64,000 nucleotides of DNA. Origin: a virus. Under the pieces are notes generated by a model that searched no databases, was not told where the DNA came from, and was given only the letters and a program-made list of their open reading frames with translations. Positions 1-64,000 of the stretch are shown piece after piece (position 1 is the first letter of the stretch; each line of letters begins with the position of its first letter). The DNA is taken from the IMG/VR virus record IMGVR_UViG_3300035183_000096, positions 1-64,000 of that record; one strand, 5' to 3'. A program made the translations under genes and the position numbers.

Positions 1-215
1 GGAGGATTTATGTATGTTAAGTTTGCAAAGCCGGGTGAGCCGGTTTACTTAGTGATTAAACGCTGGGATATGCGACCGAAGGTTATCAAAGTTGACCAAA
101 ATAACCTTGCGGAAGCTACGAGAAACTTTTTCCTGAATAAATATACTTTCTGGCAAATTCCGAAACCTCTGTCTGAAGACGGAAACAACAAGGAAGAGCA
201 CGAGACTTGAACAAC

Positions 216-304
216 GGAAGCCAGGTCAGATATTGGTTTGCTGCACCTGTTTTGAAAACAGGACCGCATAACACGCGGTAAGGGTTCGATTCCCTTGGCT
301 TCCG
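216..304 (+). tRNA. tRNA-Ser(UGA)
   Basis: Acceptor ggaagcc/ggcttcc, anticodon arm cctgt-tttgaaa-acagg, long variable arm, GGTTCGATTCC T-arm; no encoded CCA. Confidence 0.9.
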
Positions 305-337
305 CTATGCCTAACGGCGGCTTTATCTTTGACAACG

Positions 338-411
338 GAGCTTAACTCCCTATGGCTGGGATGCGGTCTGCAAAACCGTAAGCAAGTGGTTCGACTCCAC
401 CCGTAGTCTCT
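338..411 (+). tRNA. tRNA-Cys(GCA), irregular acceptor/T junction (possibly degenerate)
   Basis: Anticodon arm gcggt-ctgcaaa-accgt, T arm gtgg-ttcgact-ccac, D stem tccc/ggga; imperfect acceptor gagctta/tagtctc with about 2 extra nt. Confidence 0.6.
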
Positions 412-690
412 CGCCTAACGTTTGGTAGGACCACGTTTTTATGAAAGGGTAGGCTATGTTAGAGAGAGCGTCCGACTTTGTTCGTAAGCTAAAGGGCGAT
501 GAAAAGATTGAACTATTTAACTTTATGGTTGATGTTTTTGACTTAAAGGACCACACACTTATTCTTTTTGCTAAACTCTGTGATTTCCCTATTGCTGAAG
601 TGGATATTCATGGGTAGTCTAATAGAGTCCTCAGTGAAGACTTAAGCCAGTGAGCGAAGGTTCCTTGCGAGTTGATGGACTGAGATAAAC

Positions 691-762
691 GGGGTGCAAG
701 CTTTAATAGTGAAGCATCTGCCTTTTAAGCAGAAGAAGTCGGGGCAGTACCGACGCACCCTA
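691..762 (+). tRNA. tRNA-Lys(UUU)
   Basis: Acceptor ggggtgc/gcaccct, anticodon arm tctgc-cttttaa-gcaga, atypical T loop ggcagta. Confidence 0.85.
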
Positions 763-782
763 TTGGTGGGAAACCACCTTAT

Positions 783-855
783 CGAGTACGTACTGCTGGG
801 GACAGTGGTGGGTCTTATATACCCGCTTAGCTGGGTTCGATTCCCAGGTACTCGA
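783..855 (+). tRNA. tRNA-Ile(UAU) copy 1
   Basis: Acceptor cgagtac/gtactcg, D stem actg/cagt, anticodon arm gtgggt-cttatat-acccgc, T arm ctggg-ttcgatt-cccag. Confidence 0.85.
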
Positions 856-856
856 C

Positions 857-995
857 TTGTTCGTAGGCTCAGTTGGTAGAGCGAGTTAGGTGTAAGTCGT
901 AAGACAACAGAAAAAGTACAAAAGAGCTTGACTCCACAATGGTTTTCTGGTACACTTAACTAAGTCGCGGGTTCGAGTCCCGCCGAACATAACCA
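857..995 (+). ncRNA. tRNA-like RNA with extended anticodon stem and ~56-nt insert replacing the anticodon loop
   Basis: Acceptor tgttcg/cgaaca, D arm gctc-agttggta-gagc, 11-bp stem agttaggtgta/tacacttaact, T arm gcggg-ttcgagt-cccgc. Confidence 0.75.
928..956 (+). promoter_or_regulatory. sigma70-type promoter inside the tRNA-like element
   Basis: TTGACT-17 nt-TACACT with extended -10 TG and an A-rich UP-like tract upstream. Confidence 0.65.
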
Positions 996-1130
996 TAGTG
1001 GTTAGCCCACTCTGTCCCCAAGGCAGTAATTAAACGGGGTATGCTTGGGTAATCCCGATGTAAGACTGGAAACAGGCCACCAGACTTGGCTTCTCTTGGT
1101 AACAAGAGATAAGTAGGATGTCCAGTCATT

Positions 1131-1204
1131 CGAGTACGTACTGCTGGGGACAGTGGTAGGTCTTATACACCTGCTTAAGCTGGGTTCGATTCCCAGGTAC
1201 TCGA
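1131..1204 (+). tRNA. tRNA-Ile(UAU) copy 2
   Basis: Near-identical to 783-855; anticodon arm gtaggt-cttatac-acctgc with a compensatory base-pair change. Confidence 0.85.
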
Positions 1205-1251
1205 CTTTAATGTATGTTGGTGTTCTTGTGTATTGAGTAAAGGAGAAAGTT

Positions 1252-1560
1252 ATGTTGGTTGATGTTGGCAATCGTAAGGTTGGTATTTGGATTCAGCATG
1301 ACCGTAGGGGCTTGTCTGGTAACTTCAATGAGGACCGTAAGCAAATTCAGCCTTGTACTAAGGCAACTGTCGAGATTGATGGCGTTAACTATCATGGCAT
1401 CGCTCGTCTTTCTTTTGCTGATAAGCAGTTTATCAAGCGTGAAGGTGTGAAGAGGGCGTTGAGACGGGCTTTGCAGAAGACCACACTAAACAAAGATGAA
1501 CGTAGTAGAATTTGGCGTAGGGTGTGGAATAACAAGTACGAACACTTCAACCCATGCTAG
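1252..1560 (+). CDS. phage hypothetical protein
   Basis: 102-aa ORF with AAGGAG RBS. Confidence 0.7.
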   Translation: MLVDVGNRKVGIWIQHDRRGLSGNFNEDRKQIQPCTKATVEIDGVNYHGIARLSFADKQFIKREGVKRALRRALQKTTLNKDERSRIWRRVWNNKYEHFNPC

Positions 1561-1768
1561 GATGGGCTATTATTCAGTAATCGGGAACCTAAGCGCCCGA
1601 ATGTCAAAGGCGGTATGGCTGCGACACAGCTAGGCGTAATACCGAAATGCGGATAACCTGCTAAGTTAAAACCTTGGCGGTATGCCTAAGAAAACGAATC
1701 CGCCTATCTTTGTACAAAGTAGAACGCTGGATAGGACTACATTCCGATTGTGATTATATGTCTTATCT
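1561..1768 (+). ncRNA. candidate structured ncRNA (6S-like rod with central bubble)
   Basis: Nested helices aatcggga/ttccgatt, tgtcaaaggcgg/ccgcctatctttgtaca, taggcgta/tatgccta in an ORF-free interval. Confidence 0.45.
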
Positions 1769-1799
1769 AACTACTTTCTACTTATCATACTGAAGATAT

Positions 1800-1872
1800 G
1801 TCCCTTTAGCTCAATCAGGAGAGCGCTTGCTTTACACGCAAGAGGTAGTTGGAGCAAAACCAACAAGGGACA
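1800..1872 (+). tRNA. tRNA-Val(UAC)
   Basis: Acceptor gtccctt/aagggac, anticodon arm cttgc-tttacac-gcaag, atypical T loop agcaaaa. Confidence 0.88.
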
Positions 1873-1897
1873 CTGTTGAGCAGCTAAGTTAGTATTC

Positions 1898-1968
1898 GCC
1901 CGCATAATATAGTGGAATTATGCAAAGTTTGTACCTTTGATACCTAGGTTCGATTCCTAGTGCGGGCT
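1898..1968 (+). tRNA. tRNA-Thr(UGU)
   Basis: Acceptor gcccgca/tgcgggc, anticodon arm caaag-tttgtac-ctttg, T arm ctagg-ttcgatt-cctag. Confidence 0.85.
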
Positions 1969-1986
1969 TTATTTTGGCTCTGTTAG

Positions 1987-2057
1987 CGTCCCAAGGTGTT
2001 ACGGGAGCACGCTTCTCTGATACAGAAGGGGACCACGTTCAATTCGTGGTGGGACGA
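1987..2057 (+). tRNA. tRNA-Ile(GAU)
   Basis: Acceptor cgtccca/tgggacg, anticodon arm cttct-ctgatac-agaag, T arm ccacg-ttcaatt-cgtgg. Confidence 0.85.
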
Positions 2058-2372
2058 CTAGGTGAGTATTTCTTTTCACACGCACAGGTGCCTAATGAAC
2101 GTCAAATTCCAAAACGCAATAGACGCAGGTTTGTGGGTTACGCCTAACTATCCAAAGGAAGATGATGGTATAGAGATTAAAGCTGGTACTCCTGAAACAA
2201 ATGAACCCACATTTTGTTCTTGCTCAACGGCACAAGTTGTGCATGGTGGGTGTAAATGCGGTTGGTTTCAAGTTGAACAGAAGCGAAAAAAGGAAGGGAC
2301 TAATTATGATGATTAATGAGTAGTGTATTCGACCGCCAGGGGTTTATTATGTGGATGTAAAAGGAGGTTGTA

Positions 2373-2777
2373 ATGGTTCCTATTCGTTATTTTGGTAATG
2401 GTAATTTGATGTCCGTGTTTGACGAATTTCTTAATATGGGCATGGATAACCGTGCTCCAGCAGTAAACATTGGTTATACAGACGACAGCTTTGTTGTAGA
2501 AGCGAAAGTTCCTGGTTATACAGCACAAGACCTAGATATTAAAGTGACTAGTGATAATGTGCTGGAAATCACAGGGAAAAATAAGCAAACACAGGAGAAT
2601 AAGTATGAGGATTGGGTGCACCAGGAGTGGACTTATAATGAGTTCACTAGACAAATTAAGCTACCAAGCGATATTGACGGTGAACCAGAAGCTAAACTTC
2701 ATAATGGTATCCTAATGCTTAATTGGCATCGAAACAGGGAAAAACAGAAAACCAAGAGAATAAGACTGCAAACGTGA
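2373..2777 (+). CDS. small heat shock protein (Hsp20/alpha-crystallin)
   Basis: PAVNI..., VPG...DLDIKV..NVLEITG, FTRQIKLP, EAKLHNGILML; AGGAGG RBS. Confidence 0.92.
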   Translation: MVPIRYFGNGNLMSVFDEFLNMGMDNRAPAVNIGYTDDSFVVEAKVPGYTAQDLDIKVTSDNVLEITGKNKQTQENKYEDWVHQEWTYNEFTRQIKLPSDIDGEPEAKLHNGILMLNWHRNREKQKTKRIRLQT

Positions 2778-2783
2778 TGTATT

Positions 2784-2811
2784 AGCCCGGCTCATACCGG
2801 GCGTTTTTTTT
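2784..2811 (+). terminator. intrinsic terminator
   Basis: gcccgg-ctcata-ccgggc followed by a T tract. Confidence 0.85.
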
Positions 2812-3043
2812 GTGGGCCGTCATGTGTCGTGGGGGCGAGTCTAATGAAGCTCAAATTAGATAGGATTCAGGATAACTTAAAAAAGTTGGATAGACTTGAA
2901 GACAATTTAAGAGCGATTGGCGCCTCCGCCGGTGTCGTCGCCATACAAGAAGCAAAGGAATTAATAAACTTTCTAGTTGGTGTAAGATTTGAAAGCGCTT
3001 CACCCTATAAGAAGGTTGAAGAGATAGACATAGAACAAAATAC

Positions 3044-3077
3044 ACATCGGTCTGCTTAGCGGTGCCGATGTTTTTTT
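3044..3077 (+). terminator. intrinsic terminator
   Basis: catcgg...ccgatg stem followed by T7. Confidence 0.75.
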
Positions 3078-3140
3078 ATGTAGAAAGGACTTATGGTAGG
3101 CCGGTGTAAGATATAATAAGGGGTACAATCCTTATTATAG

Positions 3141-3542
3141 GTGAAAGATATGCTTACTACAGGCAAACAGAAGTGGGTTAAAAAAATCTGGGGTTGGGAA
3201 TTGATTATTGAAAACAATCCTTATTATTGCTTAAAGATATTGCATATAGAGCATAATTTAGCGTTTAGTTGGCAGTTCCATATGAACAAGACGGAGACTT
3301 TCTTTATTAAATCTGGTAAAATCATTTTATATCATGGCGATACTCCTGACTTCAATAAAGCGAAAAAGCTCGTTTTGGTCGAAGGTGACAGTATTACTAT
3401 TTATCCTGGTGAGTGGCATCAGGCTTATGCTGATGATGGAGACGCGGAAGTTATTGAAACAAGTACGCATCATTCCGACGAAGATGTATATAGAACGGCT
3501 GAAGCATGGCATAAGTTCAAGCTAACACAATCGGATAAGTAA
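3141..3542 (+). CDS. cupin-domain protein (mannose-6-phosphate isomerase-like)
   Basis: VKKIWGWE, SWQFHMNKTETF, PGEWHQ, ETSTHHSDEDVYR motifs. Confidence 0.8.
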   Translation: MKDMLTTGKQKWVKKIWGWELIIENNPYYCLKILHIEHNLAFSWQFHMNKTETFFIKSGKIILYHGDTPDFNKAKKLVLVEGDSITIYPGEWHQAYADDGDAEVIETSTHHSDEDVYRTAEAWHKFKLTQSDK

Positions 3543-3605
3543 TCGGAGATTTTTTATAGGTGTATTAGAACTTAGTACATTATATCTACCAAGGAGAATG
3601 AAAGT

Positions 3606-4151
3606 ATGCCTATTATCTCAACTGATTTACTATATAAGTTTAGTGTAAAAACTGGCTATGCTGGTAACTCAACAGCCGGTACTGCTGCTGGTTCACTAGG
3701 TAAATATATAAGCACAACACAAATTGCTGATAATACCCTAAACAATCTATTTGATGATGTTACTGGTGATGAAAATGCTGCTAGCGATGTTGAATATCGT
3801 TGCATATTCATACACAATGCTCATGATTCCTTGACCCTACAAAACGCGGTTGTGTGGTTACAGTCTGAAGTTAGCGGTGGAGCAAGCATAGCTATTGCTA
3901 TTGATAACATTGAGGCTTCTCTTATAGATTCTGAGTCTGACCAAGCTGATGAAATCGCTGACGAGAATACTGCTCCAGGCCCAGGCGTAGGCAGTTTTTC
4001 TTCTCCTACAAGTAAAAGTAGCGCTCTTTCTCTTGGTGATATAGCCGCTGGTCAATGTCGTGCTATATGGATAAGAAGGACTGCCGCTAATACTTCTCCT
4101 AAGAATAATGATGGTGTTACTCTTCGTGTTGAAGGCGATACCGCTGAATAA
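3606..4151 (+). CDS. probable virion structural protein
   Basis: SLGKYISTT..NNLFDDVTGDE..EYRCIFIHN..AIWIRR; Ser/Thr/Ala-rich. Confidence 0.6.
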   Translation: MPIISTDLLYKFSVKTGYAGNSTAGTAAGSLGKYISTTQIADNTLNNLFDDVTGDENAASDVEYRCIFIHNAHDSLTLQNAVVWLQSEVSGGASIAIAIDNIEASLIDSESDQADEIADENTAPGPGVGSFSSPTSKSSALSLGDIAAGQCRAIWIRRTAANTSPKNNDGVTLRVEGDTAE

Positions 4152-4163
4152 GGATGGTGATAA

Positions 4164-5729
4164 ATGGCTGACAATACAACGCTAAACACAATGACGGGCG
4201 GTGATGTTTACCGTTCTAAGGACCGTAGTGGTGTTAAAACAAGCATAATAGCCTTAGACTTAAACCCATCAGGCAGTGAGCAGTTACAAGAATCTGTTGC
4301 TCTTGGTGATGGAACCTCTAATCCTACACTTCCATCGTGGGGTGTGTTTATGCAGTTGTTTAACGGAACAACTTGGGATAGAGTAAGGGGGGATACGACT
4401 AATGGCCTTGATGTAGATGTTACTCGTTTACCTAGTTTACCCGCAGGTTCTAATGCAATAGGTAAGTTAGCAGCTAACGATGGTGTTGATATAGGCGATG
4501 TTACAATCAATAACCCTACACTAACAGTAGTTAATGCAGGCACATTTGTTGTTCAGGACAATCAGGTTTTAACGGATAATGCTCAATTCACCGATGGTTC
4601 AAATAAAGTATTTACAGCGGGTTATATTTACGATGAAGTAGCTGGCACCGCTCTAACTGAAAACGACGTTGCTGCTGCTAGAATAAATGCTAATAGGGCT
4701 ATTGTAGGTATTATTGAAGATGGTAGCACCCGTGCTAGATACGCCACAGTTACAGCATCTAACGCTCTAAAAGTAGATGGCTCTGCTGTTACACAACCAG
4801 TTTCTATAGCCGCCACCGTCACAGTGGATTCTGAATTACCTGCTGCTGCTGCTTTAGCTGATGCCGCTGCTAATCCAACAGCACCGCTTGTTGGTGACTG
4901 CTTACTTGTATATAACGGTAGCACTTGGGATAGAGCGAGAGAGGCTGTTGATGCCCTAGACTCAACTGGTACAGGTATTCTAAGTGCAGCTATGATAGCT
5001 CAGTTTGATAATGTTAGCCCAACACCTATTACTGAAAACCAATTCGGCAATGTAAGAATGTCAGCAAATAGGAGTTTGTTTGTTAACATTCGTGATGCTG
5101 CTGGTAACGAAAGAGGAGTAAACGTCAACGCATCTAATCAGATGAGCGTAAGCGTGGATAATACTGTAGCTGTTGGTAATGTAGCAACCATTGGTACATC
5201 TATAGTTCCAGGTACGGGTGCAACAAACTTAGGTAAGGCTGAAGATGCTGTTGCTATCACTGGTGATACCGGCGTATTTATCTTGGGTGTAAGACGCGAT
5301 ACTCCAGCAAGCAATTGTGCTAATGGTGACTATTGTGAAATACCAGTAAGTGGACAAGGCGCTGTGTGGGTAAGTATGACGCCTTCTACTGGTGGCGGTT
5401 GGTCAATAAGTAGAACTCTTTCTACTGCATCAACTAATGCAACTAGCATAAAAGCATCCGCAGGTATAGTTGGTGGGTGGTATATATTTAATACTAATAC
5501 ATCAAGAAGATATGTTAAGCTGTATAATAAGGCTTCATCACCTACGGTTGGTACTGATACACCAGCCATAACTATTCCGGTGCCAGCGGGCGGTGCTGTC
5601 AACGTAGAATTTACAAATGGTATAAATTTTGGAGCCGGAATTGCTATGGCTATGACGACCGGGGTTGCTGATAGTGATACCGGAGCTGTTGGTGCTAACG
5701 ACTTAATACTTAACCTCTTTTATAAGTAG
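4164..5729 (+). CDS. probable tail fibre/virion appendage protein
   Basis: 521 aa, Ala/Thr/Gly-rich, repeated NGxTWDR motif, beta-rich C-terminal domain. Confidence 0.6.
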   Translation: MADNTTLNTMTGGDVYRSKDRSGVKTSIIALDLNPSGSEQLQESVALGDGTSNPTLPSWGVFMQLFNGTTWDRVRGDTTNGLDVDVTRLPSLPAGSNAIGKLAANDGVDIGDVTINNPTLTVVNAGTFVVQDNQVLTDNAQFTDGSNKVFTAGYIYDEVAGTALTENDVAAARINANRAIVGIIEDGSTRARYATVTASNALKVDGSAVTQPVSIAATVTVDSELPAAAALADAAANPTAPLVGDCLLVYNGSTWDRAREAVDALDSTGTGILSAAMIAQFDNVSPTPITENQFGNVRMSANRSLFVNIRDAAGNERGVNVNASNQMSVSVDNTVAVGNVATIGTSIVPGTGATNLGKAEDAVAITGDTGVFILGVRRDTPASNCANGDYCEIPVSGQGAVWVSMTPSTGGGWSISRTLSTASTNATSIKASAGIVGGWYIFNTNTSRRYVKLYNKASSPTVGTDTPAITIPVPAGGAVNVEFTNGINFGAGIAMAMTTGVADSDTGAVGANDLILNLFYK

Positions 5730-5737
5730 GATATGTC

Positions 5738-6463
5738 ATGGCTTTTGCAGTAGGGCGTAGTATTGCGTCAGCTAATCGTCAGGATGGAATATCAAATCCA
5801 TTCCCGCCAGAATGGGCATTTACCACTAGCGGTAACTTAAATGTGGGTGAGCTTGGCATACTTGTTCTTGCTGATGTTAATGATATAACATCCATAACGG
5901 ATGCCGCTGGAAATATATGGACAAAGATTGCTGAACACGCGAATTCTAATAACTCTGCTTACGCTGGTAGTATATGTTCAATATATTACACTATAGCCAG
6001 TAGCACATTACTATCCGGTGGTACTATTACTGTTATATATAATGGCAATGCTTCTGGTGGTAAAGCTGTCACTGGATTTGCTTTTACTCTAGCTAAAAGC
6101 ACTATAACTATCACTGGTATAAATACACTATCTGACGACGCCGCAGACCCTGGTTCTATAACATCTAATCCAAGTACAGGTAATGTAGAACACCTTTTTA
6201 TAAGAGGATGTGCTGGTGAGACAAATAGTACGATTTATACACCAAGCGCAAACTTTACTGCGTTTACACATACAAGTTCTCAATGTGCCGCTGATGTCGG
6301 CGGAACTGGACCAACAGCAGCTCGTGGTGAATATAGAATTGTAACAGCGTCTTCAAATAGTACAGACCCTAGTGCTGTGAGTGCAAATTGGGCAAGCATT
6401 ATGGTAGCTATAGATGAAGGAACAATAGTTAGAATGTTAGCATCTACAGGAGTAGGCAAGTAA
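5738..6463 (+). CDS. probable virion structural protein
   Basis: Ser/Thr/Ala-rich beta-type sequence co-oriented in the structural cluster. Confidence 0.5.
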   Translation: MAFAVGRSIASANRQDGISNPFPPEWAFTTSGNLNVGELGILVLADVNDITSITDAAGNIWTKIAEHANSNNSAYAGSICSIYYTIASSTLLSGGTITVIYNGNASGGKAVTGFAFTLAKSTITITGINTLSDDAADPGSITSNPSTGNVEHLFIRGCAGETNSTIYTPSANFTAFTHTSSQCAADVGGTGPTAARGEYRIVTASSNSTDPSAVSANWASIMVAIDEGTIVRMLASTGVGK

Positions 6464-7266
6464 TGTTACTTCCTTATATTTCTGGTTCTATATCTACGCT
6501 TGCCCAAGTCAATAAAGATATTACGTTTCTATGGAACGTCCGCTCTCTTGTTAATAACGATTCCCAATTGATATGGAACACTAGAGCGGCTGTCGGTAAA
6601 AACGTAAGCTGTCTTTGGAACGTCTATTCTTTAGTTAATAAGGATAATACAATAGTATGGAATGTTAAAACGCTGGCAAACAAAGACGTGCAGACACTTT
6701 GGAATGTGTTAGCCAACATAGGTAAGAACAATTCTTATATTTGGAATGTTGGTCAAACAGTTGGTAAAAGCTCTCAATGGATTTGGAATGTAAGATGTTT
6801 AGGCAACAAGGACTTACAAGCACTATGGAATACGAAGGCGCTGGCTAATCAAACACGGCAACTTGTTTGGAATGTTAAAACCTGTGTAGGTGAAAATAGT
6901 CAACTTATATGGAATACAAGAAGTTTAGCAAACAAAAGTAATATATTTTTGTGGAACACTAGAGCATTAGCCGCCGATGATTTGGGCCTATTGTGGGATG
7001 TAAAATCAGTGGTTGGTAGAAATCGTACAGCTTTATGGAATGTGCTTACTTCAACCAGTAAAGACCTAATACTTCCTTGGAATACTAAGGCTTCCTCTGG
7101 TAAAAATCTAGTTATTCTATGGAGTATTAGAGATTATGAAATCATTGTACTTGACTGGGATTTATATATAACAACCATGTTTACCGACGACTTAACGCTT
7201 AAAATAAAGATTACTAAGTTAGTAGAGGAGGACTTATGGCTTCAAAAGTGCGTCTTGGTGACATAG
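6463..7266 (+). CDS. 14-aa tandem repeat protein (WNV/WNT repeats), probable virion fibre
   Basis: About 15 repeats such as VNKDITFLWNVRSL, VNNDSQLIWNTRAA, ANKDVQTLWNVLAN. Confidence 0.75.
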   Translation: MLLPYISGSISTLAQVNKDITFLWNVRSLVNNDSQLIWNTRAAVGKNVSCLWNVYSLVNKDNTIVWNVKTLANKDVQTLWNVLANIGKNNSYIWNVGQTVGKSSQWIWNVRCLGNKDLQALWNTKALANQTRQLVWNVKTCVGENSQLIWNTRSLANKSNIFLWNTRALAADDLGLLWDVKSVVGRNRTALWNVLTSTSKDLILPWNTKASSGKNLVILWSIRDYEIIVLDWDLYITTMFTDDLTLKIKITKLVEEDLWLQKCVLVT

Positions 7267-7544
7267 GTGTGATTTTTAAGGTTAGAATAAGAAATGAAGA
7301 TGGTAATATAGAAAACTTAACTACTGCTAGTACAAAGCAACTCATTTTCAGGAAACCTGATGGCACTAGCGAAACAAAAAATGCTAGTTTTAGCACGGAT
7401 GGCTCTGATGGATATATCCAATATATATCCAAAGAGGGGGATTTGGACGTAAAAGGTATATGGAAGTTGCAGGCTTTTATTGTACTTGGCGGCAATGAAT
7501 GGCATACCACATTAAGTGAGTTTGAAGTCACGAAAATTCTGTAA
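7236..7544 (+). CDS. BppU-like baseplate/adaptor protein
   Basis: GDIG..F...FRKPDGT..DGYIQY..GDLDVKGIWKLQA. Confidence 0.6.
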   Translation: MASKVRLGDIGVIFKVRIRNEDGNIENLTTASTKQLIFRKPDGTSETKNASFSTDGSDGYIQYISKEGDLDVKGIWKLQAFIVLGGNEWHTTLSEFEVTKIL

Positions 7545-7551
7545 TTTCCTA

Positions 7552-7580
7552 TTGACAATGCCTACGACTTATGGTAAGAT
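7552..7580 (+). promoter_or_regulatory. sigma70 promoter
   Basis: TTGACA-17 nt-TAAGAT with extended -10 TG. Confidence 0.75.
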
Positions 7581-8057
7581 TGGAAGGACAATAAGCTAAC
7601 TTTTGACTTTACAAAGACTGGACGATTATTTAATTATTTCTTGTAGGTGCAACATGCTTATAAAAGATATTCCTCTATATAGCTGGTTTACTGGTCCTCA
7701 ACGCAAAACACTATGGATGAAGACGGAAATTAAGTTTCCTGAGATTAAGTATGCTGATTACACTAACTTTCTATTGGTGAGTTTTCCAACACACACAGCA
7801 TTCTTTCTACCACAATCATTGATGAACATGGATGCACACCAATTAACGTATGTTGAAGCTATAGAATTCCTACGGTCTAATGTTCCAGCACCACCTATTC
7901 CTGTGATTAAGTCAAACGAAACGAATGGATAAGTTTTTGGATGAAGTTCCTAATATAGCTGGTGGAGTTTTTATCTTCACGTTTATCTTTCTAATAATAC
8001 TTGCTATCTTTTTAAGGTAGCATAAGACGCATTCGTCTATTTGGTAAGGAGCACGTT

Positions 8058-8747
8058 ATGTATGCTCTCATGCTTGCTATCCTCACATTCTCGAATAGTT
8101 CAATCCATAAAGATTTATGCTTAAAAGAACAATATGAAAAAGCTGTTGCCATAAGCAAATTTGTCAAACACGACAATGAGTATTGGTTCTGGCAAGCTGT
8201 AGCCAATTATAAGTTGGGCAACAAGAGTGAGGCCATTAGTGCAATCAATAACTTCTTACATCCTTTAGGTCAAAATCCGCCTAAGCAAGCAGAAAGGCAT
8301 ATCGTGTTGGCTGAGGGTATGCTTGCTCAACTCAACACATGGAAAGATAACGATTTGGCCGATATAAGCCGAGATATGGATAGGTCTGAAAGAAGACTTA
8401 GAATCGGAGCAGAACCCAAGAAAACTTTAGAGATTCAAAAAACTATCATAACTAAATTAGATAAGATGATAGAGGATATAGAAAAGCAATTACAACAAGC
8501 GTCTGCTGGTCAACAACCTAAACCTAATCAACAACCGCGTGGTGCAGAGGATTCTAATATCATAGGTGAAGTAGGCAAGGGATTGTCCGACAAGTGTAAG
8601 TTCATAAAGTCCTCAGAAACATGGGGTAAGATGCCAGAGAAAGAAAAGCTAAAAGCTATGGAAAGCATAAAGCGTGTTTTACCACCTCATTTACAAGAGG
8701 TTGGAGAGGGTTACAGAAATAACCTAAGAAAGATGGGAGGTAAGTAG
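8058..8747 (+). CDS. secreted helical protein resembling a Planctomycetota-type family
   Basis: Signal-like N-terminus; ISRDMDRSERRL..QKTIITKLDKMIE..WGKMPEKEK..LPPH pattern (recollection, not searched). Confidence 0.5.
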   Translation: MYALMLAILTFSNSSIHKDLCLKEQYEKAVAISKFVKHDNEYWFWQAVANYKLGNKSEAISAINNFLHPLGQNPPKQAERHIVLAEGMLAQLNTWKDNDLADISRDMDRSERRLRIGAEPKKTLEIQKTIITKLDKMIEDIEKQLQQASAGQQPKPNQQPRGAEDSNIIGEVGKGLSDKCKFIKSSETWGKMPEKEKLKAMESIKRVLPPHLQEVGEGYRNNLRKMGGK

Positions 8748-8749
8748 CT

Positions 8750-9031
8750 ATGCCAAGACCACATCGTTTACGCGGAAGTAAGCTAGTGGAATGGTATTTC
8801 AGACACCCAAGAACTACACAAGAAAAGAAGGCGTATTATGATGCCATCGAACAGGGGGTAAAGGTAAGAAGTAAAAGAAAACCACACCAATTACTTGATG
8901 TATATGATGATATTTATGTTTCGAGTTGGAAGGCACGTAGTAAAGCAAAGAAACAATGGGAGCGTACCGGTAATTATGTTATGGTATTTCGTAGTAAAAC
9001 GCTAAGCTTGGAAAGGATTAAACTTCGTTGA
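8750..9031 (+). CDS. basic phage hypothetical protein
   Basis: 93 aa, YFRHPRTTQE motif. Confidence 0.55.
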   Translation: MPRPHRLRGSKLVEWYFRHPRTTQEKKAYYDAIEQGVKVRSKRKPHQLLDVYDDIYVSSWKARSKAKKQWERTGNYVMVFRSKTLSLERIKLR

Positions 9032-9148
9032 GACAAAGTGTCCCGTCAACGTTTAAGACGGGACTTTCATTCTCAACTTGGGCCTTTTATACCCCGATTT
9101 TCCTATGACAATTGGGGTATTTAGTCGTGAGAAAGAGAGGTATGACAA

Positions 9149-9856
9149 ATGACAAAGCTTACTTGTGTAAGCGATTTACACGGACACCTTCCCCTCAATC
9201 TTAAGGGTGGAGATATCCTAATTATTGGTGGAGACATCTGTAGTGATGGAAATGAGTTCGTCCAGAGTAATTGGGTAAACTTTAAGTTATCAAGATGGTT
9301 GAAAGAACAGAAGAAGAAGTTTAAGCATATTGTAGCTGTATGGGGTAATCATGATTTTGTTGGGGAGCATGAGTATCTCCTAAACAAATCTGATTTACCA
9401 TGCCATTTCTTGAATAACTCCGTTGTTGAAATCGAAGGATTGAAAATCTACGGCAATCCATATAGCTTACCATATGGACGTTGGGCTTTCATGCTTCCAG
9501 ACAATAAATTGCGTTCAATGTATGAAAGCGTAAGTGGAGAGGTTGACATCATTGTTAGTCATGGTCCACCCTATGGCTTCAAGGACTTAGCCGCTAGGTA
9601 CTTTAATACAGAGGATGATACTAAATGGGTTGATGGAGAACACACGGGTTCAAAATCTCTAACCGAATTTATAATGAGAAAACATCCTAAACTTGTGGTT
9701 TGTGGACATATTCATGAAGCATATGGACAGGTTAAAATGCCTAATGACACTTTGGTTGTAAATGCCAGTCAAATGACATTATACTATAGACCTGACAATC
9801 TTCCTATAGAAGTTAATATGATACAAGAGGAGGCTAAGAATGACAGCAGCACTTAG
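9149..9856 (+). CDS. calcineurin-like metallophosphoesterase
   Basis: SDLHG, GGD, GNHD, SHGPP, GHIHE motifs. Confidence 0.92.
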   Translation: MTKLTCVSDLHGHLPLNLKGGDILIIGGDICSDGNEFVQSNWVNFKLSRWLKEQKKKFKHIVAVWGNHDFVGEHEYLLNKSDLPCHFLNNSVVEIEGLKIYGNPYSLPYGRWAFMLPDNKLRSMYESVSGEVDIIVSHGPPYGFKDLAARYFNTEDDTKWVDGEHTGSKSLTEFIMRKHPKLVVCGHIHEAYGQVKMPNDTLVVNASQMTLYYRPDNLPIEVNMIQEEAKNDSST

Positions 9857-10316
9857 CTTTAATGATGATAATGATAAGGATAGGGAAAATAGGGGGAAGA
9901 AAAAAAGGCGTACAGACGTTACTCATGCGTGTGGTCACAAAATGAGTTATCCAAAAAAGACCGGCTTTGATTTTAACAAGAACTGTTGTATGTGTGAAGA
10001 ATGGGAAAACCCAACTTCACAAATGGATGAATACGGAACTTTAATATGATAAACCACTATGTAAGATGTTACCCAGCCCGCCAATCTTTCTCATCACCTA
10101 CTGAAAGCACGTTATACATGCTGATAAAAGAAGGTGAATTGGTAACTGAGGCAACCATTATAGATAGATTTACCGTTTACTTAACCCAAAAACCCAACGA
10201 GGCACGGGATGTATGTCGCAACATCAAAGAAATCCCAGGCTACATAAAGGTTTTGCTACAAAAGGGTTATCTCAAGGAAATTCCGGCAAAATTTTTACAA
10301 AGGCTCGTAGAAAACA

Positions 10317-10832
10317 TTAAGTAGAACAACCGCCACATGGCCCTGTCGAAGATGGTGGGGCCATTTTTAACTCAATCCTTGGCCATTTTTTCATAGGGCA
10401 ATCTTCCGTAGGCATCTCAGCCTTCTCCTTTGTGTAACATCCACACACAGCGCATCTACCGCGTCCAGAACCAGCTTCTCTAAAATGCTGCTCACATTTC
10501 TCACACTCTTTAAGTCTCTCACTTATTTGTGTATTGGTGAGTCCATGTCCACCAACAAATATAGAACGCAATTGAGCCATACTATATCTTTTCACTTGCT
10601 CAATCATACTAGGTACAGGCATATGCTTTGTTTGCATAAGTTTAACCATTGTAGATGTCATATCCTCAGCAGTTGGAGGCTTATCCTTCCATTCCCGTTT
10701 ACAAGCATCGCAAGGGTGCCCACTCCTAGAAGGTCCAGGAATATGTGGAACACCCTTAGATTTTAATATAGCACATTCAGCGACTAAATCGTTATATTGA
10801 TAGTAATGAGGACAAGTCATTTGCTGCAGCAT
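10317..10832 (-). CDS. Cys-rich protein (CxxC...CxxCGC..KA...CP..KW)
   Basis: Cys pattern in the translation; downstream of the large minus-strand gene. Confidence 0.6.
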   Translation of the reverse strand: MLQQMTCPHYYQYNDLVAECAILKSKGVPHIPGPSRSGHPCDACKREWKDKPPTAEDMTSTMVKLMQTKHMPVPSMIEQVKRYSMAQLRSIFVGGHGLTNTQISERLKECEKCEQHFREAGSGRGRCAVCGCYTKEKAEMPTEDCPMKKWPRIELKMAPPSSTGPCGGCST

Positions 10833-11113
10833 CCTCTAAATATAGGTTGTGGTGGATGTATAGGAGCTTCAACGGGTTCCGATTCGGGTTTCGGGTCCGA
10901 ATAGACAAAGTTTCTGTGCCTCATGCCTATTGATATAAGCAAAGGAAAAGATAGGTCATGTTCTTCAGGATAGGATTCCCTATTCTTACAACATGACCGG
11001 CAGAAAATATCATCAACATCATTAACTACGCCCAAATTCGTTAGTATTTCACATACTACAGTTGGACGAGTCGATAATTGTTTACGGTTCGGGCATTGGG
11101 TATAGTCCATCAT
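10817..11113 (-). CDS. small Cys-rich protein
   Basis: Overlaps both neighbours in the minus-strand operon. Confidence 0.55.
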   Translation of the reverse strand: MMDYTQCPNRKQLSTRPTVVCEILTNLGVVNDVDDIFCRSCCKNRESYPEEHDLSFPLLISIGMRHRNFVYSDPKPESEPVEAPIHPPQPIFRGCCSK

Positions 11114-14100
11114 AATCTACTTGTTTCCATCTATTTTCATAAACATAGTTACCACGGTCATAACTATAGAAGTAAGTCTGCGCGTCTTGTTCGGATATAT
11201 CCAATTCTAAAACTTGCTTTAAGAATACTTTTGCAGATGTTGGGTCTATAAAACAATTTACTGAACGCGAGGTTGGTCCATCAACATAGTATCCATATTT
11301 TCCTATAGGCGGTTTTCTCGCTGATGCAACAGGATAAAGATTCCACCAATAGTAATAATATCCACCAATACCGCTCCAATAGTATTGATTGATAATTATA
11401 TTTTTGTCAATCTCATATGGGTCAAATGGAATTTTTACAGTCTCCCCTATCGGAAACCATGAATATCCTGATAGGTCATCATTTTTTACCCAATCTGTTA
11501 CGTTATAAGTAATATAGTTTTGAGGATGAGTCTTAGCTATAAACTTAGTTTTGTAGTAATTTCTATCTATCGCAGCAATTTCATCCACGTTTTCAGCCTT
11601 ATAAGCTCCCATATAAAAATCTCTACATGGGTCAAAACAATAACAATAATACGTCTTTTGTCCGGCTAAACACTCGGGTATATTAGATAAATCGTAACAC
11701 TCGCACTTAAGTATTGACTCATCATCATTTGCTTGAGTTATACTATCCCATCCTGGTGCATATATGATAGACTGTGGAGGTTGAGTATAGCTATAATTTC
11801 CTAACTCACGCTTGCTTATTATAATATCATAAAAATACTTTACAGAGTTTATATTAGTGTCTATCCTCTTAAAGTTGGTAGTGCCATCAGGATATACTCT
11901 TAACTCAGTTATTAACCTGAAAGGTTGTGCTTCTTCTGGACCATCAAAGTATTCGTGTCTATATGTATCATAATCATGTATATTAACATCTGTAACATAG
12001 GACTTCATAAACTTATTAGTAGCACGCTTATAGTTCACATCGCCGAACCACAAAAGTGGGGCTATTCTACCATACCATGAGTCAAGATTCGTATTATACG
12101 AATTTATATATTTTCCCCAACCAATCCACGGACCCCAACCATACCAAATGCCGTATGCCCAGGGTCCACGACTAAGTGTTGTGCGCAATCCATTTATACC
12201 ATTACTCTTATAAGGTAGGGCTGTGTAATAAAATGGTGTGTACCAATAATTCCAGTGAAACGGCAGAAGGCTTGGGCCAAAATACCGACCCCATACATCA
12301 TAACCAAGCCAATCGTTAAAATTATGTGCCCGAGTTGGATAATTAACACGGTCAAATGTAAGTTTTGGCATATATATTATTTTATAACCATTTCTATAAC
12401 ATTCTCTGTTAACTGTTCTACCACCTGGAATATAACTCTCAAGATATTTATAGTCCTGAATAGGAATGATGTTACTAGAATCCTTAGTATTTAGATAACC
12501 ATTCAAACAATGACGTGGGGGCATCCATTGATGACCAAGATTTACCCAACGCATAAAAGCTGGTTTTTTATAATCAGGATAATATGCTGAATACTTTAGC
12601 CCACCTTCTGACCACGGTTTATTATACTCTTTATCATCTTTCCTTTCTTCTTGCTTATAAATAACTTCATCCTGCCAGTGTCCAACACCATCGAAATTAA
12701 AGTAATAATATATATCAAGTTGTACTATTTGTTCTGTTTCAATAATGTTACCAAAACCATCTGGTAATTGACTCCATTGAGCTAATGTAATCTTTTCTGG
12801 ATAAAAATCTTTGATAGACCTTGTAGCTTTAAGAAACCGGATAAAGAGATTATCCTCACTAGAACAATCTTCGATTGCATAGGCGTCTGGTGTACGGTAT
12901 CCATACTTAAAGTCTTTAATACCACCGTCTAAAACAAGACCAATACATGGTTCAGCAAAGTTTAGATTACCACAAGCCGCTTGTACCGCGGCATTGATTT
13001 GAGAAACATAAGTTGTCCATTTATCTCCTGTATCAATAATCTGATTAGTCGGTGTCCCAGGTAAACTCAACTTTGCATCATACGCCTTATATGTGTTAGT
13101 GGCTGTTAATTTCTTAATCTCTTCAGGAGTTATGATGTAGGCATTAGCAGCCTTAATGTTAATCTTAAAATCCTTTATGTGAGAATTTCTACCAGCTCCC
13201 TTAACTATCTGCCAATTTTTACCTTCTACCCCATCAACCATATTAAATCTAATTTTATCAAAATCATACTTACCAAGAATGTTATATAGATGTGGGGATT
13301 GGACACCAACCTCACCACCAGCAATACCCTCAAACTTAATTTCCAAATCGTGTTCATCAGAATAAATCCTAAGAGAATATACTTTGGCTCCTCTTAAATG
13401 TATATTACTTGCGTTCTGACCATTCGCTATAACTTTAGGCATAGGTTCAATTAATAACTCAACATTATAATCTGTGGTCATAACTGACTGTAAAGTGTAC
13501 ATATAAAGTGTAACCTTCTCTGGCTCGTCATTTTCGTTTTTTCGTATAATAGTTGTTGTATGACTATAATTAAGCCTGTAATGAGCAAAGTTGTTTGGAC
13601 TACCAACGTATTTTTGTGCTGGGCCACCATTAGCAACAGTATATCTAAAGTTATCTATGATTTTTTCACTAAGGTCATCTATATTATCATTCTTAGCATA
13701 GCCATTTTCACAAAGAAAATGTAAATGTTTAGATGTCTCAAAAATAGAACCTTCTATTGTTGGCCTATTCATTCTCATTATTGTTTTGTAATACCTACCA
13801 AGTAGGCAGTTTCCAAAGTAATAATTTAATAAACCATTTTCGTCCGAACTGCCCCTTTTCCATATATTGTCCCATTTAGGGTTGTCAAGTTTTTCCTTGT
13901 AAGCATCGCCGTATAATACAGCAACATATTCCATATTGCGTAGATTAAGGCTTGGTGCCTTAGCAAAAACTTTAGTCATCATAGCTGTTATGCTAGGACT
14001 CATCATATCATGCAACTCACTTAAACCAACTTGTGGGTTTGTCACACATATAGTCTTAAGGTTGTTGGCTACTTTCTTTACTTCAACCATTAAATTCTTA

Positions 14101-14357
14101 TCATCTTGAACTTTTTTTATGTATTCTTTTGGCGGTTCAGTATTTTGACCTATTGGCTTCCATTCATCGTCTTTCCTATCAAACTCTTTCATATAATAAG
14201 CATATGGACCAAGAGAGACGGTCACAAGATACGCAGACTTTTCCAACGGGCAGGAGGAATTGTACACAGTCCAGCCAGGAATTGAACAACAACATGGATT
14301 ACATGGATTTAATTTCATCGGCAGTTCACCTCGATATTTTTTTGCGTCAAAATACAT
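11082..14357 (-). CDS. large hypothetical protein, possibly virion-associated, Tyr/Trp-rich
   Basis: 1091-aa ORF; N-terminal PCNPCCC; no recognisable catalytic motif. Confidence 0.7.
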   Translation of the reverse strand: MYFDAKKYRGELPMKLNPCNPCCCSIPGWTVYNSSCPLEKSAYLVTVSLGPYAYYMKEFDRKDDEWKPIGQNTEPPKEYIKKVQDDKNLMVEVKKVANNLKTICVTNPQVGLSELHDMMSPSITAMMTKVFAKAPSLNLRNMEYVAVLYGDAYKEKLDNPKWDNIWKRGSSDENGLLNYYFGNCLLGRYYKTIMRMNRPTIEGSIFETSKHLHFLCENGYAKNDNIDDLSEKIIDNFRYTVANGGPAQKYVGSPNNFAHYRLNYSHTTTIIRKNENDEPEKVTLYMYTLQSVMTTDYNVELLIEPMPKVIANGQNASNIHLRGAKVYSLRIYSDEHDLEIKFEGIAGGEVGVQSPHLYNILGKYDFDKIRFNMVDGVEGKNWQIVKGAGRNSHIKDFKINIKAANAYIITPEEIKKLTATNTYKAYDAKLSLPGTPTNQIIDTGDKWTTYVSQINAAVQAACGNLNFAEPCIGLVLDGGIKDFKYGYRTPDAYAIEDCSSEDNLFIRFLKATRSIKDFYPEKITLAQWSQLPDGFGNIIETEQIVQLDIYYYFNFDGVGHWQDEVIYKQEERKDDKEYNKPWSEGGLKYSAYYPDYKKPAFMRWVNLGHQWMPPRHCLNGYLNTKDSSNIIPIQDYKYLESYIPGGRTVNRECYRNGYKIIYMPKLTFDRVNYPTRAHNFNDWLGYDVWGRYFGPSLLPFHWNYWYTPFYYTALPYKSNGINGLRTTLSRGPWAYGIWYGWGPWIGWGKYINSYNTNLDSWYGRIAPLLWFGDVNYKRATNKFMKSYVTDVNIHDYDTYRHEYFDGPEEAQPFRLITELRVYPDGTTNFKRIDTNINSVKYFYDIIISKRELGNYSYTQPPQSIIYAPGWDSITQANDDESILKCECYDLSNIPECLAGQKTYYCYCFDPCRDFYMGAYKAENVDEIAAIDRNYYKTKFIAKTHPQNYITYNVTDWVKNDDLSGYSWFPIGETVKIPFDPYEIDKNIIINQYYWSGIGGYYYYWWNLYPVASARKPPIGKYGYYVDGPTSRSVNCFIDPTSAKVFLKQVLELDISEQDAQTYFYSYDRGNYVYENRWKQVDYDGLYPMPEP

Positions 14358-14983
14358 TCAATTGTACGCACCTCTACATTAATAAATCAATTTAGTTCTT
14401 GACTTTTCGGCCTCTCCTTGTATATCCTTTAAGCAGAGGAAAAGGATGTATTTCACTTAAATCCTTTGTTTTTAGGTGGAGATTTATTATGACTTTAAGT
14501 ATAGAACAACGACTTAGTAAACTAGAGAATCTATTTGATTTCGATGAACACAGTGCAACTTTCAAATTAGTTAGTCCAGACGGAAAAGTATCTATTAAGA
14601 TTTCTGCTACAAATGATATAGGTGGTATTTGGGCCGAAACTAATAATCATATAGTTGCTCTAGCTTCTATCAGTGACCAATGGGCCGGTGTATTTGGCTA
14701 TCATAAGAATACACTAGATAGCGGCGCATCTTTCGCATTAACTGTAGATAAACATGGTGGGTCTAATGCACAGGCGATGAACGGCAGTTCTGTGTTTGTT
14801 ACAAACTTTGGCCTAATGGTGGAAACATTCTATAGGGCTGAAGCTGCTGAAGAAGACAAGTCATCTTCAGGACATATAGCAAAAGTAAGATAATAGATAT
14901 TTACGAAATATAGCCCGTCTTTCTTTGTGTGTAATCGGTGTAAGAAAATATGGCTCAACCGAAACAACGCAAGGGAAAAAACA

Positions 14984-15898
14984 ATGGACAAGTTCTGGGC
15001 TATATGTACATACTTTAACTACGCTGGTTTTAAGGCACCCTATAACAACTATTTCTTGTTTGCTCATCATCTCAAGCAACAAGGCGTAAATCTTCTTACC
15101 GTTGAACTAGCTTTTGGTAATGCTTCTTATCAAATCCCTTCGAGTGAGAACGTAGTTAGATTGCGCGCAGAATCCGTGTTATGGCAAAAAGAAAGAATGA
15201 TTAACTACGCCTTAAGCATACTTCCTTCCTCATGTGAGTATTTCGCATGGTTGGACTCAGACATTTTGTTTGCTCAGCCTAATTGGGTTGAAATGGCTTG
15301 TAAGGAATTAAAGAAAAATGAAATAGTTCAACTCTTCAAAAGGGTATATTATTTGCCGAAAGGAGATTTGTGGTATAAAGGTAAGCATAATCATATGTTC
15401 CAAGGAGTCATTTGGCAATACAAAACACATAAAAATTGGCTTGAGCGTAGAAGGTCTAAGGAGCTACCTTTCTCCTCTCCCGGCTTTGCGTGGGCTGCTA
15501 ACCGTAAATTCTTCCAAGATTTAGGTGGGCTTTATGATAGAAATATTATAGGGTCTGGAGACACCTTTATAGTTGACTGTATATTAAATTCTTTTGATAT
15601 TCACGGTTATGGTCCTAAGTTCAACACACACATGAAAAATCATATGATGGAATACTGTGGTAGATTTAGAGCAAAGAAACCTAATGTTTCCTACGTACCT
15701 GCCGACATCTATCATCTCTATCATGGTGAATTGAAGAATCGTAGATACATGGAAAGACATGATATTGTTCTCAAATGGGATTATGACCCATCTTACGATA
15801 TTGTATTAGCTAATCATGTGTATGAATGGGCTACACCTAAATATGATATGCACGAAGCGGTTAAGATGTACTTCGTAGATAGAAATGAAGATAGCTAA
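14984..15898 (+). CDS. GT-A fold glycosyltransferase-like protein
   Basis: WQKERMIN, AWLDSD (DxD), PGFAWA, GSGD, HLYHG motifs. Confidence 0.7.
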   Translation: MDKFWAICTYFNYAGFKAPYNNYFLFAHHLKQQGVNLLTVELAFGNASYQIPSSENVVRLRAESVLWQKERMINYALSILPSSCEYFAWLDSDILFAQPNWVEMACKELKKNEIVQLFKRVYYLPKGDLWYKGKHNHMFQGVIWQYKTHKNWLERRRSKELPFSSPGFAWAANRKFFQDLGGLYDRNIIGSGDTFIVDCILNSFDIHGYGPKFNTHMKNHMMEYCGRFRAKKPNVSYVPADIYHLYHGELKNRRYMERHDIVLKWDYDPSYDIVLANHVYEWATPKYDMHEAVKMYFVDRNEDS

Positions 15899-15925
15899 GA
15901 GCGGTTCCTTAAGGGGGACGCAAAT

Positions 15926-16369
15926 ATGACTATTAACAGCATCTATAATAAAGTTTTGGGTAAAGTCGTAGCAATAGAAAAGTTGGTATATGGTAATAAA
16001 GCGTGGACAATATCAAAGTTTAAGAGTTATTTGAGCGCTCAACATATATTGTGTAACTATTTAGAAGCAAAGAGTAAAGAAGTGATGGGTTATGTAATAG
16101 CTGAAGATACTGTAGATAATATAACTATACTTAATATGACTTGTAACCCAGACTATGAAGAAGAAATTGTTATAGGTGAGTTAATTGCGTTTCTTCAAAA
16201 GAAGTTGAAAAATTCGGACAGGTGTATTAGAATTACAGTGAGAGACACAAGTTTGGAATTACAAAAATTCCTTAAGGGTTTGGGCTTTAAGGGAAAACTA
16301 TTACCAAACTTTTTCAATGATGGACAGGATGGTATAACCTTTGTTTATAGGAGAGAGGAAGGTGTTTAA
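15926..16369 (+). CDS. RimI-like GNAT acetyltransferase (divergent)
   Basis: VVAIE..W..F..VMGYVI..ILNM..VRDTSLELQKFLKGLGF. Confidence 0.7.
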   Translation: MTINSIYNKVLGKVVAIEKLVYGNKAWTISKFKSYLSAQHILCNYLEAKSKEVMGYVIAEDTVDNITILNMTCNPDYEEEIVIGELIAFLQKKLKNSDRCIRITVRDTSLELQKFLKGLGFKGKLLPNFFNDGQDGITFVYRREEGV

Positions 16370-16544
16370 GAAAAGTTTAGCGGTTTTTGCTATAGTATCT
16401 ATAGGTTTTGTGTTTGGTTTTGGAGCAGCCTCACTAAAGTCTGACCCAGTAGCTACTTCCGCTGTGCAAGCCGAAAAGTGCTGTTGTGGCTGCGTAGCTT
16501 CCGAATGTGAGTGCTGTCAAAGCTGTTGCTGCAAAAAGAAGTAA
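16341..16544 (+). CDS. small exported Cys-rich peptide
   Basis: Hydrophobic signal/TM followed by KCCCGCVASECECCQSCCCKKK. Confidence 0.55.
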   Translation: MFIGERKVFKKSLAVFAIVSIGFVFGFGAASLKSDPVATSAVQAEKCCCGCVASECECCQSCCCKKK

Positions 16545-16587
16545 CTCCTTGTCCCCGTTGGGTTTACGATTAAATTGAGATTTTCTA

Positions 16588-16616
16588 TTGACAGAGCGAG
16601 TTTCTTCTGCTACAAT
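16588..16616 (+). promoter_or_regulatory. sigma70 promoter for ro60
   Basis: TTGACA-17 nt-TACAAT with extended -10 TG, about 50 nt before the start codon. Confidence 0.85.
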
Positions 16617-16665
16617 GTGTATGCGTTGAAGGCATTCACCAGTTCGAGCAGAGGAAAGCGATAAC

Positions 16666-18255
16666 ATGGCTAACAAGACTATTTTCGCTAGTCGGTCCGG
16701 TCGTCCTAACACTGTAAACAACGCTGGTGGCAGAGCTTACTCGCTAGAGGATAAGCACGCCTTAGCTCAACTCGTTGTTACAGGCTGTCTAAACGACACA
16801 TACTACACTAACGCCACAGAGCAATTGGACACCATCCTTAAGTTGGCTGGTAAGTGTGATGTTCCGTTCGTAGCCAAGGCCGCAGTGTATGGGCGTGTTT
16901 TTGGTAAGATGAAGGACACGCCTGCCCTTTTGCTTGCTCATTTAACCTCCAGGGGTTATGAAGGTGTAGAGTACACTAAGAAGATTTTCAACAAAGTCAT
17001 TACCAACACCAAGATGTTGCGTAACTTTTTCCAAATTGTTCGTAGTGGTAAGGTAGGCCGTAAGAACTTTGGTACGGCTATCAGTAGGCTAATGGCCAAC
17101 TGGCTAAGTCGAAATACTATGGATGAGTTGTTTGATGGAAGTGTCGGTAATAACCCAACTCTTGGTGATGTTATTAAGTTGTCCCACGTTAAGCCTAACA
17201 ACAAGGCTCGTGAAAACTTCCATAACTACCTACTTGGTAGAAAGTTCAATATTGAAGAGCTACCAGAGCGTATTCGTAACTATGAAAACTTCAAGAAGGG
17301 TTTGACGGACGTTTTACCAAACGTGCCATTCGACTTCTTGACAAGCCTAAGAAGGCTGACTGATGAGCATTGGAAGGAAATTGCTCGTAATGCTCCATTC
17401 AATATGACTAGAATGAATCTAAATACGTTCGCTCGCCACGGTGTCTTCAAGGATGACGAGTTGACGAAGTTGATTACAGACAGACTACGTAGCAGAGAGA
17501 ATGTAGCAAAGTTTAATGTATTTCCATATAGTATAATGACTTCGCTGAACAACATTGAAGGAGGTGTGCCTTCTATTATCATTGATGCGTTGCAAGATGC
17601 TATTGATTATAGCATCGAAAATGTGCCTGAGTTTGATGAAGATGTGGCTGTGTGTCTTGACTGCTCTGGAAGCATGAGTAGTCCTATTACTGGCTATCGT
17701 AAAGGTTCCACATCTAAGGTGTCTTGTCTTGATGTTGCTTCTTTGATAGCCGCAAGCATTGCTCGTAAGAACAGAAACACAATCATTATTCCATTTGGTA
17801 CTAAAGTATGTCTTTGGCACATAGGGGAATTTAACCCAAGTGATAGCGTGTGGACCAACTCTAATAAGTTGCGTGCTATTCAGGGCGGTGGAACCAATTG
17901 CTCTTCAGCCTTGAGATATATCAACGAAGATATGGCAGGCAAGAAGCCTAACCTAGTCATCTATGTATCCGACAACGAAAGTTGGCTGGATAGCGGACAC
18001 TATGGAAGATTTGGTGGTAGTGTTACTGCTACCATGGAAGAGTTCAGAAAGCTACAGAGTAAGTCTAAGGATGCCAAGATGGTGTGTATCGACCTTACCC
18101 CAAATACTACAACACAAGCTAAGGAAAATAAGGACATCCTTAATGTCGGTGGGTGGTCGGATGCTTGCTGGGACGTAATTGGTAAGTGGGTAAAGGGCGG
18201 AAACGATTTTGTCAAGACGATTGAAGAAATTGACCTTGATAGTTGCCCGACATAA
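16666..18255 (+). CDS. rsr: Ro60/Rsr TROVE-domain RNA-binding protein with C-terminal vWA domain
   Basis: NNAGGRAY..LAQLVVTGCLNDTYY, MKDTPALL, MTRMNLNTFARHGVF, MIDAS DCSGSM, GGTNCS, VSDNESW. Confidence 0.93.
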   Translation: MANKTIFASRSGRPNTVNNAGGRAYSLEDKHALAQLVVTGCLNDTYYTNATEQLDTILKLAGKCDVPFVAKAAVYGRVFGKMKDTPALLLAHLTSRGYEGVEYTKKIFNKVITNTKMLRNFFQIVRSGKVGRKNFGTAISRLMANWLSRNTMDELFDGSVGNNPTLGDVIKLSHVKPNNKARENFHNYLLGRKFNIEELPERIRNYENFKKGLTDVLPNVPFDFLTSLRRLTDEHWKEIARNAPFNMTRMNLNTFARHGVFKDDELTKLITDRLRSRENVAKFNVFPYSIMTSLNNIEGGVPSIIIDALQDAIDYSIENVPEFDEDVAVCLDCSGSMSSPITGYRKGSTSKVSCLDVASLIAASIARKNRNTIIIPFGTKVCLWHIGEFNPSDSVWTNSNKLRAIQGGGTNCSSALRYINEDMAGKKPNLVIYVSDNESWLDSGHYGRFGGSVTATMEEFRKLQSKSKDAKMVCIDLTPNTTTQAKENKDILNVGGWSDACWDVIGKWVKGGNDFVKTIEEIDLDSCPT

Positions 18256-18271
18256 ACCGAAATAAATATAT

Positions 18272-18413
18272 AGGGAAACGCTTCGGCAGGATTACATTCC
18301 ATATGAAGGAAGAGGTCCGGGTGCAAATCCCGGTACTGGTACTTTAAGTTAAACTATATACCAGTATAGCTTAAGAGTAGAGCGCTAAAACATCTTGCCA
18401 CCTTCTTTTCCCT
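18272..18413 (+). ncRNA. Y RNA (YrlA-like, circularly permuted tRNA mimic)
   Basis: Terminal stems agggaaa/tttccct and ggcaggat/atcttgcc enclose a T arm (ccggg-tgcaaat-cccgg), a closed acceptor-like stem (tactggta/taccagta) and a D arm (gctt-aagagta-gagc); directly downstream of ro60. Confidence 0.85.
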
Positions 18414-18430
18414 TTAACAAACATCAAAAC

Positions 18431-18460
18431 AACCCCTCTGGTAATAGAGGGGTTTTTTTT
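18431..18460 (+). terminator. intrinsic terminator of the ro60-Y RNA unit
   Basis: aacccctct-ggtaat-agaggggtt followed by a T tract. Confidence 0.9.
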
Positions 18461-19087
18461 GTGTATTATATGGATATGCTACATTTTTCATTATGGAGAT
18501 AATACTATGGCTTTCATACTAAGCGCTACAGTTAATGGTCAGGAGTTTCCTGTTATACCTAGAGATGTAGATAGAGATATGGGTTCATTAATATTTGACC
18601 CAGACATTACCTTCTGGATTCACAACCCAGGGCCAAATACAGTAAAAATAAAACAAATAAAGGTTATGTCATCACCATATGAAAATGTTTATGTTAATCC
18701 CGAATATAATGTAATCAATCGTGATTTATCGCCGTTTACAGCAACAAGGTTTGTATTATCCTTCCGTAAATATGGTTATTCTGAATTTACCCTAGTTATC
18801 AAGACAGACGACGACGAATACTACTACAGGTTTAGAGGCGTCTTTGTACAGTATTAACCTATGAAAGTAACTATAGCCGAACTTACCGACCAATTTATCA
18901 ATAGAATAGTTTGGGTGGAAGGCGGCTTTGGGCACGGACGCATAAGAAATGTTATTTTTGGTGTTGACTTACGACCGAAAATTGCTATAATTGAGTGTAG
19001 TGGTAGTCCGTATCTCAAGGTCCGGATTGAAGAAAACACTCACGGATTATGTGTTTTTATCCCTATAGAGGTATTAAGGGTAACACC

Positions 19088-19642
19088 ATGCTTGACTACA
19101 TCTTCATGATTGCTTTTCTTTTGCTCACTTCTAGCAATCCACCTATGGAGTTTGCTACCACTGATAATTTCCCATCACTTAGGTGGGCAGTTGCTTCTAC
19201 GGCTTTAGAATTAGAAGTATTAGACCCGCGTGAACTTGGATATGTGTTTTTTCGCGAGGAGGAGTTCAAAAAAGATATAGAAATGGTTAGGCGTAGAATA
19301 GAAGAAATTGGTGATGCCCCTCCATTGAATGACTGTTATCGTTTTCCAGATAGACCGATAGTAAATGAGATGTTGGGGTTTAATAGAGCATTCAAGAAAT
19401 ATCTGGAAGAAAGGCTAATATTAGAACAAGTTCGCGAGGCTGAGTTGCGGGTAGTAATGAAAGAGACAGATAAGTTATATCAAATCTGGGATGCTGTACT
19501 AGACGCTCGTTCCGAATATTACTATGTTACAGTTAGAAGAAAAGCCCTTAAGAGATTGCAAGAATTAATTGGTGAACGTAACTATTTCTATGGCAGACTC
19601 CCACCCCACGTTCCTTTGTGGAGATTTGAGGCTATACCTTAA
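19088..19642 (+). CDS. conserved hypothetical protein, Gemmataceae-like
   Basis: LDPRE..Y..DAPPL.DC.RFP..FNRA..YYYVTVRRKAL..LPPHVPLWRF (recollection). Confidence 0.5.
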   Translation: MLDYIFMIAFLLLTSSNPPMEFATTDNFPSLRWAVASTALELEVLDPRELGYVFFREEEFKKDIEMVRRRIEEIGDAPPLNDCYRFPDRPIVNEMLGFNRAFKKYLEERLILEQVREAELRVVMKETDKLYQIWDAVLDARSEYYYVTVRRKALKRLQELIGERNYFYGRLPPHVPLWRFEAIP

Positions 19643-19914
19643 AGGAGGATGATTATGTTTGCATTTTTAATGAGTGTATGTTTATTTATGTTTGGTGGAG
19701 ACGGTCCTAAGCAAGGGCCGGTTATGGTTAATAACCAGAGAAACTATCATTATCGCCCAGCGATATTCTATGGTTTAGTTATTCCTGTTAGTTATCGGTC
19801 TAGCTATACAATAAACTACATTGGCAACATAGCTGTTATCAATGAATACAGGGTTGGTTACAATATGTATGGCGTACCTGTAGTAAATTACTATTATGTT
19901 CACTATAGATATAG

Positions 19915-20643
19915 GTGATAAATAGCAACAAAAAAACATGGGGTATTCAATTGGAAACGAAGCTATACCGAGTTGGTGGTGCTGTTAGAGACGCTCTTAT
20001 GGGTTTGAAGTCTAAAGATATTGACTTCGCGGTTGAGGCCGACAGCTATGAAACCATGAAAGCGTACATTCTTTCTAATGGTGGCACCATTTTTCTTGAA
20101 AAACCAGAATACTTTACGATTAGGGCGAAGTTGAACAAACAAGATGCCGACTTCGTTCTGTGTCGTAGGCCGGACTCTGTTCAAGTTGGCACCATCCTTG
20201 ATGACTTGGCTCGTCGTGACTTCACGATGAATGCTATTGCAATAAGAGAAAATGATTCTGAAGTCATTGACCCATTTAACGGTCTAAATGACATTAAGGA
20301 GCGGGTCATTCGTTGTGTTGGCAATCCATTCCATAGGTTTAGTGAAGACTCTTTACGTCTATTAAGGGCGTTACGCTTTGCTCTGACCAAGGGCTTTGCT
20401 TTAGACGCCTCTGTAGCACAATGTATGTGGAGTCCAGCATTGGTTATGGCTTTAGCGAATGTGTCGAAGGAACGTATTCGTGAAGAGTTGTATAAGTGTT
20501 TTAAGCACAATACTCTGCAAACCCTAACCATGTTGGAATCCTATCCTATGGTTCGTGATATGGTTTTTGACTCTAACATCATTTGGCTCAAACCTACGAT
20601 GGAGGATAATGGACATGAGCAAGAAAGAAGTGATGGTCGTTAG
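19915..20643 (+). CDS. cca: tRNA nucleotidyltransferase (CCA-adding/poly(A) polymerase family)
   Basis: VGGAVRD, KDIDF, DLARRDFTMNAIA, RFSEDSLRLLRALRF, SKERIREEL. Confidence 0.9.
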   Translation: MINSNKKTWGIQLETKLYRVGGAVRDALMGLKSKDIDFAVEADSYETMKAYILSNGGTIFLEKPEYFTIRAKLNKQDADFVLCRRPDSVQVGTILDDLARRDFTMNAIAIRENDSEVIDPFNGLNDIKERVIRCVGNPFHRFSEDSLRLLRALRFALTKGFALDASVAQCMWSPALVMALANVSKERIREELYKCFKHNTLQTLTMLESYPMVRDMVFDSNIIWLKPTMEDNGHEQERSDGR

Positions 20644-20908
20644 GCGTTCTGGCGATATTAAGAGTTCTATCGGTCCTTTTATGGATTTGGTTGATTGTGC
20701 TAATGGCAATAAACTATGTAGCATACCAATGGATTCTTGTTTTATTGGTTTAGAATACAAGAACATTTCTGAAGTACCCGAAGAACACATTGTTAAACTA
20801 ATACTTGGTCGTCGTGGCTATACGTTAAGAAAATAGGGCCGATAAATCGTTTTTAATTCGCATGACTGGTGTAATCTATTACTATGAGAATTTACATAGG
20901 AGTAGATT

Positions 20909-21445
20909 ATGCCAGCAAAACTAGGAAAAGATGAAATAAAACGAAGAATTGAAGTTGTCGGTTTTCGTGTTGTTAGTATTGAAGGAACCACACATGGAAA
21001 ATGTTGTGTTAGATGTGTTGAATGTGGTAATGAGTTTATTACAACACCGCAAAAACTAATATCTAAACACACTAAATCTTGCGGTTGTGTTGCTAAAGGG
21101 AAAAGGAAGGGAACTGATATTGTGTCGGGGGATTACTTCAGGATTATGAAAGAGGGTGCAAAGCGTAGGAAACTTCAATTTGACATCACTATAGAGTACA
21201 TTTCAAATTTACTTAAAAGTCAAAAATTCAAGTGCAAACTAAGTGGTCTTGATATAACTACATCTTACAATAGAAAGGTTAAAGAACAAACCGCTTCACT
21301 TGATAGAATAGATAATAGTAAGGGATATATAGAAGGTAATGTACAATGGGTTCATCGTGATGTTAATTGGATGAAACAGGATTTTCAAGAAGAATACTTT
21401 TTTGATTTATGTAAGAGGATAATTGAAAATGCAAGATTCGGTTAA
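20909..21445 (+). CDS. HNH-type homing endonuclease
   Basis: TKSCGC; ASLDRIDNSKGYIEGNVQWVHRDVNWMK. Confidence 0.85.
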   Translation: MPAKLGKDEIKRRIEVVGFRVVSIEGTTHGKCCVRCVECGNEFITTPQKLISKHTKSCGCVAKGKRKGTDIVSGDYFRIMKEGAKRRKLQFDITIEYISNLLKSQKFKCKLSGLDITTSYNRKVKEQTASLDRIDNSKGYIEGNVQWVHRDVNWMKQDFQEEYFFDLCKRIIENARFG

Positions 21446-22508
21446 TCTAGCTGGACCTATCAATCAATTAGGGTATGGCGTTGCGTGTTTGAATATAGTG
21501 AAGTTTTCTGAAATGTCAGGTAAGCAACTAGCTTGGCAACCGATTGGTAGTCCAGACATCAAAGATTATGATATGCCCTGGATAATTCCTGCTCTCCAAA
21601 GAGGACGATTTTTTAATCCTAAGCTACCATCGGTTCGTATGTATCATCAATTCGATTTAGCCCTACATTGCGGCAATCCTCGTATTGGATACCCTATATT
21701 TGAGTTGGATACATTTGATGAAACCGAACAACATCATTTATCCAACCAAGACCAACTTTTCGTTTGCTCAAAATGGGCACAGACTATCTTGGAGAAGAAT
21801 AGGATTAAAACACCAAGCGTAGTTGTACCTCTTGGTGTTGACCGCTCTATCTTTCATGAAAAAATTCCTACTAATAGGACAAGTGAGGCTACCGTCTTCT
21901 TTAACGTAGGAAAGTGGGAAATTAGGAAGGGCCACGATGTTATTATTGATGCTTTTGAGAAAGCGTTCACAACAAAAGACAATGTTAGGTTGGTGATGTG
22001 TTGTGTTAATCCTTTCCTTGATAGTCATATTCAGGATGAATGGGTTTCTAGGTATAAGAATAGTGTATTAGGTAACAAAATTGATGTATTAACTCAGAGA
22101 TTGGCTACTCAACATCAATTGGCCCAACTAATAGCTCATGCTGATGTAGGTTTATTCCCGGCTCGTGCTGAAGGTTGGAATCTTGACTTGCTTGAGGCTA
22201 TGTCTTGTGGTAAGCATGTTATTACCACCAATGCAACTGCACACACAGAGTTTGTAAACTCAGAAAATGCAGCTTTAATTAGTGTATCAGATTTAGAGCC
22301 TGCTTTTGACCACAAATGGTTTCGCGGTCAAGGCAACTGGTTTTCATTAGGAGAGAGTCAAATAGAGCAGATGGTCACACACATGAGACATTATCATCAA
22401 CTTAAACAAGAAGGTAAACTTGGGCTTAATGTGGCTGGTTTAGCTACTGCCAATAAATTTACTTGGTATAATACAGTTTCTACATTTTGGAGTAACTTAG
22501 GTGGGTAA
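21423..22508 (+). CDS. GT-B (GT4) glycosyltransferase
   Basis: VPLGVD, NVGKWEIRKG, PARAEGWNLDLLEAMSCG. Confidence 0.9.
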   Translation: MKMQDSVNLAGPINQLGYGVACLNIVKFSEMSGKQLAWQPIGSPDIKDYDMPWIIPALQRGRFFNPKLPSVRMYHQFDLALHCGNPRIGYPIFELDTFDETEQHHLSNQDQLFVCSKWAQTILEKNRIKTPSVVVPLGVDRSIFHEKIPTNRTSEATVFFNVGKWEIRKGHDVIIDAFEKAFTTKDNVRLVMCCVNPFLDSHIQDEWVSRYKNSVLGNKIDVLTQRLATQHQLAQLIAHADVGLFPARAEGWNLDLLEAMSCGKHVITTNATAHTEFVNSENAALISVSDLEPAFDHKWFRGQGNWFSLGESQIEQMVTHMRHYHQLKQEGKLGLNVAGLATANKFTWYNTVSTFWSNLGG

Positions 22509-22657
22509 GACATTTCGTAGGGATAATCAACACGGCAACTTCAGTAAGTATAAAAAAGGCAGGATGAAGTGTCGAGACAAAAGGTATGAAAAAGATAAAA
22601 GGAACAAAAGTAAGATTCTTGTTCCTAGAAACAACGAAACACATAGGTATCCTACAG

Positions 22658-23371
22658 ATGAAGATTCAGACGATAATTACATGCGTTAATTACTCTGATT
22701 ACTTATCCGAAACATTACCGTTTAATAAACGCCATTTCGATGAGTTAATTATTGTTACTACTCCAGAAGACGTGGAAACTCAAAAGGTGTGTGCCAACCT
22801 AAAAGTTCCATTTGTAACAACAAACTCTTTTTATGACAACGGAGCAAGTTTTAATAAGGGTCGTGGTATAAACTTCGGTATTCAATGGCTACAAAATCCA
22901 GATTGGATTTTACATATGGATGCTGATATTGTCTTACCACCTATGACGAGAGCGGTATTGGACAAAGCTCAGTTGAATGAACAGCATATTTATGGTATAG
23001 ATAGGATGAATTGTCCTACGTTTGCGGAGTGGAGGAAATACTTACAAGAAACATATGCACAACACGAAAACTCCATCTATATACATCCTGGTCCTTGGGG
23101 AATAGGCACAAGGATGATGTATCTGGAGTATGGTGGTTATGTACCTTTAGGATTCTTCCAACTCTTTAATGCTAATTCCCATGTGGTAGCCACTACCGGT
23201 TATTATCCTGAAGAATATCATGCTGCCGATTACTCTGATATAAAGTTTAGTCTCAAATGGGCAAGAACTCATAGACATTTATTGCCTGAGATTGTTGGTA
23301 TTCATTTGATGACCGAGGATTCATATTGTGGGGTAAACTGGCGAGGCAGACGTTCTCAGAGATTTGCATAG
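22658..23371 (+). CDS. GT-A (GT2-like) glycosyltransferase
   Basis: CVNYSDYL, FNKGRGIN, HMDADI, GFFQLF. Confidence 0.75.
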   Translation: MKIQTIITCVNYSDYLSETLPFNKRHFDELIIVTTPEDVETQKVCANLKVPFVTTNSFYDNGASFNKGRGINFGIQWLQNPDWILHMDADIVLPPMTRAVLDKAQLNEQHIYGIDRMNCPTFAEWRKYLQETYAQHENSIYIHPGPWGIGTRMMYLEYGGYVPLGFFQLFNANSHVVATTGYYPEEYHAADYSDIKFSLKWARTHRHLLPEIVGIHLMTEDSYCGVNWRGRRSQRFA

Positions 23372-23379
23372 GAGGACAT

Positions 23380-23898
23380 ATGAGCTTTGTTAGCGATATA
23401 CGACTTGGTAAAAGTGGGGAGGCGTATGTTATAGACTTATTTAATTCTGGTGGCGTGTCTATTCAGGCTAACGAGGATAAGAAGAAGTTTTCATATTATG
23501 ATGCTATCTTTTCTTTAGATGGAAGCATATATACCGCTGAAATTAAGTATGATATATACGCTTACAAGTCAGGTAATATAGCTATTGAGTTTTACAACCC
23601 AAAATCCAACAAACCAAGTGGTATATCAATTACCAAGTCAGATTTTTGGATTGAAGTGCTAACCAATCCTCTTAGAGCATATATTACTCGTACAGACCAC
23701 TTGAAACACCTTATAGAGCACCATCCGCCAAAACGTATTATACATAAAGCTGGTGATGGCAACGCAAGTTTATATCTATACGAAACATCGTTTCTAACTC
23801 AAAACATATTAGTGGAACTTAAGCAAGAGGATTTGAAGGATTTATTAAAGGTGATGGTAAATGGATACATTCCCTGTAAAGATTTGCTTAATAGTTAG
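23380..23898 (+). CDS. PD-(D/E)XK nuclease-like phage protein
   Basis: YD..AEIKYD..SGNIAIEF..KPSGISITKSDFW. Confidence 0.7.
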   Translation: MSFVSDIRLGKSGEAYVIDLFNSGGVSIQANEDKKKFSYYDAIFSLDGSIYTAEIKYDIYAYKSGNIAIEFYNPKSNKPSGISITKSDFWIEVLTNPLRAYITRTDHLKHLIEHHPPKRIIHKAGDGNASLYLYETSFLTQNILVELKQEDLKDLLKVMVNGYIPCKDLLNS

Positions 23899-24651
23899 TG
23901 CCCAAAGCTATCAGAAGAGAACTATCCTCTTTTTGATGGAAAGATTGGAGAAGGGGTACCGACTGCCGAGTAAGCCATTAAGCAAAGGAAAAAGTCCTGT
24001 TGGTATTGCTGCCGAATTATTGAAAGACTGTGTTGGAATAGAATATAATGAAGATGACGATGAGGGTAATTGGATAATTTTGTCGCCACAAGATATAAAA
24101 TTTGACAGGGACGAAAACTGTGTCATAATTGTATATGCGTGCGTAATACCTGAGTCTAGTGAGCCTAATGAACATATTGATTGGTTGACTGTCGATAAGA
24201 TTATGCCTATTGAGAGTAGTATATCACAAATCGACAAAACTATTTTACGCACTTTTGGAATGGGTGGAGGTATCAATGCTTAAAGCACTAAAGAGATGGT
24301 GGTCTAAAAAGAAGACGCCGAAAATAGTGATTACTATGCTTAATAAGGAAATCACTAAAATTGAGGTACAATGGCCTCATATAGATTATAAAGATAATCC
24401 AGACCTTAGAGCTTCTTTGATTATGACTATGGCTAGAACGATATTTACTATTGAACAGGGCATATTAACTCCATTTATTATAAACAGTATAGCTGTAGAG
24501 TCTAGTAAAATTGGTGATGAAGATTTTAGTGTTGGAGTACAGAACGCTCTAGCTAACTTACATCTAAATATAAACACCAAAAAGAATGTTTCGTCCGGCC
24601 CGATTGTTAAGCCAAATGAAGTATTCGACCTTCGTAGGATTGTGATGAAAG

Positions 24652-25860
24652 ATGAGTATTAAAAGAAGCCCTAAGAGAAGAAAAGCCTTACTTGATAAAC
24701 TATATGGAAATCAAAATGGTAAATGTTATTGGTGTCGAGTTGCTTTATGCACAGAAACTAGAGATAATGACAAGATAAAGGACAATACTGCAACATTTGA
24801 CCATAAAGTACCGAAAGCGTCCGGAGGTTCAGAAAAGGAAAGTAACATCGTATTGGCGTGTTACAAATGCAACAATCAGCGCGGTAATACATTAGCACCA
24901 CCACGCTTTAGAGAAAAAAACTATACTTCCCGAAGAATCAATGAAGCTGGCGAAGAGTTGTTAGACCTTTATTTTCCTGTTCTGGACTATGGATTTATCG
25001 CCTTGAAAGATTATATGGGCACAGATGCCTGTATAGAAGATGCTGCTAGAACTTCATATGGACATGGCACCAAGAAAAAATCAAGTACGTTTGGCCTTAT
25101 TCGCTACTTGATGCGTCATGAACATATGAGTCCATTTGAAATGGCCGAAGTTAAGTTTCATATAGGTATGCCTATCTTTGTCGCAAGACAGTGGGTAAGG
25201 CATAGAATGGCGAGCTTAAATGAATATAGTGGTAGATATAGCGTTATGCCACTTATGTTTTACACACCAGATAAACTAACTAGGCAGTCAAGTGGTAATA
25301 AGCAAGGAAGAAATGATAATGTTGCTGAACATCAAACCTATTTTCATTGGCAATTAGAGCGTAATCGTAAGCGCGGTGCAGGTCTTTATAATCTAATGAT
25401 TAACAATGATGTTAGTCGTGAATTGGCGAGGATAGACTTACCGTTATCTACTTACACATTTTGGTATTGGAAATGCGATATTCGTAATCTATTACACTTT
25501 ATAGGTTTGCGTTCAGATTCTCATGCACAAAAAGAGATTAGGGTGTATTCTGACATTATAGCGGCTATGATACAAAAGATGTTTCCATATACATTCTCAG
25601 CCTTTATTGATTATCATTTTGTGTCCACAACTTTTACAATTGAGGAAATGCGTCTAATGAGAAGTATAGTTTCAGGGAATCTAAATGATAAACAAATCGA
25701 CGCTTTACTATCTCACAGCGGCTTAGGAGAAGGAGAGAGAAGGGAGTTTAAGGAAAAACTGAATGTTAAAACTAGACCTACGTTCAACCTAGATTTTTCT
25801 CTTGCTAAAACCCCTGAGTATTTTGAGCATCTTATTCAAGAGTATGTTAGGGAGGCATAG
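24652..25860 (+). CDS. thyX: HNH domain fused to flavin-dependent thymidylate synthase ThyX
   Basis: N-terminal CYWC..ATFDHKVPKASGG..NIVLACYKCNNQRG; ThyX motif RQWVRHRMASLNEYSGRY and HMSPFE. Confidence 0.92.
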   Translation: MSIKRSPKRRKALLDKLYGNQNGKCYWCRVALCTETRDNDKIKDNTATFDHKVPKASGGSEKESNIVLACYKCNNQRGNTLAPPRFREKNYTSRRINEAGEELLDLYFPVLDYGFIALKDYMGTDACIEDAARTSYGHGTKKKSSTFGLIRYLMRHEHMSPFEMAEVKFHIGMPIFVARQWVRHRMASLNEYSGRYSVMPLMFYTPDKLTRQSSGNKQGRNDNVAEHQTYFHWQLERNRKRGAGLYNLMINNDVSRELARIDLPLSTYTFWYWKCDIRNLLHFIGLRSDSHAQKEIRVYSDIIAAMIQKMFPYTFSAFIDYHFVSTTFTIEEMRLMRSIVSGNLNDKQIDALLSHSGLGEGERREFKEKLNVKTRPTFNLDFSLAKTPEYFEHLIQEYVREA

Positions 25861-26403
25861 ATATGGACCGTAAAATAGTATGGGAGAAATGGTATGACCC
25901 GCTACAGTCTGCTATAGATGATTATAAATCATTACTTGAAGATAGTTTTCAGGAGCATTTTCATATGGGGCATATGCCGGATGAAATGTTGCTTGATAGG
26001 CCATTTCCCATTAGGGGGCCTGTAGTAGTTACTAATATGGGCATGGTGCCAATTCATGAAGATAATACTCCTGCTAAGATATTCAACTTTTGGATTGGTC
26101 ATACTAATTTCGATATAGATGAACAAGTTAGTAAGAAAATATGTGAAACTCCTGGTGTAGAAGTATTTAATGTATGGACTAGGTATAGATTTAGGCTTGG
26201 AATTGGTAAGGTATTTCAAGATAGGGAAGTTATGGCTGATATAGACAGAATGCTTACCAATAGACGATTTGGTATTAACCAACAAAGGCTAATCAATATG
26301 GTTGCTGACTCATTGAAGAAGCGGCATCGCCAGTTCTACTTAACTAAGGATGATAAGGGCAACATCCAGTATTCACCAACAAAGACGGAGGCGGAACTAA
26401 TAT

Positions 26404-26931
26404 ATGAGTGGAATCCGAAGGAAAAAGTCACAAAAGAGGGAAGTAACCAACGAGGAATTACGGGCGGCAATGAGGAACAAAGACAACTTAGGAATAATAA
26501 AAAGCGTAACAAATAAGTATATAAAATCTATAAGGAAGGATGAATTATATAGATGTGGTTTGCATGGATTATGGAGAGTTTTACAGTATCATAGAGATGG
26601 TATGGGTCAAAAATTCACTACTAGCTTATACAAATTTGTTGATTGGGAGTGTAAGAAGAGGCTTAAGGAAAGAAAAAGAGAGAAGCGACAAATACCTATT
26701 GATACATTAGCTATTGATATAGCTGACAAAACAAAAGATGAGTCAATAAGTCATCTTCTTGAATGTATGACCATGTTACCAAAACCTTATTATGATATAT
26801 TAGATATGTATTATTTTCAGGATATGACATTAGAGGAAATAGGGAATAGGTTAGGATTCACTAAAGAGGCTGCTCGTCAAAATATTAATAAAGCAGAAGA
26901 AAAACTTCATAGAATTTACACTAAGCATTAG
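26404..26931 (+). CDS. phage sigma70-family sigma factor
   Basis: Region 2-like GLWRVL..KFTTSLYKFVDWE; region 4 HTH YYFQDMTLEEIGNRLGFTKEAARQNI. Confidence 0.85.
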   Translation: MSGIRRKKSQKREVTNEELRAAMRNKDNLGIIKSVTNKYIKSIRKDELYRCGLHGLWRVLQYHRDGMGQKFTTSLYKFVDWECKKRLKERKREKRQIPIDTLAIDIADKTKDESISHLLECMTMLPKPYYDILDMYYFQDMTLEEIGNRLGFTKEAARQNINKAEEKLHRIYTKH

Positions 26932-26988
26932 CTTGGTGTATTTCTTTTTAAGGTTACATCTTTACCTACTTATTATGAGGTTTACGAA

Positions 26989-27546
26989 ATGGCAATAACA
27001 ACTAAGCCCGTTAGCAGTGCTTCTATTAAGAACGATGGTGGTACTGTGGTTATGGGCGGAAATAAAGCGGCAAATAGTAGAATAACCAATGCTCCACACT
27101 CACAAATAGTGGCTTTTCCTATCATAGGTCAAGCCATTGGTAGCAAGATTACTACTGCTAGCAACATATTAAAGAAGGCTCTATCATCTGGTAATTTAGC
27201 TACGATGACAGCCGGTAAATATGTTATGACATGGTTAAGTAATACATTAGCTGGCGTTCCAACTACACAGTTGAAAAGCCCATCTAATCGTAATATCAAC
27301 AATCTTCGCTCTATACATAAGATTGAGTCCATTTGGACAACCCGTTCTGTTCTAGCTGGTTGGAGCTATAAGGGTAAATATCTAACCGCTCCAACAGTAG
27401 CAGAAGACGTATTCAAGGCTCTTGATGGTAATACAAACAACATTGATAATGCAGCTAACCCAACTAGGGCACTTCCTGGTGAGCTTGTCTTCCGTGACGG
27501 CTCTGCTGAACCAAAGAAGCTTGATTATAATGAAAGAACTGACTAA
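26989..27546 (+). CDS. probable virion protein
   Basis: Ala/Thr/Asn-rich; DNAANPTRALPGELV; preceded by the GGTGTA motif. Confidence 0.5.
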   Translation: MAITTKPVSSASIKNDGGTVVMGGNKAANSRITNAPHSQIVAFPIIGQAIGSKITTASNILKKALSSGNLATMTAGKYVMTWLSNTLAGVPTTQLKSPSNRNINNLRSIHKIESIWTTRSVLAGWSYKGKYLTAPTVAEDVFKALDGNTNNIDNAANPTRALPGELVFRDGSAEPKKLDYNERTD

Positions 27547-27564
27547 TTAAGGAGGATGGGTTAA

Positions 27565-27978
27565 GTGTCTGATAATATCAATGGTAGGCTAAATCATCAT
27601 GACGTACAGTTAGCTCATCTGACGGCCAAAATTGATACTCTTCACGAAACCATAAGTAGTACCTTCAGACACCTAACTCGTACCTTAGATAAGTTGGATG
27701 GAACTATGCAAAAAATGCAGGATTCCATTTATGGTGGTAGTGGAGAAGTAAGGCCGGTTATATTAAGGATGGCTATATTAGAGAAACAAAGTAGATTCCA
27801 CAATAAAACTATATCGCTTTTATTAAAGCAAAATGAGGGCCTGATACTAGAAGATAAAAAGCAGCGTTGGAAATTTTTTATGATGCTATATGGCTCAATA
27901 GTATCGGTTACAATGCTAGGTTTAGCATATCTGATGGACAAACAATGGCCGACTTGGTTGTGGAAACTGTTCGGCTAA
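27565..27978 (+). CDS. coiled-coil membrane protein (holin/XhlA-like topology)
   Basis: Coiled coil followed by a C-terminal TM helix. Confidence 0.5.
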   Translation: MSDNINGRLNHHDVQLAHLTAKIDTLHETISSTFRHLTRTLDKLDGTMQKMQDSIYGGSGEVRPVILRMAILEKQSRFHNKTISLLLKQNEGLILEDKKQRWKFFMMLYGSIVSVTMLGLAYLMDKQWPTWLWKLFG

Positions 27979-28045
27979 GATAAAAATGACAGCCCTGTGT
28001 GTATTATATACATACAGGGTTTTTTAGTGCCCAAGAGGTGTTCAA

Positions 28046-28882
28046 ATGAAGAACATGTTCATATTCATATTAGGATTCTTACTTATGGCATCACCAGGAT
28101 TCGCTCAGGATAGCAACAAGTTTGTTATACCAAAGCAAGACATCGTTGGTATAGAGGAACCGGTTCCTACTGGTGATATTGTAATTCTTAGGGTTTCTCC
28201 AATCCAAGATAAGGTGGAGTATCTAAAGAGCGTAGAGTATCGTTGGATTATAATTAGAGACGGTAAGATTGTTACAAGGTTTATCGCAATGAATGATAGT
28301 ATAGTATTTGGCGCTGGTAGTGACCCGAACGTTGATATAAAGGTATTTCTTATAAGAGCTTATAACTACGAGATTACCGAAGAACTCACTACAAAAGACG
28401 ACAAGAAAGTAAAAGTCGTTAAGGAGTCAGGTATGCGTTTAGCAGACCCAATCATAGCTCAGGTTAAGTTGAGAGGCCCAAATCCTCCTGTACCACCACC
28501 TAATCCAGTGGACCCTGACCCTATATTTCCAATAGGAAGGTTTGATTTAGCAAAAGTAAGTTATAATGCTGTAAAGCAGGTTACAGCCCTAGATAGTGCT
28601 AGAAGAGTACAAGCGGCTAGAGCATTAGCTAGGTCATATAGTTCTATTGCAAGCTCAATAAGGGCTGGGGCTATTACTAATCCTAAGAAGGCTTTAGAAG
28701 AAACCAAAGCTGCTAATGACATTGCTTTAAGGGATTTAGGTATCCGTGGTGAATTTGAGCCTTGGGACCAAGCCTTAAAATCTGTACTTGTTAATCTAAA
28801 CTCATCTGGAAAACTTAAGACAATGGATGACTTTGCTACTGCGTGGGATGAAATCGCCCAAGGTTTGAATGCCGCAAAGTAA
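28046..28882 (+). CDS. secreted protein with Pro-rich linker
   Basis: Signal peptide ending GFA-Q; PNPPVPPPNPVDPDP linker. Confidence 0.65.
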   Translation: MKNMFIFILGFLLMASPGFAQDSNKFVIPKQDIVGIEEPVPTGDIVILRVSPIQDKVEYLKSVEYRWIIIRDGKIVTRFIAMNDSIVFGAGSDPNVDIKVFLIRAYNYEITEELTTKDDKKVKVVKESGMRLADPIIAQVKLRGPNPPVPPPNPVDPDPIFPIGRFDLAKVSYNAVKQVTALDSARRVQAARALARSYSSIASSIRAGAITNPKKALEETKAANDIALRDLGIRGEFEPWDQALKSVLVNLNSSGKLKTMDDFATAWDEIAQGLNAAK

Positions 28883-28895
28883 GGAGTTATAAAGC

Positions 28896-29855
28896 ATGAG
28901 CTTTCTACAAGATAGTGATTTTGATTTGATTGATTCAGATAATGTGCAACAGTTCTGCGGTTGGGCGGGCGAAGAGTTGGCTGCCGAAGAGTTTGATTTA
29001 ATAAAAGATAAGTTTGTAGAATTTAGAATCGTAGGGGCATCTCCGTTTAAGGCTGAAAGACGTATGATGTTGTATGATGTCGTCCGTAAGGTATTAGGTA
29101 AGGATACGCCAAACTATCCTCAGCAAATAGGAGATTGCGTGAGTTTTGGAGCAAAGAACGCCATTGAGTATCTACAATGTTGTGAAATACTAATTAATGG
29201 CGACAACGAAAGGTTTAGGCCTATCTATCCTCCATACTTATATGGTACTGGTAGAGTTTTTGTTGGCCGTGGACAATTAGATAGGAGTGGAGATGGAAGT
29301 CTAGGTAGCTGGATGGCAAAGGCTGTTATTGATTATGGAGCAATAGCTTCTGATGAAAATAATCTGCCTCAATACTCTGGTAGTGTAGCTAAGAAATGGG
29401 GCAATAGTCCTGGGCCACCTAAAGAATTTGTTGATATAGGCAAACAACATTTAGTTAAATCAGCCGCCCAAATTAGAAGTTGGGATGATTTAGTACAGGC
29501 TATTTGTAACGGCTATCCATGTACGGTTGCATCTAATCAAGGATTCACCATGCGTGCCGACAGTAATGGTTTTCATAATCCAGAAGGAAATTGGGGACAC
29601 CAGATGTGTATTATAGGAGTAGATGACGAATACTCTGACCCTTATGCTATCATTCTTAATAGCTGGGGTGATTCTCATGGAGTGTTAAAGGATTTCAAGA
29701 CGGGAGAAAATCTGCCCGTTGGTTGTATTCGCGCTCGTAAAAGAGTAATTGAGTCTATGATTAGAGCCGGTGAAACTTTCGCTTATAGTAACTTCGTTGG
29801 TTTCCCAGGTCAAAACGATATTATTGATGCAAGATTGTTCGATTTAATAAGTTAG
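28896..29855 (+). CDS. papain-like (C1) cysteine peptidase
   Basis: QQIGDCVSFG (Cys), GHQMCIIG (His), ILNSWG (Asn). Confidence 0.85.
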   Translation: MSFLQDSDFDLIDSDNVQQFCGWAGEELAAEEFDLIKDKFVEFRIVGASPFKAERRMMLYDVVRKVLGKDTPNYPQQIGDCVSFGAKNAIEYLQCCEILINGDNERFRPIYPPYLYGTGRVFVGRGQLDRSGDGSLGSWMAKAVIDYGAIASDENNLPQYSGSVAKKWGNSPGPPKEFVDIGKQHLVKSAAQIRSWDDLVQAICNGYPCTVASNQGFTMRADSNGFHNPEGNWGHQMCIIGVDDEYSDPYAIILNSWGDSHGVLKDFKTGENLPVGCIRARKRVIESMIRAGETFAYSNFVGFPGQNDIIDARLFDLIS

Positions 29856-29863
29856 AGGTATAT

Positions 29864-30319
29864 ATGAAAACATTAGCAGTGATAGCTTGGCTTTTACTGT
29901 CCACACAATTTTCTTTTGCTCAAGATACTGAACTTAGAGATGAAGACTTCAGTATGATAAGTAAGGCTAAAGTGGTTGTGGTGGCATATGGTATGGATTA
30001 CGACAAAGCTATTGATTTAGCCAGGCGTACTGGTAAGATAATACTTGTCAGTAAAGGTGTTGATAAAGAAAAAGCCGCAAATGATGCTAGGCAAAACGGT
30101 TACATATATGTAAATGCCGATGGTGATAGTAGATTCTTTAATGGTATAAGTAAAATAAAGTTTGTAGATGGTAAAGCTATGTATATTCAACTACCATACA
30201 CGCAGGAGGTTAGGGAACATATAATGAGGATTAGTCGTCCAGTACAACAATCTCAGCCGGTTGTAATTAGACAACAACCTCCACGCATAATGATGGGCGG
30301 CGGCTCTTGTGTTGGCTGA
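29864..30319 (+). CDS. secreted protein
   Basis: Signal peptide ending SFA-Q. Confidence 0.55.
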   Translation: MKTLAVIAWLLLSTQFSFAQDTELRDEDFSMISKAKVVVVAYGMDYDKAIDLARRTGKIILVSKGVDKEKAANDARQNGYIYVNADGDSRFFNGISKIKFVDGKAMYIQLPYTQEVREHIMRISRPVQQSQPVVIRQQPPRIMMGGGSCVG

Positions 30320-30729
30320 CGTTAATTTATATGCCGCAGTTGCGGCAAGGAAAACATATGACTTTAGCACAGAAAGTAATGAACAATATAAAAGTGGACC
30401 CAAAATCTCCAGCTTTAGCTATTGACCCAGCAAGTCTTCTTATTCTTATTGAAAGTGTAATGAAGATAGTGTTTAGCTTAGTTGATAGGTGTAAGCAGCC
30501 TATTGAAAAGGTGGCCAATAATCCTGATTTCTTCCAACTATGGAAGTTGAAAAATATTATTAGCCAGGTTACTAACGACCCTAGAACTGCCGAAGAAGTA
30601 AGAAAGGCGTTAATATCAACTGGTAAGGTGGCCACAAAAGATGAGCTGGAAGCTGAGAGACTTAGACTTAGCTTTGACATGATTAGTTAATTTATGGCGG
30701 CGGTGTCAAAAAACGCCGCCGCTTTTCTA

Positions 30730-30758
30730 TTGACATTCCTTCTTTTGAGTGATAAAAT
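30730..30758 (+). promoter_or_regulatory. sigma70 promoter for nrdJ
   Basis: TTGACA-17 nt-TAAAAT following a GC-rich terminator-like hairpin. Confidence 0.75.
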
Positions 30759-30847
30759 ACCTAATCGCGACAATTCTAAACTCTCTGGTATAGAATGGGA
30801 ACACCATCATGAAATGCCGCGGAAATTGGAGTGTGGAGGAATGAAGA

Positions 30848-33370
30848 ATGCCCTACAAGTATAATGATGCTCTAAAAGCAAGTAAAACCTATTTTGGTGG
30901 GGAAGATTTGCCTGCGAGAGTGTTTTTAGACAAGTATGCTTTAAGGAATACTGATAACGAATTACTAGAGTGTGTTCCAACACAAATGCACGAAAGAATA
31001 GCTAAAGAGTTCCATAGGATAGAAAAAATCAAGTTTAAGAATCCTATGTCGTATGAAGAGATTCTTGGTTACATCAACGATTTTGGTTCGATTATCCCGC
31101 AGGGCGGACCAATGTTTGGTATAGGCAACAAGTATCAATTTGCAACCCTGTCAAACTGCTATGTTCTTGACACACCTGAAGATAGTTACGGTGGCATCCT
31201 TCACACGGACCAACAGCTCGTCCAGATAGCTAAACGTCGCGGTGGTAATGGCCTAGACCTAAGTAATCTTAGACCAGTACAATCAGCAACAAAAAACTCA
31301 TCTAGGACAAGCACAGGTATTGTTCCTTTTGCTAAACGCTATTCCAATTCCACTCGCGAAGTTGGGCAGGGTGGAAGGCGTGGCGCTCTTATGATTACAT
31401 TGAGTGTTCATCATCCACAGATTCTTGATTTCGTTACAATGAAGCATGACTTAACTCAAGTTACTGGAGCTAACATTTCAGTTAAGCTAAGTGATGAATT
31501 TTTAGAAGCCCTTGAAAATAATGAAGACTTTGAGCTTAGATGGCCTGTAAGCAAAGAAAAAGGTGATGGTGAGGAAGGTTATTACTATGATGGTCAATAT
31601 AACGACAAGCCCAAGATTAGTATAAAGACATCTGCCGCTAAGGTGTGGGATGCTATTATTCATAGCGCTTGGTTGACAGCCGAGCCGGGTATTTTGTTCT
31701 GGGATAGTATTCTCAAGGAAAGTCCTGCTGATTGTTACGCTAGCCTTGGCTTTAGAACTGTAAGCACAAATCCTTGCGGTGAAATTCCACTATGCGTACT
31801 TGATAGTTGCAGATTATTAGTAGTTAACCTACTCAAGTGTGTTCGTAATCCATTTACAAAGGATGCCTACTTTGATTATGAGTTGCTCTATAAGTTGGCC
31901 CAAGTTGCCCAACGCTTTATGGATAACATAATTGACCTTGAACTTGAATGTATTGACCGTATAATCAAGAAGATTAATAATGACCCGGAGCCTGATTATA
32001 TTAAAGCCCCCGAGCTTGCAACTTGGAAACGTATTCGTGAAAAGTGCAAGAAGGGTCGTAGGACTGGTACTGGCATTACAGCGTTAGCTGATGCTATGGC
32101 CGCTGTAAATGTCAAATATGGTAGCGAAGAAAGTGTGGTATTCACAGACAAAGTTTATCAAACGCTTAAGTTAGGTTGTTACAGGTCAAGCGTTGATATG
32201 GCTAAGGAACTTGGTCCCTTTCCTATTTGGGATAAAGCTCTCGAAAAACACAACCCGTTCTTGCTTAGAATTAAGAGTGAGGACGCCGAACTCTATGCTG
32301 ATATGCAAAAGTATGGTAGGCGTAATATAGCTTTGTTGACTACCGCTCCTACTGGTAGCACCAGTTTAGTTACACAGGTTTTCAAAGATAAAGAAATACG
32401 CTTATATGGCACTAGCTCAGGTATTGAGCCTTGTTATAAGATGTTACATAAGCGTCGTAAAAAAATTAATCCTAGTGAGGAAAACATTGGTAGTATTCAA
32501 GTTGCTTTTACTGATGAAAATGGAGATAAGTGGGAGGAGTTTATAGTTTATCATCCTGCTATAAAGTATTGGATGAAGGTGACTGGTGCTGAAGACGCCA
32601 CAGAATCCCCTTATGCTGGAGCGTGCGCAGAAGATATAGATTGGACAATGAGAGTGAAGATACAAGCGGCGGCTCAGCGTCATATAGACCATTCTATTAG
32701 TAGTACGGTAAATTTACCTAATAATGTGACAGTAGATGAAGTGAAGAAGATTTATGTAGCTGCATGGAAAGCGGGTTGTAAAGGTATGACTGTCTATCGT
32801 GATGGATGTCGTAGCGGCATACTTGTTGAGGCTAAACAAAATGAGTCAATCAAGAAAAATGATGCCGTAAAACGTCCTAGAAAGTTATTCTGTGAATTGC
32901 ATAAAATTAGCGTATCGCATAAAAGGTATATGATAATCGTTGGCTTAATGAATAGGGAGCCTTATGAGGTTTTTGTATTACCTATGGATAAGTTGGATAA
33001 AGAAACATTTATAGAATCTGGTTTCTTGCATAAGGTTAAGAGAGGGCATTATAGTTTGGTTTCTGACAAAGGCAACATAATCTATGATAACGTAGCTGAT
33101 TATTGCTCCGATGAACAGGAATCATTAGCTAGGTTGACGAGTGCAAGTCTTCGTCATGGCGTTCGTGTAAACTTTGTTGTAGAACAATTGGAGCGTACTA
33201 AGGGAAACATACTATCCTTTAGTAAGGCTGTAGCTAGAGCTTTGAAGAAGTATATACCTGATGGTACCAAAGTAACTGGCGACGAATGTCCTAGTTGTAA
33301 AAGTGATAACCTTGTTCGTTCCGAGGGTTGCAAGATTTGTAAAGACTGTTCATGGAGTGCGTGTAGTTAA
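30848..33370 (+). CDS. nrdJ: class II (B12-dependent) ribonucleotide reductase
   Basis: LSNCYV, TNPCGEIPL, TAPTGS, ISSTVNLP, GCKGMTVYRDG, C-terminal zinc-ribbon/SACS; no nrdB adjacent. Confidence 0.9.
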   Translation: MPYKYNDALKASKTYFGGEDLPARVFLDKYALRNTDNELLECVPTQMHERIAKEFHRIEKIKFKNPMSYEEILGYINDFGSIIPQGGPMFGIGNKYQFATLSNCYVLDTPEDSYGGILHTDQQLVQIAKRRGGNGLDLSNLRPVQSATKNSSRTSTGIVPFAKRYSNSTREVGQGGRRGALMITLSVHHPQILDFVTMKHDLTQVTGANISVKLSDEFLEALENNEDFELRWPVSKEKGDGEEGYYYDGQYNDKPKISIKTSAAKVWDAIIHSAWLTAEPGILFWDSILKESPADCYASLGFRTVSTNPCGEIPLCVLDSCRLLVVNLLKCVRNPFTKDAYFDYELLYKLAQVAQRFMDNIIDLELECIDRIIKKINNDPEPDYIKAPELATWKRIREKCKKGRRTGTGITALADAMAAVNVKYGSEESVVFTDKVYQTLKLGCYRSSVDMAKELGPFPIWDKALEKHNPFLLRIKSEDAELYADMQKYGRRNIALLTTAPTGSTSLVTQVFKDKEIRLYGTSSGIEPCYKMLHKRRKKINPSEENIGSIQVAFTDENGDKWEEFIVYHPAIKYWMKVTGAEDATESPYAGACAEDIDWTMRVKIQAAAQRHIDHSISSTVNLPNNVTVDEVKKIYVAAWKAGCKGMTVYRDGCRSGILVEAKQNESIKKNDAVKRPRKLFCELHKISVSHKRYMIIVGLMNREPYEVFVLPMDKLDKETFIESGFLHKVKRGHYSLVSDKGNIIYDNVADYCSDEQESLARLTSASLRHGVRVNFVVEQLERTKGNILSFSKAVARALKKYIPDGTKVTGDECPSCKSDNLVRSEGCKICKDCSWSACS

Positions 33371-33380
33371 CGAGATGTTC

Positions 33381-33409
33381 TTGACACACAGTAAAAAATG
33401 TGGTAAAAT
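33381..33409 (+). promoter_or_regulatory. sigma70 promoter
   Basis: TTGACA-17 nt-TAAAAT with extended -10 TG, only about 6 nt before the ATG (possibly leaderless mRNA). Confidence 0.7.
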
Positions 33410-33415
33410 TCAACA

Positions 33416-33904
33416 ATGAAACCTTGCCTAATTCTAAACAAAGATTATCGTGTGTTAAGGGTAGCACCCTGGAAAGACGCTGTATGTCTTGAATATCAGG
33501 GAAAGGGTTTAGTCCTAGAAAGGTATCCTGAGCATGTTAAGACTGTAAAGGGCTACTACCAGTTACCTGCTGTTATTGTAATTAAAGATAGATTCGTTAA
33601 GTTTGTCCGTAGAAAAGTGAAGATGAGGAAGAAGAATATCTTTATTAGGGATAAGTTTAAATGTGCTTACTGTGGTCAAACATTCGATAGGGAAAAACTA
33701 ACCGTTGACCATGTTTATCCTAAGTCTAAGGGTGGTAAGTCCACTTGGGATAATTTGGTTACCGCATGTATCTTGTGTAATCGCATAAAGGGAGACACCG
33801 ACAAAATGAAACCGTTATGGAAGCCATATGAGCCAAAAGCTCATCAGGTCTTTATAGTTGGCAAGATACAACCTGAGTGGAGAAACTACATTGTTGAAGA
33901 CTAA
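33416..33904 (+). CDS. HNH endonuclease (McrA-like)
   Basis: RDKFKCAYCG, TVDHVYPKSKGGKSTWDNLVTACILCN. Confidence 0.92.
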   Translation: MKPCLILNKDYRVLRVAPWKDAVCLEYQGKGLVLERYPEHVKTVKGYYQLPAVIVIKDRFVKFVRRKVKMRKKNIFIRDKFKCAYCGQTFDREKLTVDHVYPKSKGGKSTWDNLVTACILCNRIKGDTDKMKPLWKPYEPKAHQVFIVGKIQPEWRNYIVED

Positions 33905-33972
33905 GGAAAAAGGGGTATATTATTAGTAGTGACTGGAATATAATGTAAAAAGCTGCTTACGAGTTATAACAT

Positions 33973-34386
33973 ATGCCAATATATCAATTTCGCTGCTCTG
34001 CGTGTGGTAATGAATTCGACCATTTTCAAACATTTACTGAGTTCGATAAGGGGGAGTTGCCTAATTGTACTTGTGGACATCAAGCTCAAAGAGAGGTAAC
34101 CGCTCCCCTATTTGTATTTGACTCAACCCCAAAAACAGTAGGCTCTTTGGCTGAACGCAACACCCATAAGTTTGGTTCATATTATCGTGAAAAAATGGAG
34201 CGTGAACATGAAGAATCTGCTAAGAAAGCTAGAAAGGCTTTATCGCCCAATTCGAGCGGTGTGGTGAATAACAAAAGCAAGTTTAAGAGATATTGGCCTA
34301 AGATGTCTAATAAAGCACTTAAAAAGATGAGTAAAAAACAGTTAAGGGATTATGTTACATCAGATACAGAACCAAAGGAAATGTAA
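33973..34386 (+). CDS. FmdB-type zinc-ribbon protein
   Basis: MPIYQFRCSACGNEF..PNCTCG. Confidence 0.75.
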   Translation: MPIYQFRCSACGNEFDHFQTFTEFDKGELPNCTCGHQAQREVTAPLFVFDSTPKTVGSLAERNTHKFGSYYREKMEREHEESAKKARKALSPNSSGVVNNKSKFKRYWPKMSNKALKKMSKKQLRDYVTSDTEPKEM

Positions 34387-36517
34387 TGAGTCATCCACAC
34401 GCACCACATAATGTGACATTGGTTTTAAGAATAGGAACTCACGAACAAAGAGCGGTAGGTGATTTTGTATCAATAGAACCAGAACAACAATATCTGTTTT
34501 CCCTACCTTGCAGGAATCTACAAGAGGCTCAAAGAGCCAAGAAGGAATTAGTAGAGGTTATACAACAATGCTTAAAGCAAAAAAGATTAGAAATGTCTCC
34601 GACAAAGCAATAATTAGCGATGGTGGTGAAGTCATACTTAGTTGCAGCAATAGCGATTGTAAGCAACCATTAGTTAGACTTTGGATAACTAGACCAGACG
34701 CTAGATACACGTGGAAAGTAAAAGCCACTTGTCCATATTGCGATGGCGAAAGTGAGACAGAAGAAGTGTGTGGTATGTTTCATCAAGCTCCGTACTCATA
34801 TGACTTCAATGAAGAAACATTAGAAGACGAAGGTGAATTGTACATCAACGGAATGCGTGAAGAAGATAATGTTGTTGTACTAATTATTAAGAGGCACGAA
34901 AATGGCAGAAAAGAAGATTAAGTTAAGACAAGAACCAAATATAGAAATAGAAATAGGTTATGCGATGGGTGGTCAGATTATTGATTCTGATGAACCAGAA
35001 TCGTTGGCAAAAGTAGTTCATGTCGGCAAAAACATACAATACTATGTTAAGTATGCCACATATGGTGGAGATGCTGGACATATGGTAAATCCAAATGGCT
35101 TAAACCATAATAAGAGTGATTTTACAGCAATTGATAGATATGGTCGCGAGAAATATACTTACCGTAAGGTAAGAAAAGAAGTATTTGATTTGTATAAGAA
35201 ATTTTTAGAAACGAGGAATATAGCATGGCTAAGACAAGCAGAAAGAGTGATATAAAGCAAAAGATAGACAGTGTTGCTTCTTCTCCTGAAAATAAACAGC
35301 CCGTTACTGATGATAAGCCTTTTAATGAAATTGAACAGGCATACATTCTGTCAAACATTAAAAATAAGCAACTTAGTGTAATTGCTGAAGAGCTTAAAAC
35401 GACCAAAGACAAGATTAAGGCTTTCATTCGCAGTTTAAGACGCGGTAAGGGGCTGTCCCAAAGACTGTTCGGTAGGCACAAATCTGGTGGAGTAGTGATT
35501 GCAAGCCAAGAGGCTTCCCAAAGAGCGGACGAATATAACAAAAGAATAAATAAAAATGATTATTATAACTTAAGTGATTATATATTTAGGCCAAAGTAAG
35601 ACTAATCATGATATGTACCAAATTCGATGAATACTTCGAGTGGCTCGGTCTTATTAAAAGAGAAGCTCCGTGGGTTGTCGAATTGAGTAATGGAGAGGTG
35701 GTATATCAAGACGATTATCGTGGCGAATACTTACTTTTTAAGGGAGAGTATGGTCACGATAATCGTCGCTCTTGGGATATATTGAAAGATTACATTTCTG
35801 CTAACAATCTATACATTCATAAGATGTATCTCAAAAACTACAATAATATAGTTGAGCCGTTACCATTAGATGCCGATGGATACTTCTTTAAGAAAGGGGC
35901 ACTAGGTAAGTTATTTAGTAGTACAACTCGCCAATATGCCATCATAGGATATTATGATAAGGCAACTAAAAAAACAAAGACATTCAAATATGCACTACCA
36001 GACTTACTATTGGTAGAGTTTGATGAGAGAATTGTGGATATAAATACACCATCTCTAATACTAAGGAAAGAATATAACTCGGTATAGAAAGAGGTTTGCA
36101 TGAAACAAGTTTATACATCCAGATATACCGATAGAAAGATAACTGCCGCTCAACGTATAGCTGAAATAGTATGTGAAAAACTAGCCGACAAAGAAAAGAA
36201 AGTTTTAACTGATAAGTTCTGGAATAAACCAGAATGGGAAAAGGTTTACAAACAACAACTTTATCTTGCTAACTCTTTGTTGAAATTATATTCAGCAGAG
36301 GCTATCATTGCAGCGCTTAGAGACAAAAGAGCTTATGACGTATATTCGCTGGGTGCTGATTTTGTCTTAGATAAGATATTTCAAGAGGAACAAGCTAAAA
36401 TTGATAATAGAGAGGCTAATATGATTGCCCCGCCAGAACAGGAACTTGTGAAAGAATTGCCTCGTCAGCCAGTAAAGAAAAAATCAATCTATTCTAAGTT
36501 AATGAGGTTAGACGACG

Positions 36518-37567
36518 ATGGCAATAGTATCAGGTAATAATGTAATTAAGGATTACATTAAGAAGAATTATGGTAATGATATTTTTAAGTCATCAAAAGA
36601 CATAATAGAACGTAAATGGGATATTCTTAGAGTTAGTCCTGCTATTAACGCCATGTTGGGAGGTGGAATACCAACGGGTTCGTGGGTTAATCTTGGCGGA
36701 AAACCAAAGTGTGGTAAAACAACTACTGTGTTGTGGATATGTTATAAAGCTCAAAAACTCCTTAAGATGCCTATATACTATTTGAATGTAGAACATAGAC
36801 TTAAGCCAATGAATTTTGAGGGTTTAGACATAGACCATGCTAATTTTCATATGATTCAATCTTCCGAAGATAAGATTTTATCTGCACAAGACTTTCTAAC
36901 AATAGCAGAACAAATTTTATTGAATAATAGTAAGATAGTTATGGTTATTGATAGCTTAGCTGCTTTAACGCACGAAAAGGAGTTGACTGAAGGTATCGGT
37001 GCTTCTACTCGTGGCGGTAGTGCTGCATTAGTTGCTCAATTTACAAGGCAAATGAGCGCTGTAGTACCTATTAAGAACCATATCATTCTTACAATTCAGC
37101 AGATACAAGCAAACACAAGCGGGTATGGCTCATCAACCGTGCTTAAGGGTGGTTATGCTATAGGTTATCAAGGCGATATTATTCTTCGCGAGCGAGGTGT
37201 AACCGATTGGATAGTTGGTGACAAACAGGTTGGACAAAAGGTGACGTGGGAAGCTGATTGTACAGCTTTGGGTGGAATGCCAGGAAGTAGATGCGAGTCT
37301 TCATTGCGTTATGGTGGTGGTATAGATGAAATTAACGAGCTTATTACACTTGGTAAAGGGTTTGGATTGATTAGTGGTTCATCATGGTTACTATTAGACT
37401 TTATTGAAGACCATTTAGCAGAGTTTGGTGAAAAGGTATGGGATGAAGCAACCAAGAGTAAGTATAAGACACACGGAGTCGAAAAAATGGCTGTGTTTCT
37501 AAAGGAAAATCCTAAAATTGCTGACACTCTTGAATCAGACATAATCAAACTCATAATGGGAAAATAA
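36518..37567 (+). CDS. RecA/UvsX-like recombinase
   Basis: LGGGIPTG, Walker A GKPKCGKT, Walker B VIDSLAAL. Confidence 0.85.
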   Translation: MAIVSGNNVIKDYIKKNYGNDIFKSSKDIIERKWDILRVSPAINAMLGGGIPTGSWVNLGGKPKCGKTTTVLWICYKAQKLLKMPIYYLNVEHRLKPMNFEGLDIDHANFHMIQSSEDKILSAQDFLTIAEQILLNNSKIVMVIDSLAALTHEKELTEGIGASTRGGSAALVAQFTRQMSAVVPIKNHIILTIQQIQANTSGYGSSTVLKGGYAIGYQGDIILRERGVTDWIVGDKQVGQKVTWEADCTALGGMPGSRCESSLRYGGGIDEINELITLGKGFGLISGSSWLLLDFIEDHLAEFGEKVWDEATKSKYKTHGVEKMAVFLKENPKIADTLESDIIKLIMGK

Positions 37568-37568
37568 T

Positions 37569-37979
37569 ATGAAAGTAACAGGACTTGACAACAGGACATA
37601 CACATTAGACTTAAGGGTTAAGGAAATATCAAGAGAAAATAAGTCTAAGTACCATTTGCTTGCTCGTCAAGTTATCTCGGAAGTTTTTCCATTGATTAGA
37701 ACGGTAGAGGAAGTTCATATACCTGGATGCGGCAACTCTGTGTATATAGATTTCTTTCTACCTATCATGAAGATTGCGGTGGAAGTACAAGGTGAACAAC
37801 ATTATAAGTTTATCTCTCATTTTCATCGCAATAAACTTTCCTTTGCTAAAGCGCGTACAAGAGATAAGCAAAAGAAAGAATGGTGTGAGTTAAACGACAT
37901 TGTATTGATTGAGTTTGTCTTTAATGAACCATATGATATTTGGAAGGAGAAATTGGCCAATGCCTACAGAGAAGACTAG
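37569..37979 (+). CDS. Vsr/DUF559-like endonuclease
   Basis: YIDFF..IAVEVQGEQHY..RDKQKKEWCELN. Confidence 0.8.
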   Translation: MKVTGLDNRTYTLDLRVKEISRENKSKYHLLARQVISEVFPLIRTVEEVHIPGCGNSVYIDFFLPIMKIAVEVQGEQHYKFISHFHRNKLSFAKARTRDKQKKEWCELNDIVLIEFVFNEPYDIWKEKLANAYRED

Positions 37980-38961
37980 CCAAGAAAATTCTATTGATAA
38001 ACTAATGGAATCATTAGATAGGTTCCTTGATGATAGACACATTTTTAGTGTTAATGTTGATAATAATTTAGAGGATTTGTTGGATGTAGATAGAGATGCT
38101 TTGAAAACTATGAGCTTTGAGGAATGCGGTGAGAATGCTGTGCTTTTGGCTAAATATGCTTACTATATACAGAGACTTGTTAATAAGGAAACAGCAGCTA
38201 TTCACTTAATAGAAGCATCTCTTGATAGTATAGTTGGTAAGTATTTTGGTAGCTACAAGGGAAGCAAGTGGGTAAGTAAGGATGAGGTTAGATTGAGAAT
38301 CATATCAGATAATGATGCAGCCAAGGAATATAACAGACTTCGCGTGTTAGCCCAGGCTAGAATAGATGAATTATCATACTTAGCCAATCGAGTACAATTT
38401 ATGTCTCAAACATTTTTAGATTTACAGCAAAGTAAACGTGCGGCAACTTTTAGAGGTAAAAACTAATGAGTATAATAAGCAATATGTCTAAAATGAAAGA
38501 AGCTATTCTAAAAAACCCAACTCCAGAATTGTTAAGAGCTTACGAGGATATATTTGGCGAAAAATTGGAAGCGGAGTTGCCAAACCCCAATTCCGATGAT
38601 AAAATCGAAGTGCCGGCTAGTAAACCAATCACGCCAACAACTCATCATGAGAATGTTGGTAGAAAACATCGCAGTAAAAAGCATGCTAATAGAAGGTTTG
38701 ATAAAATTGGCAAAAGACCAATGAGGATGGAGCCATATACTCCTCCTAGTAAACTGAATTTCTTTGAAAGTAAGGAAGTTGGTAAGGAGGAGTTGGATGC
38801 TAAGTTTCCTATCCCTAGAAGTCCGCGAATCAAGCCTAAACATCGCAAAATTAAAGTGATGTGTCGTAAGTGTGGGGCAAAAGAAAGAATCTCAGAGAAC
38901 TTCCCTCTTGTCGATATAAGACGATATGTATGTAACGAATGTTCAATCAGAGGAGCATAGG

Positions 38962-40428
38962 ATGAACGAAAGGCTAATAGAGGCTGGGTCTGAAAGAGCT
39001 TTGTTAGCTGGCGTATTTAATCATGGACATAAAGCGTTTGTTGAAATCAATGAAATAGTAAATGCTGGTTCTTTCAATGCTGATGTGACAAACCAAATAC
39101 TATGGAAATGCTTTCAACATTTCTACGACAATACCAGTGACCCAGAAGCTAAACCGGATATAGCTTCCATTTATGCTTCTGCTAAAGCAATAGGTCATGG
39201 CGGTCATTTTGATAAGGCGGAAGAGCAGAAGTATCTACGGAGCCTATCTAATTACCCAATACATTTTGATAGTCTCCGTAGATTAGCTGTTCGTCTTCGT
39301 AAATTTCAAGTCGCCAGAGAATTAAATGCGGAACTCTCGCTTGCTCAAGAAGAATTAAATAGTATAACTGGCGATGAGAGTCTTCATAAGATGTTATCTG
39401 TAGTTGAATCCAGAATACTTGATTTTGGTATTAAATTAGCAACAGACGGTGAAGAGGTTTCCTCAATCATAGGCGAAGGTATTGATGAATACTTACAGAA
39501 CATCTTTGATAATCCGAAACAGTGTGTTGGTATTTCGAGCGGATACCCTCTTTATGACAAATGTATAGGCGGCGGTCTTAGACGTGGCTCTGTAAATATC
39601 ATAGGTGCCCGTCCCAAGATTGGTAAGACTACGGTTGGTATCAATATAGGATTGCATGTTGCCTCCCTTGGAATACCAGTGCTTTATTGTGATATGGAAA
39701 TGGATAAAGAGGATTTTTGGGCAAAGATGTTGGCCAACTTAGCCAATGTTGAAATAAGCAAGATAGAAGAGGGCAGACTTGACGCAGCCGAGCGTAAAAG
39801 ATTAGTGATTGCTAAAGAGACTATCAAATCCCTACCTTTTTATTATGTGAACATAGCAGGCAAATCATTTGAAGAAACTATAGCTATAGTTAAGAGGTTA
39901 GTTCTAAAAAAAATAGGTCGTAACACCGATGGCCAAATCAAAGACTGTTTGATGATTTACGATTATTTCCGCCTTAACAATATTGAGAGCATAAGCAACG
40001 ATATCAAAGAGTATCAAGCTCTTGGCTTTCAAATTATTGCTTTGAAAATCTTTGCTAAGCGTATGGATATTCCAATTCTTAGTTTTATTCAACTTAACAG
40101 AGATGGCATCAATAAAGAAGATGCAGGTGTTGCTTCTGGTTCCGATAGAATTATTTGGTTGTGTAACAACTTTACAATCTTTAAGAAGAAGACTGAAGAA
40201 GAAAACGCTGATGATATAGCTAATAACAGGAGGGTTGCACTTCGTAAACTTGTTCCTATTGTGGCTCGTCACGGTGAAGGTCTTTCAGAAGGCGACTATA
40301 TTAACATATTCTTTGATGGTAAGTTTGCTAGGGTGAAAGAGGGCAAGACAAAAAGCCAATATAACAAACAGCCCAAGAATGATGGATTTGTGATGGAAAA
40401 AGACGATGACACGATTAGATTTGAATAA
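38962..40428 (+). CDS. dnaB: replicative DNA helicase
   Basis: GARPKIGKT, DMEM, IYDYF, QLNRDG. Confidence 0.92.
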   Translation: MNERLIEAGSERALLAGVFNHGHKAFVEINEIVNAGSFNADVTNQILWKCFQHFYDNTSDPEAKPDIASIYASAKAIGHGGHFDKAEEQKYLRSLSNYPIHFDSLRRLAVRLRKFQVARELNAELSLAQEELNSITGDESLHKMLSVVESRILDFGIKLATDGEEVSSIIGEGIDEYLQNIFDNPKQCVGISSGYPLYDKCIGGGLRRGSVNIIGARPKIGKTTVGINIGLHVASLGIPVLYCDMEMDKEDFWAKMLANLANVEISKIEEGRLDAAERKRLVIAKETIKSLPFYYVNIAGKSFEETIAIVKRLVLKKIGRNTDGQIKDCLMIYDYFRLNNIESISNDIKEYQALGFQIIALKIFAKRMDIPILSFIQLNRDGINKEDAGVASGSDRIIWLCNNFTIFKKKTEEENADDIANNRRVALRKLVPIVARHGEGLSEGDYINIFFDGKFARVKEGKTKSQYNKQPKNDGFVMEKDDDTIRFE

Positions 40429-41554
40429 ACTAGACCAAGATACTTTGAAGGCTATCAATGATGCTGTATGCTTGAAGATTGATGGCCTTCTTAGTGTTTT
40501 GGGTTTAGAATTTAATAAGCGTGGTAGATATTATATTGGAACATGCCCAATACATATGGGAGATAATACAACCGCCCTTAATCTTTATCCTGAAGGCTAT
40601 AAAATGAATGGATATTGGAGATGTAACACCAAGCATTGTGAAAAGCATTTTGCTCAAAACATCATAGGTTTTACTAGAGGGGTTCTGTCTAATCGTAGAT
40701 GTAGGTGGACGAGTTCAGGCGGACAGAAATACTCCTTTGTAAAGACTGTGCAATTTTTACTTGATTTTATAGGAGATGAGCTTAGTATAGATTATTCAGC
40801 TATAGACCGTAAAAGGTTTATTAGTGAAGTAGAAACTATAACTAAGACCGCAAGTGTACAGAGTAAAGGCATACATAGGCTGACTGTTAGAAAAGCGTTG
40901 AAAATACCAGCAGAGTATTATATCAAACGTGGATACAGCACAGATGTGCTTGATAGATATGATGTTGGCCTATGCGACAAGGAAGGTAAAGAGATGTTCA
41001 ATAGGATTGTCGTGCCAGTTTACGATAACAAACTTATGATGGTTGGATGTCAGGGTCGCTCTATTCATAAAGAGTGTCCAGAATGCGAGTATCATCATCC
41101 TAGTGGTTGGGCGTGCCCAGAAACAAGAGAAGAGAAGATTAATTGTGCAAAATGGAAAAATAGCAACAATTTCAACGTTGGTCAACATCTATATAACTTT
41201 TGGAACGCCAAACCTTTTATTGAGGACAGTAAAACGGTTATAGTTGTAGAGGGTCCAGGTGATGTATGGAGATTGGAGGAAGCTGGTATTCATAATTCTG
41301 TAGCCATGTTTGGTACAGCTTTTACCGAACAACAAGAAATACTACTTGAAACAAGTGGTGCTACCAGTATTATTATAATGACAGACAACGATGAGGCCGG
41401 GGAAGAGGCTGAAAAAAGAATAAGAAAAAAATGTCAACGTCTCTATAATCTATCAAGACCAAGGTTTGATAAACATGATGTTGGTGAAATGTCTATAACT
41501 GAAATAAGAAATGAGTTATTGCCCATATTTAAGGCGGCTGAACGGAGATTTTAG
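40406..41554 (+). CDS. dnaG: DNA primase (zinc-binding domain plus TOPRIM)
   Basis: CPIH..C..C, RIVVP, VVEGPGD, TDNDEAG. Confidence 0.9.
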   Translation: MTRLDLNKLDQDTLKAINDAVCLKIDGLLSVLGLEFNKRGRYYIGTCPIHMGDNTTALNLYPEGYKMNGYWRCNTKHCEKHFAQNIIGFTRGVLSNRRCRWTSSGGQKYSFVKTVQFLLDFIGDELSIDYSAIDRKRFISEVETITKTASVQSKGIHRLTVRKALKIPAEYYIKRGYSTDVLDRYDVGLCDKEGKEMFNRIVVPVYDNKLMMVGCQGRSIHKECPECEYHHPSGWACPETREEKINCAKWKNSNNFNVGQHLYNFWNAKPFIEDSKTVIVVEGPGDVWRLEEAGIHNSVAMFGTAFTEQQEILLETSGATSIIIMTDNDEAGEEAEKRIRKKCQRLYNLSRPRFDKHDVGEMSITEIRNELLPIFKAAERRF

Positions 41555-41555
41555 G

Positions 41556-42329
41556 ATGTCAAAAATTATCGCTTTTTCAGGAAAGAAACAGTCTGGTAAA
41601 AATACAATGGCTAATTATTTAGCTGGCGAAATCTTAGTGCAAAAAGGGGTCATAAGCAAATATGCTATATCTGATAAGGGTGAGTTGTTGGTTCCGGCCC
41701 AAACATCGTATGGAGTAGTGATGGGTAATCTGGATTTGCTTAGACAAGATTCATCTTTTGTTGATTATGCTAGTAAATTAGTCTGGCCTCATGTTAAACT
41801 ATATAGTTTCGCTGAGCCAATCAAAGAAATATGCATGGACCTGTTTGACTTCACTTTTGAGGATGTTTATGGTACAGATGCTCAAAAAGATTCTAAGAGC
41901 AAGTTAAAGTGGGAAAATATGCCTAATTATATGGAGATGAAAATATCTAATAAATCAAAGGCTCCGAAAGGTTTTATGACTAATCGTGAGGTTATGCAAC
42001 ATATAGGTACAGAAATATTTGGGCGTATGTATCCTGATGTATGGGCTAAACATTTAATAAAGCGAGTAAGAAGAGATAGTCCATCCGTAGCTATGATATG
42101 TGATTGTCGTTTCCATAATGAAGTAGCTGTAATACAAGATGCTGGTGGTAAGGTTGTCCGTCTTACTCGTAAAGTTTATGATGACAAACACCTGAGCGAA
42201 ACCTCTTTGGATAAAGATGTGTTTGATTGGTCTAAATTCGACTTGATAGTAGATAATGAAAACCAAACTAAGTTTCAGACCTATCAAGCTATTAAACCTA
42301 AACTTATTGAGTGGGGTATTCTTGCCTAA
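41556..42329 (+). CDS. deoxynucleoside monophosphate kinase
   Basis: FSGKKQSGK, SFAEPIK, REVMQHIGTE, DCRFHNE, HLSE. Confidence 0.85.
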   Translation: MSKIIAFSGKKQSGKNTMANYLAGEILVQKGVISKYAISDKGELLVPAQTSYGVVMGNLDLLRQDSSFVDYASKLVWPHVKLYSFAEPIKEICMDLFDFTFEDVYGTDAQKDSKSKLKWENMPNYMEMKISNKSKAPKGFMTNREVMQHIGTEIFGRMYPDVWAKHLIKRVRRDSPSVAMICDCRFHNEVAVIQDAGGKVVRLTRKVYDDKHLSETSLDKDVFDWSKFDLIVDNENQTKFQTYQAIKPKLIEWGILA

Positions 42330-43325
42330 ATGATTACAACCTATTTACGGTCCTCTAGTTATTCAGCTTATGATTTTTGCCCACATAAGTATTATTTACA
42401 ATATGTATTAGGGTTATTTGAGCCATCTAACAAGAAGGCAGATAAAGGTAATATAGTGCATAAAGCGCTAGAACTTTTAGCAAAAAGAAGAATAGCTGAG
42501 TTGAGAAATGAAGAAAGGGTAAGCGATATAGAAGTGTTTGGTGAAGATAGCATTCCTGCAAAAAGTATTAGTCCTGAATTTGCTTTAGAAAAAGCGTGGG
42601 CACACTGCACAAGTAAGTTTACTAATCATCAGTGGGAGATTGCTGACTTTAATTGGTGTGAGAAAGCTATCAATATAGTTTTAGATTTTAATAAAGGAAT
42701 GTTCTCGCCACTTAATATGAATGTGTTGGCTGCTGAACAAAGATTCGATTTTGAAATCATTAAACCTTGGTCGCATTATAAATGGGGCGATATTGAAGGA
42801 TACTTAGGTCTTAAGGGTACTATTGACCTTATAGTTCAACCTTACGAAAACGTAATAGAGATTGTGGATTGGAAAACCGGCCAACGTAAAGACTGGAATA
42901 CAAATGAAGAGAAGACAATAGTTAAATTAGAGGATGACCCGCAACTTCGCATTTATTACTATGCTGCTCGCCAGCTTTATCCAGATATTCAGGATGTTTT
43001 TATTACAATCTTCTATATAATGGACGGTGGACCTTTCTCTATATGCTTTAGTGGTAACGAGTTAGAAAGAACGGAAGAGATGATTAAAGAGCGATTCGAG
43101 AAAATCAAATCCACACAACGTCCTAAGCTCATCTATCCGGATTGGAAATGCACAAAGTTATGTCATTTTGGTAAGGTAAAGATTGGGCCAAATGAAGATG
43201 ATAAAACGATATGTATGCACCATAAAGATGAGATTATTCAATTAGGTATAGATAGAGCGACTAAAAAATATGCAGATATGAATAAACTAACTAAGTATGG
43301 TGCTGGAGGAGGCAAGTATGAATGA
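42330..43325 (+). CDS. PD-(D/E)XK exonuclease (RecB/Cas4-like)
   Basis: CPHKY, KGTIDL, IVDWKTG, QLRIY, KCTKLC. Confidence 0.85.
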   Translation: MITTYLRSSSYSAYDFCPHKYYLQYVLGLFEPSNKKADKGNIVHKALELLAKRRIAELRNEERVSDIEVFGEDSIPAKSISPEFALEKAWAHCTSKFTNHQWEIADFNWCEKAINIVLDFNKGMFSPLNMNVLAAEQRFDFEIIKPWSHYKWGDIEGYLGLKGTIDLIVQPYENVIEIVDWKTGQRKDWNTNEEKTIVKLEDDPQLRIYYYAARQLYPDIQDVFITIFYIMDGGPFSICFSGNELERTEEMIKERFEKIKSTQRPKLIYPDWKCTKLCHFGKVKIGPNEDDKTICMHHKDEIIQLGIDRATKKYADMNKLTKYGAGGGKYE

Positions 43326-43815
43326 AATTAAGATAAGTATAGATGAGTTAAGAGCATTATTGTTTCCGCCCGTAAAGATTAGAGTTCTACGAACAGCGGA
43401 AAACGCTAAAATTCCAGTGCGTGCGACATCCGGTAGTTCTGGTTATGATTTGTATGCTATTAAGCCAATTACTATTTATCCAGCACCAGGAAATCATCTC
43501 GTTATTCCGACCGGCCTAGAAGTAGCTATACCTTATGGATATGAATTACAAATTCGGGCAAAAAGCGGTTTAGCCGCAAAAGCCGCCTTGACAACGGCTA
43601 ATGGGATTGGTACAATAGATTCGGACTACCGTGGAAGTTTAGGTGTGATTATGATTAACCTTGGACAACATGAATATGAATTTAATGTAGGTGATAAGGT
43701 GGCTCAAGTAGTTTGTTGCAAGGTAGAGGAGATTGATTGGGAGGAGGTTAAGTCTAAAGATGAACTTGGAAACACATCAAGAGGCTCTGGAGGCTATGGT
43801 TCCACTGGTAAATGA
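43318..43815 (+). CDS. dut: trimeric dUTPase
   Basis: SGYDL, GTIDSDYRG, GDKVAQ, RGSGGYGSTG. Confidence 0.95.
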   Translation: MNEIKISIDELRALLFPPVKIRVLRTAENAKIPVRATSGSSGYDLYAIKPITIYPAPGNHLVIPTGLEVAIPYGYELQIRAKSGLAAKAALTTANGIGTIDSDYRGSLGVIMINLGQHEYEFNVGDKVAQVVCCKVEEIDWEEVKSKDELGNTSRGSGGYGSTGK

Positions 43816-44022
43816 GGAGTGAAAGAAAATCATGGATAACCAAGAACATACACCCATAGTTATGTCTCCACCTATAGATATGGCATATTTAAGGGCCGCA
43901 TCCCGCTTAATAGTTAAACAGCTTAATAGTGAAATCAATAAGCGTAGGAAGGCAGAACACGATAAGCGTAAAGCAAAGAGGAAGTTCGCTAGGGCTAGTC
44001 GCAAAAGAAACAGGAGAAAGTA

Positions 44023-45981
44023 ATGCCAGAATTTGTGCCTCTTCATGTACATGACCACTATTCTTTGCTTGACGGATTATCTAAGCCAGAACAGATTGCT
44101 AAGAGATGTCATAAATTAGGCTACAAGGCTTGTGCTATAACCAACCACGGTTCTATTAGCGGGGCGGTTGATTTTATTAAGGCTATGGAGAAAAAGACAA
44201 AAGAAGGCCAATCTATTAAATGGATATTGGGTAATGAGTTTTATCTTGCTGATAAGTCTCCAAGCATAAAAACAAAAGAAAATAGAAACAAGCATCATCT
44301 CTGTGTTCTTGCAAAGAATAAAGACGGCTGGAAATCTTTAGTTAAAGCTACCAGTGAGTCCAACAAACCTGATAACTTTTACTATCGCCCAAGACTGGAT
44401 TTAGATACACTGTCTAAGTTTACTGGTAATTTAATTGCCTTTAGCGGGCATCCAGGTTCTCAACTAGCTAATGTTCTATTCAAGAACCCTAAGATTGGCT
44501 ATAACGCTAAGACTACTACAGAAGCTAGAATGGTCCTTAAAGATAATTGGCGTGATGAAGCTATAGCTATAGCTGGCAAGCATCAAGATATTTTTGGCAA
44601 AGGCAACTTCTATATTGAGATACAGCTAGTTGATAAAACTAACTTACCATCTACCATAGTAATTGCTGAATGTCTAAGAGAGGTTTCAAGAATAACAGGT
44701 ATTCCATGTGTTGCTACACCAGACGCTCATTATCCATCCCGCAAGGATGCTGCTGACCAAAGGGTATTATTGGTTACAGCCTTACAAACAACATTAAGTT
44801 CGATTCATCATAAGATAGAGATAGAAGAAGAATTTGGGCTTGGTGGATTTTTCAAATCTAATAACTACCATATACCATCATTAGATGAGATGTTAGACTT
44901 GCATAGTGGATATGAACACGAAATACAAAATGCGGCAAACATTGCGGAGCAGTGTGAGACTTACAATTTAGCTGGTAAACCAAGCCTACCGCACTTTGAT
45001 TGTCCAAATGGTATGAATGAGGCGGAATATCTACGCCATCTATGTAGAGAAGGTTGGAAATATAAAATTGCACCTAAAATACCCAAGGACCAACAACAAG
45101 TATATGTTGATAGAATTAAGAAAGAAATGGAGGTTATTAACGGTGCTGGATTACCAGGATATTTTCTTATTGTTCAAGATTTTATTAAATACGCTAAAGA
45201 CCAAGGTTGGCTTGTTGGACCAGGAAGAGGTTCTGCTGCCGGATGCTTAATTTCTTACTTAATTGGTATTACAAGCATCGACCCTATTCCTTACGACCTA
45301 CTCTTTGAAAGATTTTATAACGCCGGTAGAAATACAGCTACTCACATTAGCTTTCCAGATATTGATTCTGACTTTCCAATAAGCAAAAGAGAAAGTGTAA
45401 TTGAGTATGTGATGAATAAGTATGGTAAAGAATATGTTTCTCAAATTGTCACTTTTGGTAGAATGCGGGGTCGTGGTGCAATCAAAGATGTGTTTAGGGC
45501 ACATGAAGCATGTAGCTTTGATACTATGAATAGGATAACAGAGTTTATTCCTGATGAGGCCAGGATTGCGGATGAACTTCAGGAAATGAAAGATGCCGGT
45601 GAAAATCCAAGTATTATCACATGGGCTTTGCGTAATAACTCAGACCAGCTTAAAGAATGGTGCTATCTTGACAAGGAAGGTAAATGTGATGGTCCTATGG
45701 CCCGTTTGTTTGAACAAGCTATTAGGTTGGAAGGAACCTTGCGTAACATGGGTAAACACGCGGCTGGCGTTGTAATTTCTACAGTTCCACTTGCCGAAGT
45801 CTGCCCTATGGTATATGATAATCATAGCAAGACGGTAAATGCCGGAATGGAATACGAAGGATTGGAATGGTTTGGCATACCAAAGTTTGATATTCTAGGC
45901 GTGGCATCTCTTGATAAAATCATGGGTGTCATTTCTATTCTTGAGAAAGGAAGTATTAGAGGAGAAAAAAATGCCAATTGA
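44023..45981 (+). CDS. dnaE: DNA polymerase III alpha, N-terminal half (PHP plus palm)
   Basis: LHVHDHYSLLDG, GPGRGSAAG, FERF, PDIDSDF, GKHAAGVVI, KFDILG then stop. Confidence 0.93.
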   Translation: MPEFVPLHVHDHYSLLDGLSKPEQIAKRCHKLGYKACAITNHGSISGAVDFIKAMEKKTKEGQSIKWILGNEFYLADKSPSIKTKENRNKHHLCVLAKNKDGWKSLVKATSESNKPDNFYYRPRLDLDTLSKFTGNLIAFSGHPGSQLANVLFKNPKIGYNAKTTTEARMVLKDNWRDEAIAIAGKHQDIFGKGNFYIEIQLVDKTNLPSTIVIAECLREVSRITGIPCVATPDAHYPSRKDAADQRVLLVTALQTTLSSIHHKIEIEEEFGLGGFFKSNNYHIPSLDEMLDLHSGYEHEIQNAANIAEQCETYNLAGKPSLPHFDCPNGMNEAEYLRHLCREGWKYKIAPKIPKDQQQVYVDRIKKEMEVINGAGLPGYFLIVQDFIKYAKDQGWLVGPGRGSAAGCLISYLIGITSIDPIPYDLLFERFYNAGRNTATHISFPDIDSDFPISKRESVIEYVMNKYGKEYVSQIVTFGRMRGRGAIKDVFRAHEACSFDTMNRITEFIPDEARIADELQEMKDAGENPSIITWALRNNSDQLKEWCYLDKEGKCDGPMARLFEQAIRLEGTLRNMGKHAAGVVISTVPLAEVCPMVYDNHSKTVNAGMEYEGLEWFGIPKFDILGVASLDKIMGVISILEKGSIRGEKNAN

Positions 45982-46531
45982 TTTTAACAGCATGAGTGCT
46001 TGTACTATTTGCCCTATAAGGAGTGGTTGTAAACAAGTTGTTGTTGGATTCGGTAATACAAACAGCAAGTTAGTTTTTGTGGGAGAGGCTCCTGGGGCCG
46101 ATGAAGATATTATCGGTAGGCCGTTTGTCGGTCGCGGCGGTCAACTACTAAGTAAATTGTTAAAAGAAGCGGGTATTGACCGTAAAGATGTCTATATTAC
46201 AAATGCTGTTAAGTGTCGCCCACCCAACAACAGAACACCAACCGCTAATGAATTATCACAATGTAAAAGGTGGTTATGGTATGAACTTAAGACCATACAA
46301 CCAAAAGCTGTTGTTACTCTTGGACGAACGCCTACTTTTCTTTTGCTTACTCTTAAACCAAATGATAGTATGAGTAAGCATGTCGGTTATCCACATACAG
46401 TAAACTATATGGCAGCTAAGATTTATCCTTGGTATCATCCAAGTTTCCTACTTAGGAAGGGTGGAAATTTTGATAAAAAAACAGTTGCCCTTTTTGAGGA
46501 GATTAAAAATGGGATTCTTTTGGAAAGATAA
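45971..46531 (+). CDS. family 4 uracil-DNA glycosylase
   Basis: CTICP..GEAPG..GRPFVG..TNAVKCRPPNNR..YHPS. Confidence 0.92.
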   Translation: MPIDFNSMSACTICPIRSGCKQVVVGFGNTNSKLVFVGEAPGADEDIIGRPFVGRGGQLLSKLLKEAGIDRKDVYITNAVKCRPPNNRTPTANELSQCKRWLWYELKTIQPKAVVTLGRTPTFLLLTLKPNDSMSKHVGYPHTVNYMAAKIYPWYHPSFLLRKGGNFDKKTVALFEEIKNGILLER

Positions 46532-46854
46532 AAAAGAAAATCGTGAGGCTGAAAAACTTGCATTATTACTTACTCGTTCGAGACAGAAGTATAAGCAATT
46601 AAAGCGTAATGCTTTAGCAGAAATACGCAAGTATCAAATTGCTAATGCCGAATTGGTTAAGGCTGTTACTACTCTTGTTGTTAAGGCTGGCGGCGAAGTC
46701 TTAGTCGAGAAGGATTTGCTTGATGCGGTAAAAGACTTGGATAGCAAATTTAGATTAGATATTATAGAGGTTAAGGATACTCCTGGTGACTTAAAGTTCC
46801 GCGTAGTTCAAGTTGGCCCAAACAATCCGGTTGAAGAATTTGAGGAAGAAAAGG

Positions 46855-47547
46855 ATGAGCAACAATAATATATTGGTGTTAGATTTTGAAACAGTTGGAT
46901 ACGCTCCTAAAGAGTCTATGAATCCTAATGTTTGTGACCCAGTACAAATTGCCGTCGTGCCTATTGATGGTAAGACTATGCAAGTAAAATATGATAAGTC
47001 TTTCTCTTCTATGATTAAGCCAAGTAAAAGTGTGGACCTTATAGATAAGGAAACCTTACAATGGCATTCAGAGAAGTTAAAAAAGTCTCCAGAGGAACTA
47101 AAAAAGGCCTGGAATGAAGCTCCGGTTTTAAGCGTTGTATGGAACTCTTTATTGTCTTATATAGACACGCATCGTACTAGTAAGACATCCTGGGGTTTGC
47201 CAATTCTGGCTGGACACAACATTAGAAGGTTTGATTGTATCATATTGGAACGCATACAACGAGAGCTTGGCCCGAAGGACAAGGCAATATTCCACGAACG
47301 TGAATTTATCGACACGATGAATTATTTATGGTTCTGGCTTGAAGATGATACTCGTGTAAAGTCGTATTCTCTTGATAATTTAAGAAAGTTTTTTGGAATG
47401 TCAGAAGATGGTGGGCATGAGGCTTTACAAGACTGTAAGGATTGTGCGGCTATATTTGCCAGATTTATGCGTCATCAACGCAATCAAGCTAAAAAGGTGA
47501 ATTTTGCCAATCAGTTTAAGGACTGGAAGGATAAGGGGCTAGAATGA
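46855..47547 (+). CDS. DEDDh 3'-5' exonuclease (epsilon-like)
   Basis: LDFET, GHNIRRFD, IDT, HEALQD. Confidence 0.88.
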   Translation: MSNNNILVLDFETVGYAPKESMNPNVCDPVQIAVVPIDGKTMQVKYDKSFSSMIKPSKSVDLIDKETLQWHSEKLKKSPEELKKAWNEAPVLSVVWNSLLSYIDTHRTSKTSWGLPILAGHNIRRFDCIILERIQRELGPKDKAIFHEREFIDTMNYLWFWLEDDTRVKSYSLDNLRKFFGMSEDGGHEALQDCKDCAAIFARFMRHQRNQAKKVNFANQFKDWKDKGLE

Positions 47548-49715
47548 AACTTTATACGATGGATTGCGGATGTCAGTTTGAGGTTATAGAGGATAGAGGG
47601 GTTAACAAGACCCCAAGAATTAAGATAAATGTAGCAACCATCTATGATGAACTAAGACTTGAATGCCCAAGAACCATATCCCTTTTAGCTAGTGGATTAA
47701 CAAAGGGGGTATTTCAACTAGAAAGCCAACTTGGTCGTAATTGGGTTAAGAAACTAAAACCTGAAAATCTTGAGCATATGGCGGCTCTTGTTGCATTGTT
47801 AAGGCCTGGTTGTATATCAGGTGATACTCTTATATCAGTTAAGATGTATGATGGAGATTGGAAGAAGTTTACTATTAAAGAACTTTATGAGAAATGGCGA
47901 CGTGGGCATCTCAATTCTGAACATGGTATTGTATCATTAGATGAATCAAGTTGCTTGTTATTTAATAATAGAATTAAAAATATAATATATAGTGGACAAA
48001 AAAGAGTGTACAAAGTCAATATCAAGAATAGGAAAGAGGAACGTGTTAATGATAAGTTTTATACTCTTGAATGTACATATGACCATAAACTACTAACATT
48101 TGACAGAGGATGGATTCCTTTGTCAAAATTAAGACTTGGGGATAGAATAGCGGTTATAAGCAAAAGTAAGTATGTAAAAAATTTCAGAGACTTGTATAAG
48201 TACGAGAATTATACACAATGGGCCGAGTATGATGGATGTATTGATATTGGTGTCAAGGATACATATGATATAACTGTAAATGGTCCAAATCATAACTTTA
48301 TTGCTGGAAATGTTGTTGTGCATAACTGCCTTGAAGCTAAAGACGAGAATGGCGTGTCGATGACAGAACACTATTGTCGTAGGAAAAACTTCCAAGAAGA
48401 AACGACCGTGTTTCATAAAGCCATTGAGCCTATCCTTGCTCCAACTTATCAGGTTTTAACTTATCAAGAACAGGCTATGATTATAGCGGCTCGTGTTGCC
48501 GGGTTCAATCTTATGCAAGCCGATAACCTTCGTAAAGCCATGGGCAAGAAGTTACCGGAAGAGATGGCTAAAGTGAAAGTTATGTTTGTTGAAGGAGCCG
48601 CTAAACTTGGAGCATTAACTACAGAGGAAGCCGCCGAAATCTTTAGTTGGATTGAGAAGGCTCAGCGTTATTCTTTTAATAAACCGCACGCTATATGTTA
48701 TGGTAAGATTGGTCTTGTGACCGCGTACTTAAAGTCTCACTTTCCTATAGAGTTCTTCACATCATGGCTTACTTATGCTATGTATAAACAAAATCCGCAT
48801 GATGAAGTTAAGGAACTTGTTGAAGACGCTAAATTATTTGATGTGACCGTATTACCACCCGAAATTACAAGAATGGATATAGATTTTGCAACAGACCAAG
48901 AAAGTAAGATTTGGTTTGGGCTTGGTAATATTAAGGGTGTAGGACAATCGCAGATAAGCAAATTGAAAGATGTGGTTAGTGCCGCTGAAAATAAGCTAGG
49001 ACGTAAATTTTCTGAAATGAAGTGGTTTGAGATTATGAGTCATATCTTGGATAATCTTAACAGTGCTGCTTCTGAAATATTTATACTATCAGGTGCTTTG
49101 TCCGGCGTAGTCTTTCTGCAAAGAAGACGTATGTTAGAGGAATGGAAGGCCTGGTCTTTGCTGACTGATAAAGAACGTGAATGGATTAAGGCTAGAGAGT
49201 TTAATGATTTAAGTGAGGCTTTAAGTGCTGTTGGTAGAACAAAGAAGGAAGGTGGGGGTGCAGCTAATTTTAAGAGAGTAGAAATTATACAAGGCACAAA
49301 GAAAATTTTGGATAATCCAGCTACGCCTCTAGTAGATGATTCTCGTTGGCTTGTCTGGCACGAAACTAATTTGCTTGGCATACCTTTAACTGCTAGCGTG
49401 TTAGATGGTAAGGATACAGAGTATGCTACAAATGCCACTTGCAAAGATGTACTTAATGGAAAGAAGGGTCCAATTACATTAGCCGCCGAAGTACGTTCTT
49501 GTAGAGAAATAAAGATTAAGAATGGCAAAAACATTGGTCGTAAGATGGCGTTTGTTAGTTTGGCTGACCCTACTTGCGTGATAGATAGTGTGGTTATGTG
49601 GTGTAACGAGTATGAAACACAAGGCGGATTACTTGTTGAGGGTAACACACTGATAGTCCACGGTGAAGCGGATAAAAAAGGAACTTTCGCTATACGAAAA
49701 GCGGTTCAAATTTGA
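47544..49715 (+). CDS. dnaE: DNA polymerase III alpha, C-terminal half (fingers, HhH, OB), intein-containing
   Basis: GVFQLES, LLRPG, YQEQAM, LRKAMGKK, YSFNKPHA, GLGNIKGVG, MAFVSL. Confidence 0.92.
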   Translation: MKLYTMDCGCQFEVIEDRGVNKTPRIKINVATIYDELRLECPRTISLLASGLTKGVFQLESQLGRNWVKKLKPENLEHMAALVALLRPGCISGDTLISVKMYDGDWKKFTIKELYEKWRRGHLNSEHGIVSLDESSCLLFNNRIKNIIYSGQKRVYKVNIKNRKEERVNDKFYTLECTYDHKLLTFDRGWIPLSKLRLGDRIAVISKSKYVKNFRDLYKYENYTQWAEYDGCIDIGVKDTYDITVNGPNHNFIAGNVVVHNCLEAKDENGVSMTEHYCRRKNFQEETTVFHKAIEPILAPTYQVLTYQEQAMIIAARVAGFNLMQADNLRKAMGKKLPEEMAKVKVMFVEGAAKLGALTTEEAAEIFSWIEKAQRYSFNKPHAICYGKIGLVTAYLKSHFPIEFFTSWLTYAMYKQNPHDEVKELVEDAKLFDVTVLPPEITRMDIDFATDQESKIWFGLGNIKGVGQSQISKLKDVVSAAENKLGRKFSEMKWFEIMSHILDNLNSAASEIFILSGALSGVVFLQRRRMLEEWKAWSLLTDKEREWIKAREFNDLSEALSAVGRTKKEGGGAANFKRVEIIQGTKKILDNPATPLVDDSRWLVWHETNLLGIPLTASVLDGKDTEYATNATCKDVLNGKKGPITLAAEVRSCREIKIKNGKNIGRKMAFVSLADPTCVIDSVVMWCNEYETQGGLLVEGNTLIVHGEADKKGTFAIRKAVQI
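47811..48326 (+). mobile_element. mini-intein (172 aa) in dnaE C-half
   Basis: Starts CISGDTLI, block B CTYDHKLLT, ends TYDITV..HNFIAGNVVVHN, +1 Cys; no LAGLIDADG motifs seen. Confidence 0.9.
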
Positions 49716-49722
49716 AATGTAC

Positions 49723-49752
49723 TTGACAAACTATCCGGATTGAGGGCATAAT
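49723..49752 (+). promoter_or_regulatory. sigma70 promoter for ssb
   Basis: TTGACA-18 nt-CATAAT. Confidence 0.6.
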
Positions 49753-49790
49753 TAACTAGGAAGTTTGAATAATAACTGAGGAGAATATAC

Positions 49791-50153
49791 ATGAACATAT
49801 GCATATTTGATGGAAGACTAGCACACGACCCAGAATTGACAAATCTAAGTAATGGTAATACTGTATGCAACTTTACGGTTATTGCTCGCAGTTCCAGACG
49901 CACTAAAAGCGGTGACATCATTAACGAATCCGCTTATCTTGATTGCGAAGCGTGGGATACTGCTGCTAAATTGATTGCTAGCACATATAAGAAGGGTGAT
50001 GCTATCCTTGTGAATGCTTCTGCTAAAACAGATAAATGGGATAGTAAGGTTGATGGTCAAAAAAGAAGTAAGATTAAGTTTAGGGTAAATAGTTTTCAAC
50101 CTATAAAGTATCTATCTAAGACTACAGATAAGGTTGATGAAGTTGTAATGTGA
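49791..50153 (+). CDS. ssb: single-stranded DNA-binding protein
   Basis: MNICIFDGRLAHDPEL..VCNFTV..DCEAW..KKGD. Confidence 0.9.
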   Translation: MNICIFDGRLAHDPELTNLSNGNTVCNFTVIARSSRRTKSGDIINESAYLDCEAWDTAAKLIASTYKKGDAILVNASAKTDKWDSKVDGQKRSKIKFRVNSFQPIKYLSKTTDKVDEVVM

Positions 50154-50609
50154 GTTGGATTATTAAAGGCTTACAGTACAACAACTGTGAGCCTTTTGTT
50201 AATCTGGAAGCTAAAACTCAATCACAACTCTTTATACATCCAGATTGGGGTAAATATGTATCCCATAAGGCTGAGAGAATTATCAGTAGGCACATACAGT
50301 TCCCAATAGTAGAATGTAAGCTAAAAATTAAGTATGAGGCATTTGATGTTGAATGGATTGGGTATAATGCTTCTAGCAAAGATAAATAGTATGAGTGGGA
50401 AGGAATTATTTGATTGTGAGGCAAGACCTTATCCTACGATAAAAGATGGTGGTAAAGAAGTACCTAAAATAATTTTCAAAGAAAACTATAGTTGTGTTAA
50501 TAAAAACCGAATGAAAGAAAGACTAGCTATATGGAGTATGAGTTCAGTAACACTAACAGGAAATTTACCACAAAACAATTGGCTTATGTGTTCTGAATAG
50601 GATGTAAAA

Positions 50610-52268
50610 ATGGATAGAAAACTAAGAATACTAATGTGTAATGAAGCTAGTTATCTAAGCACTGGTTATGGAACCTACGGTAAAGAAGTTCTAAGTCGTT
50701 TACATAACACTGGAAAATATGAGTTGGCTGAGTTCGCCACCTATGGAACAAGTGCTGACCCACGCAGCAGAAGCATACCTTGGAAATGGTATCCTAACCT
50801 ACCTAACCAGGGCGATGAAGACGCACAACGTATTTATGAATCTAAAACCACCAACCAGTTTGGCGAATGGAAGTTTGAAGAAACATGCCTAGCTTTTAAG
50901 CCCGACATTGTTTTTGACATTCGTGACCACTGGATGTTTCAATATCAAGTCTATTCACCATATAGACCATACTATTATCATATACTTATGCCAACTGTCG
51001 ATGCTTACCCACAAGAAGACATTTGGATTAACGACTTCATGCAGGCCGACAACATTCTAACCTATACTGATTTTGGCCTCCAAACTTTGAAAAAACAAGC
51101 TGGGCATAAAATCAAACTTGTTAAAAGCGCCCCACCCGGAGCTAACTTAAGTGTGTTGTCACCTATGCCTGATAAACATCAACATAAAAAGAATATGGGT
51201 TTGGGAGAGGACTCTCTAGTTATCGGCACTGTTATGCGTAATCAAAAGCGTAAGCTATACCCAGACCTATTTCTTGCTTTTGCTAAGTTTTTGGAAACAG
51301 TCCCGAAGGATTTGGCTAGGAGAGTATTACTATACTGCCATACATCCTTCCCTGATGTTGGCTGGGATATACCTTTACTTTTGCGTGAAAGCGGTGTTTC
51401 TCACAAGGTTTACTTTACTTACATATGTAAACATTGTGGCTATGTTACGGCAAGTAAGTATATGGACATCAATGTTCCGTGCCGTAAGTGTGGTCTAAAC
51501 TCTATGACTTTTCCAAGTCCACAGCATGGCGTAACAATTGAAACTCTTTCTCGTATATACAACCTATTTGATGTTTACGTTCAGTACGCTATTTGTGAAG
51601 GTGCTGGTATGCCTCAAATTGAGGCAGCCGCTTGCGGTGTTCCAATAATGTCTGTAAATTATAGTGGTATGGAAGACGTAGTTAAGAAGTTAGGTGGTAC
51701 TCCAATTGATGTAGAGCGATGGTTTAGAGAGGCTGAAACCCATAGGATTATGGCCTTGCCTAGTAATAACGACTTTATAAACAAAGTTAAGCAATTCTTA
51801 CTTAAACCTAGTCCAGTTAGAGAGAGTATGGGGAGAAAGGCTCGTGAGTTATGTGAGAAACATTATAATTGGGATAATACTGCAAAAGTTTGGGAAGATG
51901 TATTTGATAGTTATAAACCAAGACCGATAGAAGAAACTTGGCATTCTGCTCCACGAATATTTAATCCAGAACATCCAGATAGATGCCCGCCAAACTTAAG
52001 CAATGAGGAATTTGTGCGTTGGCTTATAATACATATGGCTAGAGAGCCTAGACTTATCAATACCTACTTAGAACAAAAACTTGTTAGAGACTTAAACTTT
52101 GGCCAAACATATGATTATATGGGGGTTCCATATTTTAGTGATTTGTCTGCCCTTGGTGTTCGTGCTAAGTTGAGAAACTTTAATCGTGGAGATTGCGTTA
52201 AGGAGCTACTTAAGTTTATAGATAATCGTAATTTATGGGAAAAGCGTAGGATGGAGGCTGTGAAATGA
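50610..52268 (+). CDS. GT4 glycosyltransferase with zinc-ribbon insert
   Basis: TGYG, VMRNQKRK, CKHCG..CRKCG, EGAGMPQIEAAACG. Confidence 0.88.
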   Translation: MDRKLRILMCNEASYLSTGYGTYGKEVLSRLHNTGKYELAEFATYGTSADPRSRSIPWKWYPNLPNQGDEDAQRIYESKTTNQFGEWKFEETCLAFKPDIVFDIRDHWMFQYQVYSPYRPYYYHILMPTVDAYPQEDIWINDFMQADNILTYTDFGLQTLKKQAGHKIKLVKSAPPGANLSVLSPMPDKHQHKKNMGLGEDSLVIGTVMRNQKRKLYPDLFLAFAKFLETVPKDLARRVLLYCHTSFPDVGWDIPLLLRESGVSHKVYFTYICKHCGYVTASKYMDINVPCRKCGLNSMTFPSPQHGVTIETLSRIYNLFDVYVQYAICEGAGMPQIEAAACGVPIMSVNYSGMEDVVKKLGGTPIDVERWFREAETHRIMALPSNNDFINKVKQFLLKPSPVRESMGRKARELCEKHYNWDNTAKVWEDVFDSYKPRPIEETWHSAPRIFNPEHPDRCPPNLSNEEFVRWLIIHMAREPRLINTYLEQKLVRDLNFGQTYDYMGVPYFSDLSALGVRAKLRNFNRGDCVKELLKFIDNRNLWEKRRMEAVK

Positions 52269-53386
52269 AAGTATTATATGTGGCTCCATATAGAACTGGA
52301 ACAGACTATTCTGACGCTGCTATTAACTATATTCTTGCTCTTGATAAAGTTGGTATTGAAGTAGTGCCTAGATGTATATTGGATGCACACATAGATGTTC
52401 CATTGCGAATAAAAGAGTTAGAAAAAAGAAGTCCACTTGGTTGTGATAGACTTGTCTTACATACTCCACCACTTTACTTTGAGTATGATAGTAGTTTCAA
52501 AAGGTGTATAGGTATAACCAATGTGGAGACTAACTCTTTGGTTAATACTACATGGGCACATAGAATGAAACTAATGGATAAGATTGTGATAGCTAATCCA
52601 ATTGCAATGAAGGCTTGTGAAGATGCTGGGCTTAGCAATATAATACAAGTTCCATATGCCGCGAATTTAGAAGAATATAGTCGCAGTTATTCTAGGTTGA
52701 CGGATATAGAAAATGTAACTCAAGGTAACTTTATATTCTATATGATAGCCAGGTCGGATATGCGTAAGAACTTAATTGAGGTACTAAGAGCATTTCATAC
52801 AGAATTTAAGCCTGACGAACCAGTAAGTATAGTTGTTAAAACTGGCACGGCTAATATGCCCCCAAAAATAACTAGGGATAAGATGGAGAAATTATGTGCT
52901 AATCTAAAAATGTCTCTTAGGATATATGCTAATCTTGATGCTTATAAAGAAGAGTTGATAGTAACAGAATGGTTAACAAGAGAAGAATTATGTTCCTTAC
53001 ATAGCACAGGAAACTGTTTCATTAATGTAAGCTCAAATGAAAACTGGAGTATGCCCACGTTTGATGCTATGGCTTTTGGTAAAACTCCTATAGCATTGAA
53101 TTGGGCTGGCCCTTCAGTATATTTAACCAATAAAAATTCTTTTAATCAGGTTCGATATGAGTTAGAGCCATGTTTCAGCTACACCGGTAACAGTGAGGCG
53201 TTTACATCAGATGAGGATTGGGCTAAGCCAAGCATACGTTCATTACAAAAAATTATGAGAAAGGCATATCAAGTTCATACAGAACAACCAAAGTTATTAG
53301 AACAAATGGCGGATGAAGGTTTAGATACGGCATACAACTACTCCCTTGACAATATAGGTAATAAACTAAAGGAAGTATTAGAATGA
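52265..53386 (+). CDS. GT4-like glycosyltransferase
   Basis: RKNLIEVLRAF, ENWSMPTFDAMAFG. Confidence 0.8.
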   Translation: MKVLYVAPYRTGTDYSDAAINYILALDKVGIEVVPRCILDAHIDVPLRIKELEKRSPLGCDRLVLHTPPLYFEYDSSFKRCIGITNVETNSLVNTTWAHRMKLMDKIVIANPIAMKACEDAGLSNIIQVPYAANLEEYSRSYSRLTDIENVTQGNFIFYMIARSDMRKNLIEVLRAFHTEFKPDEPVSIVVKTGTANMPPKITRDKMEKLCANLKMSLRIYANLDAYKEELIVTEWLTREELCSLHSTGNCFINVSSNENWSMPTFDAMAFGKTPIALNWAGPSVYLTNKNSFNQVRYELEPCFSYTGNSEAFTSDEDWAKPSIRSLQKIMRKAYQVHTEQPKLLEQMADEGLDTAYNYSLDNIGNKLKEVLE

Positions 53387-54120
53387 GCAATAAGAAAAGG
53401 TGTAGCGGTAAAACGGGTGGGGCCAAAAGGTGTCGTAAACAGCTTGAAATGCAACCACCAATAGAAGAGGCAAAAGAAGAGTTTGCGACCAAAACACCGA
53501 GTCAGGAAAAATATGTAGAGATTATAAAAAACAATCATATTATTTTTGCTGATGGCGCAGCCGGTTGTGGTAAGACTTTTGTGGCTACAGCCGTAGGATT
53601 ACAAATGCTGTTGGGCGGTGAGTATGAAAGATTGATTATAACAAGGCCGGTAATGGAAGCTGGAGAAAGTTTAGGTTTTTTGCCCGGTAAGGTTAATGAG
53701 AAATTCAAACCTTATATACAGCCAGTTATGGATGCTCTACATAAGTTTTTGACGCCATATGAGGTTGCTCAATTTATACAAAGAGGAAAAATCGAAATAG
53801 CTCCGATTGCTTACATGAGAGGACGCACTTTCGATGATTCGTTTATCATAGTAGATGAGGCTCAAAATTGTAGTATGAAACAGCTTAAGCTGGCTGTAAC
53901 CCGCCTAGGGAAAAATTCAAAGATTGTGGTAAATGGTGACGTTACCCAAGCTGATATTGCTTGTCATAGCTCATATGGTAATGCGTTAAGCAAACACATT
54001 AGAGAGTTTACTAACAACAAAAAAGAAGGTATAGCTGTCTTTAAGTTTGATGTTAATGATATTATCAGAAACAAAATACTTATAGACTATTTGGATGTAA
54101 TATATGAGGATTATTGCTAA
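53383..54120 (+). CDS. phoH: PhoH-family ATPase
   Basis: GAAGCGKT, LGFLPG, YMRGRTF, IVDEAQN, GDVTQAD. Confidence 0.95.
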   Translation: MSNKKRCSGKTGGAKRCRKQLEMQPPIEEAKEEFATKTPSQEKYVEIIKNNHIIFADGAAGCGKTFVATAVGLQMLLGGEYERLIITRPVMEAGESLGFLPGKVNEKFKPYIQPVMDALHKFLTPYEVAQFIQRGKIEIAPIAYMRGRTFDDSFIIVDEAQNCSMKQLKLAVTRLGKNSKIVVNGDVTQADIACHSSYGNALSKHIREFTNNKKEGIAVFKFDVNDIIRNKILIDYLDVIYEDYC

Positions 54121-55163
54121 TGCCTACTCCTGTAAGTTCATTGATTAGACAAACAAAATCTAATGACAAACTTAATATATTAACTTTCTGTTATGAAGAA
54201 AAGCATGAAGCGGCTATATGTCGTACAGGCCATAACTTCTACGCAATAACAGTGCCGGGTATGTTCTACAAATGGAATCCCGACATCATGATGAAGCCGA
54301 GCAACTATACGTTGTTTGATATAAAAATGGAGCAGGACTTATTGGAGTCATTGCCCCCACATTTAGACTTTGACCTAATCTTAGTACATGAACGCCCATA
54401 TCAATTTCAGATTGGTAAGAATGCATCTAGGATTTTGTCAATACCGTTGGTAGCCATGACAGATAACTTTCCTATTGCTATAGCCTCCGATTTCGATATC
54501 CATAGTTTTGCGGATATGAAAGCACATGCCAACATTTTTGGTAACTTAGGACTTAAAAGCTTTTGGCAAATAGAAGATAGTGTGGTTATACATCCGGGTG
54601 TGGATACCGAAAGATTTACGGTTCGTAATGATGTTATCCGTAAGAAGAACATTATGACGTTGGTCCATAGATTTGCTCAACGTGATGAAGAAACACAATT
54701 TAGCTCTTGGAGACAGATTATCGAGGGTTTTGAATATACGTTGGTCGGTCATAATCCCGGCCTACCATCTGAGTTCTTGGCCTATAGCTTGTTACCTAAG
54801 CGTTATCAAGAATCAAGAGTTTATCTTAATACTGTAACTGGTGGCGTATTTCCAATTGAAGTTATTGAGGCTATGGCTTCTGGCTGTGTAGTTGTTACCT
54901 ATCCTTATCCCGGCATAACAGACTTTGTAAAGGATGGTGAGAATGGGTTTATTTGTAAGGATGTTGATACAGCTAAGCGTACTATACGAAGACTAATTGA
55001 GGATGATGACTTGGCTAATAAAATGAGTGTAGCAGCTAGGCAATTTGCTGTTGATAACTTAAACATTGACCAATATACAAAAGAACTAAATAAAGTATTT
55101 GATAAGGTTGTAAAGAACCATAAGGAGATAGGATATGAAGATAAACCTACTTATAAATGGTAA
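54114..55163 (+). CDS. GT4 glycosyltransferase
   Basis: HPGVDTERF, IEAMASGCVVV, VKDGENGF. Confidence 0.85.
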   Translation: MLMPTPVSSLIRQTKSNDKLNILTFCYEEKHEAAICRTGHNFYAITVPGMFYKWNPDIMMKPSNYTLFDIKMEQDLLESLPPHLDFDLILVHERPYQFQIGKNASRILSIPLVAMTDNFPIAIASDFDIHSFADMKAHANIFGNLGLKSFWQIEDSVVIHPGVDTERFTVRNDVIRKKNIMTLVHRFAQRDEETQFSSWRQIIEGFEYTLVGHNPGLPSEFLAYSLLPKRYQESRVYLNTVTGGVFPIEVIEAMASGCVVVTYPYPGITDFVKDGENGFICKDVDTAKRTIRRLIEDDDLANKMSVAARQFAVDNLNIDQYTKELNKVFDKVVKNHKEIGYEDKPTYKW

Positions 55164-55605
55164 GCATATTTTAGCAGGCTATATTAACATAGACCCATTA
55201 GCTGTTGATGGCGATGGAAAGATTGCTGCTGACATATCCAATTTAGATGCTACCATAGATGATGGAGAGGCGGACGAGATAATTGCAGACTCAATTTTAG
55301 ATTATTTTCCATATCGCAATACTGCATCAATAGTTGGCAATTGGGTAAAGAAGCTAAGAAAGGGTGGCAAACTTATTTTGGTATGCCCAAACATCTATGA
55401 GGTTGCTAGGCAACTAATGCGTCGTGAGATAACTGAAACACAAGCCAACGAACTCATATACGATGGACGTGGTGAAGATTGGCAGCTTAAGAAAAACCTA
55501 TATAGTGTAACAACCATGGAAGAAATGTTGAAATCTATGGGTATGAAAACGATTAGTAAAAAACTCGTCAATCATAAGCATATGTTGACAGCGGAGAAAG
55601 TATAA
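55135..55605 (+). CDS. methyltransferase-like protein (divergent class I SAM fold)
   Basis: GYINID..D..ADEI..W.KKLRKGGKLILVCPN pattern typical of glycan-cluster MTase-like proteins. Confidence 0.6.
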   Translation: MKINLLINGKHILAGYINIDPLAVDGDGKIAADISNLDATIDDGEADEIIADSILDYFPYRNTASIVGNWVKKLRKGGKLILVCPNIYEVARQLMRREITETQANELIYDGRGEDWQLKKNLYSVTTMEEMLKSMGMKTISKKLVNHKHMLTAEKV

Positions 55606-56436
55606 TGGATAATGTTGAAAATACCAACCCTTTATCTGATGCTAGACTAATAGTACCATGCAAACCTTGTGTATTTGCACAGTGGGATGGGAAAACTCAG
55701 ATTGGTTGTCGCGCTGGTATGCTAGACAAGTTGAAAGATAATGGTGCAGAAATTATCGAAGTTTATGACACTGAAACAGAGTCATATGTTATTAAAAACC
55801 GCGTATGTATGATGCGTAGGTTATCTGGTTGGAGAGAGAGATGGGCCGATAAGGATATTGATGCTTTATTGGAAATCGCCGACAAGGAAGTTTATAGAGC
55901 AATAACAACGGAGTTGCTTGTGTATGTTGGTCCAAATTGGTCAGAACATGAAGTGGCTAAAGGACTTACAATTACACTCGACAGTGTTGTTAAAGAAGAA
56001 GTTAAGCCGATAAGAATAACCTTCATTACCAATAACTCAATGAGAATATCAAAGATGGTACGTGCTGTCAAAAAGTATGAGTTAATGACACCACAAGGTA
56101 GTAAACTTCCACCCTGGTTCGTAGAATACATCACAGATAGAACAGACGACGACCAAATGATTCAGGATAGGGCGGCTATAGATATTTTCGCAAAGACGAA
56201 GTGTATTGCGCCATACTATATAATTGCAGAGTGTGGCAAGCCAGTTCGCCAAAACATCTTTTCCTATATTAAGGAGAAGGTTATTAGAGAAATGAAAATG
56301 GTTTTGTGTGAAAGAGGCGACGACGATGGATTACATAATGAAATAGTTCATGTTGGAGTGCATATGTATCTTAGGGGCAATTGGGAAATCAATGTTTGTG
56401 ATAAGATAGAGTCAATGCTTAGGATGGGTACAAAAA

Positions 56437-57195
56437 ATGAACAAACCTAATGTATGTATTATCGTTACTTGTTACAATAAAGAGAAAACGATAGTAAATG
56501 CTATTAAGAGCGCTGCCAATCAAAGTTATGACCCAAAGGCTATAATAGTTGTAGATGATGGTTCTACAGATAAAAGCTGGCAAGCTATCAAGAGTTGTTT
56601 TAAGAGTAAGACAAGGTATGAGCCAGAAATAATAGTTGGCACAGGTGAACATAACGTAACATTGTACGCCATAAAAAACAAACATAGATGCGGTCCAGGT
56701 ATTGCAAAGAACAAAGCTATGGCTATGGCGTTTAACGTAAGTGACTTGTTCCTATTCTTAGAGGGCGATGATGAGTTGGCGACATTAAAGACACAAATAA
56801 TGGTAAATAAGTTTCTTGAAGACCCAAGGGCTATTGGCCTTATATATAGTGACCAGATGATACGAAATCATATTGAAGACTATGAAGTAACTGGATATAT
56901 GCCACCATTCAATAGAAGTTTGTTAGAGAATGTAAATTATGTTGAACCTAACTATATGGTAAGCAAAAAAGCTGTGTTTACTGCAGGTAAGTTTGATGAA
57001 CAAATACCATTTCCAGACCACGATTTTGTTCTTAGAATAACAGAGAAGTTTGTTGGTATCCATATACCGGAGGTTCTATCTACTCATAACATCTTACCAG
57101 ATGGTTACACGCTTAATTATCAGGGCGACCTAAACAAAAGCACAGAAATCACAATCAAGAAAGCTATACAGAGAGTGAGGATTGCGGAAGAATGA
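56437..57195 (+). CDS. GT2 glycosyltransferase
   Basis: IIVTCYN, IIVVDDGSTD, FLEGDD. Confidence 0.88.
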   Translation: MNKPNVCIIVTCYNKEKTIVNAIKSAANQSYDPKAIIVVDDGSTDKSWQAIKSCFKSKTRYEPEIIVGTGEHNVTLYAIKNKHRCGPGIAKNKAMAMAFNVSDLFLFLEGDDELATLKTQIMVNKFLEDPRAIGLIYSDQMIRNHIEDYEVTGYMPPFNRSLLENVNYVEPNYMVSKKAVFTAGKFDEQIPFPDHDFVLRITEKFVGIHIPEVLSTHNILPDGYTLNYQGDLNKSTEITIKKAIQRVRIAEE

Positions 57196-58115
57196 ACATT
57201 CTAGTACAAGTTGGATATAATGCCGACCAAGAAATGACTGGTGTTGTAAACGCACTTAGAGACGCCGGACAGGATGTAGTCACTTGGTCCGAAAAAGATA
57301 TACCGGCTTTCAATATATTTGAAGACATAAAGCCCGGCGTGTTTATTGGGTCCGCTAAATTAGCTAGTAGAGCCATTAAGAAATGCTTAATCAAGTATAA
57401 ACCAAAGGCCGCTATATATGTTGATAGTACGAAACCTGAAGATTACGAAAATCTAAAACCCGACTTACTCTTCAGTGAAGTAGATAAAATTATAAGTGAC
57501 GAACTCATGCCAGATGTTCGGCGCCTATCTATATATCCATCTATCAATATGAGTGTGTCTATGAACCCGGTAGCAAATACTAAACTCAACACAGATGTTG
57601 TATTCGTTGGTAGCTATCATCCAACAAACCGGCATAACATACACAAATACATCTTTCCACTTGCTGAAAGTAAATTATGTAGTTTTAGAATCTATGGTCA
57701 CGGGGAGTGGCCAATGCCCAATGCTCTTGGCATACTTGAATATGCTAATATCAAGAATGTTATGTATAATGCTAAGCTCTATCTATATCTTACTCCCAAT
57801 GATACGGACTTCACATGGAATCCTTTGTTGTCTGTGTCTGTAGGCACTCAAGTTCTAACGAATAGTAAGAAGACGTATGAAACACTTGGTAGTGATTATA
57901 TAAAACTAATTGGAGACAATTACCTTGAGCAAGTAAAAGATTTGTTGGTAAATTATAATGACGATAGTAAGCAGGCTAGACTTAGACTAGGTAAGGATAT
58001 CATCTATGGAAGTTACACTAATTATCACTTGGCTCAGTCTATTATGTCATCACTTGATATAAACCTAGAAACCAAACTACAGAATGCTTTAGTTAAGAGG
58101 ATTAAGAATGATTAA
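57192..58115 (+). CDS. CgeB-like glycosyltransferase domain protein
   Basis: DVVFVGSY..R..FRIYGHGEW..YTNYHLA. Confidence 0.55.
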   Translation: MNILVQVGYNADQEMTGVVNALRDAGQDVVTWSEKDIPAFNIFEDIKPGVFIGSAKLASRAIKKCLIKYKPKAAIYVDSTKPEDYENLKPDLLFSEVDKIISDELMPDVRRLSIYPSINMSVSMNPVANTKLNTDVVFVGSYHPTNRHNIHKYIFPLAESKLCSFRIYGHGEWPMPNALGILEYANIKNVMYNAKLYLYLTPNDTDFTWNPLLSVSVGTQVLTNSKKTYETLGSDYIKLIGDNYLEQVKDLLVNYNDDSKQARLRLGKDIIYGSYTNYHLAQSIMSSLDINLETKLQNALVKRIKND

Positions 58116-58585
58116 GAAAATAGGTATAATGATGGATAGCTTACGCTCTAGTCAGATGGCTTACTACGCCATTCGTAATGTTAATAATTACTTAGTTAAC
58201 AATTATTTAACAAACTTCAATTTCTTCGTAAAGGCTGTCTATGCCCCATGTATTGAGCCGAAATGCGGGGTTATGAGATGGGAAGAGTTGTGGGGGTTTC
58301 AAGGTAAACTTATTACTACTAACATTGAAAGTACCCGTAGGGTTATGAAGTTACCAGCCACCTTTGACCATTATTACTATGTTTATGATTTAGACTGGTT
58401 GAGAATTGGAACTAAACCCTGGAGATTTGAAGAATTGTCGGAGTTTTACCAAAACCCAAGCATTAAGTTGCTTACAAGAACTAAGAGGAATGCTGAACTC
58501 ATCAAAAACATATGGGGTACATCAGCGGGTGTAGTTGAAGATTTCAATATCAATCAGTTGCTCACAAACATAGAGGTAGATTAGG

Positions 58586-59365
58586 ATGGATAAATTAATA
58601 TTAGATAAAGATTACATTGATGAACATTACTGGAAGCAAGAAAAGAGTATTCATCAAATAGCCGAGGAGTTAGGCACTTATCCTAATAAGGTTCGCAGGG
58701 CTATACTACAACATTATAGTAAACTTAGAGACAAGTCTAAGGCTCAAAGTCTAGCTCTATCACAAGGAAGACACAAGCACCCAACACGCGGCACTAATCG
58801 TAGTCAAGAAACAAAGGATAAGATTAGTTTATCTGTGGCTAGTAAATGGAAGGGTATTTCTGAAGATGAAAGACAACGCCGCGTGAATTTAGCAAAGGAA
58901 AGATGGGCTAGTATGCCAGACGATGGGCGAGCGGAAATGTCAAAAAAAGCTATTGATGCTTTTAGGAAAGCCGCCAAAGAAGGTTCAAGACTTGAGAAGT
59001 TTCTACTTGACGAATTGAGGCGGGCGGGATATAGTGTGATGTTTCACACAGAAGCAATTGCTGAAAGCGAAAAAATGCACGTTGACCTTATAGTACCAGA
59101 GTTACAGGCAGCTATAGAGGTCGATGGGCCAAGCCACTTCTTTCCTATATGGGGAGAAGAGTCTTTAAGACAACACATCCAGTGGGATAATGAAAAAAAC
59201 GGCCTTCTAATCAACGCGGGTTATACAGTCATACGAATCAAAGTTTATGTTAATACAGTATCAAGGCGAGTTGAGCTTGAGGTACTCGATAAACTATTGT
59301 TTCATTTGAAGAAGCTGAAGGACGAAGGATTAACTAAACAATATATAGAAATTGAGGTGAAATAA
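58586..59365 (+). CDS. HTH/NUMOD-like plus DUF559 endonuclease (probable homing endonuclease)
   Basis: SIHQIAEELG, RSQETKDKIS, VDL..AIEVDGPSH..DNEKN..GYTVIRI. Confidence 0.75.
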   Translation: MDKLILDKDYIDEHYWKQEKSIHQIAEELGTYPNKVRRAILQHYSKLRDKSKAQSLALSQGRHKHPTRGTNRSQETKDKISLSVASKWKGISEDERQRRVNLAKERWASMPDDGRAEMSKKAIDAFRKAAKEGSRLEKFLLDELRRAGYSVMFHTEAIAESEKMHVDLIVPELQAAIEVDGPSHFFPIWGEESLRQHIQWDNEKNGLLINAGYTVIRIKVYVNTVSRRVELEVLDKLLFHLKKLKDEGLTKQYIEIEVK

Positions 59366-60165
59366 TGGCTAGACCCAAGAAAACTAATAATTTTGGCAAT
59401 CCTGCTGATAGTAACGATACTGGAGATTTTGTAGTGAATACAGATAGTGGAATTAAGTTGGAAGAGATTGCTGCAAGCAAATTGGAGCACCCACTACCAA
59501 CTGACCCTGCATGGCATGATTATGTCATGATGCAATTTGATGAAGCTGAGGTAGATAACAATGGTTATCCTAAAGTAAGCGGGTTGCGCAGAGTTACAGA
59601 ACAACTGTTGGGTGAAATTGTATATTCTGCACCGACACCAGTTAGCGATAGTGCTGATAGGTCATGTGTCATACATACCATTAAAATAAGATTTCCATAT
59701 GAAAATGAACCTAGGGTTTTTGCCGAAATAGCAGATGCCACACCAGATAATATCAAAGGTAATGAAACAAGTAAAGTAGTATCTAAGCACTTACCGGCAA
59801 CAGCTAGTTCAAGAGCCGAAGCTAGAGCTTTAAGAAAGGCGCTTCGTCTCCGTGTTATGTCGGCGGAAGAGGCTACAACATCTTCTGCTGATAAGGTTAC
59901 AAACGACACCGGCTATATTGAACCAGCACAGATTACATTTATTGATATTATGTGTAGGAGAAATAAGATTGATGTTTGGCGATATATAAATAGTCGCGGA
60001 TTTTTGCCAGATGATGGCACTAAATATACTAACATAGAAAAAGTGCCTTATGATAAGGCTATAAAAATGGCTAGGGCTTTAACTAAGATTCAAAATGGAA
60101 CATTACAAATTCCAGAGGATTTAGTGGGATATGACCCGAATTGGCGTAATAAAGGAGAACTATAA
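59365..60165 (+). CDS. possible Rad52/Sak-like annealing protein
   Basis: GLRRV..ATASSRAEARALRKAL..AEE pattern. Confidence 0.4.
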   Translation: MARPKKTNNFGNPADSNDTGDFVVNTDSGIKLEEIAASKLEHPLPTDPAWHDYVMMQFDEAEVDNNGYPKVSGLRRVTEQLLGEIVYSAPTPVSDSADRSCVIHTIKIRFPYENEPRVFAEIADATPDNIKGNETSKVVSKHLPATASSRAEARALRKALRLRVMSAEEATTSSADKVTNDTGYIEPAQITFIDIMCRRNKIDVWRYINSRGFLPDDGTKYTNIEKVPYDKAIKMARALTKIQNGTLQIPEDLVGYDPNWRNKGEL

Positions 60166-61112
60166 TGAATTTTCCACCACAAAGTGTGATGATGATGGTG
60201 CCACAAGCTAAACCATCGAAACTTAAGGCTGTAGCTGGTGTTCTTAATCCAGAAACATTGATTGACGTATGGACAGACACTTCTTTTATAGACAAAGATG
60301 TTGTCAAACTTAACCGCTTAACCATTCTTGCTTACAAAGAAATAGAAATGCCAGAAACAAAAATATACAAACTATGGACCAGTGGTGGGTTTGAGTTCTT
60401 CACCAATAATGATAAGTTTAAGAGTGACGACGATGAAAAAGAAAATAAGGATTTGGAAGCTGGGAAATCTTGAACATAAGATAATGCCAACCACAAAGAC
60501 GTTTGAGAAGTTTACGCAGTTATTACTAGCAGCTTATGAGCATAATGGTGATACTGACATAATGTGGACGCCTGACATAGAAATGTTTGAGGTAGAGTTA
60601 GATAAAGATGACAACTTTCTGTTAAGTGGGGATATAATAACAAGTTCACAAGAATTACAAGAGTTTATCAAGAAGAAGAGAGGTGGTAACAATGAAGGCA
60701 ATTAGACAAATAGGTAATGGTTTGCAATTTGAGGCAGAAGCAGATAGTCAACTTGGTCTATTTAAGGCTCTTGCCGACATCGACAAAACCTATCAGGAAG
60801 TATTCGGCGAAAAACAATGTGGTTGCTGCCAGTCTAATAACATCTTTTTCAATGAAAGAAATGTAGAGAAAGAAGACGCAAAGACAAAGAAAGTTAAGAA
60901 GTACCAATACTTTGAAATGAAGTGTCGTGACTGTTGGGCTACTTTGTCGTTTGGCCAACACCAAGAAGGTGACACACTGTTCCCTAAGCGTAAACTTGAG
61001 AATGGTGAGTTTGATAAAGAACATAGGGGCTGGAAGAGATGGAAGAAGACAGAACAACCTGCTAAGAGTTCAGCAAAGAAAAATGAAGATGATGATGCCC
61101 CATTCTAATTCA

Positions 61113-61158
61113 TAAAAAAAAAGACGGGAGGGAACTTAACCCTACCCGTCTTTTCTTT
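61113..61158. terminator. bidirectional terminator between convergent units
   Basis: A tract, then gacggg..cccgtc hairpin, then T tract. Confidence 0.8.
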
Positions 61159-61486
61159 ATCTTTTAATCATATCAAAGTCTAGTTTATCTTTATCTTTGG
61201 GGTCATCAGAATGAGCATTAAGCCATTTAGTTACCCAATTCTTACCAAAAGTTATTAAAGCAACAATCAACGGAGTGGCCCAAGTCATATCTTTGAAATC
61301 AATTGTAGATATTTGCGTGCCTAAGTATGTTAGAGCAGCACCTATACCGGTAACTATACTAACCACAGCCACATCTGTCCATTGCTTACCACTTTTAACA
61401 GTGGTCCATCCAGCACTACCAAAGTTTTTTGTACCTTTTGCTATTTTTCCGAATATATTCATGATAAGGCTTCCTCTCGTGACCAT
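61157..61486 (-). CDS. small two-TM membrane protein (holin-like)
   Basis: Two hydrophobic helices and a charged C-terminal tail. Confidence 0.5.
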   Translation of the reverse strand: MVTRGSLIMNIFGKIAKGTKNFGSAGWTTVKSGKQWTDVAVVSIVTGIGAALTYLGTQISTIDFKDMTWATPLIVALITFGKNWVTKWLNAHSDDPKDKDKLDFDMIKR

Positions 61487-61546
61487 TGTGCTATTGTTTT
61501 TGTTTCTCCAACTTAGTTGTGCGATTAAGCCAACCTTTTTTGTACA

Positions 61547-62206
61547 TTACATATATTCCAAACTTGCATAAAGCCCAAATTTATCTTTACTACCAATACT
61601 TGTTGGTGTTGCAGACATAGCCAAGAACCAATCGTGAATAGTGTCGCCCGTACCACCATTGATTGGGTTTGACCATGAACCAAAGCCACCCATTCCTGGA
61701 TTAGGAGTTAGACTTAAGGTTACAGCACTTCCATAAATCTCAATCCAACCACTATCACCCTTACCTGAGCTAGTAGCACTTACACCAGATGCGCCAGATG
61801 GCTTAATAATTTCAGCTAAGAAGCAACGTACACCGCTTGGAGGATTATCAATGTTGCTTCTATCGAAAATTCTAACCACAACGTTATCTACTTCAACAGC
61901 AGAACTGTGTGAGAATCTAATTTTGCAAGTAGCTTCTTCATTATATAGGTACAATAAAGGAATGGTGCCTGTACCACGATTGTTGTTAATTACGTTAGAA
62001 CTCGATAATGGAACCGCTCTATTATTATTAAGAGCGCCACCGTTAGCAGTACCAACACTGTTTGTAATATAAGTAGTACCTTGAAACTCATTGACTTTTA
62101 CACTAGCGCCAAAGCCGGCGTCACCATAAAAACCAATACCAGAGCCACCTAAATCGGTTAAGGTAGAACCACCTCCACCTATACCATAAAATGTAATTGC
62201 AGCCAT
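61547..62206 (-). CDS. probable virion structural protein
   Basis: Gly/Ser-rich beta-type sequence; GTGTATTA motif upstream. Confidence 0.55.
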   Translation of the reverse strand: MAAITFYGIGGGGSTLTDLGGSGIGFYGDAGFGASVKVNEFQGTTYITNSVGTANGGALNNNRAVPLSSSNVINNNRGTGTIPLLYLYNEEATCKIRFSHSSAVEVDNVVVRIFDRSNIDNPPSGVRCFLAEIIKPSGASGVSATSSGKGDSGWIEIYGSAVTLSLTPNPGMGGFGSWSNPINGGTGDTIHDWFLAMSATPTSIGSKDKFGLYASLEYM

Positions 62207-62275
62207 ACAGTATTATCCTCATGTAAATAAGCGAATTACTACACCTAATTTAATACACTAATGTAATGCACACCT

Positions 62276-63943
62276 TTAGCAATTAGCTGCAATTACTACG
62301 AACTTATTAGCCTGTGGTAGATAGCCACACAAAACTTTTGTTTTCTCACTTATAACAGCACTAGACCAGTTGTAAACTTCCATTGTTCCATCCAAACCTA
62401 TACTATTGCTTAATTTCTTATCATCTAAGCCTAACAGCCGTATCTTAGCTTTTGGCCATTTATCCTTTTTATATACTCTTGGGTCTGAGTCACATGCGTC
62501 TAAGTCTTCGAGCAAATACCCATAAACTGTACCGTGTGGTGTCCATACGCCACGCATATCATCCCAAAGTAAATCAACTGGTCCTGTTCTATATTTCATA
62601 ATATCGCGTCTATCTTCTTCGTTTAGATAGTCTCTAGCAACTTCCCAATCGCCATTATTTTTTACAGTATCTTGAGCAGAACGACAATATATGTTAAAAC
62701 CATATCCACTTACAATTAGCGGTCCCTTAAGACCAATAGCCCTTACATTATCACCAGTTTTTGATTGTCTTGAATACGTTATTGTCTTAGTTTTATAGTT
62801 ATAATCAAAACTCTTCATATCTTTATTGAAGGTTGTGCCTCTTGAATAAACTATAATATCATTATCTTGCCTAAATGGATTTAGCGTTTGGCAAGTCATT
62901 TTACGGTCATCATTTTTAAGCTGAAGAATAGGCTCAATAAACGCTGGCATATACTCATCATCTTTCTTTGTGGAATATGGACGAAGTAAGCCGTTAATAG
63001 ACATCATAGCTGTTTGTTGAAAATGAGAATTATCCCTTGGGTTAATTGATGCTAAAGCATCGCCTGGAGTCATTGCAGCAACTTCAGAGTAACCCTTGTC
63101 AGTTATGTTATAATGTGTAGCAAACAAAATAGCATGTGGGCTTTTAGTATTTATTGCTGAGTGCATACCGTCACGATAGGCTTGATAAATAGTAATAACA
63201 TTATCATAGAACTTATGAAAGGCTTCACGGGCACGTGCCCTAACCGTCTGTATGCCTCTTCCTATCCTAGCCAACCTTTCTTCCTGTTTTTTGCTTAGAC
63301 TGCCTAGAAATCTATAGTCAAATGTCTTGAGCTTATAAGATGTTACCGCTCCCTGTTGACCTATACTTACGTCTATACCTGTAATATTAGAACCAGCAGC
63401 CACCAAGTTGTCTCCTAAACTAAACGCTGGCAAACCAGCAACTCTTACATCGCCCGCTTCACTTACCAGTAAGTTTGTAGCACTAGAGAATAACTTAGAT
63501 ACGGCTGCCAAATGCATACCAGCATATCCACCAAAATTCCAAGGGGCTAAATTAGTGTCTTGTTCAAATTCGGAGCGTCCGATAGCGCCGTTTAAGAACC
63601 AAAAACCAACGCCCGCAGGTCCACCACCATAGGTTATCAAATTATTACGAATAGGTACAGCAATAGCTGCCGGCATTAAGCATTTAGCCGGAATGCCTAT
63701 ACCATTAGTTGGAACCATATTTGTACTTAAGAATTTTAATGTTGGTGCTGTGTTGAAACCATTACCAAAAATTGCGGGAATAGATTCTTCTATGTTATAA
63801 GGATATTTATATACTGCTGTTATTGTCTGAGATAGATTTACTATTACATGGGGAAATGGCGAGTATTTTATGCCGCCATCTATAGAAGCCTGAACATAAG
63901 CCCCATTAGACTGTAACACGCTACTCCTACTAACGGCTGACAT
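62276..63943 (-). CDS. probable tail/baseplate protein (C-terminal part; may extend beyond the window)
   Basis: LAPWNFGGY, ITGIDVSIG..GAVTSY, GPVDLLWDD; long ORF near the window edge. Confidence 0.55.
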   Translation of the reverse strand: MSAVSRSSVLQSNGAYVQASIDGGIKYSPFPHVIVNLSQTITAVYKYPYNIEESIPAIFGNGFNTAPTLKFLSTNMVPTNGIGIPAKCLMPAAIAVPIRNNLITYGGGPAGVGFWFLNGAIGRSEFEQDTNLAPWNFGGYAGMHLAAVSKLFSSATNLLVSEAGDVRVAGLPAFSLGDNLVAAGSNITGIDVSIGQQGAVTSYKLKTFDYRFLGSLSKKQEERLARIGRGIQTVRARAREAFHKFYDNVITIYQAYRDGMHSAINTKSPHAILFATHYNITDKGYSEVAAMTPGDALASINPRDNSHFQQTAMMSINGLLRPYSTKKDDEYMPAFIEPILQLKNDDRKMTCQTLNPFRQDNDIIVYSRGTTFNKDMKSFDYNYKTKTITYSRQSKTGDNVRAIGLKGPLIVSGYGFNIYCRSAQDTVKNNGDWEVARDYLNEEDRRDIMKYRTGPVDLLWDDMRGVWTPHGTVYGYLLEDLDACDSDPRVYKKDKWPKAKIRLLGLDDKKLSNSIGLDGTMEVYNWSSAVISEKTKVLCGYLPQANKFVVIAANC

Positions 63944-64000
63944 TGCATCAATACGTTTATCATTAAAATAGGCGAAACTACCTAATCTAAAACTAGACTG

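What the first reader, a model, noticed from the sequence alone, without database searches (positions are those of the whole stretch)
857..995. tRNA scaffold whose anticodon loop is replaced by a near-consensus sigma70 promoter
Seen: intact acceptor, D and T arms. The anticodon stem is extended to 11 bp (agttaggtgta 884-894 / tacacttaact 951-961) and closes ~56 nt containing a GUC-GUAA-GAC hairpin and a cagaaaa/ttttctg helix. The same insert reads as an A-rich UP-like tract plus TTGACT-17 nt-TACACT, with the -10 hexamer forming the 3' stem strand, so the sequence appears constrained both as DNA promoter and as RNA structure. It is too short for a group I intron and has no anticodon. Inference: either a booster promoter in the tRNA operon that keeps RNase P/Z processing signals, or an anticodon-less tRNA mimic (decoy for host anticodon nucleases, or a second Ro60 ligand). 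I do not recognise this architecture.
Basis: partly seen in the sequence, partly recalled or inferred. Interest (0 to 1): 0.8.

Follow-up and report, generated by a model that had tools for sequence, protein, structure and literature searches.

The report
Phage promoter inside a tRNA-shaped gene
A tRNA-shaped gene in this phage's tRNA cluster has, where the anticodon loop should be, a short insert that matches the phage's own promoters, so it is most likely an internal start signal wrapped in a tRNA-like processing signal; it occurs in this phage only and is missing from its nearest relative.

Summary
Positions 857-991 score as tRNA (Rfam 37 bits, cut-off 29) with 68 nt replacing the 7-nt anticodon loop. 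The stems sit at the stated coordinates.

New here:
- **Promoter.** TTGACT-17-TGg-TACACT belongs to the phage's own promoter class. A matrix trained on 10 other sites scores it 16.3 bits. Sixteen plus-strand sites score that high, none on the minus strand, against 0.5 per strand in shuffles.
- **Relative.** A roughly 90%-identical phage contig keeps tRNA-Ile(UAU) but lacks 858-1537. That block holds the element, a spacer, a second tRNA-Ile and most of a 102-aa ORF.
- **Anticodon.** "No anticodon" needs qualifying. ARAGORN in intron mode calls tRNA-Tyr(GUA) with a 59-nt intron, but 30% of shuffled inserts give an equally good loop.
- **Homologues.** None in viral, metagenome or genome collections.
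- **Ro60.** No specific support for a Ro60 ligand.

Best reading (0.45): an internal promoter at the 5' edge of a variable cassette, kept inside a tRNA-shaped RNase P signal that also frees the abutting tRNA-Ile 3' end. Nothing was tested on RNA.

This scan has repeatedly noted insert-bearing tRNA bodies in other phages. None of the 89 I examined holds such a promoter. Interest is moderate.

The parts
857..991 (+). tRNA-shaped gene: acceptor, D and T arms, with a 68-nt stretch in place of the 7-nt anticodon loop
   Evidence: Rfam RF00005 37.0 bits, gathering score 29. ARAGORN -i calls tRNA-Tyr(gta) with a 59-nt intron. Cloverleaf minimum-energy fold, z -3.31.
857..863 (+). 5' strand of the acceptor stem; pairs with 984-990, with a U857/U990 mismatch at the top
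867..882 (+). D arm GCUC-AGUUGGUA-GAGC, preceded by a 3-nt connector UAG (864-866)
884..894 (+). 5' strand of the 11-bp extended anticodon stem (partner 951-961)
896..905 (+). GUC-GUAA-GAC hairpin (GNRA-type loop), followed by AACAGAAAAAG
908..949 (+). Helix cagaaaa (908-914) with uuuucug (943-949), closing a 28-nt loop (915-942) that contains the -35 hexamer
928..956 (+). Sigma-70-type extended -10 promoter: TTGACT (928-933), 17-nt spacer, TG (948-949), TACACT (951-956). The predicted start at about 962-964 is inferred.
   Evidence: Pattern found 7 times in the window against 0.49 expected. Position-weight matrix (PWM) score 16.28; 16 plus-strand and 0 minus-strand sites score at least that, shuffles 0.5 per strand. 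Aligned with the other promoters.
951..961 (+). 3' strand of the extended stem; its first six bases are the -10 hexamer
967..983 (+). T arm GCGGG-UUCGAGU-CCCGC
782..856 (+). tRNA-Ile(UAU) copy 1, ending at the base before the element, with no spacer and no encoded CCA
858..1537 (+). Variable block absent from a roughly 90%-identical relative: the element, a spacer (992-1129), tRNA-Ile(UAU) copy 2 (1130-1205) and most of the 102-aa ORF (1252-1560)
   Evidence: Joint 857 to 1538 (680 skipped, 65 other letters between) in a 7731-nt contig of run X3.
1551..1566 (+). Terminator-like hairpin at the end of the 102-aa ORF; possible end of the unit started at 928-956
   Evidence: consensus scan only.

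Best explanation
The element is a tRNA-derived gene at the 5' edge of a 680-bp variable cassette in the phage's tRNA array. Its anticodon loop has been replaced by a 56-nt segment plus a 6-bp stem extension. That segment is a working member of the phage's own class of host-RNA-polymerase promoters (TTGAC-17-TGn-TAnnnT).

**On the DNA (inferred).** It starts transcripts near 962-964. These would run through the T-arm half, the 992-1129 spacer, the second tRNA-Ile(UAU) and the 102-aa ORF, up to the terminator-like hairpin at 1551-1566.

**On RNA that reads through from the array's upstream promoter (inferred).** The retained tRNA body and the long closing stem keep the stretch folded as a tRNA shape. 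RNase P can then cut at 856/857. That cut frees the 3' end of the abutting CCA-less tRNA-Ile and removes the promoter sequence as a compact piece. The tRNA-shaped RNA itself most likely does not decode.

**Shown here:** the sequence anatomy, the promoter-class membership, and the presence or absence of the block.

**Inferred only:** the transcription start, the RNase P cut, and the fate of the RNA.
For: **Promoter class.**
- Genome-wide, sites with at least 9 of 12 matches plus TG number 23 on the plus strand and 8 on the minus strand. Mononucleotide shuffles give 12.1 per strand.
- The near-consensus sites are 7552, 16588 (before Ro60), 30730 (before ribonucleotide reductase), 33381, 43588, 102460 (before the tRNA-Leu pair) and 126247 (before the array). 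Many share TGGTA with this site.
- The pattern TTGACW-N14-16-TGNTANNNT occurs 7 times in the window, 6 of them on the plus strand. Dinucleotide shuffles expect 0.49, and 0 of 100 reach 7.
- A PWM trained on 10 other sites, with this one left out, scores it 16.28 bits. Sixteen plus-strand positions score at least that: the 10 training sites, this one and 5 others. No minus-strand position does. Twenty shuffles give a mean of 0.5 and a maximum of 2 per strand.
- Of the 5 other plus-strand matches, 4 lie between ORFs, 7 to 90 nt upstream of a start codon.

**Cassette.**
- The relative's contig aligns to 782-857 and resumes at 1538.
- A terminator-like hairpin follows at 1551-1566.
- No terminator-like site outside a tRNA lies between position 1 and the element on the plus strand.

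**tRNA shape kept.**
- All four stems and the conserved tertiary nucleotides are present, and the fold has z -3.31.
- The 6-bp extension beyond the normal 5-bp stem, in fixed register, has a chance probability of about (6/16)^6 = 0.003. This is my own calculation.
- One of its pairs, G889-U956, works only in RNA.
- tRNA-Ile ends at 856 and the element begins at 857.
Against: - **No RNA data.** No run on record as RNA was listed, so the start site, the RNase P cut and a stable 135-nt RNA are all untested.
- **Weakest of its class.** It has TTGACT rather than TTGACA, and C rather than A at position 5 of the -10 hexamer. Its 16.3 bits compare with 17.9-22.5 for the training sites.
- **Dispensable.** The relative lacks the element yet keeps tRNA-Ile, so the RNase P role cannot be essential.
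- **Not a recurrent design.** None of the other 10 promoters examined is bracketed by tRNA halves. None of 89 insert-bearing tRNA bodies from other phages has a TTGAC-plus-TG promoter.
- **No covariation test.** A single genome allows none, so the RNA-level constraint rests on one stem.
- **Stems arise by chance.** A free search around the 10 other promoters found bracket stems of 10 and 11 bp at 2 of them. Only the fixed register makes this stem notable.
Confidence: 0.45

Rival explanations
1. Intron-containing tRNA. The insert is one of the unexplained short introns of phage tRNAs. It would be removed by unknown enzymes and resealed, perhaps by the phage RNA ligase, to give tRNA-Tyr(GUA), or Val or Asp depending on the cut. 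The promoter would ride in the intron.
For: - ARAGORN -i calls tRNA-Tyr(gta) with a 59-nt intron at or next to position 37/38.
- The 6-bp anticodon stem this needs is also used by the neighbouring tRNA-Ile(UAU) pair, which keeps it through a compensatory change, and by the Cys-like gene at 338-410.
- The phage encodes an RNA ligase: PF09414, 106.7 bits, at genome position 106114-106617.
- In 54 of 90 unique insert-bearing tRNA bodies from IMG/VR, a single excision restores a canonical anticodon arm, against 28 of 1800 shuffles.
- Lak phages are reported to have tRNAs with 'enigmatic introns', including tRNA-Tyr(GTA) (PMC6784885, passages read).
Against: - With the canonical 5-bp geometry this element gives no solution.
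- With the 6-bp geometry, 6 of 8 cut registers give an acceptable loop (Val, Val, Asp, Tyr three times). So do 1478 of 5000 shuffled inserts, so the anticodon carries no information.
- The body has a short variable loop, a U1-U72 mismatch and an extra nucleotide after position 9. I recall these as atypical for bacterial-type tRNA-Tyr.
- The phage has no RtcB and no tRNA-splicing endonuclease.
- The minimum-energy fold shows no bulge-helix-bulge. The 3' cut site lies inside a perfect helix.
- No group I or other ribozyme match at E up to 10.
Confidence: 0.15
2. Relic. A phage tRNA gene was destroyed when promoter-bearing DNA replaced its anticodon loop during cassette shuffling. Only the promoter matters and the tRNA shape is left over.
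For: - The element is an orphan: 0 homologues in viral, metagenome and genome collections. One search gave 2 unrelated hits, read.
- The nearest relative lacks it, and the array is a mosaic of kept and replaced blocks.
- The body has two irregularities, the U1-U72 mismatch and the 3-nt connector.
Against: - Apart from the U857/U990 mismatch at the top of the acceptor stem, every stem pair is intact, and the tertiary-core nucleotides are present.
- The stem is extended by six further pairs in register (about 0.003 by chance), including an RNA-only G-U pair.
- The whole RNA folds better than 199 of 200 shuffles.
- A relic could still look like this if the event were recent.
Confidence: 0.2
3. 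Functional non-decoding tRNA mimic. The 135-nt RNA would be a stable product that displays the insert on a tRNA scaffold. It would act as a second partner of the phage Ro60, or as bait for tRNA-targeting host proteins.
For: - The phage encodes a Ro60 homologue: 16666-18252, vWA_Ro60 E 1e-10, 43.5% identical to the Ro60-like protein of Myxococcus phage Mx1.
- A YrlA-like permuted tRNA mimic lies directly after that gene (sequence read).
- In other phages, tRNA bodies with an inserted module co-occur with TROVE genes: 13 of 22 records of the 'GUUACUUC' type and 8 of 28 others. Two of them (L056, L064) also lack a canonical anticodon arm.
- GUCGUAAG is one inserted base away from the YrlA motif GNCGAAN0-1G (PMC4201824, passages read).
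- The hairpin followed by ACAGAAA resembles the 'hairpin + ACAGCAA' inserts seen in 39 matches (37 loci) (counted).
Against: - The Rfam YrlA model scores 16.9 bits against 69.
- The element is 15.7 kb from Ro60, not within the 4 kb used by Chen et al..
- It has none of the conserved pieces of the TROVE-linked inserts, GUGGUGA and GWUACUUC.
- The phage's own Y-like RNA shows no ACAG motif.
- The 11-bp stem is perfect. I recall that Ro60 sites in Y RNAs are bulged helices.
- ACAGMAA is not enriched in the window: 19 found against 24.4 expected.
- The A-rich tract is equally explained as the region upstream of a promoter.
- An RNA without an anticodon loop is a poor bait for anticodon nucleases (inference).
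Confidence: 0.15

Closest known systems
'Enigmatic' introns in tRNA genes of Lak megaphages (Devoto et al. 2019, PMC6784885; passages read)
   Same: Both are phage tRNA genes with a short insert in the anticodon region that matches no intron class. tRNA-Tyr(GTA) is among the published cases, and the insert is present or absent between variants.
   Different: Here no excision restores a canonical 5-bp arm. The insert matches the phage's promoter class. The whole gene, not only the insert, is missing from the relative. I could not see the intron sequences in that paper's supplement.
YrlA-type Y RNAs bound by bacterial and phage Ro60/Rsr (Rfam RF02553; Chen et al. 2014, PMC4201824)
   Same: Both are non-decoding RNAs with tRNA-like acceptor, D and T arms and another module at the anticodon-stem position. 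Both occur in a Ro60-encoding phage.
   Different: The topology is not permuted: the acceptor is open and the insert is closed. There is no GNCGAAN0-1G motif, the element is 15.7 kb from Ro60, and it scores 16.9 bits against 69.
Group I introns in bacterial tRNA anticodon loops (recalled; Rfam Intron_gpI)
   Same: The insert sits in the anticodon loop of a bacterial-type tRNA gene.
   Different: The insert is 59-68 nt where group I introns are about 200 nt or more. No Rfam match appeared at E up to 10.
tRNA-like processing signals: MALAT1/mascRNA 3'-end formation and mitochondrial tRNA punctuation (recalled)
   Same: This is the proposed logic: a tRNA shape that is recognised by RNase P and so defines the end of the neighbouring RNA.
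   Different: Those are eukaryotic systems and contain no promoter. The weak mascRNA match lies at 1146-1202, not in the element.
Engineered 'tRNA scaffold' for expressing recombinant RNA (Ponchon and Dardel 2007, recalled)
   Same: The architecture is the same: an RNA cargo replaces the anticodon loop on an extended stem, and the tRNA body is kept for processing and stability.
   Different: That is a laboratory design. No cargo function is known here.

Membership tests
tRNA (Rfam RF00005) | Score at or above the gathering threshold, with acceptor, D and T arms | tested here: met
   37.0 bits against 29, full model 1-71.
tRNA (Rfam RF00005) | 5-bp anticodon stem closing a 7-nt loop with U33 and a purine at 37, as encoded or after one excision | tested here: not met
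   68 nt stand in place of the loop. My enumeration found no canonical solution. Only a 6-bp-stem solution exists, and it is no better than 30% of shuffles.
tRNA (Rfam RF00005) | Fully paired 7-bp acceptor stem and a 2-nt connector at positions 8-9 | tested here: not met
   U857/U990 mismatch and a 3-nt UAG connector.
This phage's sigma-70 extended -10 promoter class | TTGACA-like -35, 16-17-nt spacer, TGn, TAnnnT, on the coding strand and in non-coding DNA | tested here: met
   5 of 6 at -35, 17-nt spacer, TG present, 4 of 6 at -10. PWM 16.28 bits; 0 minus-strand sites and 0.5 shuffle sites reach it.
This phage's sigma-70 extended -10 promoter class | Transcripts start 6-8 nt downstream of the -10 hexamer | not testable with these tools
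   No run on record as RNA was listed.
YrlA / Y RNA (RF02553) | Covariance-model score at or above the gathering threshold | tested here: not met
   16.9 bits against 69, E 4.2, over 811-909.
YrlA / Y RNA (RF02553) | GNCGAAN0-1G motif in the Ro60-binding strand | tested here: not met
   The nearest string is GUCGUAAG (897-904), with one extra U (motif from PMC4201824).
YrlA / Y RNA (RF02553) | Within about 4 kb of the Ro60 gene, on the same strand | tested here: not met
   Same strand, but 15.7 kb upstream of 16666.
YrlA / Y RNA (RF02553) | Binds Ro60 | not testable with these tools
   Needs a pull-down.
Group I intron | Conserved P1-P9 core, about 200 nt or more | tested here: not met
   59-68 nt, and no Rfam match at E up to 10 in 1-2400.
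Archaeal/eukaryal-type tRNA intron | Bulge-helix-bulge at the splice sites, and a splicing endonuclease | tested here: not met
   No bulges in the minimum-energy fold. PF01974 is absent from the phage. The host was not tested.
'Hairpin + ACAGCAA' tRNA inserts of other phages (earlier scan notes) | A 6-8-bp hairpin, then ACAGCAA; insert at position 28/29 with the anticodon arm intact | tested here: not met
   Here there is a 3-bp hairpin, then ACAGAAA. The loop is replaced, not the stem split.
TROVE-linked 'GUUACUUC' tRNA inserts of other phages | Conserved GUGGUGA and GWUACUUC pieces flanking a helix | tested here: not met
   Neither piece is in 884-961. There is only a loose likeness, UACACUU.

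The most novel reading that the evidence does not exclude
The same roughly 70 nt may be selected at two levels. As DNA it is an internal promoter. As RNA, made from read-through transcripts, it is the cargo of a natural tRNA scaffold: a stable, non-decoding, RNase P-processed RNA whose A-rich, GNRA-capped insert engages a protein. That protein could be the phage Ro60, Hfq, or a host tRNA-targeting defence. If so, transcription from upstream and from within would be coupled through one sequence.
Probability: 0.15. Interest if true: 0.75.

Novelty: new variant of a known kind. Interest (0 to 1): 0.45.

Why it matters
If the reading holds, it shows a way for a phage to place a promoter inside a densely packed tRNA array without spoiling RNA processing. 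The promoter is wrapped in a tRNA shape, so that read-through RNA is still cut precisely at both sides.

It would also be a natural counterpart of the engineered tRNA scaffold. It adds a case to the growing set of phage tRNA-shaped genes with unexplained inserts.

The value is limited. The element occurs in one genome and is absent from the closest relative, so it may be a recent by-product of cassette exchange.

Tried and rejected
**Searches for homologues (all blank for this element)**
- Three neighbouring proteins and Ro60 as queries in IMG/VR gave no relatives.
- An exact 17-mer in IMG/VR gave 0.
- The architecture pattern with TTGAC gave 0 in IMG/VR and 0 in metagenomes.
- A 20-mer in metagenomes gave 0.
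- The genome collection gave 2 hits. One is a Pseudomonas tRNA-bodied insert of another type and one is a duplicated tRNA end, and neither is related.
- blastn against phage records found only a tRNA-Val likeness.
- The 102-aa ORF has a single database neighbour. It is the same protein with a 37-aa internal deletion.

**RNA evidence.** No RNA holder was listed. The laid runs are DNA contigs.

**Comparative structure.** RNAalifold on my alignment of 15 'GUUACUUC' inserts gave no structure, because the alignment is out of register. I did not build a covariance model.

**Ro60 link of the ACAGCAA type**
- TROVE (PF05731) hit 0 of 50 records.
- That model detects this phage's own Ro60 at only 13.5 bits, so the blank is weak.
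- vWA_Ro60 (PF25045) gave 7 of 50 weak hits, all below the cut-off, in open frames of 468-536 aa.
- To fit the limit of 50 loci per call, I dropped L050, L051, L068, L079 and L082 from the first list. From the second I dropped L073, L090, L091, L094, L105, L106, L110, L112 and L114.

**Other checks that gave nothing**
- Repeat or mobile-element reading: the insert has no other copy in the genome.
- The spacer 992-1129 is not notably structured, z -1.52.
- No family was found for the small ORFs at 1252-1557, 10-207 and 2062-2313; 456-614 has only a weak hit (E 0.0055) to a PHROG of unknown function.
- The body has no close paralogue among the phage's own tRNAs or those of Mx1.

**Papers**
- Four of the searches gave nothing further for this report: beyond Chen 2014; beyond Devoto 2019. 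I saw listings and abstracts only.
- No paper among them describes a promoter in a tRNA anticodon-arm insert. This absence claim rests only.
- Supplements were closed. Supplemental Table S2 of PMC4201824 and Supplementary Table 6 of PMC6784885 could bear on the Y RNA and intron comparisons.
Full report
**Setting**

The window is the first 64 kb of a 126,592-bp virus record with 127-bp terminal repeats. It carries:
- a tRNA array at about 216-2058;
- a Ro60 homologue at 16666-18252, with vWA_Ro60 at E 1e-10, 43.5% identical to the Ro60-like protein of Myxococcus phage Mx1;
- a split DNA polymerase III alpha with an intein, a ribonucleotide reductase, and ThyX.

Mx1 has the same general layout of tRNA array, phosphoesterase and Ro60. 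At the DNA level it is otherwise unrelated.

**The observation**

- The Rfam tRNA model matches 857-991 at 37.0 bits (cut-off 29), with 68 nt where the 7-nt loop belongs.
- The minimum-energy fold is the cloverleaf with an 11-bp anticodon stem, the GUC-GUAA-GAC hairpin and the cagaaaa/uuuucug helix. It has z -3.31, and 1 of 200 shuffles folds as well.
- The conserved tertiary nucleotides of a tRNA core are all present by inspection.
- The body is irregular in two places: a U857/U990 mismatch at pair 1:72, and three nucleotides instead of two between the acceptor and D stems.
- Default ARAGORN and the 64-kb Rfam run at the gathering threshold did not list the element.

**Is the promoter real?**

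The generic scan alone is uninformative: it finds 4 sites of at least 9 of 12 in 2.4 kb against 3.9 expected. The phage itself supplies the test.
- On the coding strand it has a set of near-consensus extended -10 promoters, TTGACA-16/17-TGn-TAnAAT. They lie at 7552, 16588 (before Ro60), 18964, 30730 (before the reductase), 33381, 43588, 102460 (before a tRNA-Leu pair), 125345 and 126247 (before the tRNA array, across the terminal repeat). Many read TGGTA, as this site does.
- The pattern TTGACW-N14-16-TGNTANNNT occurs 7 times in the window, 6 of them on the plus strand. Dinucleotide shuffles expect 0.49, and 0 of 100 reach 7.
- A weight matrix trained on ten other sites, with this one left out, scores it 16.28 bits. 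In the whole genome, 16 plus-strand positions reach that score: the ten training sites, this one and five more. No minus-strand position does. Shuffles give a mean of 0.5 per strand and a maximum of 2.

I therefore take the site as a genuine member of the class, with odds of about 0.8. It is the weakest member: T at the last -35 position, and C at position 5 of the -10.

**The nearest relative**

Contigs of three public DNA runs were laid on 1-2400.
- One run is probably the source. A second run is identical over 736-1242.
- The third run, a hot-springs sample, holds a 7731-nt contig of a relative that is roughly 90% identical in the blocks it shares. It aligns to 1-174, 213-593, 627-693 and 782-857. 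It then jumps to 1538, with 65 unrelated letters between, and goes on with 1538-1701, 1790-1877 and 2111-2317.
- So the relative has one tRNA-Ile(UAU). It lacks the element, the 992-1129 spacer, the second tRNA-Ile(UAU) and most of the 102-aa ORF.
- The array is a mosaic of kept and replaced blocks. The element sits exactly at the 5' edge of one such block.
- A terminator-like hairpin follows at 1551-1566. Promoter, RNA genes, ORF and hairpin therefore read as one small unit.

**Is there an anticodon after all?**

- With the canonical geometry (one nucleotide, 5 bp, 7-nt loop with U33 and a purine at 37, 5 bp, 4-5-nt variable loop), no single excision works for this element. By contrast, 54 of 90 unique insert-bearing tRNA bodies from IMG/VR do have a solution, against 28 of 1800 shuffles.
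- ARAGORN in intron mode reports tRNA-Tyr(GUA) with a 59-nt intron. This needs a 6-bp anticodon stem.
- That stem length is also found in the neighbouring tRNA-Ile(UAU) pair, which keeps it through a compensatory change, and in the Cys-like gene. For that reason they match the Rfam tRNA-Sec model better than the tRNA model.
- Under this geometry, six of the eight cut registers give an acceptable loop (Val, Val, Asp, Tyr). So do 1478 of 5000 shuffled inserts, so the call carries little weight.
- The phage has an RNA ligase but no RtcB and no splicing endonuclease.
- Short unexplained introns in phage tRNAs are in print for Lak phages, tRNA-Tyr(GTA) among them (PMC6784885).

Splicing therefore cannot be excluded. 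I give it 0.15.

**Ro60 ligand or tRNA mimic?**

- A YrlA-like permuted tRNA mimic lies directly after the Ro60 gene, at 18262-18420. Reading, it has a T arm, a closed acceptor stem, a D arm, a terminal stem and a terminator.
- The element does not resemble it. Its stem is perfect, it has no GNCGAAN0-1G motif (GUCGUAAG carries an extra U), the Rfam YrlA model scores 16.9 bits against 69, and the distance to Ro60 is 15.7 kb.
- One type among them has a hairpin followed by ACAGCAA. Its records show no TROVE match in 0 of 50. They show only weak vWA_Ro60 matches in 7 of 50, all below the cut-off, in frames of 468-536 aa.
- The TROVE model also barely sees this phage's own Ro60, at 13.5 bits. These blanks are therefore weak evidence.
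- A second type has conserved GUGGUGA and GWUACUUC pieces. It does go with TROVE genes: 13 of 22 records, plus 8 of 28 other records.
- The element has neither signature. Its ACAGAAA lies in the A-rich tract upstream of the -35, as in other promoters of this phage. ACAGMAA is not enriched in the window.

**How it most likely works**

*Shown:* the sequence is a tRNA shape, its insert is a member of the phage's promoter class, and it heads a block that the relative lacks.

*Inferred:*
- Host RNA polymerase starts near 962-964. It transcribes the T-arm half, the spacer, tRNA-Ile copy 2 and the 102-aa ORF.
- Transcripts that arrive from the array's upstream promoter at genome position 126247 fold this stretch into a tRNA shape.
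- RNase P cuts at 856/857. That cut also makes the 3' end of the abutting CCA-less tRNA-Ile.
- The six extra stem pairs in fixed register (about 0.003 by chance, my calculation) argue that the RNA fold is kept. One of them is an RNA-only G-U pair.

*Against:*
- The relative manages without the element.
- No other promoter of the phage is wrapped this way.
- None of 89 insert-bearing tRNA bodies of other phages carries such a promoter.

**Novelty and verdict**

- Insert-bearing tRNA-shaped genes in phages are known in print as 'enigmatic introns'. This scan has noted them many times on other DNA.
- I did not find a promoter in such an insert described anywhere. That statement rests on the searches, which cover open-access text only.
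- This is a single, non-conserved instance without RNA data. I rate it a new variant of a known kind, of moderate interest.

Noticed in passing
window 782-856 and 1130-1205: Two diverged copies of tRNA-Ile(UAU). Each has an 8-bp acceptor stem and a 6-bp anticodon stem, kept by a compensatory change (G-C to A-U). They score better on the Rfam tRNA-Sec model (30.5 bits) than on the tRNA model.
   Followed up: partly
window 338-410 and 692-761: A Cys(GCA)-like gene with a 6-bp anticodon stem and an acceptor mismatch, and a Lys(UUU)-like gene with a degenerate T loop (30.3 bits). ARAGORN calls neither.
   Followed up: no
outside the window: genome 97862-97939 and 98927-99004 (L118:13862-13939 and 14927-15004): Two matches to the type-P5 twister ribozyme, at 36.9 and 40.6 bits (cut-off 37.6), about 1 kb apart on the plus strand.
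   Followed up: no
outside the window: genome about 126282-126390: Directly after the strong promoter at 126247 lies a tRNA-like stretch with a GGGG-UUCGAUU-CCUC T arm and a CUUCUAA loop. No tool called it. The tRNA array therefore seems to start before window position 1, across the terminal repeat.
   Followed up: no
IMG/VR loci L003-L116: More than 114 phage loci hold tRNA bodies with a 62-92-nt gap between D arm and T loop. In 54 of 90 unique ones, one excision restores a canonical anticodon arm (28 of 1800 shuffles). The cut mostly falls after tRNA position 28, inside the anticodon stem.
   Followed up: partly
IMG/VR loci such as L010, L049, L056, L064, L067, L098: Inserts with conserved GUGGUGA and GWUACUUC pieces co-occur with TROVE (Ro60) genes in 13 of 22 records. 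By eye, their layout is the unpermuted form of the Y-like RNA that follows this phage's Ro60 gene.
   Followed up: partly
window 18262-18460: A YrlA-like permuted tRNA mimic (T arm, closed acceptor stem, D arm, terminal stem) and a terminator lie directly after Ro60. Rfam YrlA gave no match there at E up to 5.
   Followed up: partly
window 1252-1560: The 102-aa ORF of unknown family has a database variant with a 37-aa internal deletion and is otherwise identical.
   Followed up: partly
window 867-884 and 964-982: An abundant cellular tRNA-Gly(GCC) is present in all three laid runs (depth 56, 62 and 26). It shares these two stretches exactly with the element. It may belong to a dominant mat organism, possibly the host.
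   Followed up: no
L121:4323-4442 (Pseudomonas chromosome): A tRNA body in a tRNA array with an 88-nt stretch between D and T stems that contains UGUUCCC and GGUGGAACUAC, reminiscent of the TROVE-linked insert type.
   Followed up: no
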